Part shown: positions 1-64,000 of the stretch, one piece after another | Numbering within the stretch: the first letter of the stretch is position 1 | How the letters are laid out: the number at the start of each line of letters is the position of its first letter | Assembly: GCA_963169765.1 (NCBI GenBank) | Contig: CAUJEN010000109.1 | Coordinates: 27,497 to 91,496 of the forward strand | Length of the DNA: 64,000 nucleotides | Direction: 5' to 3' | DNA from: Vulcanimicrobiota bacterium | GTDB lineage: Bacteria > Vulcanimicrobiota > Xenobia > Xenobiales > QWHO01 | The notes under the pieces: model-generated | Told to the model about the DNA's origin: nothing | Databases searched by the model: none | Seen by the model: the letters and a program-made list of their open reading frames with translations, nothing else | Translations under genes and position numbers: made by a program

Positions 1-839
1 TCCAGCTCACCCGCGGGGTGAAAGAGCGCTTCCCGAGACTCCACCTGCACGCCTTCTCCCCTGAGGAGGTGCTCTATGGGGCGGTGCGCTCGCGCTCGAG
101 CGTGCGCGACTATCTCTGCGAGCTCAAGGCCGCCGGGCTGGACACCCTGCCGGGCACCTCGGCCGAGATTCTCGATCAGCCGATGCGCGAGCGCATCGCT
201 CCGGGTCGGATCACTGTCGAGCAATGGGTGGAGGTGATCAAGACCGCCCACGAGCTGGGCCTGCGCACCACCTCCACCATGATGTACGGTCACCTGGAAG
301 AGCCCCGTCACTGGGTGGCCCACCTCGAGCTGTTGCGCTCGATCCAGCGCGAAACGGGCGGTTTTACCGAGTTCGTGCCCCTCAGCTTCGTGCACCAGGA
401 GGCCCCCATGGTCCGCCTGCTCGAGGGCGTGCGGGCCGGGGCCACCGGAGCGGAGGTGTTGCGCCTGCACGCCCTGGCCCGCCTCTATCTCGGCCCCACC
501 TTCCGCAACATCCAGGCCTCCTGGGTCAAGGAAGGCCCGCGCCTGGCCCAGGTCTTGCTGCAGGCCGGCTGCAACGATCTGGGCGGCACCCTCATCAACG
601 AGAGCATCTCCACCTCGGCCGGAGCTTCCTTCGGCCAGCTCGTGCCCCCCCGCGAGCTGCGCCGCCTGATCGAGGACCTGGGCCGCATCCCCGCCCAGCG
701 CACCACCACCTACTCGCTTCTGGAGGGGGGCGAGACCCCTCTCGACCAGGTGGGCGACCCCGAGCAGCGGTTCGGAAGCTACCGCCAGCTGGTTTCCTCC
801 TCTCAGCATCGCTTCGTGCATCCTTCTCGCCGAGCCTGA
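1..839 (+). CDS. cofH: FO synthase subunit CofH / FbiC C-terminal-half-like radical-SAM protein; 5' end outside window
   Basis: The frame of ORF 18..839 is open to the window edge. Sequence LHAFSPEEV...AGLDTLPGTSAEILD...TSTMMYGHLE...QRETGGFTEFVPLSFVH matches my recollection of CofH/FbiC, where TEFVPL is typical, rather than MqnC/E. Confidence 0.65.
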   Translation, partial: QLTRGVKERFPRLHLHAFSPEEVLYGAVRSRSSVRDYLCELKAAGLDTLPGTSAEILDQPMRERIAPGRITVEQWVEVIKTAHELGLRTTSTMMYGHLEEPRHWVAHLELLRSIQRETGGFTEFVPLSFVHQEAPMVRLLEGVRAGATGAEVLRLHALARLYLGPTFRNIQASWVKEGPRLAQVLLQAGCNDLGGTLINESISTSAGASFGQLVPPRELRRLIEDLGRIPAQRTTTYSLLEGGETPLDQVGDPEQRFGSYRQLVSSSQHRFVHPSRRA

Positions 840-923
840 CATGTGAGCCGGCATACAGCCAGCTTTCCCCGGCCGGGGTAGAATGGCCTCGGGGACAACC
901 CAGACTCAAAGGAGATAGCACCG

Positions 924-1325
924 ATGCCGACGATGACGATGCCGCAGTCGCACACGTGGCGACACTCCATCCACACGGCCGAGCGTCTGCTCCGGGATTC
1001 GAATAAGCAGCTCAGCTTCCTGATGCGTACTCGCAAGCCCCTGGAGCTGGCCATCAAGCCGAATGGCAAGCTGGCCAGGTTCCAACGCGAAGCCCTGGAT
1101 CTCTTCCAAATGCTCTACTGGTACCAGCGCGGCGAGTGCCGTGGGCCCAGCTATCACACGCTGATCCTCGCCACCGCAGCTTTTTATTACCTCTCTTGTG
1201 CTCGCGACGTGCGCGACTTCTGGCGTCGACCCGAATCGGTCGAGGCGGTTTTCGATCACGTCTTGCGGGAGATTGAGCTTGATTTGCGCGACTTCCAGGC
1301 CTGGAGACAAAAACAGGGCCTGTAA
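924..1325 (+). CDS. hypothetical protein (133 aa)
   Basis: ATG 924 is preceded by AAGGAG at 909-914 (9-nt spacing). An intrinsic terminator follows the stop. No family recognised. Confidence 0.6.
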   Translation: MPTMTMPQSHTWRHSIHTAERLLRDSNKQLSFLMRTRKPLELAIKPNGKLARFQREALDLFQMLYWYQRGECRGPSYHTLILATAAFYYLSCARDVRDFWRRPESVEAVFDHVLREIELDLRDFQAWRQKQGL

Positions 1326-1350
1326 GGCCAGGCGCGAGAGACGACAGGTG

Positions 1351-1386
1351 ACGCCCGCCGATTTGGACCCGGCGGGCGTTTTTCTT
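1351..1386 (+). terminator. rho-independent terminator
   Basis: Perfect 10-bp stem ACGCCCGCCG (1351-1360) / CGGCGGGCGT (1370-1379) with a 9-nt loop, followed by TTTTCTT. Confidence 0.7.
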
Positions 1387-1441
1387 CCTCGAAGAGAAGC
1401 CTCCGAGAGGATGCGGGCGACCGGCAGGCGAACAACGAGGC

Positions 1442-2680
1442 GTGGAACCTGTTGGTCCGGAGAAAACTTCTCCCAAGGTCGTTCAGCTGCACCCCTTCCG
1501 TCGGGCCCAGAGCTTTGACAGCCACTACGAGATGGGGCGTCTTTATCGCGAGCAGGGCCGCCTCGACGAGGCGATTCGCGAGTGGCAGCGGGCCGCCGCG
1601 CTCGACCGCGCCCATCTCGAGGTCCGCCTCGACCTGGGGGTCGTGCTGGCCGAGAAGGGGATGCTGGATCAGGCCATCTTGTGCTTCAAGAACGCCATGG
1701 AGCTCGATCCCAGCTGCACCGAGGCCCACTACTACCTGGGCCTGGCCTACTTCCAGCTCGACGAGATGGAGAAGGCGGCCCGGGTCTGGTCCGGCGCCCT
1801 GCGCCTCGACCCCGAGGACCTCGAGCTGCGGCTCTCGCTGGCCGAGGCCTACATCGAGCTGGGCAAGCACACCAAGGGCCTGCGCCAGATCGACAAAATC
1901 CTCAAGGTTCAGCCCTATCACCTGGACGCGCTCAACCTGCGAGGGGTCATCTACCTCCACAAGGGCGACCTCGATCGGGCCAAGCGCGAGCTGCGCGCCT
2001 GCGTCGAGCTCGACCCGGCTTTCCCGCGCTCGCGGATGAACCTGGGCGTGGTTTACATGCACCAGGGCTTCATCGACATGGCCATCCTCGAGTTCCGGCG
2101 CGCGGTGCGATTGTCACCCACCAATCCCGACGCCCTCTACAACCTGGGCCATGCCCTGGCCCACCGGGGCCAGCTCGAGGAAGCCCGCACGGTGCTGCTG
2201 CAAGCCCTGGAGTTCGACCCCATGATGATCGAGGGTCTGCTTTTGCTGGGCAGCCTCGAGCTGCAGCAGAACCTCGACGATGAGGCCGTCAAGCGTTTCC
2301 AGGCCGTGCTGGTGCAAGATCCGCGTGATCCCGAGGCGCTCGGCGCGCTGGGCCAGGTGGCCTACCGGGCCGGCAACTTTCTCAAGGCGCGTGAGTTCGT
2401 CCAGAAGGCCATCCAGTCGCAGCCCGACAATCCCTGGTATCACTTCCTGATGGCCCAGGTGCTGCGCTCCATGGCCAAGGCTTCCCGGGCCCTGGTGCAC
2501 GCCCGTCGGGCGGCTCGCCTCGACCCCGACCTGGCCGAGGCCCAGCTCTTGCTCGGCGATCTGCTCTACGAGCGGGGCATGGAGTCAGCCGCGCGCGAGC
2601 CCTGGAGCCGCGCCCTGGCGCTCAACCCGGCCCTGGAGCCGGCCAGCGCCCGCCGCGACGCGGAAACCGTCGGTCCTTAA
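1442..2680 (+). CDS. TPR repeat protein
   Basis: Repeated 34-aa TPR-like units throughout (e.g. AHYYLGLAYFQLDEMEKAARVWSGALRLDP). GC3-rich frame. The GTG start at 1442 is uncertain. Confidence 0.75.
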   Translation: MEPVGPEKTSPKVVQLHPFRRAQSFDSHYEMGRLYREQGRLDEAIREWQRAAALDRAHLEVRLDLGVVLAEKGMLDQAILCFKNAMELDPSCTEAHYYLGLAYFQLDEMEKAARVWSGALRLDPEDLELRLSLAEAYIELGKHTKGLRQIDKILKVQPYHLDALNLRGVIYLHKGDLDRAKRELRACVELDPAFPRSRMNLGVVYMHQGFIDMAILEFRRAVRLSPTNPDALYNLGHALAHRGQLEEARTVLLQALEFDPMMIEGLLLLGSLELQQNLDDEAVKRFQAVLVQDPRDPEALGALGQVAYRAGNFLKAREFVQKAIQSQPDNPWYHFLMAQVLRSMAKASRALVHARRAARLDPDLAEAQLLLGDLLYERGMESAAREPWSRALALNPALEPASARRDAETVGP

Positions 2681-2734
2681 GCCAGGTCTACCCCCGGCGA
2701 CGGTTTTCTGGCTGAGTGACGCCCCAATGTGCTC

Positions 2735-2911
2735 GAAGTCCGGCGCCTCAGTCGGGGGGCGGGAGTCAAGCGGGTCCGGGTCCTCTATCCGCGCTCGCGA
2801 GCCATGCACGTGTTTTCGCCGGACGGGAGATGCTTTGTGCTGCAAGCCGAAGACCTTCTGGAGGACTCCGAGGTTCTGCAGGGCTTCCGCTGCCCGGTGG
2901 CGGAGCTGTTT
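2735..2911 (+). pseudogene. Uma2-family endonuclease C-terminal fragment, with no N-terminus on this strand
   Basis: The plus-strand frame reads GVKRVRVLYPRSRAMHVFSPDGRCFVLQAEDLLEDSEVLQGFRCPVAELF. This fits the Uma2 (DUF820) C-terminal pattern GV..vWvvdP..r.v.vy..dG....l...d.l....LPGF.l.vaelF. The TPR gene ends only about 50 bp upstream. Confidence 0.5.
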
Positions 2912-2932
2912 CGCACCGACCCTGGAGGTATT

Positions 2933-3276
2933 CTGGACCTTATCCTCGACCTCCTGGGATGGGTCGTGCGGCGAGACCACCTCCACGGCCAGATCAGGGG
3001 GCAGGTCGAGAAAGCCCGTCGGGCGATCGTGCAGGCGCTCGCGCGACCAGTCGGCCCCATCGGGCCCCCGGACAGTGTCCGGGCAGTCTCGGTAGAAAAG
3101 CCGGACTCGACCACCACGCGTCCCCGGCCAGTACTCCGGGCGTACTCCTTGAGGACGAAATCGGTGTTGCTGGCCACTTCCCCGTGCTCAAAGCCAGGTG
3201 GCGTCAAAGGCACGAGCTCGAAGCGACCCTGGAGTCCCAGCTTGAGCAAATCCTCCCCGGTATAAATTGTCCTCAC
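2933..3276 (-). pseudogene. Uma2-family endonuclease N-terminal and central part, frameshifted and lacking its own C-terminus
   Basis: The minus strand reads MRTIYTGEDLL..RFELVPLTPPGFEHGEVASN...GRVVVESGFSTETA. After a 1-nt frame change near 3080 it continues PDTVRGPDGADWSRERL...PDLAVEVVSPHDPSQEVEDKVQ. Homology stops about 21 bp from the plus-strand fragment. Confidence 0.55.
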
Positions 3277-3383
3277 TCCCGGGAATTCGTCGCGGGCCGG
3301 GGGGAATTCCCCTGTCCGGCCAGGCCCGGGCGATGAGCTTCAAACCCGTTGGGCTCGTCTCAAGCACGGTCCAGGCGAGGAGG

Positions 3384-3836
3384 TCAACTGCCGCCCGCCT
3401 CCTGACTCCAATGCCTGGCGCTGCGATCCTTGTGCTGCTTGAGGTAGCTTGCCACTTCCTGGCTCAGGAGCTTGTCCTCGCGCACCTGCGGGCAGCGCTT
3501 CAGGGCTTCCTCGGCGCTCCAGCCCAGAGTACGGGCCGCGTGCATCAACAGCATCGTGGCTGCTCGCTTGCCTCCGCTGGAGACCACGGCATAGGGACCC
3601 TGGCGGCGCGCGAGCTCGCGGCGCAGATGGTCCATGTCCTGCTCGGACAGGCTTCCCGCGTCGATGGCCATCCGAAAATAGGCCACATTCTTCTCCTTTA
3701 GGCCGGGGGCGGGGTCGGACTTGACCTCGAACGAGCGACGCAGGTCGATCACCGAGCCAAACCCGGCTCCGTCGCCCAGCAGGTCTTCTGACAGGGCGCT
3801 CACCGACTGACCGGCCACCTCGAGCTCGAGCTTCAC
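3384..3836 (-). CDS. DUF442 / protein-tyrosine-phosphatase-like fold protein; catalytic Cys position is Ser
   Basis: Pattern VAGQ..lsedl..l...GFgSVIDLR...E......gl...nvaYfrmaid...ls.......l......GPyaVvSSGGKRAatmll matches the DUF442 layout, with VSSGGKRA in place of HCxxGxR. The GTG start at 3836 is my choice; the track ORF extends to 4091. Confidence 0.5.
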   Translation of the reverse strand: MKLELEVAGQSVSALSEDLLGDGAGFGSVIDLRRSFEVKSDPAPGLKEKNVAYFRMAIDAGSLSEQDMDHLRRELARRQGPYAVVSSGGKRAATMLLMHAARTLGWSAEEALKRCPQVREDKLLSQEVASYLKQHKDRSARHWSQEAGGS

Positions 3837-3946
3837 GACGGGCCGGTTCCCTCCGCGGGCGCCGCGGTCCTGCCGGGAACACAGGATCGCGCCTGCCGGA
3901 AAGAGAACTTGGAAAGCCAGGCGCAGTGAGGTGTGAGGGAGGCGGG

Positions 3947-5500
3947 ATGGCTTTGGGAGAGCGGGAGACGCGGCGGAGGCTTGGAGGTCTGCCCGATTTG
4001 ACCTCCATCCCCATCGAGCCGCTGCCGAAGCCCGAGCCTGAGCCTGAGCCCGAGCGGCCGAGCGGGGATGCCTTCCGAGTTTCCATCCCAACGCGCTCCT
4101 CCGAGCCGCTCTCCGTCACGCCCCCGCGCAGCTTCACCGGCCCCATGGGCGAGCTGCAGCGCGATCTCTTCTTGCTCACCCAGCGAGTGGACTCCACCGT
4201 CTCCAAGCGCGATCTCGACGAGCTGCGTGAGAAGCTCGACACGGTCGAGCAACTGCGCCAGGAAGTCGCTGAGCTGGCCGGCCAGGTGCGAGAGCTGAGA
4301 GCCGGCGGTTCCCCGCCTCCCGCGCGTAAGTCCCGGGCTGCCAGTGAGAAGGCCGATGAGGCCGGTGAGGAGGGGGACGGTCCGGTGCACCTGCCTTTCG
4401 GCCTGGAAGACCTCTTGCGGGTGATGATCAAGCACGGCGCCTCCGACCTGCACATCAAGAGCGGCTCGGCCCCCACCGTGCGCCTGCACGGCGACCTGTT
4501 GCCCATCGGCAAAGAGCCGTTGAGCGAGGCGCAAACTCGAAAATTGGTCTTCTCGGTTCTCTCCCCCGAGCGCCGGCGCAAGCTCAAGCGCCATAAGGAA
4601 GTCGACTTTGCCACCCTGCTCGGCAAGACCCGATTCCGCGTGCACGCCTTCTACGAGCGCAACAACCTCAGCGCCGCCTATCGTTTGCTGCGAAGCGACC
4701 TGCCTGCCTTCGAGGAGCTGGGCCTGCCGCCCGTCTTGCGCAAACTGGCCACCATGAACAACGGCCTGATCCTGGTCACCGGTCCGGCCGGCCAGGGGAA
4801 ATCCACCACGCTGGCGGCCATCGTGGATTACATCAACACCAACCGCAAGGTGCACGTGGTCACCATCGAAGACCCCATCGAGTACTTCCACCACGACAAG
4901 ATGTCTTTCATCACTCAGCGCGAGGTGGGCCCTGACACCCTTTCCTTCTCCGATGGCCTGCGCCAGGCGCTGCGTCAGGACCCCAACGTCATCCTGGTGG
5001 GCGAGATGCGCGACGCCGAGACCATCACCACCGCTGTCAGCGCGGCCGAGACCGGTCACCTGGTGCTGAGCACCCTGCACACCCCCAACACCGTGCAGGC
5101 TGTCGACCGCATCATCGACTCGTTTCCGGCCGACTCCCAGAAGCAGATCCGCTCCCAGCTCTCCAAGAGCCTGCGGGCCGTCCTCTCCCAGCGCCTGCTC
5201 GTGCGCCGTGACGGGAAAGGACGCGTCCCCTCGGTCGAGGTCATGGTGTGCACCCCGGCCATCAGCTCCTACATCCTGGAGGGGCGGACCGAGGAAATCT
5301 ACCCTCTGATGGACCGTGGAGCCAGCGAGGGGATGCAGACCTTCGCCCAGTCCATGCTGCAGCTCTACCAGAAGGGCCTGATCACCAAGGAAGAGGCCCT
5401 CTACCACTCCGACATGGCGGGCGAGTTCCGCATGGCCGCCGAGGGGCACACCACCTCCACCGGCTCAGACAGCATGCAATCGGTCAATCAGTGGCTATAA
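3947..5500 (+). CDS. pilT: PilT-family type IV pilus retraction ATPase with an N-terminal extension of about 150 aa
   Basis: SDLHIKSGSAPTVRLHGDL, Walker A GPAGQGKSTT, VVTIEDPIEY, ILVGEMRD and TGHLVLSTLHT are present. ATG 3947 is preceded by GGGAGG (3937-3942). Confidence 0.88.
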   Translation: MALGERETRRRLGGLPDLTSIPIEPLPKPEPEPEPERPSGDAFRVSIPTRSSEPLSVTPPRSFTGPMGELQRDLFLLTQRVDSTVSKRDLDELREKLDTVEQLRQEVAELAGQVRELRAGGSPPPARKSRAASEKADEAGEEGDGPVHLPFGLEDLLRVMIKHGASDLHIKSGSAPTVRLHGDLLPIGKEPLSEAQTRKLVFSVLSPERRRKLKRHKEVDFATLLGKTRFRVHAFYERNNLSAAYRLLRSDLPAFEELGLPPVLRKLATMNNGLILVTGPAGQGKSTTLAAIVDYINTNRKVHVVTIEDPIEYFHHDKMSFITQREVGPDTLSFSDGLRQALRQDPNVILVGEMRDAETITTAVSAAETGHLVLSTLHTPNTVQAVDRIIDSFPADSQKQIRSQLSKSLRAVLSQRLLVRRDGKGRVPSVEVMVCTPAISSYILEGRTEEIYPLMDRGASEGMQTFAQSMLQLYQKGLITKEEALYHSDMAGEFRMAAEGHTTSTGSDSMQSVNQWL

Positions 5501-6370
5501 GACGTCGGGGACGGGCAGCCGGTCACTCTGGCAGATCCACAGCTGCTTGAAGGTGTGGCCTTTGAGGTGCTGGACGGGTAGCTTCTCGCGCACGCTCAGC
5601 CCGTAGCGGTCCAGCGCGGCGGTCACCTGCTCGTCGGAGTAACAGCGCTGATACAGAGTCTCGTCAAAGCGCTGGTAGAGGTCGGAATCCGGCTTGCGGA
5701 TGAAGATGACGATGCTGGTTTTGAGCCGATTGTCCTTGCTCTCGAGGTAGTAGGCCGCGGCCCGATCCTCGGCCTCCACGAACACGGTCTTGCCGTTGAG
5801 GTGGCGGATCCCTTCCCAGCAGTTCATATCGAACATGAAATAGCCCCCCGGGGACAGTGCCTCGGAGATCTGCTGGAAAGCCATGTTCAGGTGGACTTCC
5901 TCGATGAGGTGGTCGAGGCTGTCGTGGGTGCAGATGACCCACGGGAAGGGCTCGCTCACCGAGAAGTAGCGCATATCCTGCTCGATGAAAGGGATGCTCT
6001 GGTCGGCCTCGCTGGCTCGCAGCCTGGCGTAGGCGAGCATCTGGCGGGAGCGATCCAACCCGGTCATCTCGAACCCGGCCCGGGAGAGCTCCACCGTGAT
6101 CACCCCCGTGCCGCAGGCCACGTCCAGACAGCGCGAGCCGGGCTCGATGCCGTAGCGTTCGGCTGCCTCCACGAGATACTCGGTCATCGAGAGGCAGAAG
6201 TCCTCCGAGCCGAAGACGTCGTAAACTTCGGCAAACCAGGAGTACCTGTTGACCGTGTGGGGAGAGGGATCTTCTGGCGGTGATTCTGCTGTCAACGGCT
6301 CGGAAGCCGGCTCCGACGGCCTGGCGGGGCTATCCCACGGTCCCGACATGTTGGTGATGGAGATTGGCAT
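5495..6370 (-). CDS. class I SAM-dependent methyltransferase
   Basis: Motif I is LDVACGTGVITVELSRAGFEMTGLDRS. The gene is convergent with pilT, with a 6-nt overlap. Confidence 0.85.
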   Translation of the reverse strand: MPISITNMSGPWDSPARPSEPASEPLTAESPPEDPSPHTVNRYSWFAEVYDVFGSEDFCLSMTEYLVEAAERYGIEPGSRCLDVACGTGVITVELSRAGFEMTGLDRSRQMLAYARLRASEADQSIPFIEQDMRYFSVSEPFPWVICTHDSLDHLIEEVHLNMAFQQISEALSPGGYFMFDMNCWEGIRHLNGKTVFVEAEDRAAAYYLESKDNRLKTSIVIFIRKPDSDLYQRFDETLYQRCYSDEQVTAALDRYGLSVREKLPVQHLKGHTFKQLWICQSDRLPVPDVL

Positions 6371-6820
6371 CGGACGGCTGGCTGTTCGTGCTCCGCGCTT
6401 GGGCTTGCTCTGTCGTGGATATTACGCGCTCGGGCGAAAGGTTCCCTCTGCACGTTCATCGGGCCCTCCGCTGGTAGGTTCAGACTAGGCAGGTGGGTGC
6501 CCGGAGCGTTCGACAACTCGCTCACGAGCAGTCGAACGACTCAAGAAGACCGTGCGAGCCAGGAGAGAGCGACAACTCGCGCTCGAGGATGATGCCGCTG
6601 CATTGCCGGCAGGAAATCCGGCCTCCAGGCCAAAGCCCTCCTCGCCCGGGCGGGTTCTCTTCGAGCAGGCTGAGCTCTGGTCGAAAAGTTGCCGCCGCTC
6701 ATGGCGAGCAATAGCTTCAAATCAGCGTTCGTAACGGGTGCTTGACAGCGGCCCTCCCCATGTTGGATTGTAGGGTCTTAAAACGTCAAAGAGTCAGTCC
6801 CCATCAGCAGGAGGATAGGA

Positions 6821-8050
6821 ATGAATCAGCAGTATCATCTGTTTACCTCGGAATCGGTTACCGAGGGCCACCCGGACAAAGTCGCCGACCAGATCTCGGA
6901 CGCCATCCTGGATGCGTATCTCAGGCAAGACCCGTATTCGCGCGTGGCCTGCGAGACCTTCATCCACACCGGGTGCGTGCACGTGGCCGGGCAGATCACC
7001 TCGAAGGCCAACGTCGATCTGCAGCACGTCGTGCGCCAGATGTTGACCGCCATCGGCTATACCGATCCTGCTTTCGGGATTGACGCCAAGAGCTGCGCCG
7101 TGCTGCTCTCGGTGGACGGCCAGTCGCCTGACATCGCGGCCGGGGTGGACAAAGCTCTGGAGGTCCGCGCAGGCGGCTCGAAAACCGAGGAGGATTCCCT
7201 GGGGGCCGGCGACCAGGGCCTGATGTTTGGCTACGCCTGCAAGGAGACCCCCGAGCTGATGCCGCTGGCCATCCAACTGGCCCAGCGCCTGGCCCAGAAG
7301 CTGGCCGACGTGCGCAAGCACGGCGTGGTCGACTACCTGCGCCCCGACGGCAAGACCCAGGTGACCGTGCGCTACGAGAACGGCGAGCCGGCCGGCCTCG
7401 ACTGCATCTTGATCTCGACCCAGCACCACCCCAACGTGCCCCAGGCCAAGATCCGCCAGGACCTGATCGAGCACGTGATCAAGCCGGTGGTCGATCCCCA
7501 GTATTTGAAGATGGAGAAGGGCGAGATCGTCTCCCCCCGCATCCTGATTAACCCTTCCGGAATGTTCGTGGTGGGCGGCCCCGAGGCCGATACTGGTCTG
7601 ACCGGCCGCAAGATCATTGTGGACACCTACGGCGGCATGGCCCGCCACGGCGGTGGCGCCTTCTCCGGCAAGGACGCCACCAAGGTGGACCGCTCAGCCA
7701 ACTACGCCGCTCGCTGGGTGGCCAAGAACATCGTGGCGGCCGGCCTGGCCTCGCGCTGCGAGGTGGCCCTGAGCTACGCCATCGGCATGGCTCAGCCGGT
7801 CAGCATCGCGGTGGAGACCTTCGGCACCCAGACCATCGAGCCGGAGAAAATCAGCGCCCTGGTCAGCGAGCACTTTGACCTGCGTCCGGGCGCCATCATC
7901 CGCCAGCTGGGCCTGCGCGCCCCCATCTACACGCCGGTAGCGGCCTACGGGCACTTCGGTCGTCCCGAGCTCGACCTTCCCTGGGAGCGCACCGACAAAG
8001 CCGAGGCGCTGCGGCAGGCTGCCTCCAGTTTTAACAAAGTCCCGGCCTGA
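6821..8050 (+). CDS. metK: S-adenosylmethionine synthetase
   Basis: N-terminus [25 protein letters not shown], plus [12 protein letters not shown] and [24 protein letters not shown] lies at 6809-6814. Confidence 0.97.
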
Positions 8051-8146
8051 CTTTTGCTCTCCGACGCGCGGTGCGAGAGCCGCGCGTCAGGAGACGAGGG
8101 TGCCACCTGCCGACTTGTTCCAGAAACGGCAGGTCAGGCCGGGCGC

Positions 8147-8185
8147 AGGAAAAGAGCGCGGCCCCAGGGGCCGCGCTCTTTTCCT
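8147..8185 (+). terminator. strong hairpin terminator downstream of metK
   Basis: Perfect 19-bp inverted repeat AGGAAAAGAGCGCGGCCCC / GGGGCCGCGCTCTTTTCCT around one central base. The 3' arm is T-rich. Confidence 0.75.
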
Positions 8186-8365
8186 GCGCGAGCGGCTCCC
8201 GGGCTTCGCCGAGCGCGTCCCCCGCCCGCGGGCTTTGCCTGCGGCGAGCGCCCCAGGCTCGCGTTCTTTCACTGCCCCAGTGGCCCCCAGGCCGCGTTCT
8301 TTTCATGCGCAGAGCGCCTCTTCCTGACAGGGGTAAAGGCTGCTCGGCGTGGAAAGAAACCCTGC

Positions 8366-11300
8366 GTGTCTGATCTTTATTACGGCCGCTATCAGGTCAT
8401 CGACCAGTTGGGCAGCGGCGGGATGGGCATCGTCTTCCATGGCCTCGACCCTCTGCTCGAGCGTCCCGTGGCCATCAAGACGCTGCATCCCGCCCGGCTG
8501 ACCCAGCCGGCCATCGATCGCTTCCTGCGCGAGGCCCGCACCGCCGCCAAGCTCGACAGCCCGCACATCGTGCGCATCCACACCATCGAGCAGCAGCCCG
8601 AGACCTACCTGGGCAAGCCCATCACCGTCCACTTCATCGTGATGGAGTTCGTGGCCGGGCGCACTCTGGGCGAGTTCCTGCAGGGCGCCCCCGCCAACCA
8701 GGCCGAGCTTGAGAAGCGTCTGCGGCTTTTCTTGCAGGTGCTCGAGGGGATCAAGTATGCCCACTCGCGCGGGGTGGTGCACCGCGACCTCAAGCCTGAC
8801 AACGTCATGGTCACCCCCGAAGGGGTGGTCAAGGTCATGGACTTCGGCCTGGCTTTCTTCGAGGACAGCCACTCGCTCACCGACGCCGGCCAGACCATGG
8901 GCACCCCGGCCTACCTCTCTCCCGAGCAGGCCATGGGCTCGCCGGCCGACCATCGCACCGACATCTACTCTCTGGGCGTCATTTTGTTCGAGCTCTTGAC
9001 CGGCGAGCTGCCCATCATGGCCAGCCATCCGGCCGAGATGATCCGCAAGGTGATCGACGCTCCCCCTCGCAACCCTCGCGAGGTCGTCCCCACCCTGGCC
9101 CCGGCTCTGGAGCTGATGGTCAGCCGCTGTCTTCGCAAGCAGCCCGAGGCTCGCTACGCCACCGTGGACGAGATGATCGCCGAGCTCGAGCTATTCTTGA
9201 AGGGCGAGAGCGACAGGCCCCCCGTCAAACCGGCTCCCGTGTCCGAGCCCACCATCGCCCCCTGGTCGCCGCCGCCCGGAGCCACCTTCGCCGACGGCGC
9301 TCCCCCCGTCTCGCGGGCCATCGACTTCCGCTCGCTCGAGCCCCAGCCCCCGGTGGCCGAGCAGGAGAGCCCGCTGGCTTTCATGCCGCCCTCCACGTTC
9401 GTCAAGTTCGGCCAGTCGCCGGCGGTGGCTTCCGACTCCTGGCTGCTGGAGGCCAAAGAAAACCAGGGCCCGCTCTACCAGAAGCTGGAGCAGCCCCGTC
9501 CGGTCGACATTCCCGCCGCCCCGGTCGCGGCCGTCATCTGCTCGCGCTGTGGGGCCGAGAACCAGAGCGGTGCCGAGCTCTGCCAGACCTGCGGCATGGA
9601 GCTGCAGCAAAAGTCCTACTTCAAGATCGACCAGGAGGCCAAGACCCACCTGGCGGCCGGCCTCAAAGCCCTGGAGGCGGGCCGCTTCCAGCAGGCCGTC
9701 TTCGACCTGCAGCAGGCCCTGAGTCGCAATCCCGAGCTGGGCGAGGCCCACCTCAACCTGGGCCGGGCCTTCACCGAGCTGTCCGAGTATGATTCGGCCC
9801 ACACCGCCCTGCAGCGCTCCATCGAGATCATGGTCGACTCCACCGAGCCCTATCTGGCTCTGGCCGACCTGTTCCAGCGCCAGGAGCTCTTCGGGGAGGT
9901 CATCGCCTGCCTGCAAGAGGTGCTGCGCCGCACCCCCGCCGACGCCGACTCGCGGTGCCGGCTGGCCTTCCTGCTGCAAGGGCAGGGCCGGGTGGCCGAA
10001 GCGGTGGATCAGTACCGCCGGGTGCTTCGCACCGATTCGCGCAACCTGCAGGCCAACCGCCAGTATGGCCTGATGCTGGCCGGGGGCGAGCGTCCCGAGG
10101 AGGCCATCCCCTATCTCGAGATGGCCTGCGAGGCCGATCCTGAGGATGCCCACACCGCCTCGCTGCTGGCCCGGCTCTACCAGAAGGCCCGCAAGGCCGA
10201 TCGCGCCCAGCAGATTCTGCGCTCGGCCATCGCCCACAACCAGGACAACGCTTCGCTCTACGCTGACCTGGGGGCCTTCTACCAGGCCCAGGGTCGGGAA
10301 GACCTGGCCATCAACGAGCTCTCCCGGGCTCTCGAGCTCGACCAGGGCAATCGCGACGCCCGCGTCTGCCTGGCCGCCGTCTACGAGCGCCACGGCAAAC
10401 TACCGCAGGCCCTGCGCGAGTTGGAGAAGGCGCTCGACTTTCATCCCCAAGATTTGCAGATCCACCGCCGTTTGGGCGAGCTTTACCTGCAGACCCAGGA
10501 CCTCGACCGCGCCCTGGCTCACTTCGAGGAGGTGGTGCGCCTCGACCCGGCCTCCGCCGCCATGCACAACCGGCTGGGCCGGCTCTATCTCAAGAAGAAC
10601 TACACCGACCGCTCCATCGAGGAATACCAGCGCGCCGTCGAGCTGCATAAGGTCGATCCCGAGTACCGCGAAGACCTGGCCATGGCCTACTACTGCGCCA
10701 AGAAGTTCGACCTGGCCGCCGAGGAGCTGCGCAAAGCCGCCCTGCTCGACGGCCAGAACCCGGACTACCCCAAGGCCATGGGCATGCTCAAGTTCGAGCT
10801 GGGCGACAACGAGACGGCCGTGGCCTGCCTCAAGCTGGCCATCGCCAAGAAGCCCGGCGACTCCCAGGCCCACGGAATGCTGGGCCAGGCGTTCGCCCGC
10901 CAGGGCCTTTCCAACATGGCCATCTCTTCGTATCAGAAGGCGCTGGATCTCGATCCCAACCTGCACCTGATGCACCTCTACCTGGCCCGGGCCTACGCCC
11001 AGGCCGGACGCCACCAGGACGCGGTCAACTCCTTCCGCAAGCTGGGCAGCAAGCTGGGCATGCTGGAAGACACCCGCCTGATGAGCGAGGCCTACGTCGA
11101 GATGGGCATGAGCTACCTGGCCTCCCACCAGCCTGCCCGCGCGGCCGAAGTGTTCAGCGCCGCCCTGCAGAAAGATCCGCGCGACGCCCGGGCGCTGCAC
11201 GGCCTGGGCCGCGTGCACCTGGCCCGCCACCAGCTCCCCAGAGCCCGCGAGCTGGTGCTCAGGGCCCTGAGCGCCGAGCCGCGCAATGCAGACTTTCTGG

Positions 11301-11758
11301 CCACCCTGGCCGATCTGGCGGGGGAGGAGGGTCGCTTCGGCGAGGCCTCCGAGATTCTGCGCCAGGCCATCAGCCACGCCCCCACCCGCCCCGACCTCTA
11401 CGAGCGGCTCGGACGCGCCCAGCGCAAGGCTGATCAGCCTGACGAAGCCATCGAGACCTTCCGCCGCGCCGCCGGCATCTTCCCCGAGCGAGCCGCCTCC
11501 TTCTACTGGATGGAGGGCCGCGTGCACGCCCGCGTGGGCAACCTGGGCCAGGCGGCCCACATCTTTCGCCGCGCTCTCGAGCACGACCCCAACAACTGGA
11601 CCATCTACCGCGACCTGGGCACCACCTGTCACAAGCTGGGCAACATCCCCGACGCCGTCAAGACCCTGCGTCAGGCCATTGAGCGGGCCCCCGACCGCGA
11701 GCTGCCCGACCTCAAGAGCTACCTCGCCCGCCTCGAGCGCGAGCTGGCCGCTTACTGA
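8366..11758 (+). CDS. Hanks-type Ser/Thr protein kinase with a long C-terminal TPR array
   Basis: GSGGMGIVF, AIK, HRDLKPDNVM, DFGLA and GTPAYLSPE are present, then a zinc-ribbon-like CSRCGAEN..CQTCG and more than 15 TPR units. GTG 8366 is chosen because the ATG at 8054 would read through the metK terminator hairpin. Confidence 0.85.
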   Translation: MSDLYYGRYQVIDQLGSGGMGIVFHGLDPLLERPVAIKTLHPARLTQPAIDRFLREARTAAKLDSPHIVRIHTIEQQPETYLGKPITVHFIVMEFVAGRTLGEFLQGAPANQAELEKRLRLFLQVLEGIKYAHSRGVVHRDLKPDNVMVTPEGVVKVMDFGLAFFEDSHSLTDAGQTMGTPAYLSPEQAMGSPADHRTDIYSLGVILFELLTGELPIMASHPAEMIRKVIDAPPRNPREVVPTLAPALELMVSRCLRKQPEARYATVDEMIAELELFLKGESDRPPVKPAPVSEPTIAPWSPPPGATFADGAPPVSRAIDFRSLEPQPPVAEQESPLAFMPPSTFVKFGQSPAVASDSWLLEAKENQGPLYQKLEQPRPVDIPAAPVAAVICSRCGAENQSGAELCQTCGMELQQKSYFKIDQEAKTHLAAGLKALEAGRFQQAVFDLQQALSRNPELGEAHLNLGRAFTELSEYDSAHTALQRSIEIMVDSTEPYLALADLFQRQELFGEVIACLQEVLRRTPADADSRCRLAFLLQGQGRVAEAVDQYRRVLRTDSRNLQANRQYGLMLAGGERPEEAIPYLEMACEADPEDAHTASLLARLYQKARKADRAQQILRSAIAHNQDNASLYADLGAFYQAQGREDLAINELSRALELDQGNRDARVCLAAVYERHGKLPQALRELEKALDFHPQDLQIHRRLGELYLQTQDLDRALAHFEEVVRLDPASAAMHNRLGRLYLKKNYTDRSIEEYQRAVELHKVDPEYREDLAMAYYCAKKFDLAAEELRKAALLDGQNPDYPKAMGMLKFELGDNETAVACLKLAIAKKPGDSQAHGMLGQAFARQGLSNMAISSYQKALDLDPNLHLMHLYLARAYAQAGRHQDAVNSFRKLGSKLGMLEDTRLMSEAYVEMGMSYLASHQPARAAEVFSAALQKDPRDARALHGLGRVHLARHQLPRARELVLRALSAEPRNADFLATLADLAGEEGRFGEASEILRQAISHAPTRPDLYERLGRAQRKADQPDEAIETFRRAAGIFPERAASFYWMEGRVHARVGNLGQAAHIFRRALEHDPNNWTIYRDLGTTCHKLGNIPDAVKTLRQAIERAPDRELPDLKSYLARLERELAAY

Positions 11759-11839
11759 GCCAGAAGCGGAGCTCTGCCGTCCAACAGAACGCCTGGCGGG
11801 GCGGTCTACCGCCTGCTCAGAGCGGTCAAGCTGGCGGGC

Positions 11840-12169
11840 TCAGAAGCCGAAACCGGAGTAGTTGCCGTTCCAGCCGCCGATTCCGGCCCAGCCATACGAC
11901 AGGCGCTGGCTGGCGCCGAAAAGGTCGTTGTAGTAACCCATGAAGTTGGCGTTCTGAAGGCTCGCGTTGCCCACGATCATCGAGCCGGCCCGAGAGTTAT
12001 CGGTCTGGAAGATGAAAGGCTGGTTCACCCGGCCGATGTCGTGGAAGAACGAAGGCCCGGGAGGGTTGAAAATGAACGGCTGGTTGACCGGGCCGGTGGT
12101 GAAGATGAAAGGCTGGGTGCTGGGCACTCCAGGGGTGTAGATGAAGGGGAACCGAGATCCGAAAGCCAT
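11840..12169 (-). CDS. small repeat protein (109 aa) with QPFIF repeats and a Gly/aromatic-rich C-terminus
   Basis: ATG 12169 lies 9 nt downstream of AGGAGG. The sequence contains RFPFIY, TQPFIF, NQPFIF, PSFFH and NQPFIF, and ends GWAGIGGWNGNYSGFGF. No family recognised. Confidence 0.55.
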   Translation of the reverse strand: MAFGSRFPFIYTPGVPSTQPFIFTTGPVNQPFIFNPPGPSFFHDIGRVNQPFIFQTDNSRAGSMIVGNASLQNANFMGYYNDLFGASQRLSYGWAGIGGWNGNYSGFGF

Positions 12170-12290
12170 CGTGCGCATCCTCCTGGATTCAGACAATAGG
12201 GCGCAGGACTGAAAAAACTCTGATGAGCCGCCAAATTCGACGAGGCTTAGGAGCGCTCGGGCAAAGAGAATTTGACGGGTTCGGAAGGCC

Positions 12291-12971
12291 TTGTACTGGT
12301 CCACCGTGGCCTTGCTGCAGGATATTGACCTCGAGGAGAACGGGCTTGATATCGACTCGGTGTTGGCCAGCCTGCCGGTTCGGATCGTGACTCGACCCGA
12401 CGCTCCCCACGGCAACGGGACTCATCCCGACGCCGAGCACTTCGATTTCCCCTCGATATTGGAGGCAGGCCAGCGGGAGTGGCTCACGATCATCGCGGGC
12501 TACCAGATCGGGGACAACCCGGCGATGAGCGACCTGCCGATCACGCTCCAGGTGAGCCTCGACGGCGGTCAGCTCGACGGCGGTCAGCTGGTCGAGATTC
12601 TCGAGACAATCCCCAGCCAGCGAGACATCGTGGTCAACTCTGACGGAAATCTGACGGTCGTTCCAGGCCCTCAGTTCCCGAATCAACAGGGCACCGCCCA
12701 GCTTTCGGAGCAGGTTCAGCTGGCCGACAACTCCGACAAGATCGAAATCCAGGTGGAGGCAGTCCTGCTGAGAAGCATCAGGAAACCGTTCAGCCTGACC
12801 GTTCACGGCAAGCTTTTCATGGCCCCGCTGCAGGGGCCCACCGAGATGGCCGTAGGCTCTACCCGCACCATCCGCATACCCCTATGGCCCTCGCACGTCT
12901 GTTCGCCCCCGCGTCTCCCGGCGTTACCGGTCTCCCGGCGTTACCGGTCCCACCGGGCGGTATGGCGGTAG
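12291..12971 (+). CDS. hypothetical protein; 3' end runs into a repeat region
   Basis: GC3-rich frame with an internal duplicated GACGGCGGTCAGCT (DGGQLDGGQL). The TTG start is uncertain. The last roughly 30 codons overlap DNA repeats and may not be genuine. Confidence 0.4.
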   Translation: MYWSTVALLQDIDLEENGLDIDSVLASLPVRIVTRPDAPHGNGTHPDAEHFDFPSILEAGQREWLTIIAGYQIGDNPAMSDLPITLQVSLDGGQLDGGQLVEILETIPSQRDIVVNSDGNLTVVPGPQFPNQQGTAQLSEQVQLADNSDKIEIQVEAVLLRSIRKPFSLTVHGKLFMAPLQGPTEMAVGSTRTIRIPLWPSHVCSPPRLPALPVSRRYRSHRAVWR

Positions 12972-13097
12972 GCGAGGCGAGCAGCCCTGCCCGGCCTCGG
13001 CCCTCGCACATCTGTTCGCACCCGCGCCACCCGCGAAATTCCTCAGCCAACAGCAAACGTCCTCACCCTCGCCAACCCGCGAAGTCCTCAGCCAACA
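12886..13097. repeat. cluster of short direct repeats in a G-poor, C/A-rich intergenic tract
   Basis: A 28-nt repeat occurs at 12886-12913 and 12999-13026 (26/28 identical). An exact 17-bp tandem TCTCCCGGCGTTACCGG x2 lies at 12914-12947. CCCGCGAA(AT/G)TCCTCAGCCAACA occurs at 13030-13052 and 13076-13097. Confidence 0.7.
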
Positions 13098-13268
13098 CCC
13101 ATGTCCCAACCAACTTCAACCAACCAACAATGGCTCATCTCCCAAACCCCCCCGCAACTTTCCCCACCCGAGCCGGTTTGATCCCCTGGATGCACCACGA
13201 CGAAGGATTTTCATCCCGGTCCAAGAACCTGTCGGCGCCTTGTCTGCAAGGCAGTGGGAGGACTCCGC

Positions 13269-14012
13269 GTGCTAAGAACCGTCCAACTGGCGCTCATGGT
13301 CGCCATTTCGATGTTGGCCCTGGCCACCTTGCAAGCCCAGGAGGCCTCCACTCCCGACGAGCTGGCCATTCTGATCGTGGGCACCGAGGAGAATGCCGAG
13401 ATGATGCGCCAGGAGAACGTGCTCATCGAGGAAGTGCGCCGCCAGCTTCGCACCTGGCCGGCCGACAAACGCCCTCCCGTCTTCAGCTACCACTTCAACA
13501 AGAAGAAAGAGCGAGCCTACTGCGAGCAGAAGCTGAACATCCTGGTGGAGGATCTGGTCTTCGTAGGCATCGTCAGACTGGAGAAGAAGGTGCCCCGCAA
13601 GGTCGTCTACCGCATCGACCGCCTGGTCAACCCGGCCCGCTCGGCCACCGAGCTGCTCGAGCGGGCTCAGGAGATGCTGGGGGTCAACCTGACCCCCAGC
13701 CCCAGTCCCAGTCCAGGCACCCCTTCTCCCAGTGCCACTCCCAGCGCCAGCCCCTCCCCCGACGAGCCCGAGGCCCGCTGGCGCATCCAACTGGGCGTTT
13801 TCGGCCAGCGCAAGAACGCCGAGGAGCTGGTTGCCAAACTGCGCGAGAAGGGCCATGTGGCCACCATCATGGCGGCCGTGGAGGAGGGGGCCTCGGTCTA
13901 CAAGGTGCAGATCGGTCCCTTCGCCAACCGTCAGGAGGCTCTGACCGCCGTGGATGCGCTCAAAGCCCAGTCCTTCCAACAGGCGTTCCTGGTCGACGGG
14001 GGCGGCGACTGA
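13269..14012 (+). CDS. SPOR domain-containing secreted protein
   Basis: Signal peptide VLRTVQLALMVAISMLALATLQAQEA, a Pro/Ser/Thr linker, and a C-terminal SPOR pattern RWRIQLGVFGQRKNAEELVAKLREKGH...YKVQIGPFANRQEA. GGGAGG lies 7 nt upstream of GTG 13269; GTG 13254 is an alternative start. Confidence 0.85.
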   Translation: MLRTVQLALMVAISMLALATLQAQEASTPDELAILIVGTEENAEMMRQENVLIEEVRRQLRTWPADKRPPVFSYHFNKKKERAYCEQKLNILVEDLVFVGIVRLEKKVPRKVVYRIDRLVNPARSATELLERAQEMLGVNLTPSPSPSPGTPSPSATPSASPSPDEPEARWRIQLGVFGQRKNAEELVAKLREKGHVATIMAAVEEGASVYKVQIGPFANRQEALTAVDALKAQSFQQAFLVDGGGD

Positions 14013-16006
14013 CGACGGCCCGCTTCGCCAGCGTCATCGTCGACAAAGCCACCCGCAGCCTCGACCGCCCTTTCACCTACCGGGTGCCGGACAGCCTGCA
14101 AGGCCAGGTGACGGCCGGCAGCCTGGTGGAGGTGCCCTTCCGCGAGAAGGCCCTGACCGGGGTCGTGCTCGAGCTCACCGCCGAGCCCGGCTGCGAGGAG
14201 AGCCGGGTCAAAGACATCCTCCGCCTGCTCGAGGCCGAGCCGTTCTTCGGCCGTCAGACCCTCAAGCTGGTGGAGTGGATGGTATCCTTTTACGGCGCCA
14301 CCTGGCGCGATACCCTGTTTGCGGTTGTGCCCGCCCCCGTGCTGGCCCAGGTGCAGCGGCCCGGCAAGCCGCGCGGGCCGCGCCGGAGCACCCTGCCGGC
14401 CAGTATCCATTACCCCGCGCCCTCTCTGCTCGACGAGCAGCGCCAGGCCCTCAAGGCCATCCGTCCCGGGGAGAAAGTGCTGCTCTATGGCGTCACCGGC
14501 AGCGGCAAGACCGAGGTTTATCTGCACGCTGTGGAGGCGGCCCTCCAGTCCGGCCGTCAGGCCATCGTCATGGTGCCCGAGGTGGCCCTGACCCCCCAGG
14601 CGGTGGAGCGCTACCGCGGCCGACTGGGCGATACGGTGGGGGTGCTGCACTCGGGCCTGACCGCCGCCGAGCGCCGAGAGCAGTGGTGGCGGCTGCGCCG
14701 GGGAGAGCTCTCGGTGGCCCTGGGAACCCGCTCGGCCGTGTTCGCGCCTTTGCAAGACCCCGCTCTCTTCATCCTGGACGAAGAGCACGATCATTCCTAC
14801 AAGCAGGATCAGACCCCGCGCTACCATGCCCGCCAGGTGGCCGTCAGAAGGGCCGCCCAGACGGGCGCGGCGGTGGTGCTGGGCAGCGCGACCCCCAGCC
14901 TGGAGAGCTTCTATCTGGCCCAGACTGGCTACTACAAGCTGCTGGAGCTCTCCGCCCGGGTCACCGGGCGCAAGCCGCCCCCGGTGGAGCTGGTGGACAT
15001 GCGCCGAAGGCCCCGCCAGCTCCTGTCCCAGCCGCTGGTGGAGCGCATGCGCGAGACCCTGGCCCGTGACGAGCAGGTGGTGCTGTTGCTCAACCGTCGC
15101 GGTTTCTCGAGCTACCTTCAGTGCGGGCTGTGCGGACACGTGCACAAATGCCCCCACTGCAGTATCTCGCTCACCTTCCACAAGCAGGCTCGTCACCTGC
15201 GCTGCCACTATTGCGGTCACACCACCGCCCCGCCCGACCTTTGCCAGGCCTGCTCCTCGCCCGAGCTGAGCTATCGCGGGGGCGGTACCGAGCGGCTGGA
15301 GTCCGAGCTGGCCACCGCCCTGCCCGGAGTCGAGCTGGCCCGGCTCGATCGCGATACAACCTCGCGGGCCGGCGGCCACGCCGAGATCCTGGGCCGTTTT
15401 GCCCGCAAGGAGGCTCGCGTCTTGCTGGGCACCCAGATGGTGGCCAAGGGGCTCGACTTCCCCGATGTCACCCTGGTGGGAGTGATCAATGCCGATGGAG
15501 GGCTCAACCTGCCCGACTTCCGGGCCTCCGAACGCACTTTTCAACTGCTGACCCAGGTAGCCGGCCGGGCCGGACGAGGCCAGCTCGAGGGCCACGTGCT
15601 GGTGCAGACGCTCGACCCCGAGAACGCCTGCCTGGTGTCGGCGGCGCAGCACGATTACGCCGGTTTTTACGCCCGCGAGCTGGAGCTTCGTCGTCAGGTG
15701 GGCTATCCGCCCTTCTGCCGGCTGGTGCGCCTGGTCGTGAGCGGTACTCAAGCCGAGGAGGTGGAGCATGAAGCGCTGGATGTAGCCAGAATTCTTTCCG
15801 CTCGGGTAGCCCAGGCCGAGCTGCTGGGGCCCGCCCCCTGTCCACTTGAAAAAGTGCGCGGGCGCTGGCGCTGGCACCTGTTGGGGCGAACCGCCAAAGT
15901 GCAGGAACTCGTTCAAGGGGCGAGAACCTATTTCGACCAGAAAGCGAACAATCCACGCTCTGACTTGCAATGGAGCGTCGATCCCGATCCCCAAGACCTG
16001 CTTTAG
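14009..16006 (+). CDS. priA: primosomal protein N' (replication restart helicase PriA)
   Basis: N-terminus ARFASVIVDKATRSLDRPFTYRVP, Walker A GVTGSGKTEVY, DEEHD, and the zinc cluster CGLCGHVHKCPHCSISLTFHKQARHLRCHYCGH. There is no ATG, GTG or TTG near the homologous N-terminus. The CTG at 14009 overlapping the SPOR stop is a guess. Confidence 0.88.
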   Translation: MTTARFASVIVDKATRSLDRPFTYRVPDSLQGQVTAGSLVEVPFREKALTGVVLELTAEPGCEESRVKDILRLLEAEPFFGRQTLKLVEWMVSFYGATWRDTLFAVVPAPVLAQVQRPGKPRGPRRSTLPASIHYPAPSLLDEQRQALKAIRPGEKVLLYGVTGSGKTEVYLHAVEAALQSGRQAIVMVPEVALTPQAVERYRGRLGDTVGVLHSGLTAAERREQWWRLRRGELSVALGTRSAVFAPLQDPALFILDEEHDHSYKQDQTPRYHARQVAVRRAAQTGAAVVLGSATPSLESFYLAQTGYYKLLELSARVTGRKPPPVELVDMRRRPRQLLSQPLVERMRETLARDEQVVLLLNRRGFSSYLQCGLCGHVHKCPHCSISLTFHKQARHLRCHYCGHTTAPPDLCQACSSPELSYRGGGTERLESELATALPGVELARLDRDTTSRAGGHAEILGRFARKEARVLLGTQMVAKGLDFPDVTLVGVINADGGLNLPDFRASERTFQLLTQVAGRAGRGQLEGHVLVQTLDPENACLVSAAQHDYAGFYARELELRRQVGYPPFCRLVRLVVSGTQAEEVEHEALDVARILSARVAQAELLGPAPCPLEKVRGRWRWHLLGRTAKVQELVQGARTYFDQKANNPRSDLQWSVDPDPQDLL

Positions 16007-16019
16007 AGAGGCTCTCTGT

Positions 16020-16592
16020 ATGAAGAAGAATCTAATCCGCACGGGTGCGATGATGCTGGCCGCCTGCTGGCTGCTGTTGGCCGCCTGGAACGTCCAGGCC
16101 CAGCAGCCCGGCCAGATGATCCAGACCGATGGCACCAATAAGAAGTCGCCCATTAAGGTCACCAAGCTCGACTTCTCGGACAGCACCACCCCCGGGGCCA
16201 CCTTCGTGGGTGAGGTGCGCACCAGTTGCACCATTCAGAACACCTCCAAGGACAAGGCCTTGAGCAAGGTGACCCTGAGCCTGCGCCTGCTCAACCTGGC
16301 TGGCCAGACGGTGATGGAGTGGAAAAAGCCGGTGGGAACCCTGAAGCCCGGCCAGTCCTTCAGCTTCACGCCCGACCCGCCCATCTGGTACAACTATCAG
16401 AAGATCCAGGTTCAGCCCAAGGCGATGGTGGAGCACGAGGTTCCCCCCGACGACACCAGCCCCAGCCCGGGTGCGGCCAGCCCCGGTGGCTCGGATCCGA
16501 CGGCGGCCCCGGCCAGCCCCACGGCCACCTACACCCCCCGCACCCCGACGCCCAGGCCCACGGCCACCCGCACCAATCCGCCCGGTTACTAG
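16020..16592 (+). CDS. secreted hypothetical protein with a Pro/Thr-rich C-terminus
   Basis: ATG 16020 gives MKKNLIRTGAMMLAACWLLLAAWNVQAQQ, a signal peptide. The gene lies between priA and def. Confidence 0.7.
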   Translation: MKKNLIRTGAMMLAACWLLLAAWNVQAQQPGQMIQTDGTNKKSPIKVTKLDFSDSTTPGATFVGEVRTSCTIQNTSKDKALSKVTLSLRLLNLAGQTVMEWKKPVGTLKPGQSFSFTPDPPIWYNYQKIQVQPKAMVEHEVPPDDTSPSPGAASPGGSDPTAAPASPTATYTPRTPTPRPTATRTNPPGY

Positions 16593-16598
16593 TCCGTC

Positions 16599-17096
16599 GT
16601 GGCCGTTCTCCCGATCCGATTCGTTCCCGAGGCGGTCCTTCGTCAGAAGGCCCGCCCCGTGGAACGCATCGACACGATCTTGCTGCGCCTGCTCGAGGAC
16701 ATGATCGAGACCATGTACGAAGCGCGCGGCATCGGCCTGGCGGCGCCCCAGGTTGGCATCTCCAAGCGGGTCATCGTGGTGGACATCGGCGACGGCCCCA
16801 TCTGCCTGATTAACCCCAAGCTCGACGAGCTAGAAGGCGAGGAGATCGGCCCTGAGGGCTGCCTGAGCATTCCTGGAGTGCAGGGCGAGGTGAAGCGGGC
16901 CGCCAAACTCGTGGCCCGGGGAGTGGACGAGCAGGGCCGCAAGGTGCGCATCCCCGCCGAGGGTTTGCTCGCCCGCGTCTTCCAACACGAGGTGGATCAC
17001 CTCGACGGCCGCCTCTTCACAGATATCGCCAGCGGCATCCGCGACGGCACCCGGCAGGGCCAGGAGGAGGAGGAAGAGGAGGAGGTCGAGGCGTGA
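16599..17096 (+). CDS. def: peptide deformylase
   Basis: GIGLAAPQVG, EGCLSIPG and HEVDHLDG motifs are present. There is an unusual acidic tail QEEEEEEEVEA. Confidence 0.95.
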   Translation: MAVLPIRFVPEAVLRQKARPVERIDTILLRLLEDMIETMYEARGIGLAAPQVGISKRVIVVDIGDGPICLINPKLDELEGEEIGPEGCLSIPGVQGEVKRAAKLVARGVDEQGRKVRIPAEGLLARVFQHEVDHLDGRLFTDIASGIRDGTRQGQEEEEEEEVEA

Positions 17097-18040
17097 AGGT
17101 GGTCTTTATGGGCACCCCCGACTTCGCCCTGCCCAGCCTCGAGGTGGTGGCCCGCCAGTGCGAGCTGAAGGCCGTCTACAGCCAGCCCGACAAGCCCCGC
17201 GGGCGCGGCAACAAGGTCACGCCTCCGCCCGTCAAAGCCCGGGCCCTGGAGCTGGGCGTTCCCGTGCTGCAGCCCCTCAAGCTGCGCGACGAGGCGGTGC
17301 TGGCCGAGCTTGCGGCCTTCGAGCCCGAGGTCATCGTGGTGGTGGCCTACGCCAAGCTGATCCCCAAGAGCATCCTCGATCTGCCCCGCCACGGCTGCAT
17401 CAATGTCCACCCCTCACTCCTGCCGCGCCATCGGGGAGCCATCCCCATCCAGGCCTCCATCATGGCCGGCGATCGCCAGACGGGGGTGTGGACCTTCTTC
17501 ATGGACGAGGGCTACGACACGGGCGATCTGATCTTGTGCCGGTGCACCGAGATCGGTCCCGAGGAGACGGGGGAGGAGCTGTCCGCACGCTTGGCCGCGC
17601 TGGGCGCCGAGGTGCTCTCCGAGACCCTGACCGCCCTGGCCAGCGGCACCGCCCCGCGCCGTGCCCAGCCGGCCGAGGGGGCCAACTACTCCAAGGTGCT
17701 CAAGAAAGAAGATCTCTGGGTGGACTGGACCCGTCCTGCCGCAGAGGTGAGCAACTTCGTGCGCGCCCTGGCCCACGAGCCCGGCGCCACCACCGCCTTC
17801 AAGACCAACCAGCTCAAGCTGGGCCGAGCCAGCCTGACAGGCGGCAGCGGCCCTCCCGGCTGCGTGCTGGGGGTGGAGAAGGGCCAGGGCCCGGTCGTGG
17901 CCTGCGGCCAGGGAGCCGTGCTGATCCGCCAGCTCAAGCCTCCCGGGAAGGGCTGGATGGATGCCTGGGCCTACCAGCAGGGCAACCCCTTCGCTCCGGG
18001 CGACCTGTTTGAGAGCCGCCCCGTTCCCGCCGCCACCTGA
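17093..18040 (+). CDS. fmt: methionyl-tRNA formyltransferase
   Basis: MKVVFMGTPDFALPSLE and HPSLLPRHRGAIPIQ are present. The start overlaps the def stop in GTGA. Confidence 0.95.
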   Translation: MKVVFMGTPDFALPSLEVVARQCELKAVYSQPDKPRGRGNKVTPPPVKARALELGVPVLQPLKLRDEAVLAELAAFEPEVIVVVAYAKLIPKSILDLPRHGCINVHPSLLPRHRGAIPIQASIMAGDRQTGVWTFFMDEGYDTGDLILCRCTEIGPEETGEELSARLAALGAEVLSETLTALASGTAPRRAQPAEGANYSKVLKKEDLWVDWTRPAAEVSNFVRALAHEPGATTAFKTNQLKLGRASLTGGSGPPGCVLGVEKGQGPVVACGQGAVLIRQLKPPGKGWMDAWAYQQGNPFAPGDLFESRPVPAAT

Positions 18041-18058
18041 CGTGCTCTCCTGACTGCG

Positions 18059-18271
18059 ATGGCTTCGTTGCTTGCCTGGCGAGATTTTCGCTACCTGGCC
18101 AGGTCAGAAGGCCTGGCCCTGGTGGTCGTTTTCGGCTCCGCGGCCAGGGGAGTCGACCATCCTCGCGACCTCGACCTGGGCACTCTGCACAGCACCTTGA
18201 AGCACTCGATCCCCGACTGGAAGGCCTACCTGGCCGACCTGACCGCGCACCTGTCCGGCCCCACCACCTGA
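18059..18271 (+). CDS. short nucleotidyltransferase-domain (MNT-like) protein, possibly truncated
   Basis: LVVVFGSAARGVDHPRDLDLG fits the GSxxRG...DxD minimal NTase motif. It is only 70 aa and its 3' end overlaps the convergent ORF. Confidence 0.45.
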   Translation: MASLLAWRDFRYLARSEGLALVVVFGSAARGVDHPRDLDLGTLHSTLKHSIPDWKAYLADLTAHLSGPTT

Positions 18272-18717
18272 CAGGCGCGCTCCACCAGAGCGGCGCCGCA
18301 GTTGCAGCAGATCGTTCCCTTGTTGTGGACCCCGTCGCAGTAATCGCAATACCAGAGGCGCGGCAGGTGTTGCTCGAAGATGTAGGCCTGCTCATGCTGA
18401 TAGCAAACTCCACGCCGGGCCAGAGTGCTCAGCACAGCCTCGCAGTCGCTCCAACTGGCCCTCAGCTCGCTGGTCGCGTCGGCCAGGCTCAAAATACCCT
18501 GGCGTTGCCGGGCCAGCCTCAGCAAGGAGCCCTCCAGACGCTGGCGTCGGGCCACTTGCTGGATCAGCGTGGAGACGCCCCAGCGCAGCAGCGCGGCGCC
18601 CACATGGAAAGTGGCCCTGTAAAGCGGCTCGGGAAGGCGGGCCTGCTCGGGCCGTGGCTCGGGCTTCTTCGCCTCCTGGCGGGGTCGGAAGACTTCGGGT
18701 CTAAAGAGGCACAACAT
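18226..18717 (-). CDS. hypothetical protein with a C-terminal zinc ribbon
   Basis: WYCDYCDGVHNKGTICCNCGA (CxxC...CxxC). No family recognised. Confidence 0.45.
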   Translation of the reverse strand: MLCLFRPEVFRPRQEAKKPEPRPEQARLPEPLYRATFHVGAALLRWGVSTLIQQVARRQRLEGSLLRLARQRQGILSLADATSELRASWSDCEAVLSTLARRGVCYQHEQAYIFEQHLPRLWYCDYCDGVHNKGTICCNCGAALVERACQVVGPDRCAVRSAR

Positions 18718-18808
18718 AGTTTCAATCTAGGGCCAACTGCCCGGTTGGCACCGTAACCGCGCTTACAGATCCGGTGTCGGCGCGGTCACACCAGCTGACC
18801 TGGGGCGC

Positions 18809-20128
18809 ATGCGCACTCAACTCCCCGGCCCAACCGGCAGGGGACCTCCTCCCGGCGCGGAACCGGGCCGGGTGAATCGTGCCTGGCTGTGGGTGCCCAC
18901 CCTGTATTTCGCCGAGAGCATCCCCAACGCGGTGGTCTCGGACACGGCCAAGTTCCTCTACAACGACCTGGGCGTCGACGCTATCCAGCTCGGCCTGATC
19001 ACCGGCTCGATGTACCTGCCCTGGGTGCTCAAGCCTCTCTGGAGCCCCATGGTCGACCTGGTCAAGACCAAGCGCTGGTGGATCGTCGCCATGCAGCTGG
19101 TGCTGGCGGCCTGCTTCTTTGCCCTGGCCGCCACCCTGCACTTGCCCAACTGGCTCTTTTTGAGCGCCGCCGTGCTCTGGGTCATGGCCTTCACCTCGGC
19201 CACCCACGACATTGCCGCCGACGGCTTCTACATGCTGGGGTTGGACGAGCGCGATCAGGCTCAGTTCACGGGCGTGCGGGCCACCGCCTACCGGCTGGCC
19301 ATGCTGTGCGCCAAGGGGTTCATGGTGGCTGCGGCTGGCCGCCTGACCCTGAGCATGGGCAAGCTGCAGGGCTGGTCCACCGTGCTTTGCATTCCGGCCG
19401 CCGCCTTCGTGGCCGTGGCCGTCTACCACCTGGTGGCGCTGCCCCGACCCCCATCCGACCGGCCGGTGCGCGAGGAGAACTTCCTGGCCGGCTACCTGGA
19501 GAGCTTCCGCACCTTCTTCGCCAAGCCCGCCATCCAGAAGGCCATCGCCTTCATGCTCTTGTTCCGCTTCGCCGAGGCCCAGCTGCTGGCCATGGTGGCC
19601 CCCTTCCTGACCGGCCCCCATGCCAAAGGCGGCCTGGCCCTGAGCACCGAGCAGGTGGGCATCGCCTATGGCACCTACGGCGTGCTGGGCATCATCTGCG
19701 GGGGTATCCTGGCTGGCTTTCTGGTGGCTCGCTTCGGGCTGAGAAAGCTCTTCTGGATCCTGATCGTGACCATGCACCTGCCCAATGCGGCCTTCCTCTA
19801 CCTGGCCGTGGCCCAGCCCGACAACCTGGTGCTCATCAGCGCCTTCCTGTTCCTGGAGCAGTTCGGCTACGGCTTCGGCTTCACCGCTTATATGCTCTAT
19901 TTGATGTACTTCGCCAAAGGGGATCGCCAGACGTCCCACTACGCCATCTGCACCGGCTTCATGGCCTTGAGCTTGATGCTGCCCCAGATGGTTTCCGGCT
20001 ACGTCAAGACGGCCCTGGGCTTTCAGGGATTCTTCCTCTACATCCTGATCTGCACGCTGCCCAGCTTCTGGGTGGCCTGGCTGGCCTGGCGCGACCGCGA
20101 GTTCATCGCCACCTTCTCCGACAAGTGA
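18809..20128 (+). CDS. MFS transporter, AmpG / PAT-family-like
   Basis: About 12 predicted hydrophobic helices. The N-terminal WVPTLYFAESIPNAVV...YLPWVLKPLWSPMVD resembles AmpG-family permeases. Confidence 0.78.
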   Translation: MRTQLPGPTGRGPPPGAEPGRVNRAWLWVPTLYFAESIPNAVVSDTAKFLYNDLGVDAIQLGLITGSMYLPWVLKPLWSPMVDLVKTKRWWIVAMQLVLAACFFALAATLHLPNWLFLSAAVLWVMAFTSATHDIAADGFYMLGLDERDQAQFTGVRATAYRLAMLCAKGFMVAAAGRLTLSMGKLQGWSTVLCIPAAAFVAVAVYHLVALPRPPSDRPVREENFLAGYLESFRTFFAKPAIQKAIAFMLLFRFAEAQLLAMVAPFLTGPHAKGGLALSTEQVGIAYGTYGVLGIICGGILAGFLVARFGLRKLFWILIVTMHLPNAAFLYLAVAQPDNLVLISAFLFLEQFGYGFGFTAYMLYLMYFAKGDRQTSHYAICTGFMALSLMLPQMVSGYVKTALGFQGFFLYILICTLPSFWVAWLAWRDREFIATFSDK

Positions 20129-20961
20129 TCCGAGCGCTCCGAGAGCAAGACGATCCGGCCCTGCTCGAGCTCTTGCAGCGCAGCTTGCGCTTTGACACCC
20201 TCACCGCCCCGCTCTTGCACGAGAAGGTGCGCGAAGACCCGGGTACCTCCCTGGTGTGGGACGAGGGCGCACTGCTCGGCTTTTGCCACGGGGTTGCGCG
20301 TGGCTCCATCAAGCTGATCGCCGTCCACCCCGAGCATCGCCGCCGGGGCATCGGCTCAGAGCTCTTGCAGGCCGTGGAGCGCTCGCTCAGGGCCAGAAAG
20401 CTGCGGGCCATCGAGAGTGTGCCCAACTACCTCGTGCCCGGCCTGGACGTGCGTTCTACCGAGGCTGTCTTGTTCTTCGAAAAGCACGGCTACGAGAAGT
20501 TCGGCGAGTGCTACAACCTCTGCTGCGAGCTGGCCGGCCGCGACTTTGCCCGACCCACCCCGGCGGGCTTCGAGGTCCGCCGGGCTACGGCTGAGGACCG
20601 CCCGGTGGTCTTGGAGTTCCTGCAGCAGCACTTTGCCCCCTGGCAGGCCGAGGTGGAGGTGATGCTGGGCAACCGGCCTATCAGCCTCCACCTCGCCTTC
20701 TCGGGCCCCGAGTTGCTCGGCTTTGCCGGCTACGACGCCAACAACCGGGGCACGGGCTGGTTCGGCCCCATGGGCACCAGCCCTGAGCACCGCGGAGCCG
20801 GCCTGGGCGGGGTGCTGCTCTCTCGCTGCCTGCAGGACTTTCAAGCCCAGGGCCTGGAGCGCTGCACCATCCCCTGGGTGGGGCCCTTCCGCTTTTACGC
20901 CCGCGCCTGCGGCGCGTTTATCGAGCGGGTCTTCTGGCGCTATGAGAAAAACCTGGGCTGA
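20125..20961 (+). CDS. GNAT family N-acetyltransferase (two acetyltransferase-like halves)
   Basis: IAVHPEHRRRGIGSELL and PMGTSPEHRGAGLGGVLL are two Q/RxxGxG/A motifs. The GTG start overlaps the transporter stop in GTGA. Confidence 0.82.
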   Translation: MIRALREQDDPALLELLQRSLRFDTLTAPLLHEKVREDPGTSLVWDEGALLGFCHGVARGSIKLIAVHPEHRRRGIGSELLQAVERSLRARKLRAIESVPNYLVPGLDVRSTEAVLFFEKHGYEKFGECYNLCCELAGRDFARPTPAGFEVRRATAEDRPVVLEFLQQHFAPWQAEVEVMLGNRPISLHLAFSGPELLGFAGYDANNRGTGWFGPMGTSPEHRGAGLGGVLLSRCLQDFQAQGLERCTIPWVGPFRFYARACGAFIERVFWRYEKNLG

Positions 20962-21250
20962 GGCTGATGCCCTGCAGTCTTACTGCTTCAACAGCTGGAA
21001 AATCCACCCGGCCTTCTCGTGGGTATAGGGATAGCTGAATCGTCGGATCGACGTGGAACCATCCATCCTTGACGCGACCCATGATGATGTACTGATCGCC
21101 GACCTTCGGTTGCGCCCCGTCCCCAAAGGCCTCCAGACTCCGACCCGTCTTCAGGTTTCCCCGGTGCACGTTCTGGATCTGCATCTGCATCTGGTAAGTG
21201 CTCGGGCCGTCGCCGGAAATCGTCCTCCTGGTCACGTAAACGTCCAGCAC
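20918..21250 (-). CDS. hypothetical protein (110 aa); start and extent uncertain
   Basis: ORF with a GTG start and no signal peptide. It is in the same frame as the upstream ORF 21320..21664, separated by one TGA. Its 3' end overlaps the GNAT gene by 44 nt. Confidence 0.35.
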   Translation of the reverse strand: MLDVYVTRRTISGDGPSTYQMQMQIQNVHRGNLKTGRSLEAFGDGAQPKVGDQYIIMGRVKDGWFHVDPTIQLSLYPREGRVDFPAVEAVRLQGISLSPGFSHSARRPAR

Positions 21251-21319
21251 GTCGTCCTGGCGGTGGCACCTGACCTGGGCCTGCCCGATTCGGCGGGGGC
21301 GGCCGGCGAGCGAGCGAGG

Positions 21320-21664
21320 TCAGCGAGGCGGCGGTGGGGGCAAGAGATCCACCAGCAGGGCCCTGGGCAACTCACCGCCCTCGACGTCGAAGACCACCAC
21401 AAGGCTTCCCACCTGCACCGCCTCTCGGCCCACCTGGGTGCGGCCCACCCGATAGTGCGTTCCGGTTTCGAGCAGCACCGTCTTGCGCCAGCCTGAGGGC
21501 GCCTCCAGCTCCATCCGGTCGGCTCCAAGTGAGCGCACGCGGGCGGGTGGGTCGTGGGGGGGAGGCACCGGACGGCGGTGCGGTCCCCCCTGTTTCAAGA
21601 TCGAGGTGGCCGCGACCGCCACGATGACGGCCAGCAGGCCGAGGAAAAAGCGAGAGCGTGGCAT
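21320..21664 (-). CDS. small membrane-anchored or secreted hypothetical protein
   Basis: MPRSRFFLGLLAVIVAVAATSIL is a signal anchor, followed by a short beta-rich domain and a poly-Pro end. Confidence 0.5.
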   Translation of the reverse strand: MPRSRFFLGLLAVIVAVAATSILKQGGPHRRPVPPPHDPPARVRSLGADRMELEAPSGWRKTVLLETGTHYRVGRTQVGREAVQVGSLVVVFDVEGGELPRALLVDLLPPPPPR

Positions 21665-21712
21665 TTTGCATTCCTCCTTTTCTTCATTGTAGAGGAGGAA
21701 GGTAAAGAAACT

Positions 21713-22438
21713 TCAGGGGTTGGGCCCCTGAGTGAAATACTCCAGGTCGCTCCAGACGGCCCGCACTCCCACCTCGGTGCCGCGGGGCACCACGAACTCG
21801 CTCACCCCCAAGTGGTTTGCAGAGCCCCAGTCGTAGGTGTAGCCCAGGCGGGTCCAGGGGTAGGGTGCGGGCCCCCGGTAGCAGCTTTCGCGACGATTCT
21901 CAAACCAGGCTCGATAGCTGTCGTTAACGCCGTCAGGGAATTCGAGCCCGGCCTCGCGGTCGGTGACCTCGGGATCGGGGCTCGGCCGCACCATGGTCTC
22001 AGGCCAGGCCCAGAGCTCGACCAGGCGATTCTTGCCCGTTCCAGGAGGCAGCCCCAGCAGCTGCTCGAGTCGCCCCACGGTGGGGGTGATGGCCCGTGAG
22101 CGGAACCAGGTGGCCACGGCCGGCACGGGGGTCACGAAGCTATCCTCGGCCAGCACCAGGTCCTGGCCCACAAAGCGATCGAATTGAGCGCCGGATACCC
22201 AGCGCAACATCAAGACCCGCGAGCGCCCGCACTCGCCTTCCCAGACCAGCTCGTCCTGGTCGGCCGTGAGGGCTACCAGCTGGCGGCAGATCTCGTCTGG
22301 CTCGGCTCGCTCGGCATCGCGCACCGCTTCGAGATAGGCCGGCTCGAGATAGTTCTGGGCCAGGCCGAGGCTGGCCAGCAGCAGCCAGAAGAGCAACCAG
22401 GCCCGAACACGGATTGCGCGCTCAGGGTCGAACTTCAT
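21713..22438 (-). CDS. secreted hypothetical protein
   Basis: Signal peptide AWLLFWLLLASLGLAQN. GGGGAG lies 9 nt upstream of the ATG. GC3-rich frame. Confidence 0.7.
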   Translation of the reverse strand: MKFDPERAIRVRAWLLFWLLLASLGLAQNYLEPAYLEAVRDAERAEPDEICRQLVALTADQDELVWEGECGRSRVLMLRWVSGAQFDRFVGQDLVLAEDSFVTPVPAVATWFRSRAITPTVGRLEQLLGLPPGTGKNRLVELWAWPETMVRPSPDPEVTDREAGLEFPDGVNDSYRAWFENRRESCYRGPAPYPWTRLGYTYDWGSANHLGVSEFVVPRGTEVGVRAVWSDLEYFTQGPNP

Positions 22439-22567
22439 TTAACACAGCTCCCCGATTCACGCGGCAAAGGCCCGCCTCGGTAGTTTTCTGCAACCAGGCC
22501 GCCTGCACAATCTCTCTGCGGGCCGCGCCCGAGGCTCCTTTCCACCGGTTTTTCCCCTGCATCTGCC

Positions 22568-23899
22568 TCACAGCCCATCGATCAGCTCGCGCAGCTTGTC
22601 GACCGTGGGATGGCTTCGGCCCAGAAGGCTCTCCTGCAGGATCAGGGCTTCGGCCAGATAGAGCCGGCCCTCGCGCGGGTAGCCCTGCGAGGCCGAGTAG
22701 CGGCCCATGGACTCGAAGAAGGCGGCCCTTGCCTGGCGCGTGCCCAACCCCTGGGCCGCCACCAGCTCCTGGACGTGTCCCTCCAGCTGGCGCGGAGGGA
22801 TGCGCAACTGCTGAAGCACCTGCACCAGACCCTGGAGCAGCGCGACCGAACGTTCCGGGGCCAGTTGCAGGGCCCTCTGGTAGTGGGTCCGGGCGTCCAG
22901 CAGCCGGTTCTCGGCCACGGCCTTCTCGGCCGCTGCCACGATCAGCCTCAAGTTGGGCCCCTCGAGCTTCTCGCGGGCCTGCAGCAGCCGCTCAAGCTGG
23001 CTCAGCCTGGCTCGCTCGAGCTGGGACTCGAGGTAGGCCGAGGCTCGCTCCAGCTGAGCCGGGCTCATCTCGGGCAGGCGCTCCCAGAGCAAGTTGCGCA
23101 GCTCGCGCAGGGCCTCCTTGATTTGCCCGGTCAGCTCTTGAAAGCGCCGGTCCTCGGCCACCCCGTCCAGCTCCTGCTTGAGCTTCAGGGCCGAGGTCCA
23201 GACCACGGCTCTGATTCCGCGGGTAGGGGGGGCCTCGAAGGCCAGTCCGTCCACCACCAGCACGGTCTTGGAGGCGACCTCATTCCCGGTCAGGCCCAGT
23301 GCGGCCACGAAGTCGCCCCCCGGAGCCGGTCGGCTCTCCACCTGGGCTCGCGCGGGGCGGTAGAAAGGCATTCCCTCCACCGGTCCCCACAACAGAACGG
23401 CCAGGCATCCCTTGAGGTCGAAGCGTCCCCGCACCGGGGTCCCCCCCACCGAGACAGGGATGGGGCAAAGCTGGCAGAAGCTCTTCAGGCAGCGGTCCTC
23501 GCGGTGGACCGGGCGGCTGAGCATTCGCTTGACGATCGCCGGCCGGCAGTCGAGCTCGAAGACGACGTCGCTGCAGGGTTGGCTGAGCACCGCCCGTAGC
23601 TCGCCTCGCACGCGCAGCAGTGTGCCCGAGCTCTGCAGCCTGATCTCGCGGGGCTGCAGCCGGGAGGCCAGAGCCACGGCTCGGGCCAGGGCGCCCTCGG
23701 GTCCCGGAGCCTCGAGGCACTCCGACAATCGCTCGATGGTGGTGGACCCCACCTCCAGGCCGGGCAGCTCAAATCGGGTCACCCAGCCATGGTGCTCCAT
23801 GCGCACCTCGCGGGCTCCTCCGCGCAAAGCGGCTTGAACCAGGCACAGGGCGTAAAGCTCGGGATCGCACTGGCGCGGCTCCGACTCGGGTTGCTTCAT
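22568..23899 (-). CDS. hypothetical protein with a helical-repeat (TPR-like) C-terminal region
   Basis: 443-aa GC3-rich ORF. The C-terminus AENRLLDARTHYQRALQLAP...GRLYLAEALILQESLLGRSHP is TPR-like. No catalytic motif recognised. Confidence 0.68.
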   Translation of the reverse strand: MKQPESEPRQCDPELYALCLVQAALRGGAREVRMEHHGWVTRFELPGLEVGSTTIERLSECLEAPGPEGALARAVALASRLQPREIRLQSSGTLLRVRGELRAVLSQPCSDVVFELDCRPAIVKRMLSRPVHREDRCLKSFCQLCPIPVSVGGTPVRGRFDLKGCLAVLLWGPVEGMPFYRPARAQVESRPAPGGDFVAALGLTGNEVASKTVLVVDGLAFEAPPTRGIRAVVWTSALKLKQELDGVAEDRRFQELTGQIKEALRELRNLLWERLPEMSPAQLERASAYLESQLERARLSQLERLLQAREKLEGPNLRLIVAAAEKAVAENRLLDARTHYQRALQLAPERSVALLQGLVQVLQQLRIPPRQLEGHVQELVAAQGLGTRQARAAFFESMGRYSASQGYPREGRLYLAEALILQESLLGRSHPTVDKLRELIDGL

Positions 23900-23980
23900 C
23901 CGGGCGATGCTTCTCGGTGTCCGGGCTCCGCTTCCTGGTCGGGGAGGATTGCTTCAGATGCGGCGAACTTGCCGCAGCTC

Positions 23981-25051
23981 ATGGCTCGTGTGCTCTTTTA
24001 CCTTTGCCTGGTGCTATCGCTGGCCGTTCCCCTGGTGGCTCAAGAGCCTCACCGCCGTCTCAAAATCGGCCTTGTGGGCACGCCCCCCTTCGTGCTCTAC
24101 GAGAGCCAGAGGCCGACCGGTATCGCGGTGGAGCTGTGGGAGGAGATGGCCGACCGCTTGAAGCTAGAGTACGACTATCACCACGTCGAAAGTCAGCACC
24201 GCGGCCTGGAGGACCTCAGCCACAACGAGCTCGACGTCCTGGTCGGAACGCTGAGTATCACGGCCGAGCGCGAGCGCGTGGTGGACTTCACCCAGCCCTA
24301 TTATCAGTCCACCGTGGCCATCCTCTCGCCCATGAAGGGCAGCACCTGGGATCGGCTGCGTCCGGTGGCTCGAACGGCCGCCATTTATGGCCTGGCAGTC
24401 ATTTTCCTGGCTCTGCTCCTGGTGGGCTCCCTGCTCTGGTTGCTCGAGCGGGGAACCAACAAGCAGTTCCCGGAAACTCCCGGCCCTGGCATCGCCACCG
24501 GGTTCTGGCTGGCCCTGGTGACCATGTCCACGGTCGGCTACGGTGACCGGGTACCGGTCACGCCGGGCGGGCGGGTGGTGAGCTCGGTCTGGATTCTCCT
24601 CTCCATGCTGATCGTCGGCTCTCTTGTGGCTGGAATCTCCAGCTCGCTGACACTCAGCCAGATCAACGCCAATCCCATTGAGAAACCCGCTCAACTTGAG
24701 GACCTGCGGGTAGCCACGGTGGCGGGCAGCTTCTTCGAGGGTGTGGTGGGTCGTTACACCGACCGCGTGGTGCTCAGGCCCGGTCTGGACGCGGCCATCG
24801 CGGCGGTGTTGGAAGGCAAGGCCGACTGTGTCGTGTTCGACCGGCCCAGCCTGAGCTATTTCCTGGCCAAGTATCCGGAGCTGCCGCTCCACCTCAGCTC
24901 GTTTCCCTTCGAGCCCCAGAATTACGGCTTTGGCCTGCCTCCCGACTTTGAGCTGACGAACGATTTGAACATCGTTTTGCTGGCCATCATCGAGTCGGGC
25001 CGCCTGAGGCAGATCGAGAGTCGCTGGCAGAGCAGCCTGGAGGGGGAGTGA
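23981..25051 (+). CDS. GluR0-type ligand-gated potassium channel (periplasmic binding-protein fold interrupted by a K+ channel pore)
   Basis: Signal peptide MARVLFYLCLVLSLAVPLVAQE; SBP lobe 1 (IGLVGTPPFV...VDFTQPYY); TM helix; pore helix and filter FWLALVTMSTVGYGDRVP (TVGYGD at 24530-24547); second TM helix; SBP lobe 2 (RVATVAGSFFE...FDRPSLSYF...YGFGLP). Confidence 0.85.
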   Translation: MARVLFYLCLVLSLAVPLVAQEPHRRLKIGLVGTPPFVLYESQRPTGIAVELWEEMADRLKLEYDYHHVESQHRGLEDLSHNELDVLVGTLSITAERERVVDFTQPYYQSTVAILSPMKGSTWDRLRPVARTAAIYGLAVIFLALLLVGSLLWLLERGTNKQFPETPGPGIATGFWLALVTMSTVGYGDRVPVTPGGRVVSSVWILLSMLIVGSLVAGISSSLTLSQINANPIEKPAQLEDLRVATVAGSFFEGVVGRYTDRVVLRPGLDAAIAAVLEGKADCVVFDRPSLSYFLAKYPELPLHLSSFPFEPQNYGFGLPPDFELTNDLNIVLLAIIESGRLRQIESRWQSSLEGE

Positions 25052-25112
25052 GCAGGTGCCCCGTGCCTGGTTCAGGAACCTGGCCTTATTCATGGAAAGG
25101 AGGTCCCCTCGA

Positions 25113-25835
25113 ATGCGGCGATGGATCTCCTGCCTCGCTCTGGTCCTGGGACTGGTCCTGGTGGCCGGTCCGGCCTGGGGTGAGCAGGTCTACATTCGCA
25201 ACAAGCCCTTCAAAGGAGCGGTGTCGGGCAAAGGGCCCGCGACCGCCGTTGAGTTGCAGGCCCTGGTTGCAGCGCTAGGTTTCCAGTTGACCGAGGTGCA
25301 GGGCAACTGGGTGGTCACCGCTGAGGGTGAAACGGCGGCTTTGCCGACCGACGCCAGCGGCACCGGACAGGTCTACTATCAGGGCAAGCCCATCGCGACG
25401 GCCGACCAGGCGGGAGCCACCCTGGTGCCGCTGATCCCCACGGCTCAGGCCCTGGGCGCGGTGGCCAGGCACAACAAGGACATGGGCAGCATCGACGTCA
25501 ACCTGCCGGTGAAGTCGGTCAGCAGCACAGGCTCTTCGCCGGCCAGCTCTGGCGGTGGGACCAGGCTGATCAACTTCTGGGCCAGTTGGTGAGGGCCGTG
25601 TCGGCGCTTCAAGCCGACCCTGGCTCAGTTTGAGTCAGCCCAGAACGTGCCCATCGAGTACATCAACGTCGACGACGCAAACCAGATGAAGAAATACCCC
25701 GACCTTGCCAAGCAGGTCCGGGGCATCCCGGCCACCTTCGTGGTCGACTCAAGCGGTAAAGTGCTGACCTTCTTCGCGGGAGGGTTGGACTACAACGCGC
25801 TGGTGGCCAGGTATAAGCAAGCCACCAAGAAGTGA
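25113..25835 (+). CDS. exported thioredoxin-fold protein with in-frame TGA at the first Cys of WCGPC (candidate selenoprotein, or a nonsense pseudogene)
   Basis: AAGGAGG lies 9 nt upstream of ATG 25113. Signal peptide MRRWISCLALVLGLVLVAGPAWG. Track ORFs 25056..25592 and 25647..25835 share a frame. Reading through TGA 25590-25592 gives LINFWASW-TGA-GPCRRFKPTLAQFE...VRGIPATFVVDSSGKVLTFFAGG. Confidence 0.6.
25593..25626 (+). promoter_or_regulatory. SECIS-like stem-loop directly 3' of the in-frame UGA
   Basis: Upper stem GTCGGC (25600-25605) / GCCGAC (25613-25618) with loop GCUUCAA. Lower stem GGGCC (25593-25597) / GGCTC (25622-25626, one G-U pair), with a small internal loop. The apical loop starts 14 nt after the UGA. 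Confidence 0.45.
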
Positions 25836-25836
25836 G

Positions 25837-25867
25837 AAAAAGCGCGCCGGGGGGGGGCGCGCTTTTT
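25837..25867 (+). terminator. rho-independent terminator
   Basis: AAAAAGCGCGCC (25837-25848), a G7 loop, then GGCGCGCTTTTT (25856-25867). It lies directly after the stop at 25835. Confidence 0.8.
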
Positions 25868-25913
25868 CCTTGGAGCTCGCAACCAGGTCAGCCTGGGGGA
25901 GGCGACCATCAAA

Positions 25914-26140
25914 GTGTCCCAGAGAACATTGGAGCTTCCAGGATCTCGGTCAACGTTCTTCCAGCGGCTGGCTGCCCACGGACCCTTTGTTGTGCTCCCG
26001 ATCACGCTCAGTCAAGCGGCTGAGGTCTGTTCTCTGCCTCCCGTGCACACCGACCCGTTCGAACCGGTCGCTGATCGCCCAGGCTCGCAGCGAGGGGACG
26101 ATAGTGTCGCAAGACCCGGTGTTCTGCAAGTACCTCTGCC
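25914..26140 (+). pseudogene. PIN-domain (VapC-like) toxin remnant, N-terminally truncated and frameshifted
   Basis: ...GPFVVLPITLSQAAEVCSLPPVHTDPFE, then after a 1-nt shift near 26062, RSLIAQARSEGTIVSQDPVFCKY. This matches the C-terminal PIN pattern LP.hH.DPFDR.LIAQA..e....vs.D..f..Y. There is no N-terminal Asp region; a terminator lies directly upstream. Confidence 0.45.
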
Positions 26141-26218
26141 GGGACTCATTGGCTGAGCACGGCGGCCTCGGGCAGGCCCTGAGGGCTGAATCTCCTCAGC
26201 AGGGAACGCTGCTCGGGC

Positions 26219-26386
26219 TCAAGCCTCGGTCTGGTTCTGGCTCTCCTCTTCCGGCTCGCCTTCCGCGTCGGTGGGTTGGGGTGGGTTGTTCTTCTTGTTC
26301 TGGCGGGCAGTGCGCTTGGCCTCGGCCTTCTCGCGACGGGCCTGCTCTTTTTGTCGTTTCAAAAATGATGGATTGGGCTTTGCCAT
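26219..26386 (-). CDS. small Lys/Arg/Glu-rich ORF (55 aa) just downstream of the DEAD-box helicase; below the ORF-track cutoff
   Basis: ATG at 26386 is preceded by GAAGGAA. It encodes MAKPNPSFLKRQKEQARREKAEAKRTARQNKKNNPPQPTDAEGEPEEESQNQTEA. GC3 is better than in the other frames. It starts 19 nt after the helicase stop. Confidence 0.4.
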   Translation of the reverse strand: MAKPNPSFLKRQKEQARREKAEAKRTARQNKKNNPPQPTDAEGEPEEESQNQTEA

Positions 26387-26405
26387 GGGCGGTTTCCTTC
26401 TTTCT

Positions 26406-27512
26406 TCAGCTCTGTCGCCAGGCGACCGATTCGATTTTGCGTCCCAGTCCGCGCTGCAAGGTTCGCCACCTGGCCGCTTCGGCTTCGGTCAGCAGGGTGA
26501 TGGCGGTCCCCTCGCGCTCCATGCGCCCCGTGCGGCCCACCCGGTGGGTGAGCAACTCGGAGCTCTCGGGTAACTCGTAGTTGATGACCAGCTCGACGTG
26601 GTCGACGTCGAGCCCTCGGGCGGCCACGTTCGTGGCCACTAAGATGCCGATCTTGCCGGCCCTGAAGTCGGCCATGACGCGGTCTCGGGCGTTCTGGCTC
26701 AGGTTACCCTGCAGGCAGCCCACCGGATAGCCCAGTTTCTCGAGAATCCGGCCCAGCTTTTTGACCCCGTGCTTGGTGCGGCCAAACACGATGGTGGAGC
26801 CGTCGGGGCGCTTGTCGAGCAAAGTCTTCAGGGCATCCATGCGCTGCTCGGGAGCCACCCAGTAGGCCAGCTGGCGGATGTTGGCGGGCACCTCGGGGCG
26901 GTCCACGCTGACCTTCTCGGGCTGGTACATGTGCTTGCGGCTGGCCGAGAGCACCCAGTCGGGCATGGTGGCCGAGAAAAGGGCTGTTTGCCGGTCCCTG
27001 GGAAGCAAGGCCAGGATGCGTTCCACGTCGGGCGCAAAGCCCTTGTCGAGCATCTCGTCGGCCTCGTCGAGCACGACGAACTCGACCTTACCCAGTTGCA
27101 GCGAGCCCCGTCTGGCCAGGTCGAGCACCCGCCCGGGGGCGCCGACCACGACCTGGGCGCCCTGGAGCTGGGCCACCTGGGTGTTGATGGAGCGGCCCCC
27201 GAAGACCTGCACGGCGCGAATGCCGTCAGCACGACCGAGCTCGTCGATGACGCTGGCAACCTGGGCGGCCAGCTCGCGGGTGGGGGCCAGCACCAGCGCC
27301 TGAACCCAGGGCTGGGCGGGGTCGAGAAACTCCATCATGGGCAGGGCGAAGGCCAGGGTCTTGCCCGAGCCCGTGCGGGCCTGCCCGAGCACGTCACGGC
27401 CTTCGAGCAGGAGGGGAATGGTGGTTCTCTGGATGGGAGTGGGGGTGGTGATCTGCATGCGTTGAAGCGCCTTCAGGCTGCCAGGCAGCAGATCATAGGG
27501 GGTAAAAGACAA
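26406..27512 (-). CDS. DEAD-box ATP-dependent RNA helicase (core only, 368 aa)
   Basis: Q-motif TPTPIQ, ARTGSGKT, PTRELA, DEAD (VLDEADEM), SAT, and HRVGRTGR. Confidence 0.92.
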   Translation of the reverse strand: MSFTPYDLLPGSLKALQRMQITTPTPIQRTTIPLLLEGRDVLGQARTGSGKTLAFALPMMEFLDPAQPWVQALVLAPTRELAAQVASVIDELGRADGIRAVQVFGGRSINTQVAQLQGAQVVVGAPGRVLDLARRGSLQLGKVEFVVLDEADEMLDKGFAPDVERILALLPRDRQTALFSATMPDWVLSASRKHMYQPEKVSVDRPEVPANIRQLAYWVAPEQRMDALKTLLDKRPDGSTIVFGRTKHGVKKLGRILEKLGYPVGCLQGNLSQNARDRVMADFRAGKIGILVATNVAARGLDVDHVELVINYELPESSELLTHRVGRTGRMEREGTAITLLTEAEAARWRTLQRGLGRKIESVAWRQS

Positions 27513-27628
27513 AAGTCAACAGGGTCCTTTCCGAAAGACGAAGCGATCGATTGGAGGCAGCATACAGGAAAAGAACCATTCTGTCCACTCGGGCAGGTTC
27601 CGGCCGCGCCGCGACGGAAACCATCGAG

Positions 27629-28681
27629 ATGAAATGGCTGATCGGAGCCCTGCTCCTCCTCCAGGTGGGATGTAGCACCCCGCCCCCCGCGCCGGTGGCC
27701 TCCAGCAGCCCCGGCCCATCGGCTTCCCCCCGCGCCCCCGAAACCGAGCAGGACTTCGTCAACCAGATCGACCAGCTCGGTCGCCAGGGCCAGTTCCAGA
27801 AGGGAGTGGAGGCGGCCAATCAGGGCCTGGAGCGCCATCCTGGAAGCTGGCAGCTGACCGCCCAGAGGGGCGCTTGCCAGCAGATGCTGGACCATCCCGC
27901 CCAGGCAGCCGAAGATTTTGCAGCCGCCCTCGAGCAGGCCCCGGCCGCCCGCAAGTGGGGACTGCACCTGGGTCGGGCTCAGTGCTACGCGACGCTCGAC
28001 CAGCGCCCGCGAGCCGAGAAAGAGTTCGCTTGCGCCCTGAAAACCTTCGACCCGGCCGCCGAGGCCTGGCGCCGCCAGCAGATCCACCAGCAGCGGGGCC
28101 GCAACCTGCTCGAGGACGGGCGTTTCAAGCAGGCCATATCGAGCTTCGACGCCGCTCTGAAACTCGACCCCAGGGATTACGAGGCCCTGGGAATGCGGGC
28201 CCTGTGCTACCAGCAGCTCAAAGACAAAAAGCGTTACCAGGTCGATCTGAAGGCTTTGAAAGAGCTCAGCCCGGCGACCGCCCAGGCAGTGGAAGCCCAG
28301 GTCAAGTCCGGCGGCAGTCTCAGCGCCACCGCCCGCTACCTCAAGCTGGGCGACCAGCTGGCCGCCGACGACAAGGTGGACCTGGCTCTGGAGCAGTATG
28401 AGAAGGCCATCGCCCTCGAGCCCCGCGATCCGGGCGCTTATGTTCGCAAGGGGGTCTTGCTGCAGTCGGAGGGCCGCTTTCAGGAAGCCATCCTGGCTTA
28501 CACGCGCTCCATCGAGCTCTCGCCCAGCGGCCCCGCCCTGGCGGGTCGGGCCGACTGCTACCTGGCCACCGACCAGGTTGCCAGGGCGCGGGCCGACTAT
28601 GAGAAGATGCTGACCCTGCCAGACCCCCAGGCGCAGAGGACGGGCCGGCAAGCCCTGAAGGACCTGCCCGGAGGAGATTGA
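27629..28681 (+). CDS. TPR repeat lipoprotein
   Basis: MKWLIGALLLLQVGCS is a lipobox-like signal with Cys, followed by a Pro/Ser linker and then TPR units. Confidence 0.8.
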   Translation: MKWLIGALLLLQVGCSTPPPAPVASSSPGPSASPRAPETEQDFVNQIDQLGRQGQFQKGVEAANQGLERHPGSWQLTAQRGACQQMLDHPAQAAEDFAAALEQAPAARKWGLHLGRAQCYATLDQRPRAEKEFACALKTFDPAAEAWRRQQIHQQRGRNLLEDGRFKQAISSFDAALKLDPRDYEALGMRALCYQQLKDKKRYQVDLKALKELSPATAQAVEAQVKSGGSLSATARYLKLGDQLAADDKVDLALEQYEKAIALEPRDPGAYVRKGVLLQSEGRFQEAILAYTRSIELSPSGPALAGRADCYLATDQVARARADYEKMLTLPDPQAQRTGRQALKDLPGGD

Positions 28682-28841
28682 CCGGCCTCAGCTCGACTTT
28701 CGCAGGCGGGGATTTTCTGCCAGAGCTTGATGTGTTTCTTCTGCGAGCCGTAGAACTCCCTCCCTGGGGATCGCCCTGGTCAGCGTGCTGCTGATGAGCT
28801 CGGTGATGCTGGCTCCTGCACGTCAACGCGCTCCGCAGCGC

Positions 28842-30407
28842 TTACAGAGTCTCAAGCCTGGGCCACTCCAGCTCCACCCCTTCGGCTCGCAGCAGGGCCT
28901 GGAAGTCGGCCGGATCATCGCCCACCTGATGCGAGGCGCGGTCGTGCTCGAGGCAGAAGGCGGCCAGCAGCCCGGCCGCCTCCCCCACGTTCCACTCCAC
29001 CGGGTGCAGGCGGTAGCAGCCGTTGGTGATGTGGGTGCAGGCCAGGTTCTTGCCCCCGGCCATCAGGTTCTCCACCCGCCGGGGCAAGAGCGCCCCCAGC
29101 GGGATCTGGAAGGGCCAGGCGCTGACGTCGATGTAATTGTCGCCCCCGGTGGAGGGGTGGAGATCGATGCGGTAGGCTCCCACCCCCACCGAATCGGGAA
29201 AGACTGTGGCCGAGCCCTCCCCGCCGACGTGCTGCTCCTTGACCGTGAAGCGGCCCCGGATGCGGCGCGACTCGCGGATGTAGGGGCGCTTGGCCAGGCC
29301 GTGGGAGGTGCCGCAAAGATCCCCCCGCAGCCGTAGCCCTTTCCAGCCGGTGCCCCCGTCTCGCCGGGGAGCCTCGGTCTGCATCCAGTAAAGCATGGAG
29401 GTGCTCAGTTGGCGGGCACCCTCGAGGTGGCGCTCGCGCTCGGCCGCGTCGACGTCCACGATGTTGCCTGGCAGATAATCGATCTGGGGCCAGTTGACCA
29501 GGCAGATGTCGCTCTCGTAGGCGCCCGGCTGGAAGTTGGCCCGGTCGGCGATGCGCCGGAAGGTCCACAGGTCCATGGGGCCCCGGTGGGGCTCGGGCTC
29601 GAGGGGATCGAAGCTGCGCACCACCGGCTCGAGGGTGATGGGGTGGGTGGCCTGCCACGAGAGCAGCGGCCCACCCCAGGAGGGGGTGAGGGGGGGCAGG
29701 TAGTCGCGCCAGAAGGCATAGTCGCGGGGGCGTTCGATGGTGTTGTCGCGGTCGGGCTGGTAATCGAGGATGAAGCACCAGCTGATGGCCTGCTGGTTGG
29801 CGGGCTGGGCCGCGGGTTTGGCGTGGGGCTCGCCTGTCTCGGCCACCGACTCGGCCCCGGTCACATACTCCACGCCGCCCAGGGGCAGCAGATCACCGGT
29901 CTCGGTAGCGTCGATGAAGTAGGGCGCGTGACAGACCACCGGCCCCTCGGGTCCTTGCAGGTGGACGGCGCTGACCCGATCCCCCTCGTTCTCGACCCGC
30001 ACCGGCTCGTGCTCCGTCAGCACCGTCAGCTGTCCCCCGGCCCGGTAGGGAGAGAGAAAGCCCTCCAGCACCGCCAGGCTGACCCGGGGCTCGTGGCAGA
30101 TGGCGGAGACGAACCCGTTGCCGGGATTGAGCAGCCGGTTGGCCCGGGCCGCCTCGGTGAGGGGATAGTAGTGCCGATAGTGCTCTCGGATGCCCTCGCG
30201 CAGCCGGCGGTAGCTGCGAGTGCAGCCGAACTGCTCGATCCAGGGGTGCTCGTCGGGTGGCACGGCCTGCGAGGTCAGCTGGCCACCCAGCCAGTCGCAG
30301 GACTCGCTCAGGATCACCCGGCGCCCCCGGCGCAGGGCCGCCCAGGCGGCCGCGCAGCCCCCCACCCCTGCGCCCACGATGACCAGGTCCGCTTGCAGCT
30401 CTCGCAT
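28842..30407 (-). CDS. FAD-dependent oxidoreductase (FAD_oxidored-like)
   Basis: The N-terminal DLVIVGAGVGGCAAAWAALRRGRRVILSE..WLGGQ is a dinucleotide-binding motif. 521 aa, GC3-rich. Confidence 0.88.
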   Translation of the reverse strand: MRELQADLVIVGAGVGGCAAAWAALRRGRRVILSESCDWLGGQLTSQAVPPDEHPWIEQFGCTRSYRRLREGIREHYRHYYPLTEAARANRLLNPGNGFVSAICHEPRVSLAVLEGFLSPYRAGGQLTVLTEHEPVRVENEGDRVSAVHLQGPEGPVVCHAPYFIDATETGDLLPLGGVEYVTGAESVAETGEPHAKPAAQPANQQAISWCFILDYQPDRDNTIERPRDYAFWRDYLPPLTPSWGGPLLSWQATHPITLEPVVRSFDPLEPEPHRGPMDLWTFRRIADRANFQPGAYESDICLVNWPQIDYLPGNIVDVDAAERERHLEGARQLSTSMLYWMQTEAPRRDGGTGWKGLRLRGDLCGTSHGLAKRPYIRESRRIRGRFTVKEQHVGGEGSATVFPDSVGVGAYRIDLHPSTGGDNYIDVSAWPFQIPLGALLPRRVENLMAGGKNLACTHITNGCYRLHPVEWNVGEAAGLLAAFCLEHDRASHQVGDDPADFQALLRAEGVELEWPRLETL

Positions 30408-30970
30408 GGCGAGCCGCCGTTCGCGGGGGAAGCAGGGGCGTCCTTCCCGGGCTCCTGGGTGCCACCGGACCTGCCGGACCCAAATGAGCCCCCGGGAACT
30501 TGCTTCGTCCTGTACTCAACCACGGTACTGGTTGGGAATGAGAAAGCGGCCTGCGCCAGCCTGGTCAGGGTGGCCTCGTCCTGGAACGTTTGATCGGGCA
30601 GGTTGGCGATGGTGTAGTAGTTGCTCTGGTTGCTGGCCTTGAATGTCAGCCTGGTCTTGACGCTGTTGGTCCCGTCACCCCCGGCCCCGGAATTATTGAC
30701 CGGGTCCCCTTGCGAGTAGGTGGCCGAGCCCTGAGGATAAAAGAGCGCGCTGGAGCGCTGCACGCTGAAATCGCCGGTACGATACTTTCCGGTCCAAGCG
30801 ACATAGGCGGAGATCAGCATCGTAGTCGCCCATCCGGGCGACCTTGATGCGACTGGCCGTGAATCCCGGGACTCAAACTGACCACCGTCCGCGGCAACCC
30901 GCTGGTCTATTTCACGGCCTCGGATCTGCCCGGGGTCGACATCTGCCGTAGTCCGGGAGGTTGCCGCCAT
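30314..30970 (-). pseudogene. distal segment of a disrupted lipoprotein gene (frame 2)
   Basis: The credible coding part is ISAYVAWTGKYRTGDFSVQRSSALFYPQGSATYSQGDPV...TRLTFKASNQSNYYTIANLPDQTF. The frame differs from the upstream segment, there is no start signal, and the tail overlaps the FAD gene by 94 nt. Confidence 0.35.
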
Positions 30971-31835
30971 CTGGAGACGGAATCTGCGGTCCGCCTCCGA
31001 AGGAGGGGACTTCGGCGATCAGCTTGAGGCCCCTGTTCTGCGGGAAGTTGGGCACGACCGGCGGGTTTGGCCGCCCGAAGGCCGCCGGCTCGATCACGCT
31101 GTAGCCCAGAATCCACGGGTGGGGATAAACCGGGCGCTGGTCGAGCACCTGCGGATTGGTGCTGGGGTTGTATTGACCCGGCCCGGTGCCTCCTCCGGCA
31201 TAGACTTTCGAGTGGTTATCCGCATACAAGATGGGGCTCAGCCAGGAGTTCGTCTTGTAGGGATGCGGCAGGTCATCCGTGGCACTGGTGGCGTTGGCGC
31301 CCGCCATGGTGTTGTTGGCGCCGGGATCTCCGATGGTGCTGGGGGTCGTCTGCACGAAGCCGGACCCGACCTGAACCGGCTTCCCGTCCCCGATCTTGGG
31401 CGCGATCAGGCCTACCAGAGGCGCCGTGCGGGTGGGAAGAAGGACCACGTCGCTGACGTAGGTGGTCTGACCGGGCAGCACGGTCACCTGCTCGGTCGCC
31501 AGCACGGACGGATCATCCGGATCCTGCACGATGATGCTGGTGGTCTCGATGGGCACGTTCTCCAGAGTCTGGAACGAGCGATAGTCCAGCGTCACGGGGC
31601 GGAAGGTCACCTCGCCCTGGTCATCGATGCCAAAGAAAGTCAGGGCCTGTCGAACCTGAGCCTGGGCATCGTCTGTTCCCGGATCGGCCAGAAAGACCCG
31701 GACCGTTCCTCTCGTCTGGTCAGCCCCCAGCCCGTTCGGTAATGTGGGCGTCAGGGAGTTGTTGGATGAGCACCCCGAAAGGGTGGCCGTCCAGAGCGCA
31801 AAGATGATACCAAAGCCAAACAGTCTCGTTTTCAC
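30912..31835 (-). pseudogene. proximal segment of a lipoprotein gene (frame 1), apparently interrupted near 30930-30960
   Basis: GTG 31835 follows GGAGGA. VKTRLFGFGIIFALWTATLSGCSS is a lipoprotein signal. Later motifs (HPYKTNSWLSPILYADN, VYPHPWILGYS) faintly recall glycoside-hydrolase N-domains, but no family could be assigned. Confidence 0.5.
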
Positions 31836-32121
31836 AGGTCCTCCGGGCGCGAGCTTGGAAAATGCTAAACGACGAGCTTCGCCGCTCAACGTCCTGTGAA
31901 AAGTTTGGTCTTGATCAAATAGCGGGGCCCGGGGCTGATGCTGACCGGGCTTTCGGGGCCTCCTCAAAGTCCGGCCGCAAAACCCCATGGGGTCTCTCGG
32001 GGGGCCCTGCCCCCGCCTCCGCCACCACAAGTTATTGGAGACGGCCGGACTTCCAGCACGCACAATATGTTGGGCGTCGCGTGGCCGGAAAACTGTGTCA
32101 AGGGGGTTTCCGGCTGCGCTC

Positions 32122-33216
32122 CTAGGGCGCCGTGCTGGGGACGGCCCGGAAGATGACCGTCTGATCCGAGAGCACGTCGAGCTTGACGGTGAATTCCTCG
32201 CCCGAGCCCGCCGGGATGGTCCAGACCCGGGCAGCATTCCCTGCTGCTGCATTGAAACCGGTGGTGGGAACCTTTTCGAAACGATCGTACTGGTAGAGAT
32301 TGTAACTTGCCTCCGGGTCGGGCAGGCTGACCGTGGCCGTGAGCGTGATGGGCACAGGCTCTGGAGGGACATTGCTGTGGTGATCGATCTGGGGCTCGGT
32401 ATCGCTGCTCGAGCGCAGTCGCACGGGCACGGTCACGCGATCCGGATCGACCACTCCCGTGACGGCCACCCCGTAATTGGGGGGAGTATTCTTGAGCATA
32501 TAGATCGGTCCGTTGGGATTGTTGGCTTCCACGCGCGTTCCCGGGAAGCTCTTGAAGGTGTAAGGGAAGAGGAACTGATACATCGTGGGCGGGGACCCGA
32601 TCGAGGGGCCAAAAAGGCCGTTGTCGCAGAAGGTGAGCTCGTCTTCGGGCAGGTACTCGCCCGGGCGGCTGTCCAGAGGCTCGTTTGACTTGATGCCCAG
32701 CACCGGACCGATGTGGTCGTATTCCGAATCCCCGTCCTGGACGCTGGTCCACTCGCCCAGGATGATGCCATTGTTGAAGACGCCGATGATCACGATGTGG
32801 CCGGCCAGGGCCTGGCGCTTGACCCAGGCCAGGAGCTCGTCGGTGGAGCGCTGGGCCCTGGAGTCGAATTCGATGGTCTGCAAGCGCATCATTTCGGCCG
32901 CTCTACGGTCATTCACGCCGAGCAGGAGTTGGCTGGAGGGGTCTGACTGGGGCACACCGGGCGAGGCCATCTCCCGGGCCGTGAACTGGGAGCAATATTG
33001 CCCGAAATAGAGCCCGGCGCAGATGAAGCTGGTCTCCCCACAGTAGCCCGAGTTCTCGTTCCACTGCAGGCGCGGAGGAACGTCGAGGGTGAAGGTGTAG
33101 GTTCTGCGGACGGGTCGGTCGGAGGGCCCCAGGCTGGTGACGGTTTCCCCGCTGCAGCGGGCGAAGGCCAGAACCAGGCAGAGCCAGAGGAGGGAGCGCA
33201 CCAGGAGTTTCGGCAT
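32122..33216 (-). CDS. secreted hypothetical protein (364 aa), possibly a papain-like fold
   Basis: Internal ATG 33216 gives MPKLLVRSLLWLCLVLAFARCSG, a signal peptide. NENSGYCGETSFICAGLYFGQY resembles nucleophile-Cys regions of C39/phytochelatin-synthase-like peptidases; this assignment is weak. The rest of the 861-aa track ORF is shadow frame. Confidence 0.68.
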   Translation of the reverse strand: MPKLLVRSLLWLCLVLAFARCSGETVTSLGPSDRPVRRTYTFTLDVPPRLQWNENSGYCGETSFICAGLYFGQYCSQFTAREMASPGVPQSDPSSQLLLGVNDRRAAEMMRLQTIEFDSRAQRSTDELLAWVKRQALAGHIVIIGVFNNGIILGEWTSVQDGDSEYDHIGPVLGIKSNEPLDSRPGEYLPEDELTFCDNGLFGPSIGSPPTMYQFLFPYTFKSFPGTRVEANNPNGPIYMLKNTPPNYGVAVTGVVDPDRVTVPVRLRSSSDTEPQIDHHSNVPPEPVPITLTATVSLPDPEASYNLYQYDRFEKVPTTGFNAAAGNAARVWTIPAGSGEEFTVKLDVLSDQTVIFRAVPSTAP

Positions 33217-33327
33217 CAGGCTGGCAGGTTCGCAGGGCGGGATGATCGCTCCTTTTGCTGCCCCGGGCGAACCGTCTCCAAAATGTTCACACCCTGACCC
33301 CGGGAGCGCTGCTATGCTGGCGTCGCT

Positions 33328-34974
33328 ATGATGACCGCCCCGCTTGCTGCCGCCCCCCTCCGCCTGCGCGAGGAGCCCGTCCCGCCAGCCCCTCCTCCCG
33401 AGCCGCCGCCACCCCCGCCTGAGCCCGATCCTTTCGTGGTGGTGGACATGCTGGCCCAGGACCCGATGGTCTCGGTGCTCGAGCCGGTCGCGCTCCCCAG
33501 GGTCGAGATCGGGACTCAGCTCGCGGGCCCCCGCATGGCGGTGCAAGACCAGGTGCCGGTGGCCATGGCCGACGAGCAGGGCAACTATCACTACCAGCTC
33601 GGCTCGGATCAGTTCGACCAGGTCAACACCACCGCCGTGGTGGCCCGCACGCTGCTGAGCTACGAGCGCTATATGGGCCACCAGACTCCCTGGTCGTTCG
33701 ACGGTCCGCTCACCATCAACCCTCACGCCGGCACCGGCAAGACCGCCTACTACTCGCGCTGGGACGACTCCATCAACTTCTGCCAGTGGGATTCGCCCTC
33801 GCTGGGCAAGACCGTCAAGACGGCCGAGTCGCCCGACGTGATCGCCCACGAGACCGGCCACGCCATCCTGGACGGCCTGCGCCCCAACATCGGCTGGGGC
33901 ACCGAGCCGGCTTCCTTCCATGAGGGCTTCGGGGACAGCTCGGCCATCCTCCACGCCCTGCAGTATGATTCCAACCTGGACAAGATCCTGGCCGAGAACG
34001 AAGGCGACTTCTCGCGTCCCAGCCTGCTCAGCCGCATGGCCGAGGAGTTCGGCACCGCCTTCAACAAGGAAGACCAGAATCCGAACAACGATAACAACCC
34101 TTACTATCGCACCGCTCTCAACGAGTTCCGCTACGTCGACCCGCGCCAGCTCCCGCGCGACAGCTATCCTCCCACCTATCCCGAGGAGGTGCTCACCAGC
34201 GAGCCCCACTCTTTCTCGCGCGTCTGGTCGGGCACGTTCTACTCGCTGGTGGGCGCGCTTTACGGCCAGTGCCAGCAGGAAGCGGCCACCCCTCGCGAGG
34301 CTCTGGTGGCGGCCCGTGAGGCCCTGGGACCCATATTCGCCCGCTCCTTTGATCACATGCCCACCAGCAACCTGAAGTTCCGCGACGTGGCGCTGGCGAT
34401 GCTGCGCGAGGCGGCCACCTTCGAGCAGGGCAAGTTCTTCGATACCGTGGCCGGAGTGCTGATCGACCGCAACCTGCTGACCCGCGAGGAAGCCGAGCAG
34501 GCGCGCCAGCCGGCCCCGGCGGTCAGTCTGAGCGGACCGGTGCGCACCCCGTTCGAGGCCGAGCAGGCCCTGAGCGCGCTCGGCCAGGAGCTGGGCCTGC
34601 CGGAGGGGATGGCCTGGAAGGCCGACCCGGTGCAGGCCGGGGCGGATGGGCGTCAGGTCTTGCTCTTCCGCGCTCCCGACCGAATCGAGGTCGGCCTGGA
34701 CCACCACGGCGCCGCCGAGATGGAGCTCAGCTCGGGGCTGACGCTGGTCTTCGACCGCGAGGGCAAGCTGGTCTCGCAGACCTTCACCCCGGTGGAGGAG
34801 AGCGACCGTGAGGACGCCCGAGCCTTTGCCCGCGATCTTCAGGCTCAGGGACGCATCGCCGGCTCGGATCAGCTCTTCCAGAGCGTGGACCCGGCCGGTC
34901 GGCCCTTCAAAGCCAGACTCGTTCCGCAGGTCACCGGGCTACCTCGGCTGGAGCAGGTCCCGGTCTGGGACTGA
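33328..34974 (+). CDS. putative zinc metalloprotease (HExxH ... E)
   Basis: VIAHETGHAILDG followed by FHEGFGDSSA has a gluzincin-like arrangement. No Sec signal peptide. The N-terminus is Pro-rich. Confidence 0.72.
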   Translation: MMTAPLAAAPLRLREEPVPPAPPPEPPPPPPEPDPFVVVDMLAQDPMVSVLEPVALPRVEIGTQLAGPRMAVQDQVPVAMADEQGNYHYQLGSDQFDQVNTTAVVARTLLSYERYMGHQTPWSFDGPLTINPHAGTGKTAYYSRWDDSINFCQWDSPSLGKTVKTAESPDVIAHETGHAILDGLRPNIGWGTEPASFHEGFGDSSAILHALQYDSNLDKILAENEGDFSRPSLLSRMAEEFGTAFNKEDQNPNNDNNPYYRTALNEFRYVDPRQLPRDSYPPTYPEEVLTSEPHSFSRVWSGTFYSLVGALYGQCQQEAATPREALVAAREALGPIFARSFDHMPTSNLKFRDVALAMLREAATFEQGKFFDTVAGVLIDRNLLTREEAEQARQPAPAVSLSGPVRTPFEAEQALSALGQELGLPEGMAWKADPVQAGADGRQVLLFRAPDRIEVGLDHHGAAEMELSSGLTLVFDREGKLVSQTFTPVEESDREDARAFARDLQAQGRIAGSDQLFQSVDPAGRPFKARLVPQVTGLPRLEQVPVWD

Positions 34975-35063
34975 AGGTCCGTGGTCTCTCTCGGCCGTTG
35001 AGAACGGAGACTCTCAGCTGAGCAGAGCGGAAAGATGCTCGTGTACGGAGAACCTGTTGGAAG

Positions 35064-35615
35064 ATGACCCTGGCAACGCGCAAATGGAATCGGGCAGAGT
35101 ATCAGAAGATGGGCCAGACGGGCCTTCTCAGTCCGGAGGAGCGGGTCGAGCTGATTCAAGGAGAAATCGTCCGGATGACCCCCGTCGACCCACTCCACGC
35201 CTGTGCCGTGGACCTGATGACTGAGATCATGGTCAAGAGCTTCAGCCAGACCCACCAGGTCCGCGTCCAGGGCCCGGTCGGCATCGGCGACCACTCCGAG
35301 CTTCAGCCGGACCTGTGCCTCATCCCCAAGGCGTTGTTTGGCGAGCTGGTCAAGAAACGCGTGCACCCCGAGCACGTCGACCTGCTTGTTGAGGTCGCCA
35401 ACACCTCGCTGTCTTCCGACCGCGGGCGCAAGCTCAGGCTGTATGCATCCGGCGGGTATCCTCTCTACTGGATCGTGAACCTGAAGCAGGGGCAACTCGA
35501 GGTCTATTCGCAGCCTGAGGGAACTCGCTACGCCGTCTCCGCCTGCCTGACCCTGGACGACCACGTCGAGCTCCTGGGCAAGACCCTGCCCGTCAAAGAC
35601 TTCTTTCCCGCCTGA
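35064..35615 (+). CDS. Uma2 family endonuclease (intact)
   Basis: WNRAEYQKM...RVELIQGEIVRMTP...LQPDLCLIP...VDLLVEVANTSLSSDRGRKLRLYASGGYPLYWIVNL..GQLEVY...LPVKDFF follows the canonical Uma2/DUF820 layout. Confidence 0.85.
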   Translation: MTLATRKWNRAEYQKMGQTGLLSPEERVELIQGEIVRMTPVDPLHACAVDLMTEIMVKSFSQTHQVRVQGPVGIGDHSELQPDLCLIPKALFGELVKKRVHPEHVDLLVEVANTSLSSDRGRKLRLYASGGYPLYWIVNLKQGQLEVYSQPEGTRYAVSACLTLDDHVELLGKTLPVKDFFPA

Positions 35616-35692
35616 GCACGGTAAGCCAGGCCGCGCGGAGGAAGGTCCTGGCGTGAGGCCCCGAAACGTCTGACGGCAATCCTCGCTGTGTT

Positions 35693-35711
35693 GGCGGAGG
35701 GAACCTCCGCC
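35693..35711. terminator. hairpin between convergent genes, without a U-tract
   Basis: GGCGGAGG gaa CCTCCGCC is a perfect 8-bp stem with a 3-nt loop, between the Uma2 stop (35615) and the minus-strand stop (35745). Confidence 0.35.
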
Positions 35712-35744
35712 CGGACTTCAGCTCTCGCCAGCCCGAAAACAGTG

Positions 35745-37754
35745 TCAGGGGGGGGCGGCTGAGCTCCTCGCCTGGGCAAGAGCCGCTCCGCGACGCTTCC
35801 TGATCACCACCCCACCAACGCGCAAGGTCGTTTCGCCTTCCACCACCGCGGAGGTTGCGGTCGCCTCGGGCGCGAGCTGGTCGGGCACTTGCAGGCTCCT
35901 GGCCCCCGGCGGGGTGAAGATCACGAAGCCGCCGGCATCGGTGCTGGCGGCGATCGAGCCGCCATCGGAGGTCAGGCCCAGCTGGCTGACCGGGCTGCCC
36001 ACGTCGAAAACCAGGGCGCTGCCGCTGCTCTTCTCCGGGTTGTGCCAGACCAGCTTGGCGTCCTGGGTGGCCGAGGCCACCATGGGAGCGCCGCCCATCA
36101 TCACCGGGATGGCCAGGCGATGAGGCCCCACGTTGTCGGGCGGGAAGACCCGGGTGGACTTGCCCGGGCTCTCCACGGTGATTTCCTCCTGCGTCTGCCG
36201 AAGCTTGAGCTCGGGTCGACCCGGGAACGGGGTCTCTGCCAGCTGAGGGCGGTCGAGCACCTGGGCGGTCAACAGGCGCCGCATGGCTTCCTCCGAGCCT
36301 CCCACCGCCTGGAACACGGCTGCGGGCAAGGGGCTGATGGGTAGCGCGAAGTTGATGCAGTCGTCGGGAGTGACGAAAACCGAGCCGGGGGAGGGGGGAG
36401 CCGCCATCATCCCGCCGCTCACCTTCAGACTGCGGGCGGCCGCGTCCAGGGCGGCGTCCAGGCGGCAGGGGGTGGACTCGGTGGACTGGTGGGCGATGGA
36501 GGAGAGGGGATAGCGGGCGCTGCCCATGGCCGTATCCGGGCCGATGTCCTGGAGGAACTCGCCGGCGTTGGCATAGCTCTTCACGCCCAGGAGCTCCACG
36601 CCTTGGCGGTGGACGACGAAGATGCGGCCATCGGCCAGCATGCCGGGCACGAACCCCTGGTTTCGGTAGATGGGCTCGGGACGCTGAGCCTTCACTTTGC
36701 CCAGCAGGTTTCGTTGGGCCGGAGCGCCCAGGTCGAGCCGATAGAGACGCCCTCCGCCACCGTGGCCGTCGCCATCGGCGGCCATCAGCACCGTCTTGCC
36801 GTCCTGGGAGAGGTGCAGGCCGCGGGGATAGGTGTCGTCGGGGAACTTGAACGAGGCCATGAGCTTTCCGTCCGCGTCGTAGGCGGTGATGTGGGGGTGG
36901 GCGGCGGGCCCTTCATCGAGCAGGAACCCCCCGCCCGGCAGGGGCACGATACGGTCGGCCTCGGCACTGACTTTGAAGCGCTCCACCTCGCCGGTGGCAC
37001 TGTCGTAGCGCACCAGGTTGGCATACTCTTGCTTGTATTTAGTGGGCTTGCTCTCCAGGAACAGCAGCCGGCCCTCGTGGACCAGCGGGCTGTAGAGCTT
37101 GAGGGAATCCGACTCGCATTTGAGGTTGCCCTGTGCGTCTCGCACCTGGAGGCCCTCGCCGTCATCGTAGACGGCGATGTGGCCCTGGCCCACGTCCAGC
37201 ACCTGGTCGATGGCCAGCTCGGTGCGCGACTGCCAGCGCGGGGCGAGATCGGGGCCCAGAACCATGACGTTGCCATCTTTAAAGGTCCCCAGCGGGATGG
37301 CCAGGGCCACATCGCCCGTGGCGAGCAGAGTCATGTTCCCCAGGCAGTTGAGGCTCTCGGGCATGACCGAGCCGACTTCCTGGCCTTTGGGGTCGAGCAC
37401 CACGATGCCGTGGGAGGTGCGCACGTAGCTGTTCTGGCTGCGCGGGTCGAACTGCACTTGCTGCACGTAGTCGGGGGAGTGGTAGTGGAAGAGCGGCGTC
37501 CCGGTGGTGTCCACCACGCTCAGCGTTTTGCGGTCGGGGGCGATCAGGTTGTGGCGGACCTGGCCGCTCTCGCTGCGGACCTCGGTGCTGAGCCGACGAT
37601 AGCCGTCGAGGGGAATCTTGCGGATGGGCTGGTAACTCTCGTTGCCCCGGGGGATGTAGACAGTGGCGCTGCCAAAGGGAAGGTCCTCCACAGGGGGCTG
37701 AGAGACAGCGGCCCGGGGGGCGGTCAATGCGACGGGGAGCGGCCGGATGAGCAT
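35745..37754 (-). CDS. large hypothetical protein, beta-propeller-like; start uncertain (37754, 37772 or 37811)
   Basis: About 670 aa of GC3-rich frame with recurring beta-strand-rich segments. The further upstream part of the track ORF (to 37994) is built from the 63-bp DNA tandem repeat and is probably not coding. Confidence 0.72.
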   Translation of the reverse strand: MLIRPLPVALTAPRAAVSQPPVEDLPFGSATVYIPRGNESYQPIRKIPLDGYRRLSTEVRSESGQVRHNLIAPDRKTLSVVDTTGTPLFHYHSPDYVQQVQFDPRSQNSYVRTSHGIVVLDPKGQEVGSVMPESLNCLGNMTLLATGDVALAIPLGTFKDGNVMVLGPDLAPRWQSRTELAIDQVLDVGQGHIAVYDDGEGLQVRDAQGNLKCESDSLKLYSPLVHEGRLLFLESKPTKYKQEYANLVRYDSATGEVERFKVSAEADRIVPLPGGGFLLDEGPAAHPHITAYDADGKLMASFKFPDDTYPRGLHLSQDGKTVLMAADGDGHGGGGRLYRLDLGAPAQRNLLGKVKAQRPEPIYRNQGFVPGMLADGRIFVVHRQGVELLGVKSYANAGEFLQDIGPDTAMGSARYPLSSIAHQSTESTPCRLDAALDAAARSLKVSGGMMAAPPSPGSVFVTPDDCINFALPISPLPAAVFQAVGGSEEAMRRLLTAQVLDRPQLAETPFPGRPELKLRQTQEEITVESPGKSTRVFPPDNVGPHRLAIPVMMGGAPMVASATQDAKLVWHNPEKSSGSALVFDVGSPVSQLGLTSDGGSIAASTDAGGFVIFTPPGARSLQVPDQLAPEATATSAVVEGETTLRVGGVVIRKRRGAALAQARSSAAPP

Positions 37755-37817
37755 GGGCTCAGGGTAGCCCATGAGCCTGAAAGGTGCCTGAATCGTCCTG
37801 GGCCGGGACATCCCGGA

Positions 37818-38018
37818 GGCCGGCGTGCACGGAGTTGCCCGCGCATGGGCCTGCATGTCCGCGCACGTCTCAGGGGCCGGGGCCGGCGTGCACGGAGTTG
37901 CCAGCGCATGGGCCTGCATGTCCGCGCACATCCCGGGGGCCGGGGCCGGCGTGCACGGAGTTGCCAGCGCACGGGCCTGGATGTCCGCGCACATCTCAGG
38001 GGGCGGGGCCGGCGTGCC
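37818..38018. repeat. 63-bp tandem repeat, 3 full copies plus a 12-bp partial copy
   Basis: Copies start at 37818, 37881, 37944 and 38007 (partial). The unit is GGCCGGCGTGCACGGAGTTGCC(C/A)GCGCA(T/C)GGGCCTG(C/G)ATGTCCGCGCAC(G/A)TC...GGGGCCGG. Confidence 0.9.
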
Positions 38019-38079
38019 TTCAGGGCATCACTCAGCACTCCTCCAGGTTTTCGTAAGGGTGCCGGGTTAAGCTCCAGGC

Positions 38080-40833
38080 ATGTTGGTGAGCTCTATCCTG
38101 GCAACCCGGGGCGTCAGGCCGGCGGCCGCCCAGTCGGCTCGGTCCGAGTCGCCGGTCGATCGCTTCGAGCCGAGCCCGACGCCCGCCGAGCCGTTGCTGT
38201 CCGGTCCCGGGGTGTCTCGGGTTGTCTTGCGGCCGGAGAACCCGGAGGCGAGCTGGCTCTTGCTCCGCCGCCAGGCCGAGCGGGCGCTGGCGATCGCCGA
38301 CCTGGCTCGACCTGAGACTTCGGCCATGCCATGGTTGCGCTCCGGGGATGGCTCGGTGCGTCACCTGGCCCGGATCAAGTGGGCCCGTCAGGCCTCCGAG
38401 CGAAGCCAGCTGGAGAAATACTGCGCCGAGCTCGGCCCGGTCGAGGGTCCGGCCGCGCATGTACGGCTCAAGTCCATGTTTGTGGGAAAATACTACAGTT
38501 GCGACAAAGCCGAGCTCGAGGAGAGCATGCAGCGCCTCGACGTCGGCGTGCGAGGCCAGGGCAGAGCCAGCGAGAGCGCTCTGCAGAGCCTGCTGCAGGC
38601 ATCGCGTAACCTGACCGTGCGCATGCGCGACCCGGAGGTGGATCCGGCTCTTCGCCTGGAGGCCGGACAGGTCGCTTCCCGCGCCGGCGCCTTGCTGGAG
38701 GGGTGGTGGCGGGACGGCCTGTGCGAGGTGGCCGGCAAGACTCCCGGCAGTCTGCCGCTGGGCTCGCTGGCCGCCAGTGCGCCGGTGGCGGTGTGGGGAA
38801 ATCGGCTGCTGGTGGGTCGCTCGCCGGCCCAGAGCCCGCTCTGGGCCAGCGAGCAGGCGGCCACGATCGTCTCGCAGAAACGTCCCGACCCCCTGGCTGG
38901 CCTTGCGCCCGAGCGCGCCTCAGTACTGGCTGGAGCCGTGGTGGAGGAAGTCCTGGCCCGGGTTACCGAGCCCGAGGCGCTCAAATACCTGGACGGTCTG
39001 CTCAAGGCCTGTCCCGAGAATCCCGCGCTGACCGCGGCCTTGCGCCCGCACCTCGAGGGCTTGCGCGAGCTTGCCCGCCACGGTCGCTCGCGCAACGTGC
39101 TGGGGCCGAATTCTAGCTCCAGCGTGGCCGAGCCGGCTATGAGCTACTACGGTCATCTCCTGAAGGCGTTTCCCGAAGTGATGGATGAGCGGCTCGTGCG
39201 CCAGCTGGAGCCGCTGTTCTTCGACAGCCACGGCCAGGCGGCCGACTCCACCAGTTGCAGGCTGCAGGAGATCTGGAGGGTGCGCCCCGAGCTGGTCGAC
39301 TGTAGCGTGAAGATGGTGCTGGGCGGACTGGAGCAAAGCCCGGTGGTGCCTCAGTCGGCGTCCTGGCGCTTTTTCACCGCGGCCGGGAAGGCCGGCTGGC
39401 GGCCCGACAAGCTTGAGCGCGACTTTCTGGTGCACTGGCTGGCAGCCCTGCCCGACCCGGACGAGGACAGCGGGCGGCTCGCCCTTTGGGACAGCGGTTG
39501 CTTCGAGCCGGCCATCGAGACCCTGGCTGGATTCGTGGACCGCGATCCAGGTTTCCTGGAGGGCATTTCTCTGGCCGACCGCCAGGGCCAGCTCCGCCCG
39601 GTGCGAGAGGCTCTCCTGAGCCACCTGCTCGAGACACCCGGCGCCGGCGAGCGCTTCACAGGCAACGAGAATTGGAGCCAGGCTCTCTTCCAGGTGCTGG
39701 CTCCGGGCGTCGACGATCAACTGGAGAAGCGCTTGCTGCAGCCCCTTGAGCTCGAGCTGGAGGGACGCGCCAGCCTGCTCGAGCTGTCGCCCGAACAGCG
39801 CAATCGCCTCTCGGTACTGACCTGCATCCCCCTGAGCGAAGCCACCAGCCAGCGGCTGGGCCAGCTGCTGGAGAGCTCGCTTCCCTTCGAGCAGGGCCAC
39901 CTGAATCGCCTGGTGGAGCGCTACCGGAGCCCTCGGATGGAAGCCCACCTGACCCGGTTCCAGGCCCCCGGGGCCAGCGCCCAGGAACGTCTGGAGGCAG
40001 CGCGCGGGGCTCAGCACCTCTATCTGCACCACCACTACCAGATCTATCAGTTCAACGAGCGCTTTGGTGCCGCTCTCCAGGGCCTCGATCCGGCCGCGGC
40101 AGACGACCTGGAGGTCCACCTGGCCGAGCGGCTCGAGTCTCTCGTGAGCAGTGGCCAGGGCCTGCACCAGGTGGACCAGAGCGCGCTCTACGACATCCAG
40201 CTGGCGGCCACGATGGTCTCCAGTCGGCCGGGGCTGCTCGAGCCCCTGCGCCGGCTTCTGCCGAGCGACGGCCTCGAGCTGGAGGGGGCTCCCAATCGGG
40301 TGGCTGCCTGCATTCGTTTTCGTATTCGCGACTTCAATGACGAGCGCCTCAAAGAGAGCGGCCAACCGGAGGCTCTGCGCCTGAGCTGGCTCGAGGAGAA
40401 CGTTCGCCATGCCGCCGCCTGGCGGGGGGAGCTGCCCGAGGAAAGCCTCCAGCTCTGGGCCCAGGGGGCGACCGGATGGGTGGCGGATACCTGCCAGACG
40501 ATCGGGATGGAGCGGCTGCCGGAAGCCGTGCGGGCGGTGCGGGTGTTGATGCCGGAGGACGATCCGGCCGGCCTGCTGCACCTGGTCCAGGGACGGCTCA
40601 GGGGTGGAGACCTGCTGGCCCAGAGCGTGCCCGACCCGGAGCTCTTCCCTCGGCGTACCGTCGAGGCCCTGGAAGCCTATCGGGAAGCCCGCAACGAGGG
40701 GTTGGGCCAGGCCGCCGCGCTGGACCGGGTGCTGGGCAAGCTCTCTCCCATCCAGGCCCCCATCAGCTCCGGGGTGGAGGAGACGCCCACCCACGTGGGA
40801 GTGGGCCCCGTGCGCCTCCGCCGGCGGGGCTGA
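38080..40833 (+). CDS. large helical hypothetical protein (917 aa)
   Basis: Long GC3-rich ORF divergent from 35745..37754. No recognisable catalytic motifs or signal peptide. Confidence 0.72.
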   Translation: MLVSSILATRGVRPAAAQSARSESPVDRFEPSPTPAEPLLSGPGVSRVVLRPENPEASWLLLRRQAERALAIADLARPETSAMPWLRSGDGSVRHLARIKWARQASERSQLEKYCAELGPVEGPAAHVRLKSMFVGKYYSCDKAELEESMQRLDVGVRGQGRASESALQSLLQASRNLTVRMRDPEVDPALRLEAGQVASRAGALLEGWWRDGLCEVAGKTPGSLPLGSLAASAPVAVWGNRLLVGRSPAQSPLWASEQAATIVSQKRPDPLAGLAPERASVLAGAVVEEVLARVTEPEALKYLDGLLKACPENPALTAALRPHLEGLRELARHGRSRNVLGPNSSSSVAEPAMSYYGHLLKAFPEVMDERLVRQLEPLFFDSHGQAADSTSCRLQEIWRVRPELVDCSVKMVLGGLEQSPVVPQSASWRFFTAAGKAGWRPDKLERDFLVHWLAALPDPDEDSGRLALWDSGCFEPAIETLAGFVDRDPGFLEGISLADRQGQLRPVREALLSHLLETPGAGERFTGNENWSQALFQVLAPGVDDQLEKRLLQPLELELEGRASLLELSPEQRNRLSVLTCIPLSEATSQRLGQLLESSLPFEQGHLNRLVERYRSPRMEAHLTRFQAPGASAQERLEAARGAQHLYLHHHYQIYQFNERFGAALQGLDPAAADDLEVHLAERLESLVSSGQGLHQVDQSALYDIQLAATMVSSRPGLLEPLRRLLPSDGLELEGAPNRVAACIRFRIRDFNDERLKESGQPEALRLSWLEENVRHAAAWRGELPEESLQLWAQGATGWVADTCQTIGMERLPEAVRAVRVLMPEDDPAGLLHLVQGRLRGGDLLAQSVPDPELFPRRTVEALEAYREARNEGLGQAAALDRVLGKLSPIQAPISSGVEETPTHVGVGPVRLRRRG

Positions 40834-40850
40834 AGAAATGATTCGCATCA

Positions 40851-41636
40851 GTGCCACGGCCTGGCCCGTTCGCCTATGCTGGCCTCGTGGCCAGACCATC
40901 GCTCCAGCTAGCAGTCGATAGCCTGGCCCTGGTGGCCTGCAGCTTCGTGGCCACCACGGGCCTGGTTCTGCAGACCGCGCTCCCGCCCGGGAGTGGTCGG
41001 CTGGAGGCCGGTCTGCCCGAACGCCAGGTCCTTTTGCTGTGGGGCTTGAGCCGCCACGAGTGGGGGCGGATCCACCTGTGGGCCGCCTATCTGCTGCTGG
41101 CCATTTTGCTGCTCCACCTGGCGATGCACTGGAAGTGGTTGCTGGCCATGCTCACCAGGAAGCGGGAAAGAAAGCAGTCGGGGACACGGTTTGCGCTCGG
41201 TTGCCTGGGGCTGGCCGGGCTGCTCTTGTCGTTCACCCCGTTGCTGGGGACAGCCCACTCGCTGCCCCGCTCGCAGGCCCTCGATCAGCGAGGCCTGGCC
41301 TCCGACCCGGCGGTCTGCGAACGCAGGGTCTCCGTGCAGGAGTTGGAGCAGTTGACCGGGGTGCCGGCCGCGATTTTGAGCCAGAAACTGGGCACCGAGG
41401 TGGTCGTGGTCGTGGCCCAAGCGGATGGCTCGGGTAAGCAGCTCTACCAGAAGCATTGCGGGGGATGCCACGCTTCGGGTGGAGTGGGGGCCCTGCCTGC
41501 CGACCCCGACCAGGCGGCCAGCCAGTTGAGCAAGACGCGCCCCCAGGCTCCCCATCAGGCCGCCCTCAAAGCGATGACCGAAGCCGAGCTTAAGAGTCTG
41601 CTTCAGTATCTGCAAGGCTTGAAGAAGACTCGCTGA
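40851..41636 (+). CDS. membrane protein (DUF4405-like) fused to a c-type cytochrome domain
   Basis: Hydrophobic helices with HEWGRIHLWAAYLLLAILLLHLAMHW, then the heme-binding motif CGGCH (YQKHCGGCHASGG). Confidence 0.68.
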   Translation: MPRPGPFAYAGLVARPSLQLAVDSLALVACSFVATTGLVLQTALPPGSGRLEAGLPERQVLLLWGLSRHEWGRIHLWAAYLLLAILLLHLAMHWKWLLAMLTRKRERKQSGTRFALGCLGLAGLLLSFTPLLGTAHSLPRSQALDQRGLASDPAVCERRVSVQELEQLTGVPAAILSQKLGTEVVVVVAQADGSGKQLYQKHCGGCHASGGVGALPADPDQAASQLSKTRPQAPHQAALKAMTEAELKSLLQYLQGLKKTR

Positions 41637-41705
41637 GCGCAGCGGGCGATCCCCCTATGACCTGGGTCAGTGCGCTCCCTTGCCCCGGCTGGTATACTTC
41701 CGTCG

Positions 41706-43172
41706 ATGTTCGAAGCAGCCCAACTAGGTCGCAAGGTCGACCGCAAGACATTTGCCGCCCGCGAGCCCGAGCTGCGGGAGGCCTTGCTCGACGCCCAGGC
41801 CCGACTGGCCGAGGCTGGCTTCTCGGTGGTGGTGGTGATGGCCGGCGCGGAAGGCTCGGGCAAAGGCGAGGCCGTCAACATGCTGGTCAACTGGCTGGAT
41901 GCCCGGCGCGTCGAGACCCACGCCCTGGGCTCCCCCTCCGAGGAAGAGCGGGAGCGGGCCGAATACTTCCGGTTCTGGCGGCTTCTTCCCGGCAAAGGCC
42001 GGATCGGTATCTTCTTTGGCTCTTGGTACACTCGCCCCATCTCCCAGCACTCGCTGGGTGAGCTCTCCGAGGCCGGGATGGAGGACAGCCTGCGGCGCAT
42101 CGCTGAGTTCGAGCAGATGCTGGAGGCCGAGGGCGTCCTGCTGGTCAAGCTCTGGCTGCATATCACCAAGAAGCAACAGAAGAAGCGCTTCAACCAGCTG
42201 GAGAGGAGCCCCGACACGGCCTGGCGGGTGACCCGGACCGACTGGCGCTACCACAAGACTTACGAGCAGTTCGTCAACTCCGCGAGCCGGGCTCTGAGGC
42301 GCACTGACACCGGGCAGTCCCCCTGGCACATCATCGAAGCCTGGGATGCCCGCTACTGCCATCTGACCGTTGCCGAGACCCTGCTCGAGGCTGTGGAGCG
42401 CCGTCTCTCGACACCCGTGCCTCCCAAAGAGCCCGCTCTGCCCCCGCCGGTGGCGCTCCCGGTGAACGTGCTCTCCGAGCTGGACCTGGGCCTGAAGCTC
42501 AAGCGCCAGGAATACCGCAAGGCGGTCAAAGAGCACCAGCTGAGGATCGGCCGGAAGGCTCGCAAGCTCAAGGACCGCCGGCGCTCGATGGTTCTGGTTT
42601 TCGAGGGCACCGACGCGGCCGGCAAGGGAGGCGCGATTCGCCGCCTGACGCAGGCCCTGGACGCCCGCTACTACAAGGTGGTTCAGATCGCCGCCCCCAG
42701 CGACGAGGAGCTGGCGCGTCCGTACTTGTGGCGCTTCTGGCGCAATTTACCTCGCTGGGGGCACATCGCCATTTTTGACCGCTCCTGGTACGGCCGTGTT
42801 CTGGTGGAGAGGCTGGAGGGCTATTGCTCGAGCAGGGACTGGCAACGGGCCTACGGGGAGATCAACGCCTTCGAAGAGCAGCTCGTCCTGTCGGGCACGG
42901 CAGTCTTGAAGTTCTGGCTGACCACCAGCAAGGACGAGCAGCTTCGCCGTTTCCAGGATCGCGAGACCCTGGGCTTCAAGCGCTACAAGATCACCGGCGA
43001 GGACTGGCGCAACCGCGAGAAGTGGGATGCCTATCAGGCCGCCGCCTGCGAGATGATCGAGCGGACCAGCTCCGAGCTCGCCCCCTGGACGCTGGTGGAG
43101 GCTGAGGACAAGTACTTCGCCCGGGTCAAGGTGCTCCAGACGGTGGAGCACTGGCTCAACGCCGGCCTCTAG
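41706..43172 (+). CDS. two-domain polyphosphate kinase 2 family protein (polyphosphate:AMP/nucleotide phosphotransferase type)
   Basis: Two PPK2 modules: VVVMAGAEGSGKGEAVN...FRFWRLLPGKGRIGIFFGSWY and VLVFEGTDAAGKGGAIR...WRFWRNLPRWGHIAIFDRSWY. ATG 41706 gives MFEAAQLGRK. Confidence 0.9.
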   Translation: MFEAAQLGRKVDRKTFAAREPELREALLDAQARLAEAGFSVVVVMAGAEGSGKGEAVNMLVNWLDARRVETHALGSPSEEERERAEYFRFWRLLPGKGRIGIFFGSWYTRPISQHSLGELSEAGMEDSLRRIAEFEQMLEAEGVLLVKLWLHITKKQQKKRFNQLERSPDTAWRVTRTDWRYHKTYEQFVNSASRALRRTDTGQSPWHIIEAWDARYCHLTVAETLLEAVERRLSTPVPPKEPALPPPVALPVNVLSELDLGLKLKRQEYRKAVKEHQLRIGRKARKLKDRRRSMVLVFEGTDAAGKGGAIRRLTQALDARYYKVVQIAAPSDEELARPYLWRFWRNLPRWGHIAIFDRSWYGRVLVERLEGYCSSRDWQRAYGEINAFEEQLVLSGTAVLKFWLTTSKDEQLRRFQDRETLGFKRYKITGEDWRNREKWDAYQAAACEMIERTSSELAPWTLVEAEDKYFARVKVLQTVEHWLNAGL

Positions 43173-43194
43173 AGCAGCGCTGCTCGCCCCGCCC

Positions 43195-43258
43195 TCGCCC
43201 CCGAGAGATGTGCGCGGACATGCAGGCACATGTGCGGGCATCCATGCACATCGGCCCC
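43195..43258. repeat. solitary, inverted, diverged copy of the 63-bp repeat unit
   Basis: GATGTGCGCGGACATGCAGGC (43207-43227) is the exact reverse complement of GCCTGCATGTCCGCGCACATC in repeat copy 2 (about 37909-37929), and the flanks are similar. It lies between convergent genes. Confidence 0.65.
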
Positions 43259-43291
43259 GAGAGGGCTCGAATCTCACGCGAAACGAAAAGC

Positions 43292-43954
43292 TTAGCGGCG
43301 CCCGCCTCCACCGCCTCGCGAGCGGGTCGCCCCCGAGGGATTGACCTGGCCGCCGCGTGTGCCCTGACGGTTCACCGAGCTACCCTCGCGCTTGAGGGTG
43401 CTCTGTCGGGTGGTGCTGGCTTTCGGCCCGGTCGAGGTTCCCTGGTGCTGGATGGAGCTGCCGTCCCTCTCCCAGCTATCGCTGGAGTTGCGCTCCTGGC
43501 CTCTGGGGCCAGTGGTCGTGCTGTCGCGATTGACGGTGTTGCCGTCCTTGCGCCAGGTGGCGTTCTGGTTCACTTCCTGGCCGTTGGGGCCGGTCCGGGT
43601 GGACTCTTTGTTCACCTCGTTGCCGTCTTTGGTCCAGGTGGCGTTCTGGTTGACCTCCTGGCCGTTGGGGCCGGTCCTGGTGGACTCCTTGGTCACCTGG
43701 TCGCCTTCTTTGGTCCAGGTCGTGTCGGTCTCGACGGTCTTCCCGTTGGGCCCCGTGGTGGTGCCCTGGTGCTCGACCGTGTTGCCGTCGCGCTGCCAGG
43801 TGTCCTCGGCCTTGATGGTCTGGCCCTGTGGGCCGGTGGTGGTGCCCTGGTGCTCGACCGTGTTGCCTTCTTTGGTCCACTGGTCCTCCGTGGTCTGGGC
43901 CGCGCCCGGAGCGTAGAGCAGACAAGCCACCAGAAGTGCGCACAACGTCTTCAT
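43292..43954 (-). CDS. secreted repeat protein (six to seven 27-aa repeats)
   Basis: Signal peptide MKTLCALLVACLLYAPGAAQ, then W(T/Q/R)(K/R)(E/D)GNxV...T.TGP.GQ....... repeated with a 27-aa period. The C-terminus is Gly/Arg-rich. Confidence 0.8.
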   Translation of the reverse strand: MKTLCALLVACLLYAPGAAQTTEDQWTKEGNTVEHQGTTTGPQGQTIKAEDTWQRDGNTVEHQGTTTGPNGKTVETDTTWTKEGDQVTKESTRTGPNGQEVNQNATWTKDGNEVNKESTRTGPNGQEVNQNATWRKDGNTVNRDSTTTGPRGQERNSSDSWERDGSSIQHQGTSTGPKASTTRQSTLKREGSSVNRQGTRGGQVNPSGATRSRGGGGGRR

Positions 43955-44008
43955 TTGAACCTCCCCAGTTCTCTCTGAGCTCTTGGACCGGTCAATCGGA
44001 GAAAGGTT

Positions 44009-44614
44009 TCAGGTTACGCGCTCACCTGTTTCGCTGGGAGCATCGGCCAGCCGCACGGGAGCCGTCTTCTCGGGGCACACCCCTTTCAATGGCCCGTAGA
44101 ACTCTGCCAGAACACGCATGTCGGCCTGGATGTCTCCGGTCGGCATGAGTCGCGGTCCCAGTCCCACCCGCTTTGTCGGCCCGTCGCAGAACCCCATGAT
44201 GATGGGGATCTGCGCCTGATGGGCGATGTGGTAGAAGCCTGACTTCCACCTCGCGGCTGGATTGCGGGTTCCCTGGGGGGCCAGGCCGATGACGATGCGA
44301 GGGTGGCGGTGGATCATCTCCACCACCTGGGCCACCGTGTTGTGGCGCTCGTCGCGCTTGATGGGCAGGCCTCCCAGGGCACGCATCAGGGGGCCCAGGG
44401 GGCCTCGAAACATGCTGTGTTTGCCCATCCAGCGAATGTGCATGTTCCAGTGGAAGCGCACCGCCATGAGCAAGAAGAAGTCCCAGGTGGAGGTGTGGGG
44501 CGCCCCCAGCAGAACGTAGCGCGGGTCAGAGGGAAGCTCGCCCTCAAAGCGCCAACCAGCCAGGCCCACGGTCAGGTCGGTCAGGGAGCGAGCCGTCCAG
44601 GCAAAGGGATTCAT
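44009..44614 (-). CDS. 1-acyl-sn-glycerol-3-phosphate acyltransferase (PlsC/LPLAT) family protein
   Basis: The HxxxxD block is APHTSTWDFF; also LGGLPIKRD and IGLAPQGTR. ATG 44614 is chosen (GAAGGGA upstream); the track start at 44671 would collide with the divergent pilin gene. Confidence 0.8.
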   Translation of the reverse strand: MNPFAWTARSLTDLTVGLAGWRFEGELPSDPRYVLLGAPHTSTWDFFLLMAVRFHWNMHIRWMGKHSMFRGPLGPLMRALGGLPIKRDERHNTVAQVVEMIHRHPRIVIGLAPQGTRNPAARWKSGFYHIAHQAQIPIIMGFCDGPTKRVGLGPRLMPTGDIQADMRVLAEFYGPLKGVCPEKTAPVRLADAPSETGERVT

Positions 44615-44669
44615 CCCGGTCCCTTCGCCGCAACGGGCCGGCATCCATTCCCCCCAAAGATCTGCTATC

Positions 44670-45053
44670 ATGCTCGGAGTGCGCGCTTACAGCCTGGCTG
44701 AGGTCCTGGTGGCCCTGTTCCTGCTGGCCCTGGCCGGTCTGGGGCTGGTCTCCACCCATCTGTACTCGCTCAAGGCCCAGCGGGCCGGACTCGAGCGCTA
44801 CGACAGCGGAGCCGCGGCCGGGTCGGTGCTGGCCTCCATCGAAGCCGACCTGCGCCAGAGCCCCGAGCACTTCACCCGCTCTTACGCCGTCAGCGACCGG
44901 CCTCTGCCCGACCTGGCCGGGGCCATCTACGACGTGACCGAGGAAGCGGTCACTCCCCGCCTTCGCAAGTTCACCGTCACAGTGCGGGCCCCGAGCCAGC
45001 AGGGGACGCAAGACTTCAAGCTGTGGACCATGGTCTACGACCTGACGCGATGA
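44670..45053 (+). CDS. prepilin-type N-terminal domain protein (PilV / minor-pseudopilin-like)
   Basis: MLGVRAYSLAEVLVALFLLALAGLGLV has the class-III signal pattern with Glu at +5, but Ala rather than Gly at -1. Small 127-aa protein. Confidence 0.7.
   Translation: MLGVRAYSLAEVLVALFLLALAGLGLVSTHLYSLKAQRAGLERYDSGAAAGSVLASIEADLRQSPEHFTRSYAVSDRPLPDLAGAIYDVTEEAVTPRLRKFTVTVRAPSQQGTQDFKLWTMVYDLTR
44948..45018 (+). repeat. 71-bp direct repeat, copy A (inside the 3' end of the pilin-like gene)
   Basis: GGTCACTCCCCGCCTTCGCAAGTTCACCGTCACAGTGCGGGCCCCGAGCCAGCAGGGGACGCAAGACTTCA is 69/71 identical to 48443-48513. Confidence 0.9.
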
Positions 45054-46828
45054 GAAGACTCGAGCGCGGCTCGGTCCTGCTGATTACCGCCCTGGTGGTG
45101 GTGCTGGTCTACGGCCTGATGACCCTGAGCCTGGCCAACTCGCGGCGCACCCTGGCCTCCACCAAGTTTGCCCGGGGCCGGCTGCAAGCCGATTACCTGG
45201 CCCGGGCCGGGCTGAGCTGGGGGATGGAGCAGCTGCGCCACCAGAGCGACTGGGCCGAAGCCCACACCGCCCCGGCCGACACGGCGATGGATGCCATTCC
45301 GGCGGTGGCCGATCGGCTCACAGTGGATCCCCAGGCTCCCGAGGTGCGGGTCTGGGTGCAGGAGACCTCGGTGGCCGACCGATTCGAGCTGCGCTCGTCG
45401 TGTCGCGCCGGGGGCCAGCTGGCCAGCAGCACGGCCCTGTTCCAGCGCGTGCCGGCCGTGGATGGGCGGGTGTACGCCGCGGTGAGCGATCCGGCCGGGG
45501 TGCCCGCCCTGTTCGAGCTGGCCGCCAACCGCTGGGAGAGCCTGCCCACCCCGCCCTACGTCTACTGGCGCACGGCCGCCGCTCCGGCCACCCGGGCCGG
45601 GCAGCTGTGCGAGAACCCCCGGGTCTTGCAGGGGGACACCCAGGGAAATCTCTACCTGTTGACTCGCCCCAACGAGGCCCCGGCGGACGCGCTGGACCGC
45701 TCCCAGATGCTGGTCTTCGACCGCTCCGCATCCGCCTGGAAGCTCTTGCCGCCGGTGCCCCCCCAGGCCTTCGACGAGAACGGCGCCCCGGTGGCGGGCT
45801 ACGACCAGCGCGAGGTCACCGCCCTGGCCTCCGACGGCGAGACGCTGTATGCCGTGGCCGTGCATGAGACCGTGCCCGAGTACATCTCCATGATCGGGGG
45901 GCCCGAGGGGCCAGTCAATACCATCGACTCCAGCACCCTCTACCGTCTGCGCCAACCGCTGGAGGCGGCCTGGAGCTATCATCCGACCTCGGGCTGGCAG
46001 GCCGGCTCGGGAGCGACCTGGGAAGTGTTGGGCCCCGTTCCGGCCCCCTTCGGTCGTTGCCTGCGAGCCACGCTGGCCTCCGCTGACGAGCTCTTTTTGT
46101 GTGACGCCCTCTCCAGCGCTTACCTGCAGGGCGTGGAGGGGGTCGGCAACCACCTGCTGGCCTACCAGCCCTCCCGGCAGGTCTGGACGCGCTACCCCAC
46201 GCCTCCCGCCACCCTCTACCTGCGCGACTCTCAGAATCGGCTCTCGCTGACCGAAGTGGTGGACCTGACCCTGGATGGCGTGGTCAGCTCGGACGACCTG
46301 ATCAGTCGCTACGAGGGAGTGGCCGATCTGGATCCGCAGGGGAATCTCTACTACTACCTCGACCCGCACTTTCTGACCTCGAGCGCGGGGCAGCTCCTGC
46401 CCACGCTGTACCGCTTCGAGCCGTCCAGCGCCGCGCCCGTGGCGGGCAGGCGCTCAGGCACCTGGAAGCAGATGGCCATCCCGGCCGAGTGGGGGTTCGA
46501 CGACCGCGGCCAGCTCGTAGAGACCGAGCTCGCGCTGTGGGACATGACCCTCTCTCCCGACGGCAACCTGTTCCTGGCCTACCAGTCGGGCGGCTCGCGC
46601 GTTCCGGTGGTCTACCAGTACTCGACCGGATCGCGCACCGAGCAGCCGGGCCGGCCCCGCATTCCCCCTCTGCCGGGGGTGCAGGTGACATACGATGCCA
46701 GCGCTCCGGGCCTCTGCCGCTTCAGCCCCACGGGTGGGTTTGCGGATTCCTTGATGGCGGTGGGGAGCGGGGGAGTGCGCCGGCCCGACGCGTTCGACTT
46801 CCGGCCTACGGCCATCTACAGCTACTGA
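45050..46828 (+). CDS. PilX-N-like pilus assembly protein with a large C-terminal beta-propeller-like domain
   Basis: The start overlaps the upstream stop in ATGA. MRRLERGSVLLITALVVVLVYGLMTLSLANSRR...ADYLARAGL resembles the PilX N-terminal domain. Confidence 0.65.
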   Translation: MRRLERGSVLLITALVVVLVYGLMTLSLANSRRTLASTKFARGRLQADYLARAGLSWGMEQLRHQSDWAEAHTAPADTAMDAIPAVADRLTVDPQAPEVRVWVQETSVADRFELRSSCRAGGQLASSTALFQRVPAVDGRVYAAVSDPAGVPALFELAANRWESLPTPPYVYWRTAAAPATRAGQLCENPRVLQGDTQGNLYLLTRPNEAPADALDRSQMLVFDRSASAWKLLPPVPPQAFDENGAPVAGYDQREVTALASDGETLYAVAVHETVPEYISMIGGPEGPVNTIDSSTLYRLRQPLEAAWSYHPTSGWQAGSGATWEVLGPVPAPFGRCLRATLASADELFLCDALSSAYLQGVEGVGNHLLAYQPSRQVWTRYPTPPATLYLRDSQNRLSLTEVVDLTLDGVVSSDDLISRYEGVADLDPQGNLYYYLDPHFLTSSAGQLLPTLYRFEPSSAAPVAGRRSGTWKQMAIPAEWGFDDRGQLVETELALWDMTLSPDGNLFLAYQSGGSRVPVVYQYSTGSRTEQPGRPRIPPLPGVQVTYDASAPGLCRFSPTGGFADSLMAVGSGGVRRPDAFDFRPTAIYSY

Positions 46829-46899
46829 CGCGGCGGACGTTGTCCGAATGGCGTTACGATCATCGTTTGACCAAACTCCCAGATCGCATGGTTGAGCCA

Positions 46900-48249
46900 T
46901 CAACAGGCCGCCAGATCTTCCAGCCCCACCCGCAGAACGTCCGGGCTCAATCGCCCGAATCCACTTTTGGAGAACACTGCGAAGATGGGTTTGCGATCTG
47001 CCAGTTCGCTCACCCGCGCGGCCCTGGCTCGCAACTTTTCAATTTCCGAGGCAGCCACCGGTTGGTTGGTCCACTTACATTCCCCAAAAAGAGCATGCCG
47101 ATCGTCGTAAGCCACCACGTCGATCTCCGCGTCGCCTGTCCACCACCCGCCAACTCTGTCGGGAGTAAAACTTGGGGCAGTAAGCGCCACCCACTGACGA
47201 CAGATCTCCTCGAAAGAGGCCGCTACAAAACTGGCCAAGCCGGGCTTGATCTTGCGCTCCATCACCTGGGTCCAGCGCCCGGACTCGAGCTCAGACTGAC
47301 TACCCTGTACAAATCGGAACCAGAAGCGAAGGTACGGGTCGCAGATTCGATACAGGCCCTTTCGGCTTCGCTCCGGGTTCTTCTCGGTGACGGGCACCAC
47401 CCGCTGAATGAGCTCCAGTCTCGACAGGGTATCCAGGTAGCGACTGGCAAAGGAGGTTGTCATGCCCGAATCCTGGGCGATCTCATTGAGTCGAGTCCCT
47501 CCTCGGGCCACGCTGGTCAACAGGGAAAAGTAGTTTCTGGGCTCACGCAGCTCTTGCTGGAGAAGGAAGCGTGGCTCGTCGTACAGATAGCTCGACGGGT
47601 CGAGCACTTCGCGCGCGATTGTCTCGAAAAGAGGGGAGTCTCCCAATCGCTTCAGATAAGCTGGTACTCCCCCAAAGCAGGCGTAGACTTCAACCTGCTC
47701 GGCCAGGGGAAGGTGCTGGAAGAATTCGCGAGCATCCCAGAAATTCATCGGACGCAGCCGCATTTGAGCCGTTCGGCGGCCAAACAACGGGCTTCGTTCG
47801 GCCAGTACCTCGCGTTCCATGAACCCGACCGAGGATCCGCACAGCGTAAGCCGGGTCGGAGCATCACGCCAACCCTGGTCCCAGGCCGACTGAAGTAGCG
47901 AGGGAAGGGTGGGGTCGGCCTCCACCAGGTAGGGAAACTCGTCCAGAACGAGATCCAACTCCGCCTTCCTGTTGCGCAGGTATTCAAGCAGCCCGCGCCA
48001 GTCCGACAATGATTGCGACCTGAGGAAGTTGTCCCCCAGGTGGTCGCCGATGCGCGAGCTCAAAGCCCTCACATGGGTCGAGGACGAGCTCAGATCGCCA
48101 AGATAGTAGACATGCGGGCGATCGCGGTAAAAGTGTTGCAACAACTCGGTCTTGCCCACTCGCCGGCGGCCGTACAGCACGAACAACGCCGGGCTGTTGG
48201 CCAGTATTTTGTTCATGGATTCGAGCTCGCGCAGCCGGTCAACAAACAT
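46900..48249 (-). CDS. AAA ATPase of the archaeal-ATPase / DUF234 family
   Basis: F.DRE.EL pattern (FVDRLRELESM), Walker A LYGRRRVGKTELL, Walker B LVLDEFPYL, and a C-terminal DUF234-like region (EIDVVAYDD...LFGECKW). GC is lower than in the flanks. Confidence 0.88.
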   Translation of the reverse strand: MFVDRLRELESMNKILANSPALFVLYGRRRVGKTELLQHFYRDRPHVYYLGDLSSSSTHVRALSSRIGDHLGDNFLRSQSLSDWRGLLEYLRNRKAELDLVLDEFPYLVEADPTLPSLLQSAWDQGWRDAPTRLTLCGSSVGFMEREVLAERSPLFGRRTAQMRLRPMNFWDAREFFQHLPLAEQVEVYACFGGVPAYLKRLGDSPLFETIAREVLDPSSYLYDEPRFLLQQELREPRNYFSLLTSVARGGTRLNEIAQDSGMTTSFASRYLDTLSRLELIQRVVPVTEKNPERSRKGLYRICDPYLRFWFRFVQGSQSELESGRWTQVMERKIKPGLASFVAASFEEICRQWVALTAPSFTPDRVGGWWTGDAEIDVVAYDDRHALFGECKWTNQPVAASEIEKLRARAARVSELADRKPIFAVFSKSGFGRLSPDVLRVGLEDLAAC

Positions 48250-48250
48250 T

Positions 48251-48283
48251 GTCTACTCTAGATTAGACTAATCTGGAGTAGAC
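48251..48283. promoter_or_regulatory. 33-bp near-perfect palindrome abutting the ATPase start codon (candidate operator)
   Basis: GTCTACTCTAGATTAG a CTAATCTGGAGTAGAC has 15/16 matching arm positions. It begins 2 nt upstream of the ATG at 48249. Confidence 0.6.
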
Positions 48284-48442
48284 TCCTTCAAGCCGCGCCG
48301 CGAGGTCCGGCAACGACCGGAGCGCCGAGCTTCGCTCTTGCGCGGAGAACCTACCGAGGCGCGAAACATCGAGTTCGTCTGCGATTGTCGATTTTGAGGA
48401 TGGTGCTCTTGATCACCAGATCCCAACCACAGCATGGTTGTT

Positions 48443-48513
48443 GGTCACTCCCCGCCTTCGCAAGTTGACCGTCACAGTGCGGGCCCCGAGCCCGCAGGGG
48501 ACGCAAGACTTCA
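48443..48513 (+). repeat. 71-bp direct repeat, copy B (non-coding remnant of a pilin-gene 3' end)
   Basis: Same sequence as 44948-45018 with 2 substitutions. The surrounding frame (..LVTPRLRKLTVTVRAPSPQGTQDF..) has no start codon or pilin N-terminus. Confidence 0.9.
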
Positions 48514-48571
48514 CCCGCAATAGGGGAAGTCTCTCGTTATCTGTCGAATCGCGCGCCCTTTTGGGGGGAGC

Positions 48572-50710
48572 TTGACGGACCTGGAAGACCGGATTGGGGT
48601 GGACACTTTGCGCGGCCACGACCTGGAAACGCTGGTTTGTTTCCTGAGCCAGCCTCGTTTGTACTGGGCCGAGATGGAGTCGGGCTGCAAGTTGCTGGCG
48701 CGAAGCGGAGATGTTTGCGAGCTTTTCACGGCCGAGTGGAGCTTGGCCCTGGGAGCCTACGCCCTGGGAGAATTTGCTTGGCTCGAGCAGACGGGCAGGC
48801 GTCTTCATCGCCAGGCAGAGCAGCTCGAATCTGAGTTGGGCCAGGGGACGGCTCTGGGGATCTGGGCCTTGGGAACGGGTGGTCTGGTGCCTCATGAGCT
48901 GCTCGAGAAGGCTGGTCGGGGGGAGCAGACTCGGCACCAGCTGACTCTGGCTCAGGCGCTGCGCTTGCTGCGTGACGGTCGCTGTCAGCAGGCGGCCGCT
49001 CTCCTTCACGACTGCCTGCTTCACCCGCCTGATGACAGGATGTGGGTCCCACTGGCCTGTTTCGAGGCCACCGCCTGGAGGCAGGCGGCTGAATCGTCTG
49101 CGTTGGAGGCCGAGTGCCAGGAGCTCTATCGCCGAGCCCGCCGGGCCGCTCGACGGGCTTGCAAGGCAAGCCAACGATTCATGCCATTTCAGCTGGCCCA
49201 CGCGCTGCGCGAGGAGGCGCTGCTGGCCGCTGCCAGGGGCCATGTGGCTCGGGCGGAGAGCCTGCTGGCCCGAAGTCTGCAGGAAGCACTTACACGACAG
49301 CTCGACTACGAGGCGGCCCTGACCGAGCTGGAATGGGAGCGTTTCCGAGGGGGCGATCCATCCGGGCCCCAGCGCAGGCTCCTTTCCATGGGCGCATTCT
49401 GGCACGCTGCTCCAACCCCACCCCCCACGCTGGCCCTGGCCGACCGGTTCGAGCAGGCCTTGCATTGGGGTCGCCAGCAGGCCGAGTGCCTGGACGAGGA
49501 ACGCTGGCCCGGGTTGTTGCGAGACGCGGCCCTGGCGCTACTGCGAGGGGAGGAAGCTCTGGTGCTCAGCTGGCCCGAGTTGAGCCTTCTGGCAGGCCCA
49601 CCCGGGCGCTTCAGCCGGTCTTTGTTGGAGGCAGCAGCCAGGTCGGGTCGGGCCCAGGTCGCCGACGAGAGCGACACCGAGAGCCTTCTGCTCAGCAGCG
49701 TGCGTTCGGCCCTGGCTGCCCCGGTGCAGGTCGGCGGTGCGACCGTCGCCTGCCTTTATACCACCGGGCTGTTTGCCGGAGACGAGCAAGATCTGGCTGA
49801 CTTCCTGACCGCTCTGGCCGGTGGCGCTCTCGAGAACGTGCTCGGACTGACCGCCGGCAGGAAGTCTCGCGAGCAGCTCCTGGCTGAGCAAGCTCTCGTT
49901 GAGGGGGTCTTCGAAGCTTCCGGGGTCGGCCTGGCCTTGCTCGACGCCGGCCAGAGCCTGCTGCGCGCGAATCAGGCCTTTCTGGCTCGAAGCGGAGGCT
50001 CGCTGGCCGAGGCCCTGCGACCCTGCGAGACGGTCTGGCACGAGCTGCAAACAGGGCGGCGCGATAGCTGGGTTGGCCACATCCCGCTCGGCGGGGCCTT
50101 GAGTCGCCTCAGCCTGACCGCCCTGGGCGAGGAGGTGGTGGCCAGCCTGGCCGAGGCGCCCTTGCGTGGCCTCCTGGCGCTGGCCCGATTCCAGCGCCAG
50201 GAGGCGGCTGAGCTGACCGCCCAGGTGCACGAGCACCTGGTCGTGCCCCTGCAAAAACTGGAGTCGCTCCTGGAAGTCGGTGAGCTGGAGCGAGCCGGTC
50301 AGCTGGCAGGGGAGACCGTGCGCTCGGTCAGCACTCAGATCGGGGCTCTGCGCAACCCGGTGGTGGAGGGTCGGCCCTTGCTGCCGGCACTGCGTTCCCT
50401 CCTGAGGCGCTGGCAGCGTTCCTCGGGGCTCAGCATACGGGCCCGGCTTCCTCGGAAGGTCCCTGGTGGGCCGGCGGCGGAGGTGACTTTCCGACTCGTC
50501 GAGCGATCTCTGGAGGCAGTGCGCGAGTCGGGAGCCAGGAACCTGCTGCTCGTCATGGGGACCCGGCGACCCTGGCTGCAAGTGAGGATTCGCCATGACG
50601 GGGGCGTCCTGGTTTCGAGGTTGCGTCCTCTGCGGGCGCGCGCGCGCCTTCTGGGTGGCGGGCTGCGGACGACCGAGGACGGCTTTCGCTTCCGGGTGCC
50701 GTTGTCGTGA
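48572..50710 (+). CDS. GAF-PAS-HisKA_3 sensor protein with a degenerate ATPase domain (pseudo-histidine kinase), paralog of 52891..55443
   Basis: An H-box-like AELTAQVHEHLVVPLQ is present. The C-terminal region lacks the N-box Asn and the DxGxG motif (IRHDGGVL). It aligns by eye with the 52891 ORF, e.g. FEQALHWGRQ / FEQTLQWGRR and LVLSWPELSLLAGPPGRFSRSLLE / LVLSWPDCAILAGPPRPFSRTLLE. The TTG start is uncertain. Confidence 0.78.
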   Translation: MTDLEDRIGVDTLRGHDLETLVCFLSQPRLYWAEMESGCKLLARSGDVCELFTAEWSLALGAYALGEFAWLEQTGRRLHRQAEQLESELGQGTALGIWALGTGGLVPHELLEKAGRGEQTRHQLTLAQALRLLRDGRCQQAAALLHDCLLHPPDDRMWVPLACFEATAWRQAAESSALEAECQELYRRARRAARRACKASQRFMPFQLAHALREEALLAAARGHVARAESLLARSLQEALTRQLDYEAALTELEWERFRGGDPSGPQRRLLSMGAFWHAAPTPPPTLALADRFEQALHWGRQQAECLDEERWPGLLRDAALALLRGEEALVLSWPELSLLAGPPGRFSRSLLEAAARSGRAQVADESDTESLLLSSVRSALAAPVQVGGATVACLYTTGLFAGDEQDLADFLTALAGGALENVLGLTAGRKSREQLLAEQALVEGVFEASGVGLALLDAGQSLLRANQAFLARSGGSLAEALRPCETVWHELQTGRRDSWVGHIPLGGALSRLSLTALGEEVVASLAEAPLRGLLALARFQRQEAAELTAQVHEHLVVPLQKLESLLEVGELERAGQLAGETVRSVSTQIGALRNPVVEGRPLLPALRSLLRRWQRSSGLSIRARLPRKVPGGPAAEVTFRLVERSLEAVRESGARNLLLVMGTRRPWLQVRIRHDGGVLVSRLRPLRARARLLGGGLRTTEDGFRFRVPLS

Positions 50711-52875
50711 AGTTTGAGCTCCAGAGCCTGCTCAAGTCGTCTCTGGGCGTGGAAACCTGGCTGGGTCGCGCGGGGGAGGAGGCGGTTCTGGTCAAGCGGG
50801 CGGTCGAGGAATCCGGAGCCTGGCTGCGATTGAGCCATGAGGCGGAGGTTCTGGGCCGGCTCAGCCACCCGCGTATTCCTCGCTTGCGCTGGCTGGGACG
50901 CGGTGAGAGTTTTCTCACTGTGGTGGCCGACTTCATCCCTGGCTCGACCCTGGAGGAGCGGCTGGCCCAGGGTCCGATGAGTGTCGAGGAAACCACCGCG
51001 CTGGCGGAGCAGTTGCTCGAGACCCTGCGGGTCGTCCATGAGCAGGGCTTGCTTCACCGCGATCTTAAGCCGTCCAACCTGATCTGGGAGCAGGGCCAGC
51101 TGTGGGTGATCGACTGGGGGTTGGCGCGCAGTCCCTGGCTGCACGCCACTGTGCGCGAGCTTCCGGCCGGCACGGTGCACTATCTGGCTCCTGAGCTGGC
51201 GGGCAGCTTGCGGCGCCGGGTGGGGGAGCCCGCCGACCTCTACTCGGTCGGGGTGGTGCTTTTTCGCTGCCTGACCGGTCGGGTGCCCTTCTCGGGCAGC
51301 TCGGTCAATGAGGTGCTGCGCCAGCACGTGAGCGCCCCCGTTCCCCCCTTCGGCGCCGAGGGGCGATTGGGGGGGGTGATTCGCGAGCTGCTCGCCAAGG
51401 AGCCTGATCGTCGCCCAGCCGGGGCGCAAGGGGCCCTGGATCGCCTCTCGGGCCGCACTGACCGGCGGCCCGGGACGCTTCTTGAAGCCCCCCTGGTGGG
51501 GCGAGAGAGGGAGTTGGAGCTTCTGGGCCAGGTCCTGTGCGGGTCTTCTCGTTTGCTGCTGGTTGGCGAGGCCGGCAGTGGCAAGACCCGGCTGCTCGAA
51601 GCTCTGGTGGCCCGCGCTGTCGGAGCGGGATGGCGGGTGCTGCAAGGGCAGGCTCTCAGTCGGCTGGAATCGGTGCCTCTGCAGCTGTTTTCCGGGCCGC
51701 TGTTCGAGCTGGCTCAGGAGGCTGATCGCGAGCTGGCCGAGCGATTGGGCGTGCACGGCCCGGTGTTGGCCCGGGTCGCTCCCCAGCTGAGCGCCTGGTT
51801 GGGCACGCCGGCCCCCGAGACTGGACCACTCGAGCTGGGCCCCAACCTTGTCTCGAGCGCTCTGAGCGCGCTGTTGAAGGGCCTGCCGGGGCCCACCTTG
51901 CTGGCGCTCGACGACGTGCAGTGGGCGGACGGGTTGAGTCTCGAGCTGGCTGGCAGGGTCGAGCTTCCGCCCGGGGTATCCCTGGTGCTGGCGGGCCGTT
52001 CCCAGCCTGCCGAGCTGTCTGGCTTCTCCCGGATCGACCTCGGGCCGCTCGACGAGGCTGCCGGACGCCAGCTTCTGGAGAGCATGCTGGGCGGTCTGGA
52101 GGGCCCGGTGGCAGCGCAACTGCTCTCGCATGCCTCTGGCAATCCCTTTCTTCTGGTGGAGGGTGCCCGCGGCGTGGCCGAGCACGGAGCCGACGAGCTG
52201 CAGACTTCGGCCCGGTCGGGCTGGTTGCTGGTGGACCGATTGCAGGCTCTGCCCCTGGAGTGCCGGAGCGTCCTGCAGCGGGCAGCGGCTCTGGGCAGGT
52301 TGTTCTCGCTGCAAACCCTGCATAGCTTGGGAGTCTCCGATCCCTGTGCCGCCCTGCTGCCGGCCCAGCACGCGGGCCTGGTCTGGGCGACCGCCTCGGA
52401 AAGCGAGTATTCTTTTGCTCACGACCGGATTCGAGAGAAGGTCTACGAGAGCCTGGGAGAGGAGCGTCGACGCCAACTCCATCGCCAGGCTGCCGAGGCG
52501 CTCATCCACGCTTCCCCGGCCGTGCAGGCCCATCACCTCTGGCAGGCCGGAGAGCCCGAGCGGGCTCGCCCCCATGCCCTGGTTGCCGCCCAGCGGAGTC
52601 GAGAGAGCTTTGACTTTGGCACGGCCGCGGTTTTCTATCGCATGGCTCTGGAGGTCGAGCCCGATGACCTGGCCGCTCGCGAGGCTCTGGCTGACGTGCT
52701 CGGCTTCAGTCACCGCCAGAGTGAGGCGAAGATGATCTACCTGGAGCTTCTGCCGCTCTTGTCTGACCCGCTCGACCGGGCGCGGGTGCGTGTGCGCCTG
52801 GGCCATCTGTGCCTGTGCCTCAATCGATTTCAGGAGGGAGAGGAGTATCTGCTGGACGCGCTTTCCGAGCAGTGA
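50707..52875 (+). CDS. Hanks-type Ser/Thr kinase fused to an AAA (AAA_16/STAND-like) ATPase and helical repeats
   Basis: HRDLKPSNLIW, DWGLA and GTVHYLAPE are present, then Walker A VGEAGSGKTRLLE and Walker B LLALDDVQWAD. The GTG start overlaps the upstream stop in GTGA. Confidence 0.85.
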   Translation: MKFELQSLLKSSLGVETWLGRAGEEAVLVKRAVEESGAWLRLSHEAEVLGRLSHPRIPRLRWLGRGESFLTVVADFIPGSTLEERLAQGPMSVEETTALAEQLLETLRVVHEQGLLHRDLKPSNLIWEQGQLWVIDWGLARSPWLHATVRELPAGTVHYLAPELAGSLRRRVGEPADLYSVGVVLFRCLTGRVPFSGSSVNEVLRQHVSAPVPPFGAEGRLGGVIRELLAKEPDRRPAGAQGALDRLSGRTDRRPGTLLEAPLVGRERELELLGQVLCGSSRLLLVGEAGSGKTRLLEALVARAVGAGWRVLQGQALSRLESVPLQLFSGPLFELAQEADRELAERLGVHGPVLARVAPQLSAWLGTPAPETGPLELGPNLVSSALSALLKGLPGPTLLALDDVQWADGLSLELAGRVELPPGVSLVLAGRSQPAELSGFSRIDLGPLDEAAGRQLLESMLGGLEGPVAAQLLSHASGNPFLLVEGARGVAEHGADELQTSARSGWLLVDRLQALPLECRSVLQRAAALGRLFSLQTLHSLGVSDPCAALLPAQHAGLVWATASESEYSFAHDRIREKVYESLGEERRRQLHRQAAEALIHASPAVQAHHLWQAGEPERARPHALVAAQRSRESFDFGTAAVFYRMALEVEPDDLAAREALADVLGFSHRQSEAKMIYLELLPLLSDPLDRARVRVRLGHLCLCLNRFQEGEEYLLDALSEQ

Positions 52876-52910
52876 GAACCTACCAGCCAATTGTTGCGGG
52901 CTCTAGGTTC
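52876..52910 (+). other. stem-loop immediately 3' of the TGA that separates the two same-frame ORFs
   Basis: GAACCTA (52876-52882) pairs with TAGGTTC (52904-52910). An inner stem AGCC (52885-52888) pairs with GGCT (52899-52902). The apical loop is 10 nt. Confidence 0.5.
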
Positions 52911-55443
52911 CTTGACCAGCTATTTCAAGCACAGGTGGCGGAAGCCCCTGAGGCAGGCTCGTCTGCCTCGTCGCCTTCTCTTGCAGACTTACCAGGGGTT
53001 GGGCGAGTTCCTATCCCACGGAGGGAAGCTGCATCGAGCGTTTCCTGTCTTGCTGGTGCAGACTGAGCTGGCTGCCCGCGATCCGGAGCGCGACGGGGAG
53101 ATCCTCGAGATGCTCAGCACCGCATGCGCGGGGGTTTCTTTGTTCTCCCCGCTCACCGGGTTTGCTGCCCGCCGGGCTCGCGTCTATCTGCAAGGCGCTG
53201 AAGGACTCCCCGACCCCTGGCGCCGAGCCCGAGTTGTGGCCAGGTTGGCACTCGCACTGGTGAATCACGAGCCGGTGGAGTCGGTGGTTCAATTTTTGGA
53301 TGAGTCCATTGATACGCTCATGCGTTGCGGCGAGGTCCATGATGTGCACGCCTCATCGACGATGCGTCAGGCCCTCCTGTATCATTCGGGCCAGTTCGAG
53401 AGGCTCCGGTCCATCGGCGAAGAGCATTACCGATTCTTCGCTCACGGCGAGTCTGAGGAGGGGAGAGCTGGCGCTCTGTTGTACCTGGCCGTCGCGACCG
53501 GGGGCGCCTTGCCGCTTGATCTGGTGCTGGCGGAGTGCCGCAATCCTCCCTTTGAGAACCCGGTGGCGGAAGCCTTGCTGCGCCTCGCCGTCACTCGCTT
53601 TCTCTTGAGTCAGGGCCAGAATCTTGTGGCAGCGCGCATGCTCGCCCGTCCCTCACGGGTGGGTTTTCCCATTCTAGCCGCTAGCATGAAGGCCTGGGAG
53701 GCCACCGCCTGGCGGTTGGCGGCCGAGCAGCCTGAATGCCCGCCCTGGCGGCGCACCGTGTTCTGCCGACGAGCCCGACGGGCAGCCCGGCGGGCCCTGA
53801 ACGGGATGTGGGCGCCGCTGCGTCCGCACGCGCTGCGCGAACTGGCCCTGCTGGCCGCCGCCCGCGGGCGCTGGCGGCTTGCCGAGGCACGTTTTGCGGC
53901 CAGCCTTCGCGAGGCTGAGCGCTGGTGCTACGAGCACGCCTGGACCGAGCTCGAGCGCGAGCGCCTGCGCCGAGCCCGTGGTCTGCCCCACCGGGTCGAG
54001 CGGGCCGAGCAGCGCCTTGCCCGCATGGGGGCGACCTGGCATTTTGAGACCCCTCAGGCTCCACCGCCCGTGGCCGTGGTTGACCTTTTCGAGCAGACTC
54101 TGCAATGGGGTCGACGGCTGATCGGGTTGCTGGGCGGGCCAGCCGAGCTCTACCCGCAGCTGCGAGAAGCGGCTGTGGCCCTGCTGCGGCCCCAGGAGTG
54201 CCTGGTTTTGAGCTGGCCTGACTGCGCGATCCTGGCCGGCCCCCCCCGACCCTTCAGCCGGACCTTGCTCGAGAGGGCCGTCGAGCTGCCGCGCGCCGTC
54301 AGCGCTGACGAGACGGAGCTGTCGGCCAGCTTCCAGTTGTCTCGTGCGAGCTCGGTCCTGACCACGGCCGTGCGGGTGGATGGGGAGGTCGTGGCGCTGC
54401 TCTACCTGACGCACGCGCAGGTCAGCGGGCTTTTTTCCGAGGAGGACGGGCGGCGCATCGACTTTCTGGCCTGCCTGGCCGGGGCTGCTCTGCACAACGC
54501 GCGCTGGCTGGCCGAGCGCGAGCGGGTCGAGCTCGCGCGCCTGGCGACCCGCCGCCAGCTGACCGGACTGCTCGAGAACGCTGGGATCGGCTTGGCCGTG
54601 CTGGATGAGAAGAAGACGATCCAGCGCTCCAACGCCTGGTTGAGCCAGGCTCTGGGTCAGGATCCGGTCGGTCGGCCCCTGGCCGATTTCGTGCTGGCTG
54701 TGGATCAGCGCCACCTGGCCCGGCTGGGCTCGGGTCTGGAGACCGAGCTGCGCTTCCTGCGTCCCGATCGAAGCTTGCTCTGGGCCCGGTGTGGCCTGAG
54801 AAATCTCGACGGCAACTCGGTCTTGAGCGTGCTTGACATCACCCAGCGTCGCCAGCAAGGCCTGGCCAGGTTTCTTGAGGACGAGCGCCGACTTCTTAGC
54901 TCGGAGCTGCACGATGGCGTCGCGGGCGACCTGGCAGCGCTCGCATTCAGCCTGGCCGACCCCGGCGTCGATCGCGGGCAAGCTCTGGCCACGGTCCGCC
55001 GATTGCGAGCCGAAGCCGAGCGTCTGGGCGGTTGCGATCCGCATGCGGAGGAGACTCTCGCCGAGCAGGTCGCCCGCTTTGCCAGGGAAAGCGGTCTGCC
55101 GGTCGAGACCGAGCTGTGCGAGCCAGGCTCCGGGTTGCCCGCTCAGTTCTGTGGCCGCATCATCCAGGAAGCGCTTACCAACGCCCGCCGCCACGCTCGG
55201 GCCAGCCTGGTTCGGGTGAGCGTGCGCCAGGTGGCGGGCGGGCTGGAGGGCCTGGTCTCCGATGACGGGGTCGGCTTCGACGCGGACCGGATGGATCTCT
55301 CGGGGCCCTGCCACTTTGGCTTGCGCGGGTTTCGTCTGCGGGCGGAGTTGCTGGGGGGCTCGGTCGACATTAACTCGCGCCCGGGCCAGGGCACCCGGGT
55401 GCGATTCTTCTTGCCGGTTCCCGGGGGCCTGAGGTCGACCTGA
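52891..55443 (+). CDS. GAF-PAS-HisKA_3-HATPase_c sensor histidine kinase (NarL-type); no independent start signals
   Basis: H-box SSELHDGVAGDL, N-box IIQEALTNARRHA, DDGVGF, and GLRGFRLRAELLGG. It is in frame with 50707..52875 across a single TGA. The nominal TTG start has no SD, and the first ATG is about 70 codons in. Confidence 0.82.
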   Translation: MLRALGSLTSYFKHRWRKPLRQARLPRRLLLQTYQGLGEFLSHGGKLHRAFPVLLVQTELAARDPERDGEILEMLSTACAGVSLFSPLTGFAARRARVYLQGAEGLPDPWRRARVVARLALALVNHEPVESVVQFLDESIDTLMRCGEVHDVHASSTMRQALLYHSGQFERLRSIGEEHYRFFAHGESEEGRAGALLYLAVATGGALPLDLVLAECRNPPFENPVAEALLRLAVTRFLLSQGQNLVAARMLARPSRVGFPILAASMKAWEATAWRLAAEQPECPPWRRTVFCRRARRAARRALNGMWAPLRPHALRELALLAAARGRWRLAEARFAASLREAERWCYEHAWTELERERLRRARGLPHRVERAEQRLARMGATWHFETPQAPPPVAVVDLFEQTLQWGRRLIGLLGGPAELYPQLREAAVALLRPQECLVLSWPDCAILAGPPRPFSRTLLERAVELPRAVSADETELSASFQLSRASSVLTTAVRVDGEVVALLYLTHAQVSGLFSEEDGRRIDFLACLAGAALHNARWLAERERVELARLATRRQLTGLLENAGIGLAVLDEKKTIQRSNAWLSQALGQDPVGRPLADFVLAVDQRHLARLGSGLETELRFLRPDRSLLWARCGLRNLDGNSVLSVLDITQRRQQGLARFLEDERRLLSSELHDGVAGDLAALAFSLADPGVDRGQALATVRRLRAEAERLGGCDPHAEETLAEQVARFARESGLPVETELCEPGSGLPAQFCGRIIQEALTNARRHARASLVRVSVRQVAGGLEGLVSDDGVGFDADRMDLSGPCHFGLRGFRLRAELLGGSVDINSRPGQGTRVRFFLPVPGGLRST

Positions 55444-55494
55444 GCCCCGTCAGGTCAGAGGCCTTGGTCGACGGGAGGAGTGGAGCCTGGCCGA

Positions 55495-55524
55495 TTGACG
55501 GACACTCCTTCAGCCTGTTATCCT
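55495..55524 (+). promoter_or_regulatory. candidate sigma-70-type promoter for the response regulator
   Basis: TTGACG (55495-55500), an 18-nt spacer, then TATCCT (55519-55524), about 30 nt upstream of the TTG start. Confidence 0.3.
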
Positions 55525-55552
55525 TAGCAAATCAAACCGGCCGGGGGGGCGC

Positions 55553-56215
55553 TTGATTCGAATCCTCTACCTTGAAGATCATCTCCTTCTTCAAGAAACC
55601 ATTGGTAGCTTGCTGGGTCGCTCAGGTGACATCGAGCTGGTCGGGCAGGCCCTCTCCGCGGTCGAGGGGCTACGAATGATGCAATCCCTGAGGCCGGACG
55701 TCGCCCTGGTGGACATCGAGTTGCGAGACAAGGACGGTCTCTGGTTCGTTCGAGAGGCTCGTCAGGCCGGCTCCACCACCCCCATTCTGGTCCTCACCAT
55801 GCACGAGAATGACGACCACGTCGCCAACGCCTTTGAAGCCGGCGTCAACGGCTACGTGGTCAAGTCGGCCTCCTGCGAGGACGTGGTGCAGGCCGTGCGC
55901 CAGGTGGCCCAGGGCGGCTCCTACATCCACCCTCGTGTGGCCGCCAGCGTCGTGCGCAAGCTGCGCAGCCCTCGTCGCGACGAGGAGGGGGTCCTCAGCA
56001 AGCGCGAGCGGGAGATTCTCTCCCTGGCAGCCCGGGGGCGCAGCAACCAGGAGATCGCTGAGACCCTGTTCCTCTCCCTGAGCACGGTCAAGACCCACCT
56101 GCAGTCGGTCTACCGGAAGCTCGACGTGCGCGACCGCACCCAGGCCATCCTGGAGGCGATCCAGCGCCGCGAGCTGGCCTCCAACGGCGAGCTCTCACGA
56201 ACGGTCTCGGGGTGA
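55553..56215 (+). CDS. NarL/FixJ-family response regulator (REC + LuxR HTH)
   Basis: ED...VALVDIEL...LVLTMH...GYVVK is a receiver domain. REREILSLAARGRSNQEIAETLFLSLSTVKTHLQSVYRKL is a LuxR-type HTH. Confidence 0.9.
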   Translation: MIRILYLEDHLLLQETIGSLLGRSGDIELVGQALSAVEGLRMMQSLRPDVALVDIELRDKDGLWFVREARQAGSTTPILVLTMHENDDHVANAFEAGVNGYVVKSASCEDVVQAVRQVAQGGSYIHPRVAASVVRKLRSPRRDEEGVLSKREREILSLAARGRSNQEIAETLFLSLSTVKTHLQSVYRKLDVRDRTQAILEAIQRRELASNGELSRTVSG

Positions 56216-56273
56216 ACGAAAGAAGGGAGCCGTCCGGGGACGGCTCCCTGATGGGCCCGGACCCGAAGGCCCA

Positions 56274-58346
56274 TTACCCGTCGGTTGCGCTGAGTCGGAG
56301 CTTGCGAACTCCGGTGGACTGGTTGTTGACCCAGAACCCCCGCTTGTCCGGCAGAACCGTGTCAGGAACGGACATGTCCAGCTCCTCGAAGCCGCTGAAG
56401 GGGTCCCATGCCCAGAAGCTCTTCCGCAGCGGAGGAGGCTCCGCCTGGAGCGCGGCGGGAAGGTCGGTTCCGTCCAGCTTGAAGTGCCTGGAGCTGGGCC
56501 CGATCGGTGTGGGAGCACCGACCAGGTTCCAGCCGGGGACGAGAGCAATCTCGGGGATTTGATCGCCCAGGTTGGGATCTCCCGTTCCGTCTCCCGAGGT
56601 TTCGCCGTAGTCGGCGGTACCGGTGTAGGTATAGGTGACCTGAGGCTTGTCATTGTAAAGCCAAACTGCCCTGAAGTCGGCATTATCGGCCGGGGCCCCG
56701 GGATCGAATGTTTGCCGGTCCGCGTGCCAGAACTCGATCCGGGTCACGGCGCTCGGGTCGGAAATGTCAATTGGCCCGAGATGGTGCGTTACCCCACTGA
56801 AGGCGGAGACCAGGTTCCAACCGGGTCCAAGCGTGACGACCTCCTGCCTGGTCAGGTTCGCATCACTGTTGTCGGCGATATATTGCCAGAAGTTTGAGAT
56901 CTGACGAGCACAGTCTCCGAGAGTGGCACTTCCGATGGGAACGCCATTGACACTGGCCCTGGGCGTACTGAAGTAGGCAACCGGTGTCGCTCTCGGGCTG
57001 ACACTTTGGGGGTAGGCCATCACGTCGGCATATTTTATGCCGTTCGAGTCCTGAACGCTGATCCAACCTGCCGAGTAGAATGGAAAGGTGGCGTTGGGAA
57101 TGCTTCCTGTTTCAGCGTTATGCCAGCACCCCAGGAGGTGCCCCAGCTCGTGTGCGGTTGTCCGAGGTACTTTGATATTGTTCGCATCCACGACCACACG
57201 GCAGTTCCCGGCGTGGAGAGCTCCGTTGAAATCATTCCCCGCGCCGCCGATGACGGCCGCTTTCCCATTTTGGGTTCGTGTGGTTCCTTGAACGAGGAGG
57301 CAGAACGCGTCAGCTCCATCAGCTTGAGCAATACTGGCCGTTGATTGCAAGCCGGTATCATCGAGGCTCTTGGTTAGGCCAGGAGTGTCTAGTGCGTTGT
57401 CCACGAAACGGTCCGCGTCGGTGGTCAGGCTGCTATCAGCTGGGGCGGACTCGACATAGCCCGAGACCAGGTAGACCCCCGAGCAGCGAATTCGCACGGG
57501 GTCGATCGTCACGCTGCCGTCGGATGCCTCGCTGTTGAGAAGACAGAGATTGATGTAGGAGCAGGTCGTGTGCGCCAGCAAGAGCATGGCGTGCTCCTGC
57601 TCGGCGAGCGTGCCACCCGGCCGTCGCGCGTCGGCCACATTCTGGGTGTAGAGGAAGGCCAGATCGATGACCGGGGCATTGGTGGGCAAAGTCACGCTGG
57701 CAGCCTCACTCTTCCTGGCCTCTGATGGCTTCGAGGGGCTCGATGGGTCGGCCGCCTCCGGCGGGGCCAGGGAGCCGTCGGTGCCACACTGCATCGGGCT
57801 CTCTTCGACCGCGCCCGCGACGTGGCTGGCTCCAGCGCCCGACCAGGTGATCGAGAATTCCCCCCGGCTGCAGGTGATGAAGCCCTCGTAGACCTCGCCG
57901 ACGCGGGTCAGGGCCACGGCGCTCGACTCTTCGCCCGTGACGCGTCCCTGCCAGCGCATTCCGTTCTCGATCGGCAGGCCGGGATAGATGGTGGCTTCCA
58001 CGGGCTCTCCGGCTCCGAAGTCGAGCACCACCGTTCTCGACCGGTCGCTTCCAAGCGGTCCGGGTAGAGACTCCGGGTCGAGCTCGACAACCTGAGCCGA
58101 TTTGAAGCTCGACTGCAGCTCGGCCCGGAGTTTGGGTTGCTCGGCAGCCGTTCGGAACAGATTTCTGGCAGGAATCTCAACCAGCGGTCGGTCCGGGGGG
58201 ACCGGGGGTAGGTCGGAGACGGTTGCACCCGTCGTGTCCGCCACCGGGCCCTCGCCCACCCCCCCCGCTCCACAACTCACCAGGAACAGGCCGATCAAGG
58301 CGGCCAGCCAGGCCGCTCGAAAACGCATAAATCTCTTGGAAATCAC
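56274..58346 (-). CDS. metzincin-type zinc metalloprotease lipoprotein
   Basis: The signal MISKRFMRFRAAWLAALIGLFLVSCG contains a lipobox. HELGHLLGCWH matches HExxHxxGxxH. GC is lower than the window average. Confidence 0.8.
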   Translation of the reverse strand: MISKRFMRFRAAWLAALIGLFLVSCGAGGVGEGPVADTTGATVSDLPPVPPDRPLVEIPARNLFRTAAEQPKLRAELQSSFKSAQVVELDPESLPGPLGSDRSRTVVLDFGAGEPVEATIYPGLPIENGMRWQGRVTGEESSAVALTRVGEVYEGFITCSRGEFSITWSGAGASHVAGAVEESPMQCGTDGSLAPPEAADPSSPSKPSEARKSEAASVTLPTNAPVIDLAFLYTQNVADARRPGGTLAEQEHAMLLLAHTTCSYINLCLLNSEASDGSVTIDPVRIRCSGVYLVSGYVESAPADSSLTTDADRFVDNALDTPGLTKSLDDTGLQSTASIAQADGADAFCLLVQGTTRTQNGKAAVIGGAGNDFNGALHAGNCRVVVDANNIKVPRTTAHELGHLLGCWHNAETGSIPNATFPFYSAGWISVQDSNGIKYADVMAYPQSVSPRATPVAYFSTPRASVNGVPIGSATLGDCARQISNFWQYIADNSDANLTRQEVVTLGPGWNLVSAFSGVTHHLGPIDISDPSAVTRIEFWHADRQTFDPGAPADNADFRAVWLYNDKPQVTYTYTGTADYGETSGDGTGDPNLGDQIPEIALVPGWNLVGAPTPIGPSSRHFKLDGTDLPAALQAEPPPLRKSFWAWDPFSGFEELDMSVPDTVLPDKRGFWVNNQSTGVRKLRLSATDG

Positions 58347-58374
58347 TTTCCCAGCCCCTTTCTTCCGATCGAAT

Positions 58375-58403
58375 GAGCGCTGGAGGTACGTCCTCCAGCG
58401 CTC
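58375..58403 (-). terminator. 12-bp perfect hairpin between the Big_2 gene and the metalloprotease gene, without a U-tract
   Basis: GAGCGCTGGAGG tacgt CCTCCAGCGCTC lies 19 nt downstream of the Big_2 stop on the minus strand. Confidence 0.45.
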
Positions 58404-58421
58404 GTTGTGGTCGTTGTTGGA

Positions 58422-59417
58422 TTACTTGACCGTTACGGTGATCTTGGTGCCAGCTTCGATGGGCGCGTCCAGAGCCTGAGCATTGATGATGGTCTGGCCC
58501 GCCTTCAGAGCCGTGAAAGCTCCTCCGGCATTGCGCACGAAGCCCACCGTCGGGTCCGAGGAGGACCATCGTACGTCGCTGGTGATGTCATTGAAGGCGC
58601 CGCCAAAATTGCCGGTGGCCGTAAAGTTCACGGTCTGCCCCACCGTCAGGGCCAGCTGGATGTTCTGTCCAGGTACGGGAGGCGCAGTCCCGGGAGCGTT
58701 GATGGCGATGGCCACCAGGCCCGGCAGAGGGTTGGTAACGCGGACGGCGCGTTGCGGTGAGACCGTACCCGAGCTGACATCGGTCGCCGTGACGTTGGTC
58801 ACGCCTGGCGTCAGAGCGGTAAACACGCCGGTGCCCTCGGCGACCGTCCCGATGGCTGGATTGGACTCGCCCCACTGCACGGTGCCGGTCAGGTCCTGCG
58901 TGGGACCGAACGAGAAGGTTCCGGTGGCCCTCAGCCCGAGAGTGCTGCCCTGCAGAACCAGGAAATCGCCGGCCGCATTGGTGGACTCAACCGCAATGCT
59001 GGTCAGCGTGGCTGCCTGGACCGTCATGGTGACGGCGGCCGATGTCTGGGCCACGCCGTTGACCGTGGCGGTGCCGGTGATGTCGGTGGTGCCCGCGGCC
59101 GACCCGGTGAAGACTCCGGTCCCGTCAGCCACCGTTCCAATTGCCGGGTTGCTTGTCGTCCAGGTCGCCTGGTTGGTCAGGTCCTGGGTGCTGCCGTCGG
59201 AGAAGGTGCCCGTGGCGGCGAAGTTGGCCGTGTTTCCAACTTGCACGGTGGTGGCAGAGGCTGCGATGGTCAGGCCCGTCAGGGTGGGGTCAAGAGGGGG
59301 AGGTGGGGTAGTGCCGCCGCCTCCAGAGCAGCCGATGGCAATGAAGCCTACAATTGCCATCAGCATCGCGCAGAATATCCTCCTCGTTGTTTGGTGAATG
59401 CCCGGTGTTTTGCTCAT
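58422..59417 (-). CDS. lipoprotein with tandem bacterial Ig-like (Big_2) domains
   Basis: Lipobox FIAIGCSGGGG. There are three or four repeats of the pattern ...AT(G)TFSDGSTQDLT.QATW.SSNP.IGTV...G.FT....G.T.ITAT. Confidence 0.85.
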   Translation of the reverse strand: MSKTPGIHQTTRRIFCAMLMAIVGFIAIGCSGGGGTTPPPPLDPTLTGLTIAASATTVQVGNTANFAATGTFSDGSTQDLTNQATWTTSNPAIGTVADGTGVFTGSAAGTTDITGTATVNGVAQTSAAVTMTVQAATLTSIAVESTNAAGDFLVLQGSTLGLRATGTFSFGPTQDLTGTVQWGESNPAIGTVAEGTGVFTALTPGVTNVTATDVSSGTVSPQRAVRVTNPLPGLVAIAINAPGTAPPVPGQNIQLALTVGQTVNFTATGNFGGAFNDITSDVRWSSSDPTVGFVRNAGGAFTALKAGQTIINAQALDAPIEAGTKITVTVK

Positions 59418-59748
59418 GATTCCTCGCTTTGGGATTGATCACTTGCCCGGCCGAATCGTCTTGTTGACCCCAGCCCTGACCAGTGAATGAAATTTAGCAG
59501 GGGCGCCCCGGCTTTCGAATCCCTCTGGAGATTGAGCGGGCCCTGGCCGAGCGAACAGACATTCTGGCCTCGAGGAGGATGGACCATGGATGAAAGGATG
59601 AAATCTGTGAGACGGGTCCGGGCCTTATGCACGTAGGCTGCGTAGCACGAAACAAAAGGTCGAGGCTCGCTCATCCGATCGGACAGATCGAAATCGTCCC
59701 AGCGGCCCGAGGAACGGGATTGGTGATAGCGGAACCCCGTCTCATCGC

Positions 59749-60690
59749 GTGGAAATGGGGGACTGGTTGGTGCGAACTCGAGGACTGCTCTTAACCTTGC
59801 TCGTAAGCTTGCTCCCGGTGTCCGTGGCCCGCGCCGATGAGGCCAGCGGTGGAGCCCTGTATGTCAGGAACCTGGGCGACCAGCCTGTCCGCATCGAGCT
59901 CACCTGGCCGACTTCGCAGTGGTTCGTTCACTACCAACCCAACGGTGGCAGCTCTCTGACCGATGGCACCAACATGGGCTGGTGGGTCATCTGGGAGAAG
60001 CTCGGCTCCTGGACCGTGGGACCGGGCGAGTCGGGCTATCTGACCCAGGACTGCAAGAATGTCAAATGCTACTTCTTCTACAAAATCTCAATTGACGGAG
60101 GTAAAACGCGTCGTCTGGGCGAGGTGGCCAGATGGACGGGCGACCGCTATCTGCTCGGATTCGAAGGACGCATCGAAGAGACCTCACAGAGGGGAGCATC
60201 TCGCTCACGGCCCACGACAACAGCCGGCAGCCGGGCATCTGACCCGCCACGCTATGGCGACCTGAGCAACATGTCTTACTCCACCCGGCCAACAGAGTCC
60301 CAGTCGACGGGCGAGCTGGTGCTTCCCCGGGAGCCATCTCCCGCAATCGTGGTCGAGGCATCCAGTGAGATCGCTCCTCTGCCTCTGGTGGTGACCGGCA
60401 AGACCGGCACCGGGCTCGACTGGGCAAGTGTCTCGCAGACCTCGACGGGGTTGGTGGTGAGCGCGGGTCTGGGAGAAGCGGTGGAGTCTGGCCGGGTCCG
60501 CCTGTCGATGCGATTGGCCGAGGCGACCGAATGGGAGTTTGTGAAAGATGGGGGAGTCGTGGCCACGCCCGGGCCAGGAGAGGTGGTGTTGCAGGTTGGG
60601 CATCGCCTGGCTCCCGCCTGTCGGCTGCGACTGCAGCTGTTCGACAGCAGCGGTCGGCTGATTTCGTCGTTGGAGGGTACTCTCCCATGA
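59749..60690 (+). CDS. secreted hypothetical protein
   Basis: Signal peptide LLLTLLVSLLPVSVARADEA; ATG 59755 is an alternative start. First gene of a translationally coupled set. Confidence 0.65.
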   Translation: MEMGDWLVRTRGLLLTLLVSLLPVSVARADEASGGALYVRNLGDQPVRIELTWPTSQWFVHYQPNGGSSLTDGTNMGWWVIWEKLGSWTVGPGESGYLTQDCKNVKCYFFYKISIDGGKTRRLGEVARWTGDRYLLGFEGRIEETSQRGASRSRPTTTAGSRASDPPRYGDLSNMSYSTRPTESQSTGELVLPREPSPAIVVEASSEIAPLPLVVTGKTGTGLDWASVSQTSTGLVVSAGLGEAVESGRVRLSMRLAEATEWEFVKDGGVVATPGPGEVVLQVGHRLAPACRLRLQLFDSSGRLISSLEGTLP

Positions 60691-61964
60691 GACTCTGGGT
60701 GTTGCTGGTCCTGTTCTTGCTTGCCCCCGCGGTCAGGGCTGAGCCAGGTATCGCCGTGCTGACCAACTCCAAGAACGAATCGGTGAGCAGTCGGGCCACC
60801 GAGGTGAAGAGTTGGCTCTATAAGCTGCGCCAGAAGAACGGTCTGGAGGACTTCCAGTTGGCCATCTTTACGGTGGACATGGCCGACTCTCGCCAGGCGT
60901 CGGAATGGATCCGGCGGTTCGAGGTTCGTCCATCCGACCTGCCGGCCCTGGCTTACGTCAAGCGGCAGGGCAACAAGGTCACCGAGGTGGGAACCCTCAT
61001 CCGAAGCTTTCCAGACCCATTCAGGGCCGCTCAGTCGGCCTTCAAGTATGCCCACGGCGAGGACCCGAGCATCAAGGTGGTTGAGCTATTGACTGGCCTG
61101 TCCATCACCAGCCGACCGGAAGGGGCCACGGTCGTGGTGGATGGGGTCGAGGTGGGATTGACCCCCGCGGTCGAGCTTCCCGTGCGGGCAGGCCAGATAC
61201 GGGTCGAGCTGATCCATCCCGATTGTCAGAGATGGCAGCAGACGGTTCAGGTTGCTCAGGCCCAGGTGCGCGAGATCGACGCCGAGCTCCAGGTCCTGTC
61301 CGGCGCCCTGGCCCTGGAGTCGGAAGTGCCGATGCAGGTGTGGGTCGATGGCGAGTCGCGCGGGGAGTCGCCACTTGAGCTGACCGGTCTTTCGCCCCGG
61401 ACCCTCCAGGTGCGTTGTCAGGCAGGCAACGGTGCCGAGGTCGAGTTCACGGTGAAGGTTGCCGGGGGCAAGCGCACTCAGGTCCGCGTTCCTGCGCCGA
61501 GCCTGCCCAGACGGAGAGTGGCCAGCGAGATCGTGGATGCTCGAGGTACCCGAATGGCGGGCCGAGATGTGAATGGGGCGAGCTACGATGTCGCTGTAGA
61601 ACTGAGTCTTCCCCGGCTCTCCGACGCCATTCACGGGGCCTTGAGCGCCTCGGAGCAGATCGAGATCTGCGACAGCCAGGCCAACTGGGATGTAGGGCTG
61701 CGGTGGCGTTTTACAGCTGGAGGACAGATGGGCAAAGTCGTGGGGCAGGTGGAGCTGGTGGACCGAACCGGCGCGCGTCTGGCGTCGTTCTCGCGAGAAA
61801 AGGGCATGCCGTTGATTTCCTTCAACTTCTCCGGCGCTGCCCAGGCGCGGGCCGAGGAGATCGCCAGGGAGCTCGTTCCCCAGGTGCTGGCTCGCCTGGC
61901 CGAGCTGCCGGCGCCCAGCAGTCCCGGGCTGACTCCGGAAATCACAATCGGTCCTCTGCCGTGA
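60687..61964 (+). CDS. PEGA domain-containing secreted protein
   Basis: The start overlaps the upstream stop in ATGA. Signal MRLWVLLVLFLLAPAVRAEP. The PEGA motif is SRPEGATVVVDGVEVGLTP, and a second PEGA-like repeat is VWVDGESRGESPLEL. Confidence 0.8.
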   Translation: MRLWVLLVLFLLAPAVRAEPGIAVLTNSKNESVSSRATEVKSWLYKLRQKNGLEDFQLAIFTVDMADSRQASEWIRRFEVRPSDLPALAYVKRQGNKVTEVGTLIRSFPDPFRAAQSAFKYAHGEDPSIKVVELLTGLSITSRPEGATVVVDGVEVGLTPAVELPVRAGQIRVELIHPDCQRWQQTVQVAQAQVREIDAELQVLSGALALESEVPMQVWVDGESRGESPLELTGLSPRTLQVRCQAGNGAEVEFTVKVAGGKRTQVRVPAPSLPRRRVASEIVDARGTRMAGRDVNGASYDVAVELSLPRLSDAIHGALSASEQIEICDSQANWDVGLRWRFTAGGQMGKVVGQVELVDRTGARLASFSREKGMPLISFNFSGAAQARAEEIARELVPQVLARLAELPAPSSPGLTPEITIGPLP

Positions 61965-62626
61965 TCTCTCGGATCAATGGCACGGTTCGGGTTGTGCTGG
62001 TGGACGGTTTTGCCCTCAGTCGCGAAGGGCTCACGCGCATTCTCGAATCAGACGAGTCGATCCAGGTGGTGGCCCAGGCTGCCAGCCTCCAGGAGGCGCT
62101 CGACACACTTGAGAGCATCGCGACCGACCTGGTTGTTATCGACCATGCTCTACCCGACTCCGACGCCATCGGGCTGATTCGCCTGATTCGGGAGCAGGGC
62201 CTGACGGCCAGAGTCCTGCTCTTGTCGGCTCATGCCGATGAGCGCAGGGTGGCCGAAGCATTCCGGGCCGGGGTGGATGGTTACGTGCCCAAGACCTGCA
62301 GTGCTCGCGACCTCCTGATGGCAGTCCAGGAGCTCGCCCAGGGAGGCTCCTATGTGCACCCTCACGTGGCCGGCGTCGTGTTGAACCGGCTGCGAGGCCG
62401 TTCCGACAGTTTGGCGGTCGACGAGCAGCTCTCCGAGCGAGAACGCTCAGTGCTCGGCCTGGCCACCAACGGATTGAACACTGCCAGCATCGCAAGGCAC
62501 CTCGGGTTGTCGGTCAGCACGGTCAAATCGCACCTGCGCGTCATCTATCGCAAGCTGGGGGTCAGCGACCGAACTCAGGCGGTCGTCTGGGCGCTGAAGC
62601 AAGGTTTTGGCCATGAAGGCCTGTAG
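61961..62626 (+). CDS. NarL/FixJ-family response regulator with no adjacent histidine kinase
   Basis: The start overlaps the upstream stop in GTGA. VVLVDGFAL...LVVIDHALPDSD...LLLSAH is a receiver domain. ERERSVLGLATNGLNTASIARHLGLSVSTVKSHLRVIYRKL is the HTH. Confidence 0.9.
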   Translation: MISRINGTVRVVLVDGFALSREGLTRILESDESIQVVAQAASLQEALDTLESIATDLVVIDHALPDSDAIGLIRLIREQGLTARVLLLSAHADERRVAEAFRAGVDGYVPKTCSARDLLMAVQELAQGGSYVHPHVAGVVLNRLRGRSDSLAVDEQLSERERSVLGLATNGLNTASIARHLGLSVSTVKSHLRVIYRKLGVSDRTQAVVWALKQGFGHEGL

Positions 62627-62678
62627 TTGCGGCTGAGTTTTCAGCCCCCTTTGAGCTGTCTGTGCTTGACTGCAGGGG

Positions 62679-64000
62679 ATGTTGCCCATTGTTCCCTTCT
62701 CGGCAGCCCGGCCGGCGCGTTCTCACGAGGAGCTGACGCGCCTGGCCAGGGAGGTGGTGGACTCGGGAGCCTCGATCGAGGCGAGCGAGCCCTTCCTGGT
62801 CGTCTTCAAGCGCAACCGCAAGCTCGAGCCCGAGGAGGCCGCCCGGCGTCTGGACGAGCCCCTGCAGGTGCGTCTGCCGGGGCTTTCCCCCCAGCCTCTC
62901 CAGGGACCGGACGACCTGCGCGAGCTGGCCGTGTTCCAGAAGGTGCTGCCCCCTTCCGAGCTTTCCGAGCCGGACCTGGCCGCCGGACTGCAGCAGCTGG
63001 CCGATCAGGGCTGGCGTTTTCACACCAGCGAGGGCGAGGTGGGGATGTACGGCGCCTTCAACGCTCTTTCTCAGGTTCGGGCCGTTCGCGGAGAGATCCA
63101 GGTCGATCTGGCCCGGAAGGAGCGGGTCCTGGAGTTGGGGCGCTACGGTGCTGAATCTCCCTGGGCCCGCCTGGAGGCCGATGGCTATCAGTTCTTCGAT
63201 GGCCAGGGCCGACTGCGCTGTGGCTTTGATGTGCAAAAAGACGCGCAGGCCGGGGTGGGCCGGGATGGCGACAGCTGGATCAAGGTGGGCGATCCAGCCA
63301 CCCTCGATGAGCGTGTGGGCAAGTTCCAGAGTCTCTTGGAACGCCTTCCCCAGCTGGAATTGGCCCGCCAGGTTTACGAGCAGGCGCCCTTGAGCGAGGA
63401 GGCGGCCAAGAAGCTGAACGCCGCGGCCTCGAGCGATCAGAAGGGAAGGCTCGCTCCGGTCCTCGCATCCGAGTTGGCCGACCGCTCCACCGAGGGGTTC
63501 GCTCGGGCCGGCCTGGCCCTGGCCGGCTACGGCGAGCCGGCCCTGCAGCGGGCCTGGCTCGAGGAGCTGGCCCGGCGTCCCGAGTCCGAGCAGGTGGGCA
63601 AGCTGGCCAGCAAGATCCACCTGGGGCTGCAGGATGAGGCCCTGCGCTACTACGTCTGCCTGACCGCCCTGGAGAAGCCCGAAGACGAGGTGGAACGCTA
63701 TGTTGCCAGGCTGTATGACAAGTTCCGCAGCGACCAGAGCCCGGGCCAGAAACTGATCGCTCAGGGGGTGCTCGACGCGCTCTCCGGCCGGCCCGGTTAT
63801 GAAGACCGGGTAGCGGCACTCAAGCGCTGGCAACCCGACCCCAACACCGCCGCCCGGGCTCTGGTCAAGCACAGCGGCGACCTGCGTGCTCTGGCCGTGG
63901 CCGCCACCGGGTGGCAGGACCAGAAGGCGCAGCGCATCCAGCTCGAGGAGCTCGCTCACGCCAGGGTCGGCCAGGTGGCTCTGAAAGCCTTCGACGCCAT
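62679..64000 (+). CDS. hypothetical protein, 3' end outside window; absent from the ORF track because no stop lies in the window
   Basis: My own translation from ATG 62679 is MLPIVPFSAARPARSHEELTRLAREVVDSG...ALKAFDA. It is open and GC3-rich to the window end. The minus-strand ORF 62562..63959 is its shadow. Confidence 0.7.
   Translation, partial: MLPIVPFSAARPARSHEELTRLAREVVDSGASIEASEPFLVVFKRNRKLEPEEAARRLDEPLQVRLPGLSPQPLQGPDDLRELAVFQKVLPPSELSEPDLAAGLQQLADQGWRFHTSEGEVGMYGAFNALSQVRAVRGEIQVDLARKERVLELGRYGAESPWARLEADGYQFFDGQGRLRCGFDVQKDAQAGVGRDGDSWIKVGDPATLDERVGKFQSLLERLPQLELARQVYEQAPLSEEAAKKLNAAASSDQKGRLAPVLASELADRSTEGFARAGLALAGYGEPALQRAWLEELARRPESEQVGKLASKIHLGLQDEALRYYVCLTALEKPEDEVERYVARLYDKFRSDQSPGQKLIAQGVLDALSGRPGYEDRVAALKRWQPDPNTAARALVKHSGDLRALAVAATGWQDQKAQRIQLEELAHARVGQVALKAFDA

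Follow-up and report, generated by a model that had tools for sequence, protein, structure and literature searches.

Two gene fragments separated by gene callers in the 64-kb (64,000-nucleotide) stretch of DNA analyzed here, referred to as the window, almost certainly form a single gene that encodes a secreted thioredoxin-like selenoprotein. Positions 25113 to 25835 very probably encode a single exported, two-domain thiol-disulfide oxidoreductase whose attacking residue is selenocysteine (Sec). The gene is a real, previously unannotated thioredoxin-fold selenoprotein of the known UxxC kind, from a family that appears never to have been annotated as selenoproteins. Feature coordinates are given in Table 1.

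Translation confirmed the reading frame described in the initial annotation: the predicted open reading frames (ORFs) 25056..25592 and 25647..25835 share one frame, 591 nt apart, and the TGA at 25590-25592 is the sole stop between them and the only internal stop of 25113..25835 (forward strand). The sequence around this codon reads LINFWASW-TGA-GPCRRFKPTLAQFES, with GPCRRFKP directly after the TGA. The locus was collinear with its orthologues over its full length, with a GC3 of 0.83 to 0.84 on both sides of the internal TGA. The ATG at 25113 was also the start chosen by gene callers in public assemblies, where the N-terminal fragment (P0001, 159 amino acids [aa]) was called, as an identical gene, on at least 23 contigs (NCBI and independent read-set assemblies, from different samples). 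The split expected of standard callers was found throughout; every public gene call recovered by protein searches was a fragment, with no full-length record among them.

Table 1. Features of the selenoprotein locus (window coordinates)
Feature	Coordinates	Strand	Remarks
Shine-Dalgarno-like AAGGAGG	25097..25103	+	9 nt 5' of ATG 25113; sequence inspection
Complete selenoprotein precursor coding sequence	25113..25835	+	240 codons including the predicted Sec codon; terminal TGA 25833-25835
Putative Sec-type signal peptide, residues 1-23	25113..25181	+	Predicted cleavage AWG/EQ; from sequence features
N-terminal domain, residues 24-135, probably extracytoplasmic	25182..25517	+	Two beta-beta-alpha-beta-beta units, predicted
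Ser/Gly/Pro-rich linker	25518..25553	+	Variable length, many indels among orthologues; pLDDT <50
Minimal thioredoxin-fold domain, residues 148-240	25554..25832	+	PF00085, PDB alignments, Cys homologues
In-frame TGA, predicted Sec codon, residue 160	25590..25592	+	TGA in 11/11 relatives; aligns with first Cys of WCGPC
TGT, resolving Cys163 of UxxC	25599..25601	+	Third base pairs in hairpin 1
Hairpin 1, candidate SECIS	25600..25618	+	6-bp stem, 7-nt loop GCUUCAA; minimum-energy fold of every orthologue folded
Hairpin 2, candidate SECIS	25620..25638	+	7-8 bp stem, GUU triloop starting 35 nt after UGA
Terminator-like hairpin AAAAAGCGCGCC-(G)n-GGCGCGCTTTTT	25837..25867	+	Directly 3' of terminal stop; sequence inspection

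The upstream neighbor (23789..25051) encodes, as initially annotated, a GluR0-type channel and ends 61 bp before ATG 25113 (Pfam domains SBP_bac_3, Lig_chan-Glu_bd, Lig_chan, and Ion_trans_2, from the identical gene in locus L014). No functional link to the channel is proposed, because the two genes adjoin in the closest relatives only. The hairpin after the terminal stop is GC-rich and is followed by a T run; it was not reported by a simple terminator scanner, probably because the A and T runs were absorbed into the stem. Other same-frame ORF pairs in the window were rejected as candidates. MetK and a kinase ORF are ordinary adjacent genes, MetK being complete before its stop, and the pairs 21320/21713 and 43292/44009 are ordinary neighbors whose downstream ORFs open with signal peptides of their own.

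A Sec-type signal peptide, as initially proposed, can be read in the sequence (MRRW, a 17-residue hydrophobic core, and a putative AWG/EQ cleavage site), with a small residue (G, A, C, or S) always at position -1 in orthologues and residues 3 to 17 helical in the AlphaFold model. The N-terminal domain was modeled with a pLDDT of 81 to 92 (residues 31 to 130), and a Foldseek search of the PDB with it returned nothing at an E value of ≤0.001 (best, 0.39). Its initially suggested resemblance to copper amine oxidase N domains stayed below threshold: Cu_amine_oxidN1 (PF07833) scored 12.6 to 13.7 bits against a cut-off of 24.2, and 6 of 11 family members gave sub-threshold matches (best E value, 0.015). 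The likeness may serve as a lead. In many proteins, the N-terminal domain is fused to other C-terminal regions.

The C-terminal part is a thioredoxin domain, and the internal TGA lies at the first Cys of its WCGPC motif, as had been claimed. With Cys placed at the TGA, the read-through product matched Thioredoxin (PF00085) at 41.8 bits (cut-off, 23.5; E value, 1.2e-10), in a match spanning the UGA. Solved thioredoxins aligned with the TGA on the first Cys of WCGPC (2i4a; E value, 2.8e-10) and with RGIPATF on the cis-proline loop, giving a predicted active site of U160-G-P-C163 and a cis-Pro at P206. TlpA-like homologues aligned with Cys at the TGA and identical flanks (WASWCGPCRR).

The TGA was present in all 11 distinct relatives for which DNA was read, namely, two distant members and nine close orthologues that belong to Candidatus Xenobia (a class of the Vulcanimicrobiota/Eremiobacterota); none of them ends there. 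Assemblies in which the gene or a family member occurs include GCA_013328895.1, GCA_013328955.1, GCA_013328915.1, GCA_020063305.1, GCA_039809865.1, GCA_040755595.1, BTUM01 (Candidatus Xenobia bacterium AMX-MBFR-33), and GCA_016199555.1. A protein search had returned ten close homologues (~55 to 100% identity), each called as a 158- to 178-residue fragment ending in W; scans of a genome collection and of metagenomes added two loci each. Where compared, orthologues were ~60 to 90% identical in amino acids. In all nine, the frame runs on past the TGA through G-P-C and a conserved thioredoxin half of ~80 residues, without frame-breaking indels. The terminal stop, in contrast, varies among relatives (TGA, TAA, or TAG). 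Pairwise dN/dS 3' of the TGA was 0.07 to 0.60 (0.07 to 0.70 with the SECIS codons removed), and that upstream was similar, at 0.19 to 0.42; the downstream thioredoxin half is under purifying selection. The called starts of the downstream ORF differ among orthologues (ORFs of 49 to 63 aa), and this ORF therefore has no conserved start of its own. Reassignment of TGA in the genetic code was ruled out, because TGA is the normal and commonest stop in the window, ending 25 of 38 predicted genes (complete ORFs, GC3-based gene picker), among them the selenoprotein gene and its upstream neighbor.

Two adjacent hairpins were found 3' of the UGA (RNAalifold and single-sequence folds) and were kept in all orthologues; in no other part of the gene is the DNA as conserved as in the ~50 nt that follow the UGA. 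In hairpin 1, the loop sequence UUCAA is kept in the nine Xenobia orthologues and is UUUGA in the distant locus L025. One pair, between position 3 of the Cys codon and position 1 of a Thr/Val codon, switches from U-A to C-G in a compensatory manner in 3 of 10 sequences, and in L022 and L023 the stem re-forms with a register shift of 3 nt (one codon). Hairpin 2 is near-invariant in the nine Xenobia orthologues, with a single loop-closing base differing (L011), and its invariance extends over the rare A/T-ending codons GCT, TTT, and TCA. In its L025 counterpart, one U-A pair is replaced by C-G in a compensatory manner and the loop is GGU; the divergent locus L024 has a similar hairpin, whose GGU triloop lies 26 nt from the UGA of that locus.

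Across the orthologues, 93% of cells paired, against 17 to 42% when partners were slid (18 to 42% on the set of ten sequences), and 3 to 6 of 500 shuffles reached the observed covariation scores. Covariation support is modest (one compensatory pair per hairpin), because the sequences are few and related. Synonymous sites are frozen from codon +6 to codon +15 after the UGA. Among codons for invariant residues, 7 of 14 were fixed to a single codon at positions +1 to +17, versus 16 of 69 elsewhere (nine sequences; Fisher p = 0.047); the fixed codons include CCG, CTG, GCT, and TCA, of which GCT and TCA are non-preferred, despite the GC3 of 0.83. The folding energy of the initially proposed hairpin, taken as a single sequence, was slightly better than chance (z = -1.07 over 64 nt, with 28 of 200 shuffles as good; z = -2.6 over 56 nt, with 3 of 200). 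The structural support thus comes from the orthologue comparison, because the energy is only marginally beyond chance.

The SECIS element is probably larger than the 34-nt hairpin (25593-25626) that had been proposed directly after the UGA and would comprise both hairpins (25600-25638). The upper stem of the proposed hairpin, with its GCUUCAA loop, was retained and forms part of the minimum-energy fold; the lower stem (25593-25597 with 25622-25626) is in competition with hairpin 2, and five orthologues do not keep its middle pair. With its small, G-first apical loop, hairpin 2 looks SECIS-like to the same degree as hairpin 1 or more, such a loop being typical of bacterial SECIS elements, and of the two it is the better fit to their description. 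The E. coli fdhF-type SECIS is likewise a stem-loop that follows the UGA directly, inside the coding sequence, and its apical loop begins G(U); it is one long hairpin, whereas the window gene has two adjacent conserved ones. The G-first triloop of the window gene, 35 nt from the UGA, sits farther out than that of the fdhF element. Neither a SECIS nor another credible RNA family was found in Rfam, either by a gathering-threshold scan of the whole window or by a permissive scan of 25540-25720; bacterial SECIS elements are heterogeneous (PMC9312934). A covariance model of the two-hairpin element, run over 194 kb of the DNA analyzed, matched the orthologous sites only; therefore, no second gene with the element was seen in those 194 kb.

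The wider family was sampled with a profile built from the N-terminal domain, which matched 271 proteins among 1.84 billion cluster representatives. In all, 160 sequences were examined, comprising the 11 homologues found first and 149 of the 150 matches listed; ~47 of the 160 stop exactly at the W before the CxxC motif, and ~9 are full-length with Cys. Judged by where their sequences end, the ~47 seem to be cut short exactly where the window gene is. Two divergent truncated members read at the DNA level contain the TGA and an in-frame thioredoxin half, L024 (P0117, GCA_016199555.1) as FYADW-TGA-GPCKK and L025 (P0102) as FGAPW-TGA-GGCRQ; the remaining truncated members are presumably TGA-containing forms as well.

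Alternation of Cys and TGA among homologues, for which the initial annotation proposed a check, was observed: P0108 and P0156 carry WCGPC (FYADW-CGPC) and P0127 carries WCPPC (FYADW-CPPC). When the Cys forms served as queries, ~16 clusters of full-length proteins with Cys (250 to 274 residues) were recovered; several of these carry the JGI label "thiol-disulfide isomerase/thioredoxin". The Cys forms (P0108, P0156, P0127, and clusters P0240-P0252) share with the window gene the layout of signal peptide, N-terminal domain, linker, and thioredoxin domain, and an N-terminal-domain motif, [EDA]Q[LV][YF][IV]RN[KR]PFKG. Their thioredoxin part reads FYADW-C-GPC, with Cys (TGY) in place of the TGA of the window gene, and they are ~35 to 40% identical to the Xenobia proteins. 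Cys forms and TGA forms of a common layout therefore make Sec/Cys pairs within one architecture.

The field recognizes bacterial selenoproteins by the conservation of an in-frame TGA across two or more sequences, by homologues with Cys, and by a stem-loop whose small apical loop contains G (PMC1088965); this gene shows all three. The selenoprotein interpretation offered initially is accordingly supported by the conserved TGA, the Cys homologues, the selection downstream, and the hairpins.

Three other explanations were weighed. The first, which we consider unlikely, is that the UGA is read through without selenium, the hairpins either slowing termination or helping a near-cognate or suppressor tRNA to insert Trp, Cys, or Gly, which would give a full-length, selenium-free protein. 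It draws on what was found of the Sec machinery: ARAGORN identified no tRNA-Sec in the 64-kb window and 20 loci, Pfam scans of 39 window ORFs identified no SelA, SelB, or SelD, and no such machinery was found in the flanks of related loci, the stretches covered being a small part of each genome. It draws also on the literature searched, in which we found no report tying Eremiobacterota, WPS-2, or Xenobia to selenocysteine. To our knowledge, programmed non-Sec read-through of UGA at a catalytic residue has not been established in bacteria, which counts against this explanation. The homologues of the same architecture, moreover, have Cys at this position, neither Trp nor Gly, and the small G-first apical loop 3' of the UGA fits a bacterial SECIS. 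The codon itself occupies the nucleophilic Cys of the CxxC motif, a site at which Sec/Cys exchange is the rule (PMC13188914).

Very unlikely is a second explanation, in which the UGA is a true stop, the 159-residue N-terminal-domain protein is made alone, and the downstream half is untranslated or internally started. Every public gene call has this split form, and partial termination at the UGA is expected even in true selenoproteins. Purifying selection nevertheless acts downstream, including on codons 5' of any candidate start; the candidate starts vary (ORFs of 49 to 63 aa), and a fragment starting past the CxxC motif would have neither the active site nor the first beta-strand. This explanation also requires a constant TGA in 11 lineages despite drifting terminal stops. 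The third explanation, that the gene is a pseudogene or that the sequence at 25590-25592 was misread or misassembled, most often accounts for an in-frame stop seen in one sequence alone. Here it is effectively refuted: error is excluded because P0001 and its identical sequence occur on at least 23 independently assembled contigs from many samples, and the 11 diverged relatives keep the TGA, with an unbroken frame downstream and dN/dS values under 1.

As a selenoprotein, the product has well-documented counterparts. Sec-containing thioredoxin (PF00085, UxxC) is an experimentally verified family (PMC13188914, Table 1), and UxxC selenoproteins with a thioredoxin fold that are established or confidently predicted include thioredoxin, glutaredoxin, thiol:disulfide interchange protein, thiol-disulfide isomerase-like, DsbA-like, and Redoxin family proteins (PMC13188914, Table 1). 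With Sec-containing thioredoxin, the window protein shares a thioredoxin fold above the Pfam gathering score, Sec in place of the first Cys of W-C-G-P-C (as predicted here), the cis-Pro loop RGIPATF, and a stem-loop within the coding sequence directly after the UGA. It differs in adding a signal peptide, an N-terminal domain of ~110 residues, and a linker, and would thus be a two-domain, extracytoplasmic protein. Compared with classical thioredoxin, it is without the first beta-alpha unit.

Assignment to canonical TrxA was rejected (TIGR01068 equivalog, 45 bits against a cut-off of 96.8); the N-terminal beta-alpha unit is missing and other modules are fused. TlpA-family proteins with WASWCGPCRR were the closest Cys-containing relatives in the first search. 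Membership in the TlpA/ResA/DsbE families was likewise rejected on NCBIfam scores (DsbE, 40 versus 123 bits; TlpA, 36.5 versus 230 bits; ResA, 31.9 versus 170 bits). The window domain is without the central insertion of ~20 to 25 residues of the TlpA-like homologues, and its N-terminal domain is foreign to the TlpA, ResA, and DsbE families. Among selenoprotein-specific NCBIfam models, the sole match was to seleno_TsoB (15.9 bits against a cut-off of 805).

We propose the following mechanism. Translation would start at ATG 25113, and the two hairpins (25600-25638), lying within ~46 nt after the UGA, would recruit SelB with Sec-tRNA(Sec), so that Sec is inserted at the UGA in place of termination. 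The 240-residue precursor would leave via the Sec translocon and lose its 23-residue signal peptide, as the sequence features suggest. The mature protein, of ~22 kDa, would consist of a beta-rich N-terminal domain, possibly binding the envelope or a partner, a flexible Ser/Gly/Pro linker, and a minimal thioredoxin fold with W-U-G-P-C. Its selenolate would attack substrate disulfides or other oxidized sulfur or selenium species, and Cys163 would resolve the product as a selenenylsulfide. The enzyme would most likely be a reductase or isomerase acting outside the cytoplasm, because the motif is of the thioredoxin type (WCGPC). Where Sec insertion fails, e.g., at low selenium, termination at the UGA would yield the 159-residue exported N-terminal-domain product.

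A broader reading is put forward tentatively and is, in our judgment, somewhat doubtful as a whole. It holds that the window gene belongs to an unrecognized selenoprotein family of fairly large size, whose members are exported, thioredoxin-like, and built of two domains and include more Sec forms than Cys forms; that this would be the first evidence of Sec decoding in Xenobia/Eremiobacterota; that the family has a two-hairpin SECIS with a G-first triloop 35 nt from the UGA; and that the UGA may act as a selenium-dependent switch between the exported N-terminal domain alone and the full oxidoreductase.

Annotation routinely mistakes selenoprotein genes for truncated ones, and Sec use is apparently unreported in the uncultivated Vulcanimicrobiota/Eremiobacterota phylum. 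The known workings of selenoproteins are unchanged by this finding. It would add a family in which Sec is apparently the preferred form, and the diverged set of two-hairpin SECIS elements would be useful for better bacterial SECIS models. For the uncultivated Xenobia (Vulcanimicrobiota/Eremiobacterota), the corrected annotation would restore a catalytic domain to a conserved exported protein and would imply a need for selenium and the presence of Sec machinery in the lineage.

The predicted selenoprotein gene appears to be monocistronic, without a conserved partner. Gene order around it differs between subgroups (related loci L001, L004 and L010 versus the window, L007 and L012): the closest relatives carry a GluR0-type channel gene upstream on the same strand, and in the others a divergent CdaA (DAC)-YbbR pair precedes it and a gene for AdoMet decarboxylase follows. 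In the window, the gene is followed by a terminator-like hairpin, the loop region of which is a run of nine G (25849-25857); homopolymer runs of this kind are liable to length errors in assemblies.

Further downstream, ARAGORN called a tRNA-Leu(GAG) at 28273-28355 (-), antisense within a TPR-repeat protein gene (27551-28681, +), with a matching call at 13162-13244 of L014, a locus carrying an identical GluR0-type channel gene. The call in the window is probably a false positive, because the Rfam gathering scan gave no tRNA anywhere in the window.

Another pair of same-frame open reading frames is parted by one TGA alone (52873-52875; see table). The only start available to the downstream frame is a TTG five codons past this TGA, with no Shine-Dalgarno sequence visible for it. 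Kinase, AAA_16 and HATPase_c domains frequently co-occur within a single large sensor-kinase protein, so the region 50599-55443 (+) could represent one gene that has been split or disrupted, or hold a further read-through site. Judged by its sequence context (LSEQ*EPTSQ), the TGA does not look like a selenocysteine site.

Same-frame open reading frames on either side of the TGA at 52873-52875 in the window
Feature	Start	End	Strand	Content
Kinase ORF	50599	52875	+	Ser/Thr kinase and AAA_16
HATPase_c ORF	52876	55443	+	HATPase_c at its end

The N-terminal domain of the selenoprotein family is a widespread module (271 cluster representatives; motif [EDA]Q[LV][YF][IV]RN[KR]PFKG) that matches neither a Pfam family above threshold nor a fold in the PDB. 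Among the homologues from the profile search with this domain (P0091-P0239) and others, it is joined to several unrelated C-terminal regions (e.g., P0011, P0091, P0147, and P0186). Some family members (P0148, P0131, P0201, and P0092) stop at the same point as those called as fragments ending in W, with another final residue; their ends read ...INFWGEG, ...MNFFGNH, ...VYYYFDG, and ...IFFTSDT. These may have a selenocysteine motif of different spacing or be genuine truncations.

In L024 (503-560), the locus of a distant member predicted to contain selenocysteine, the hairpin with a G-first triloop lies ~10 nt closer to the UGA than it does in the Xenobia genes. A different stem, GGGCC/GGCCC, takes the place of the first hairpin after the UGA. 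Hence the candidate SECIS element is evolving inside a single protein family.
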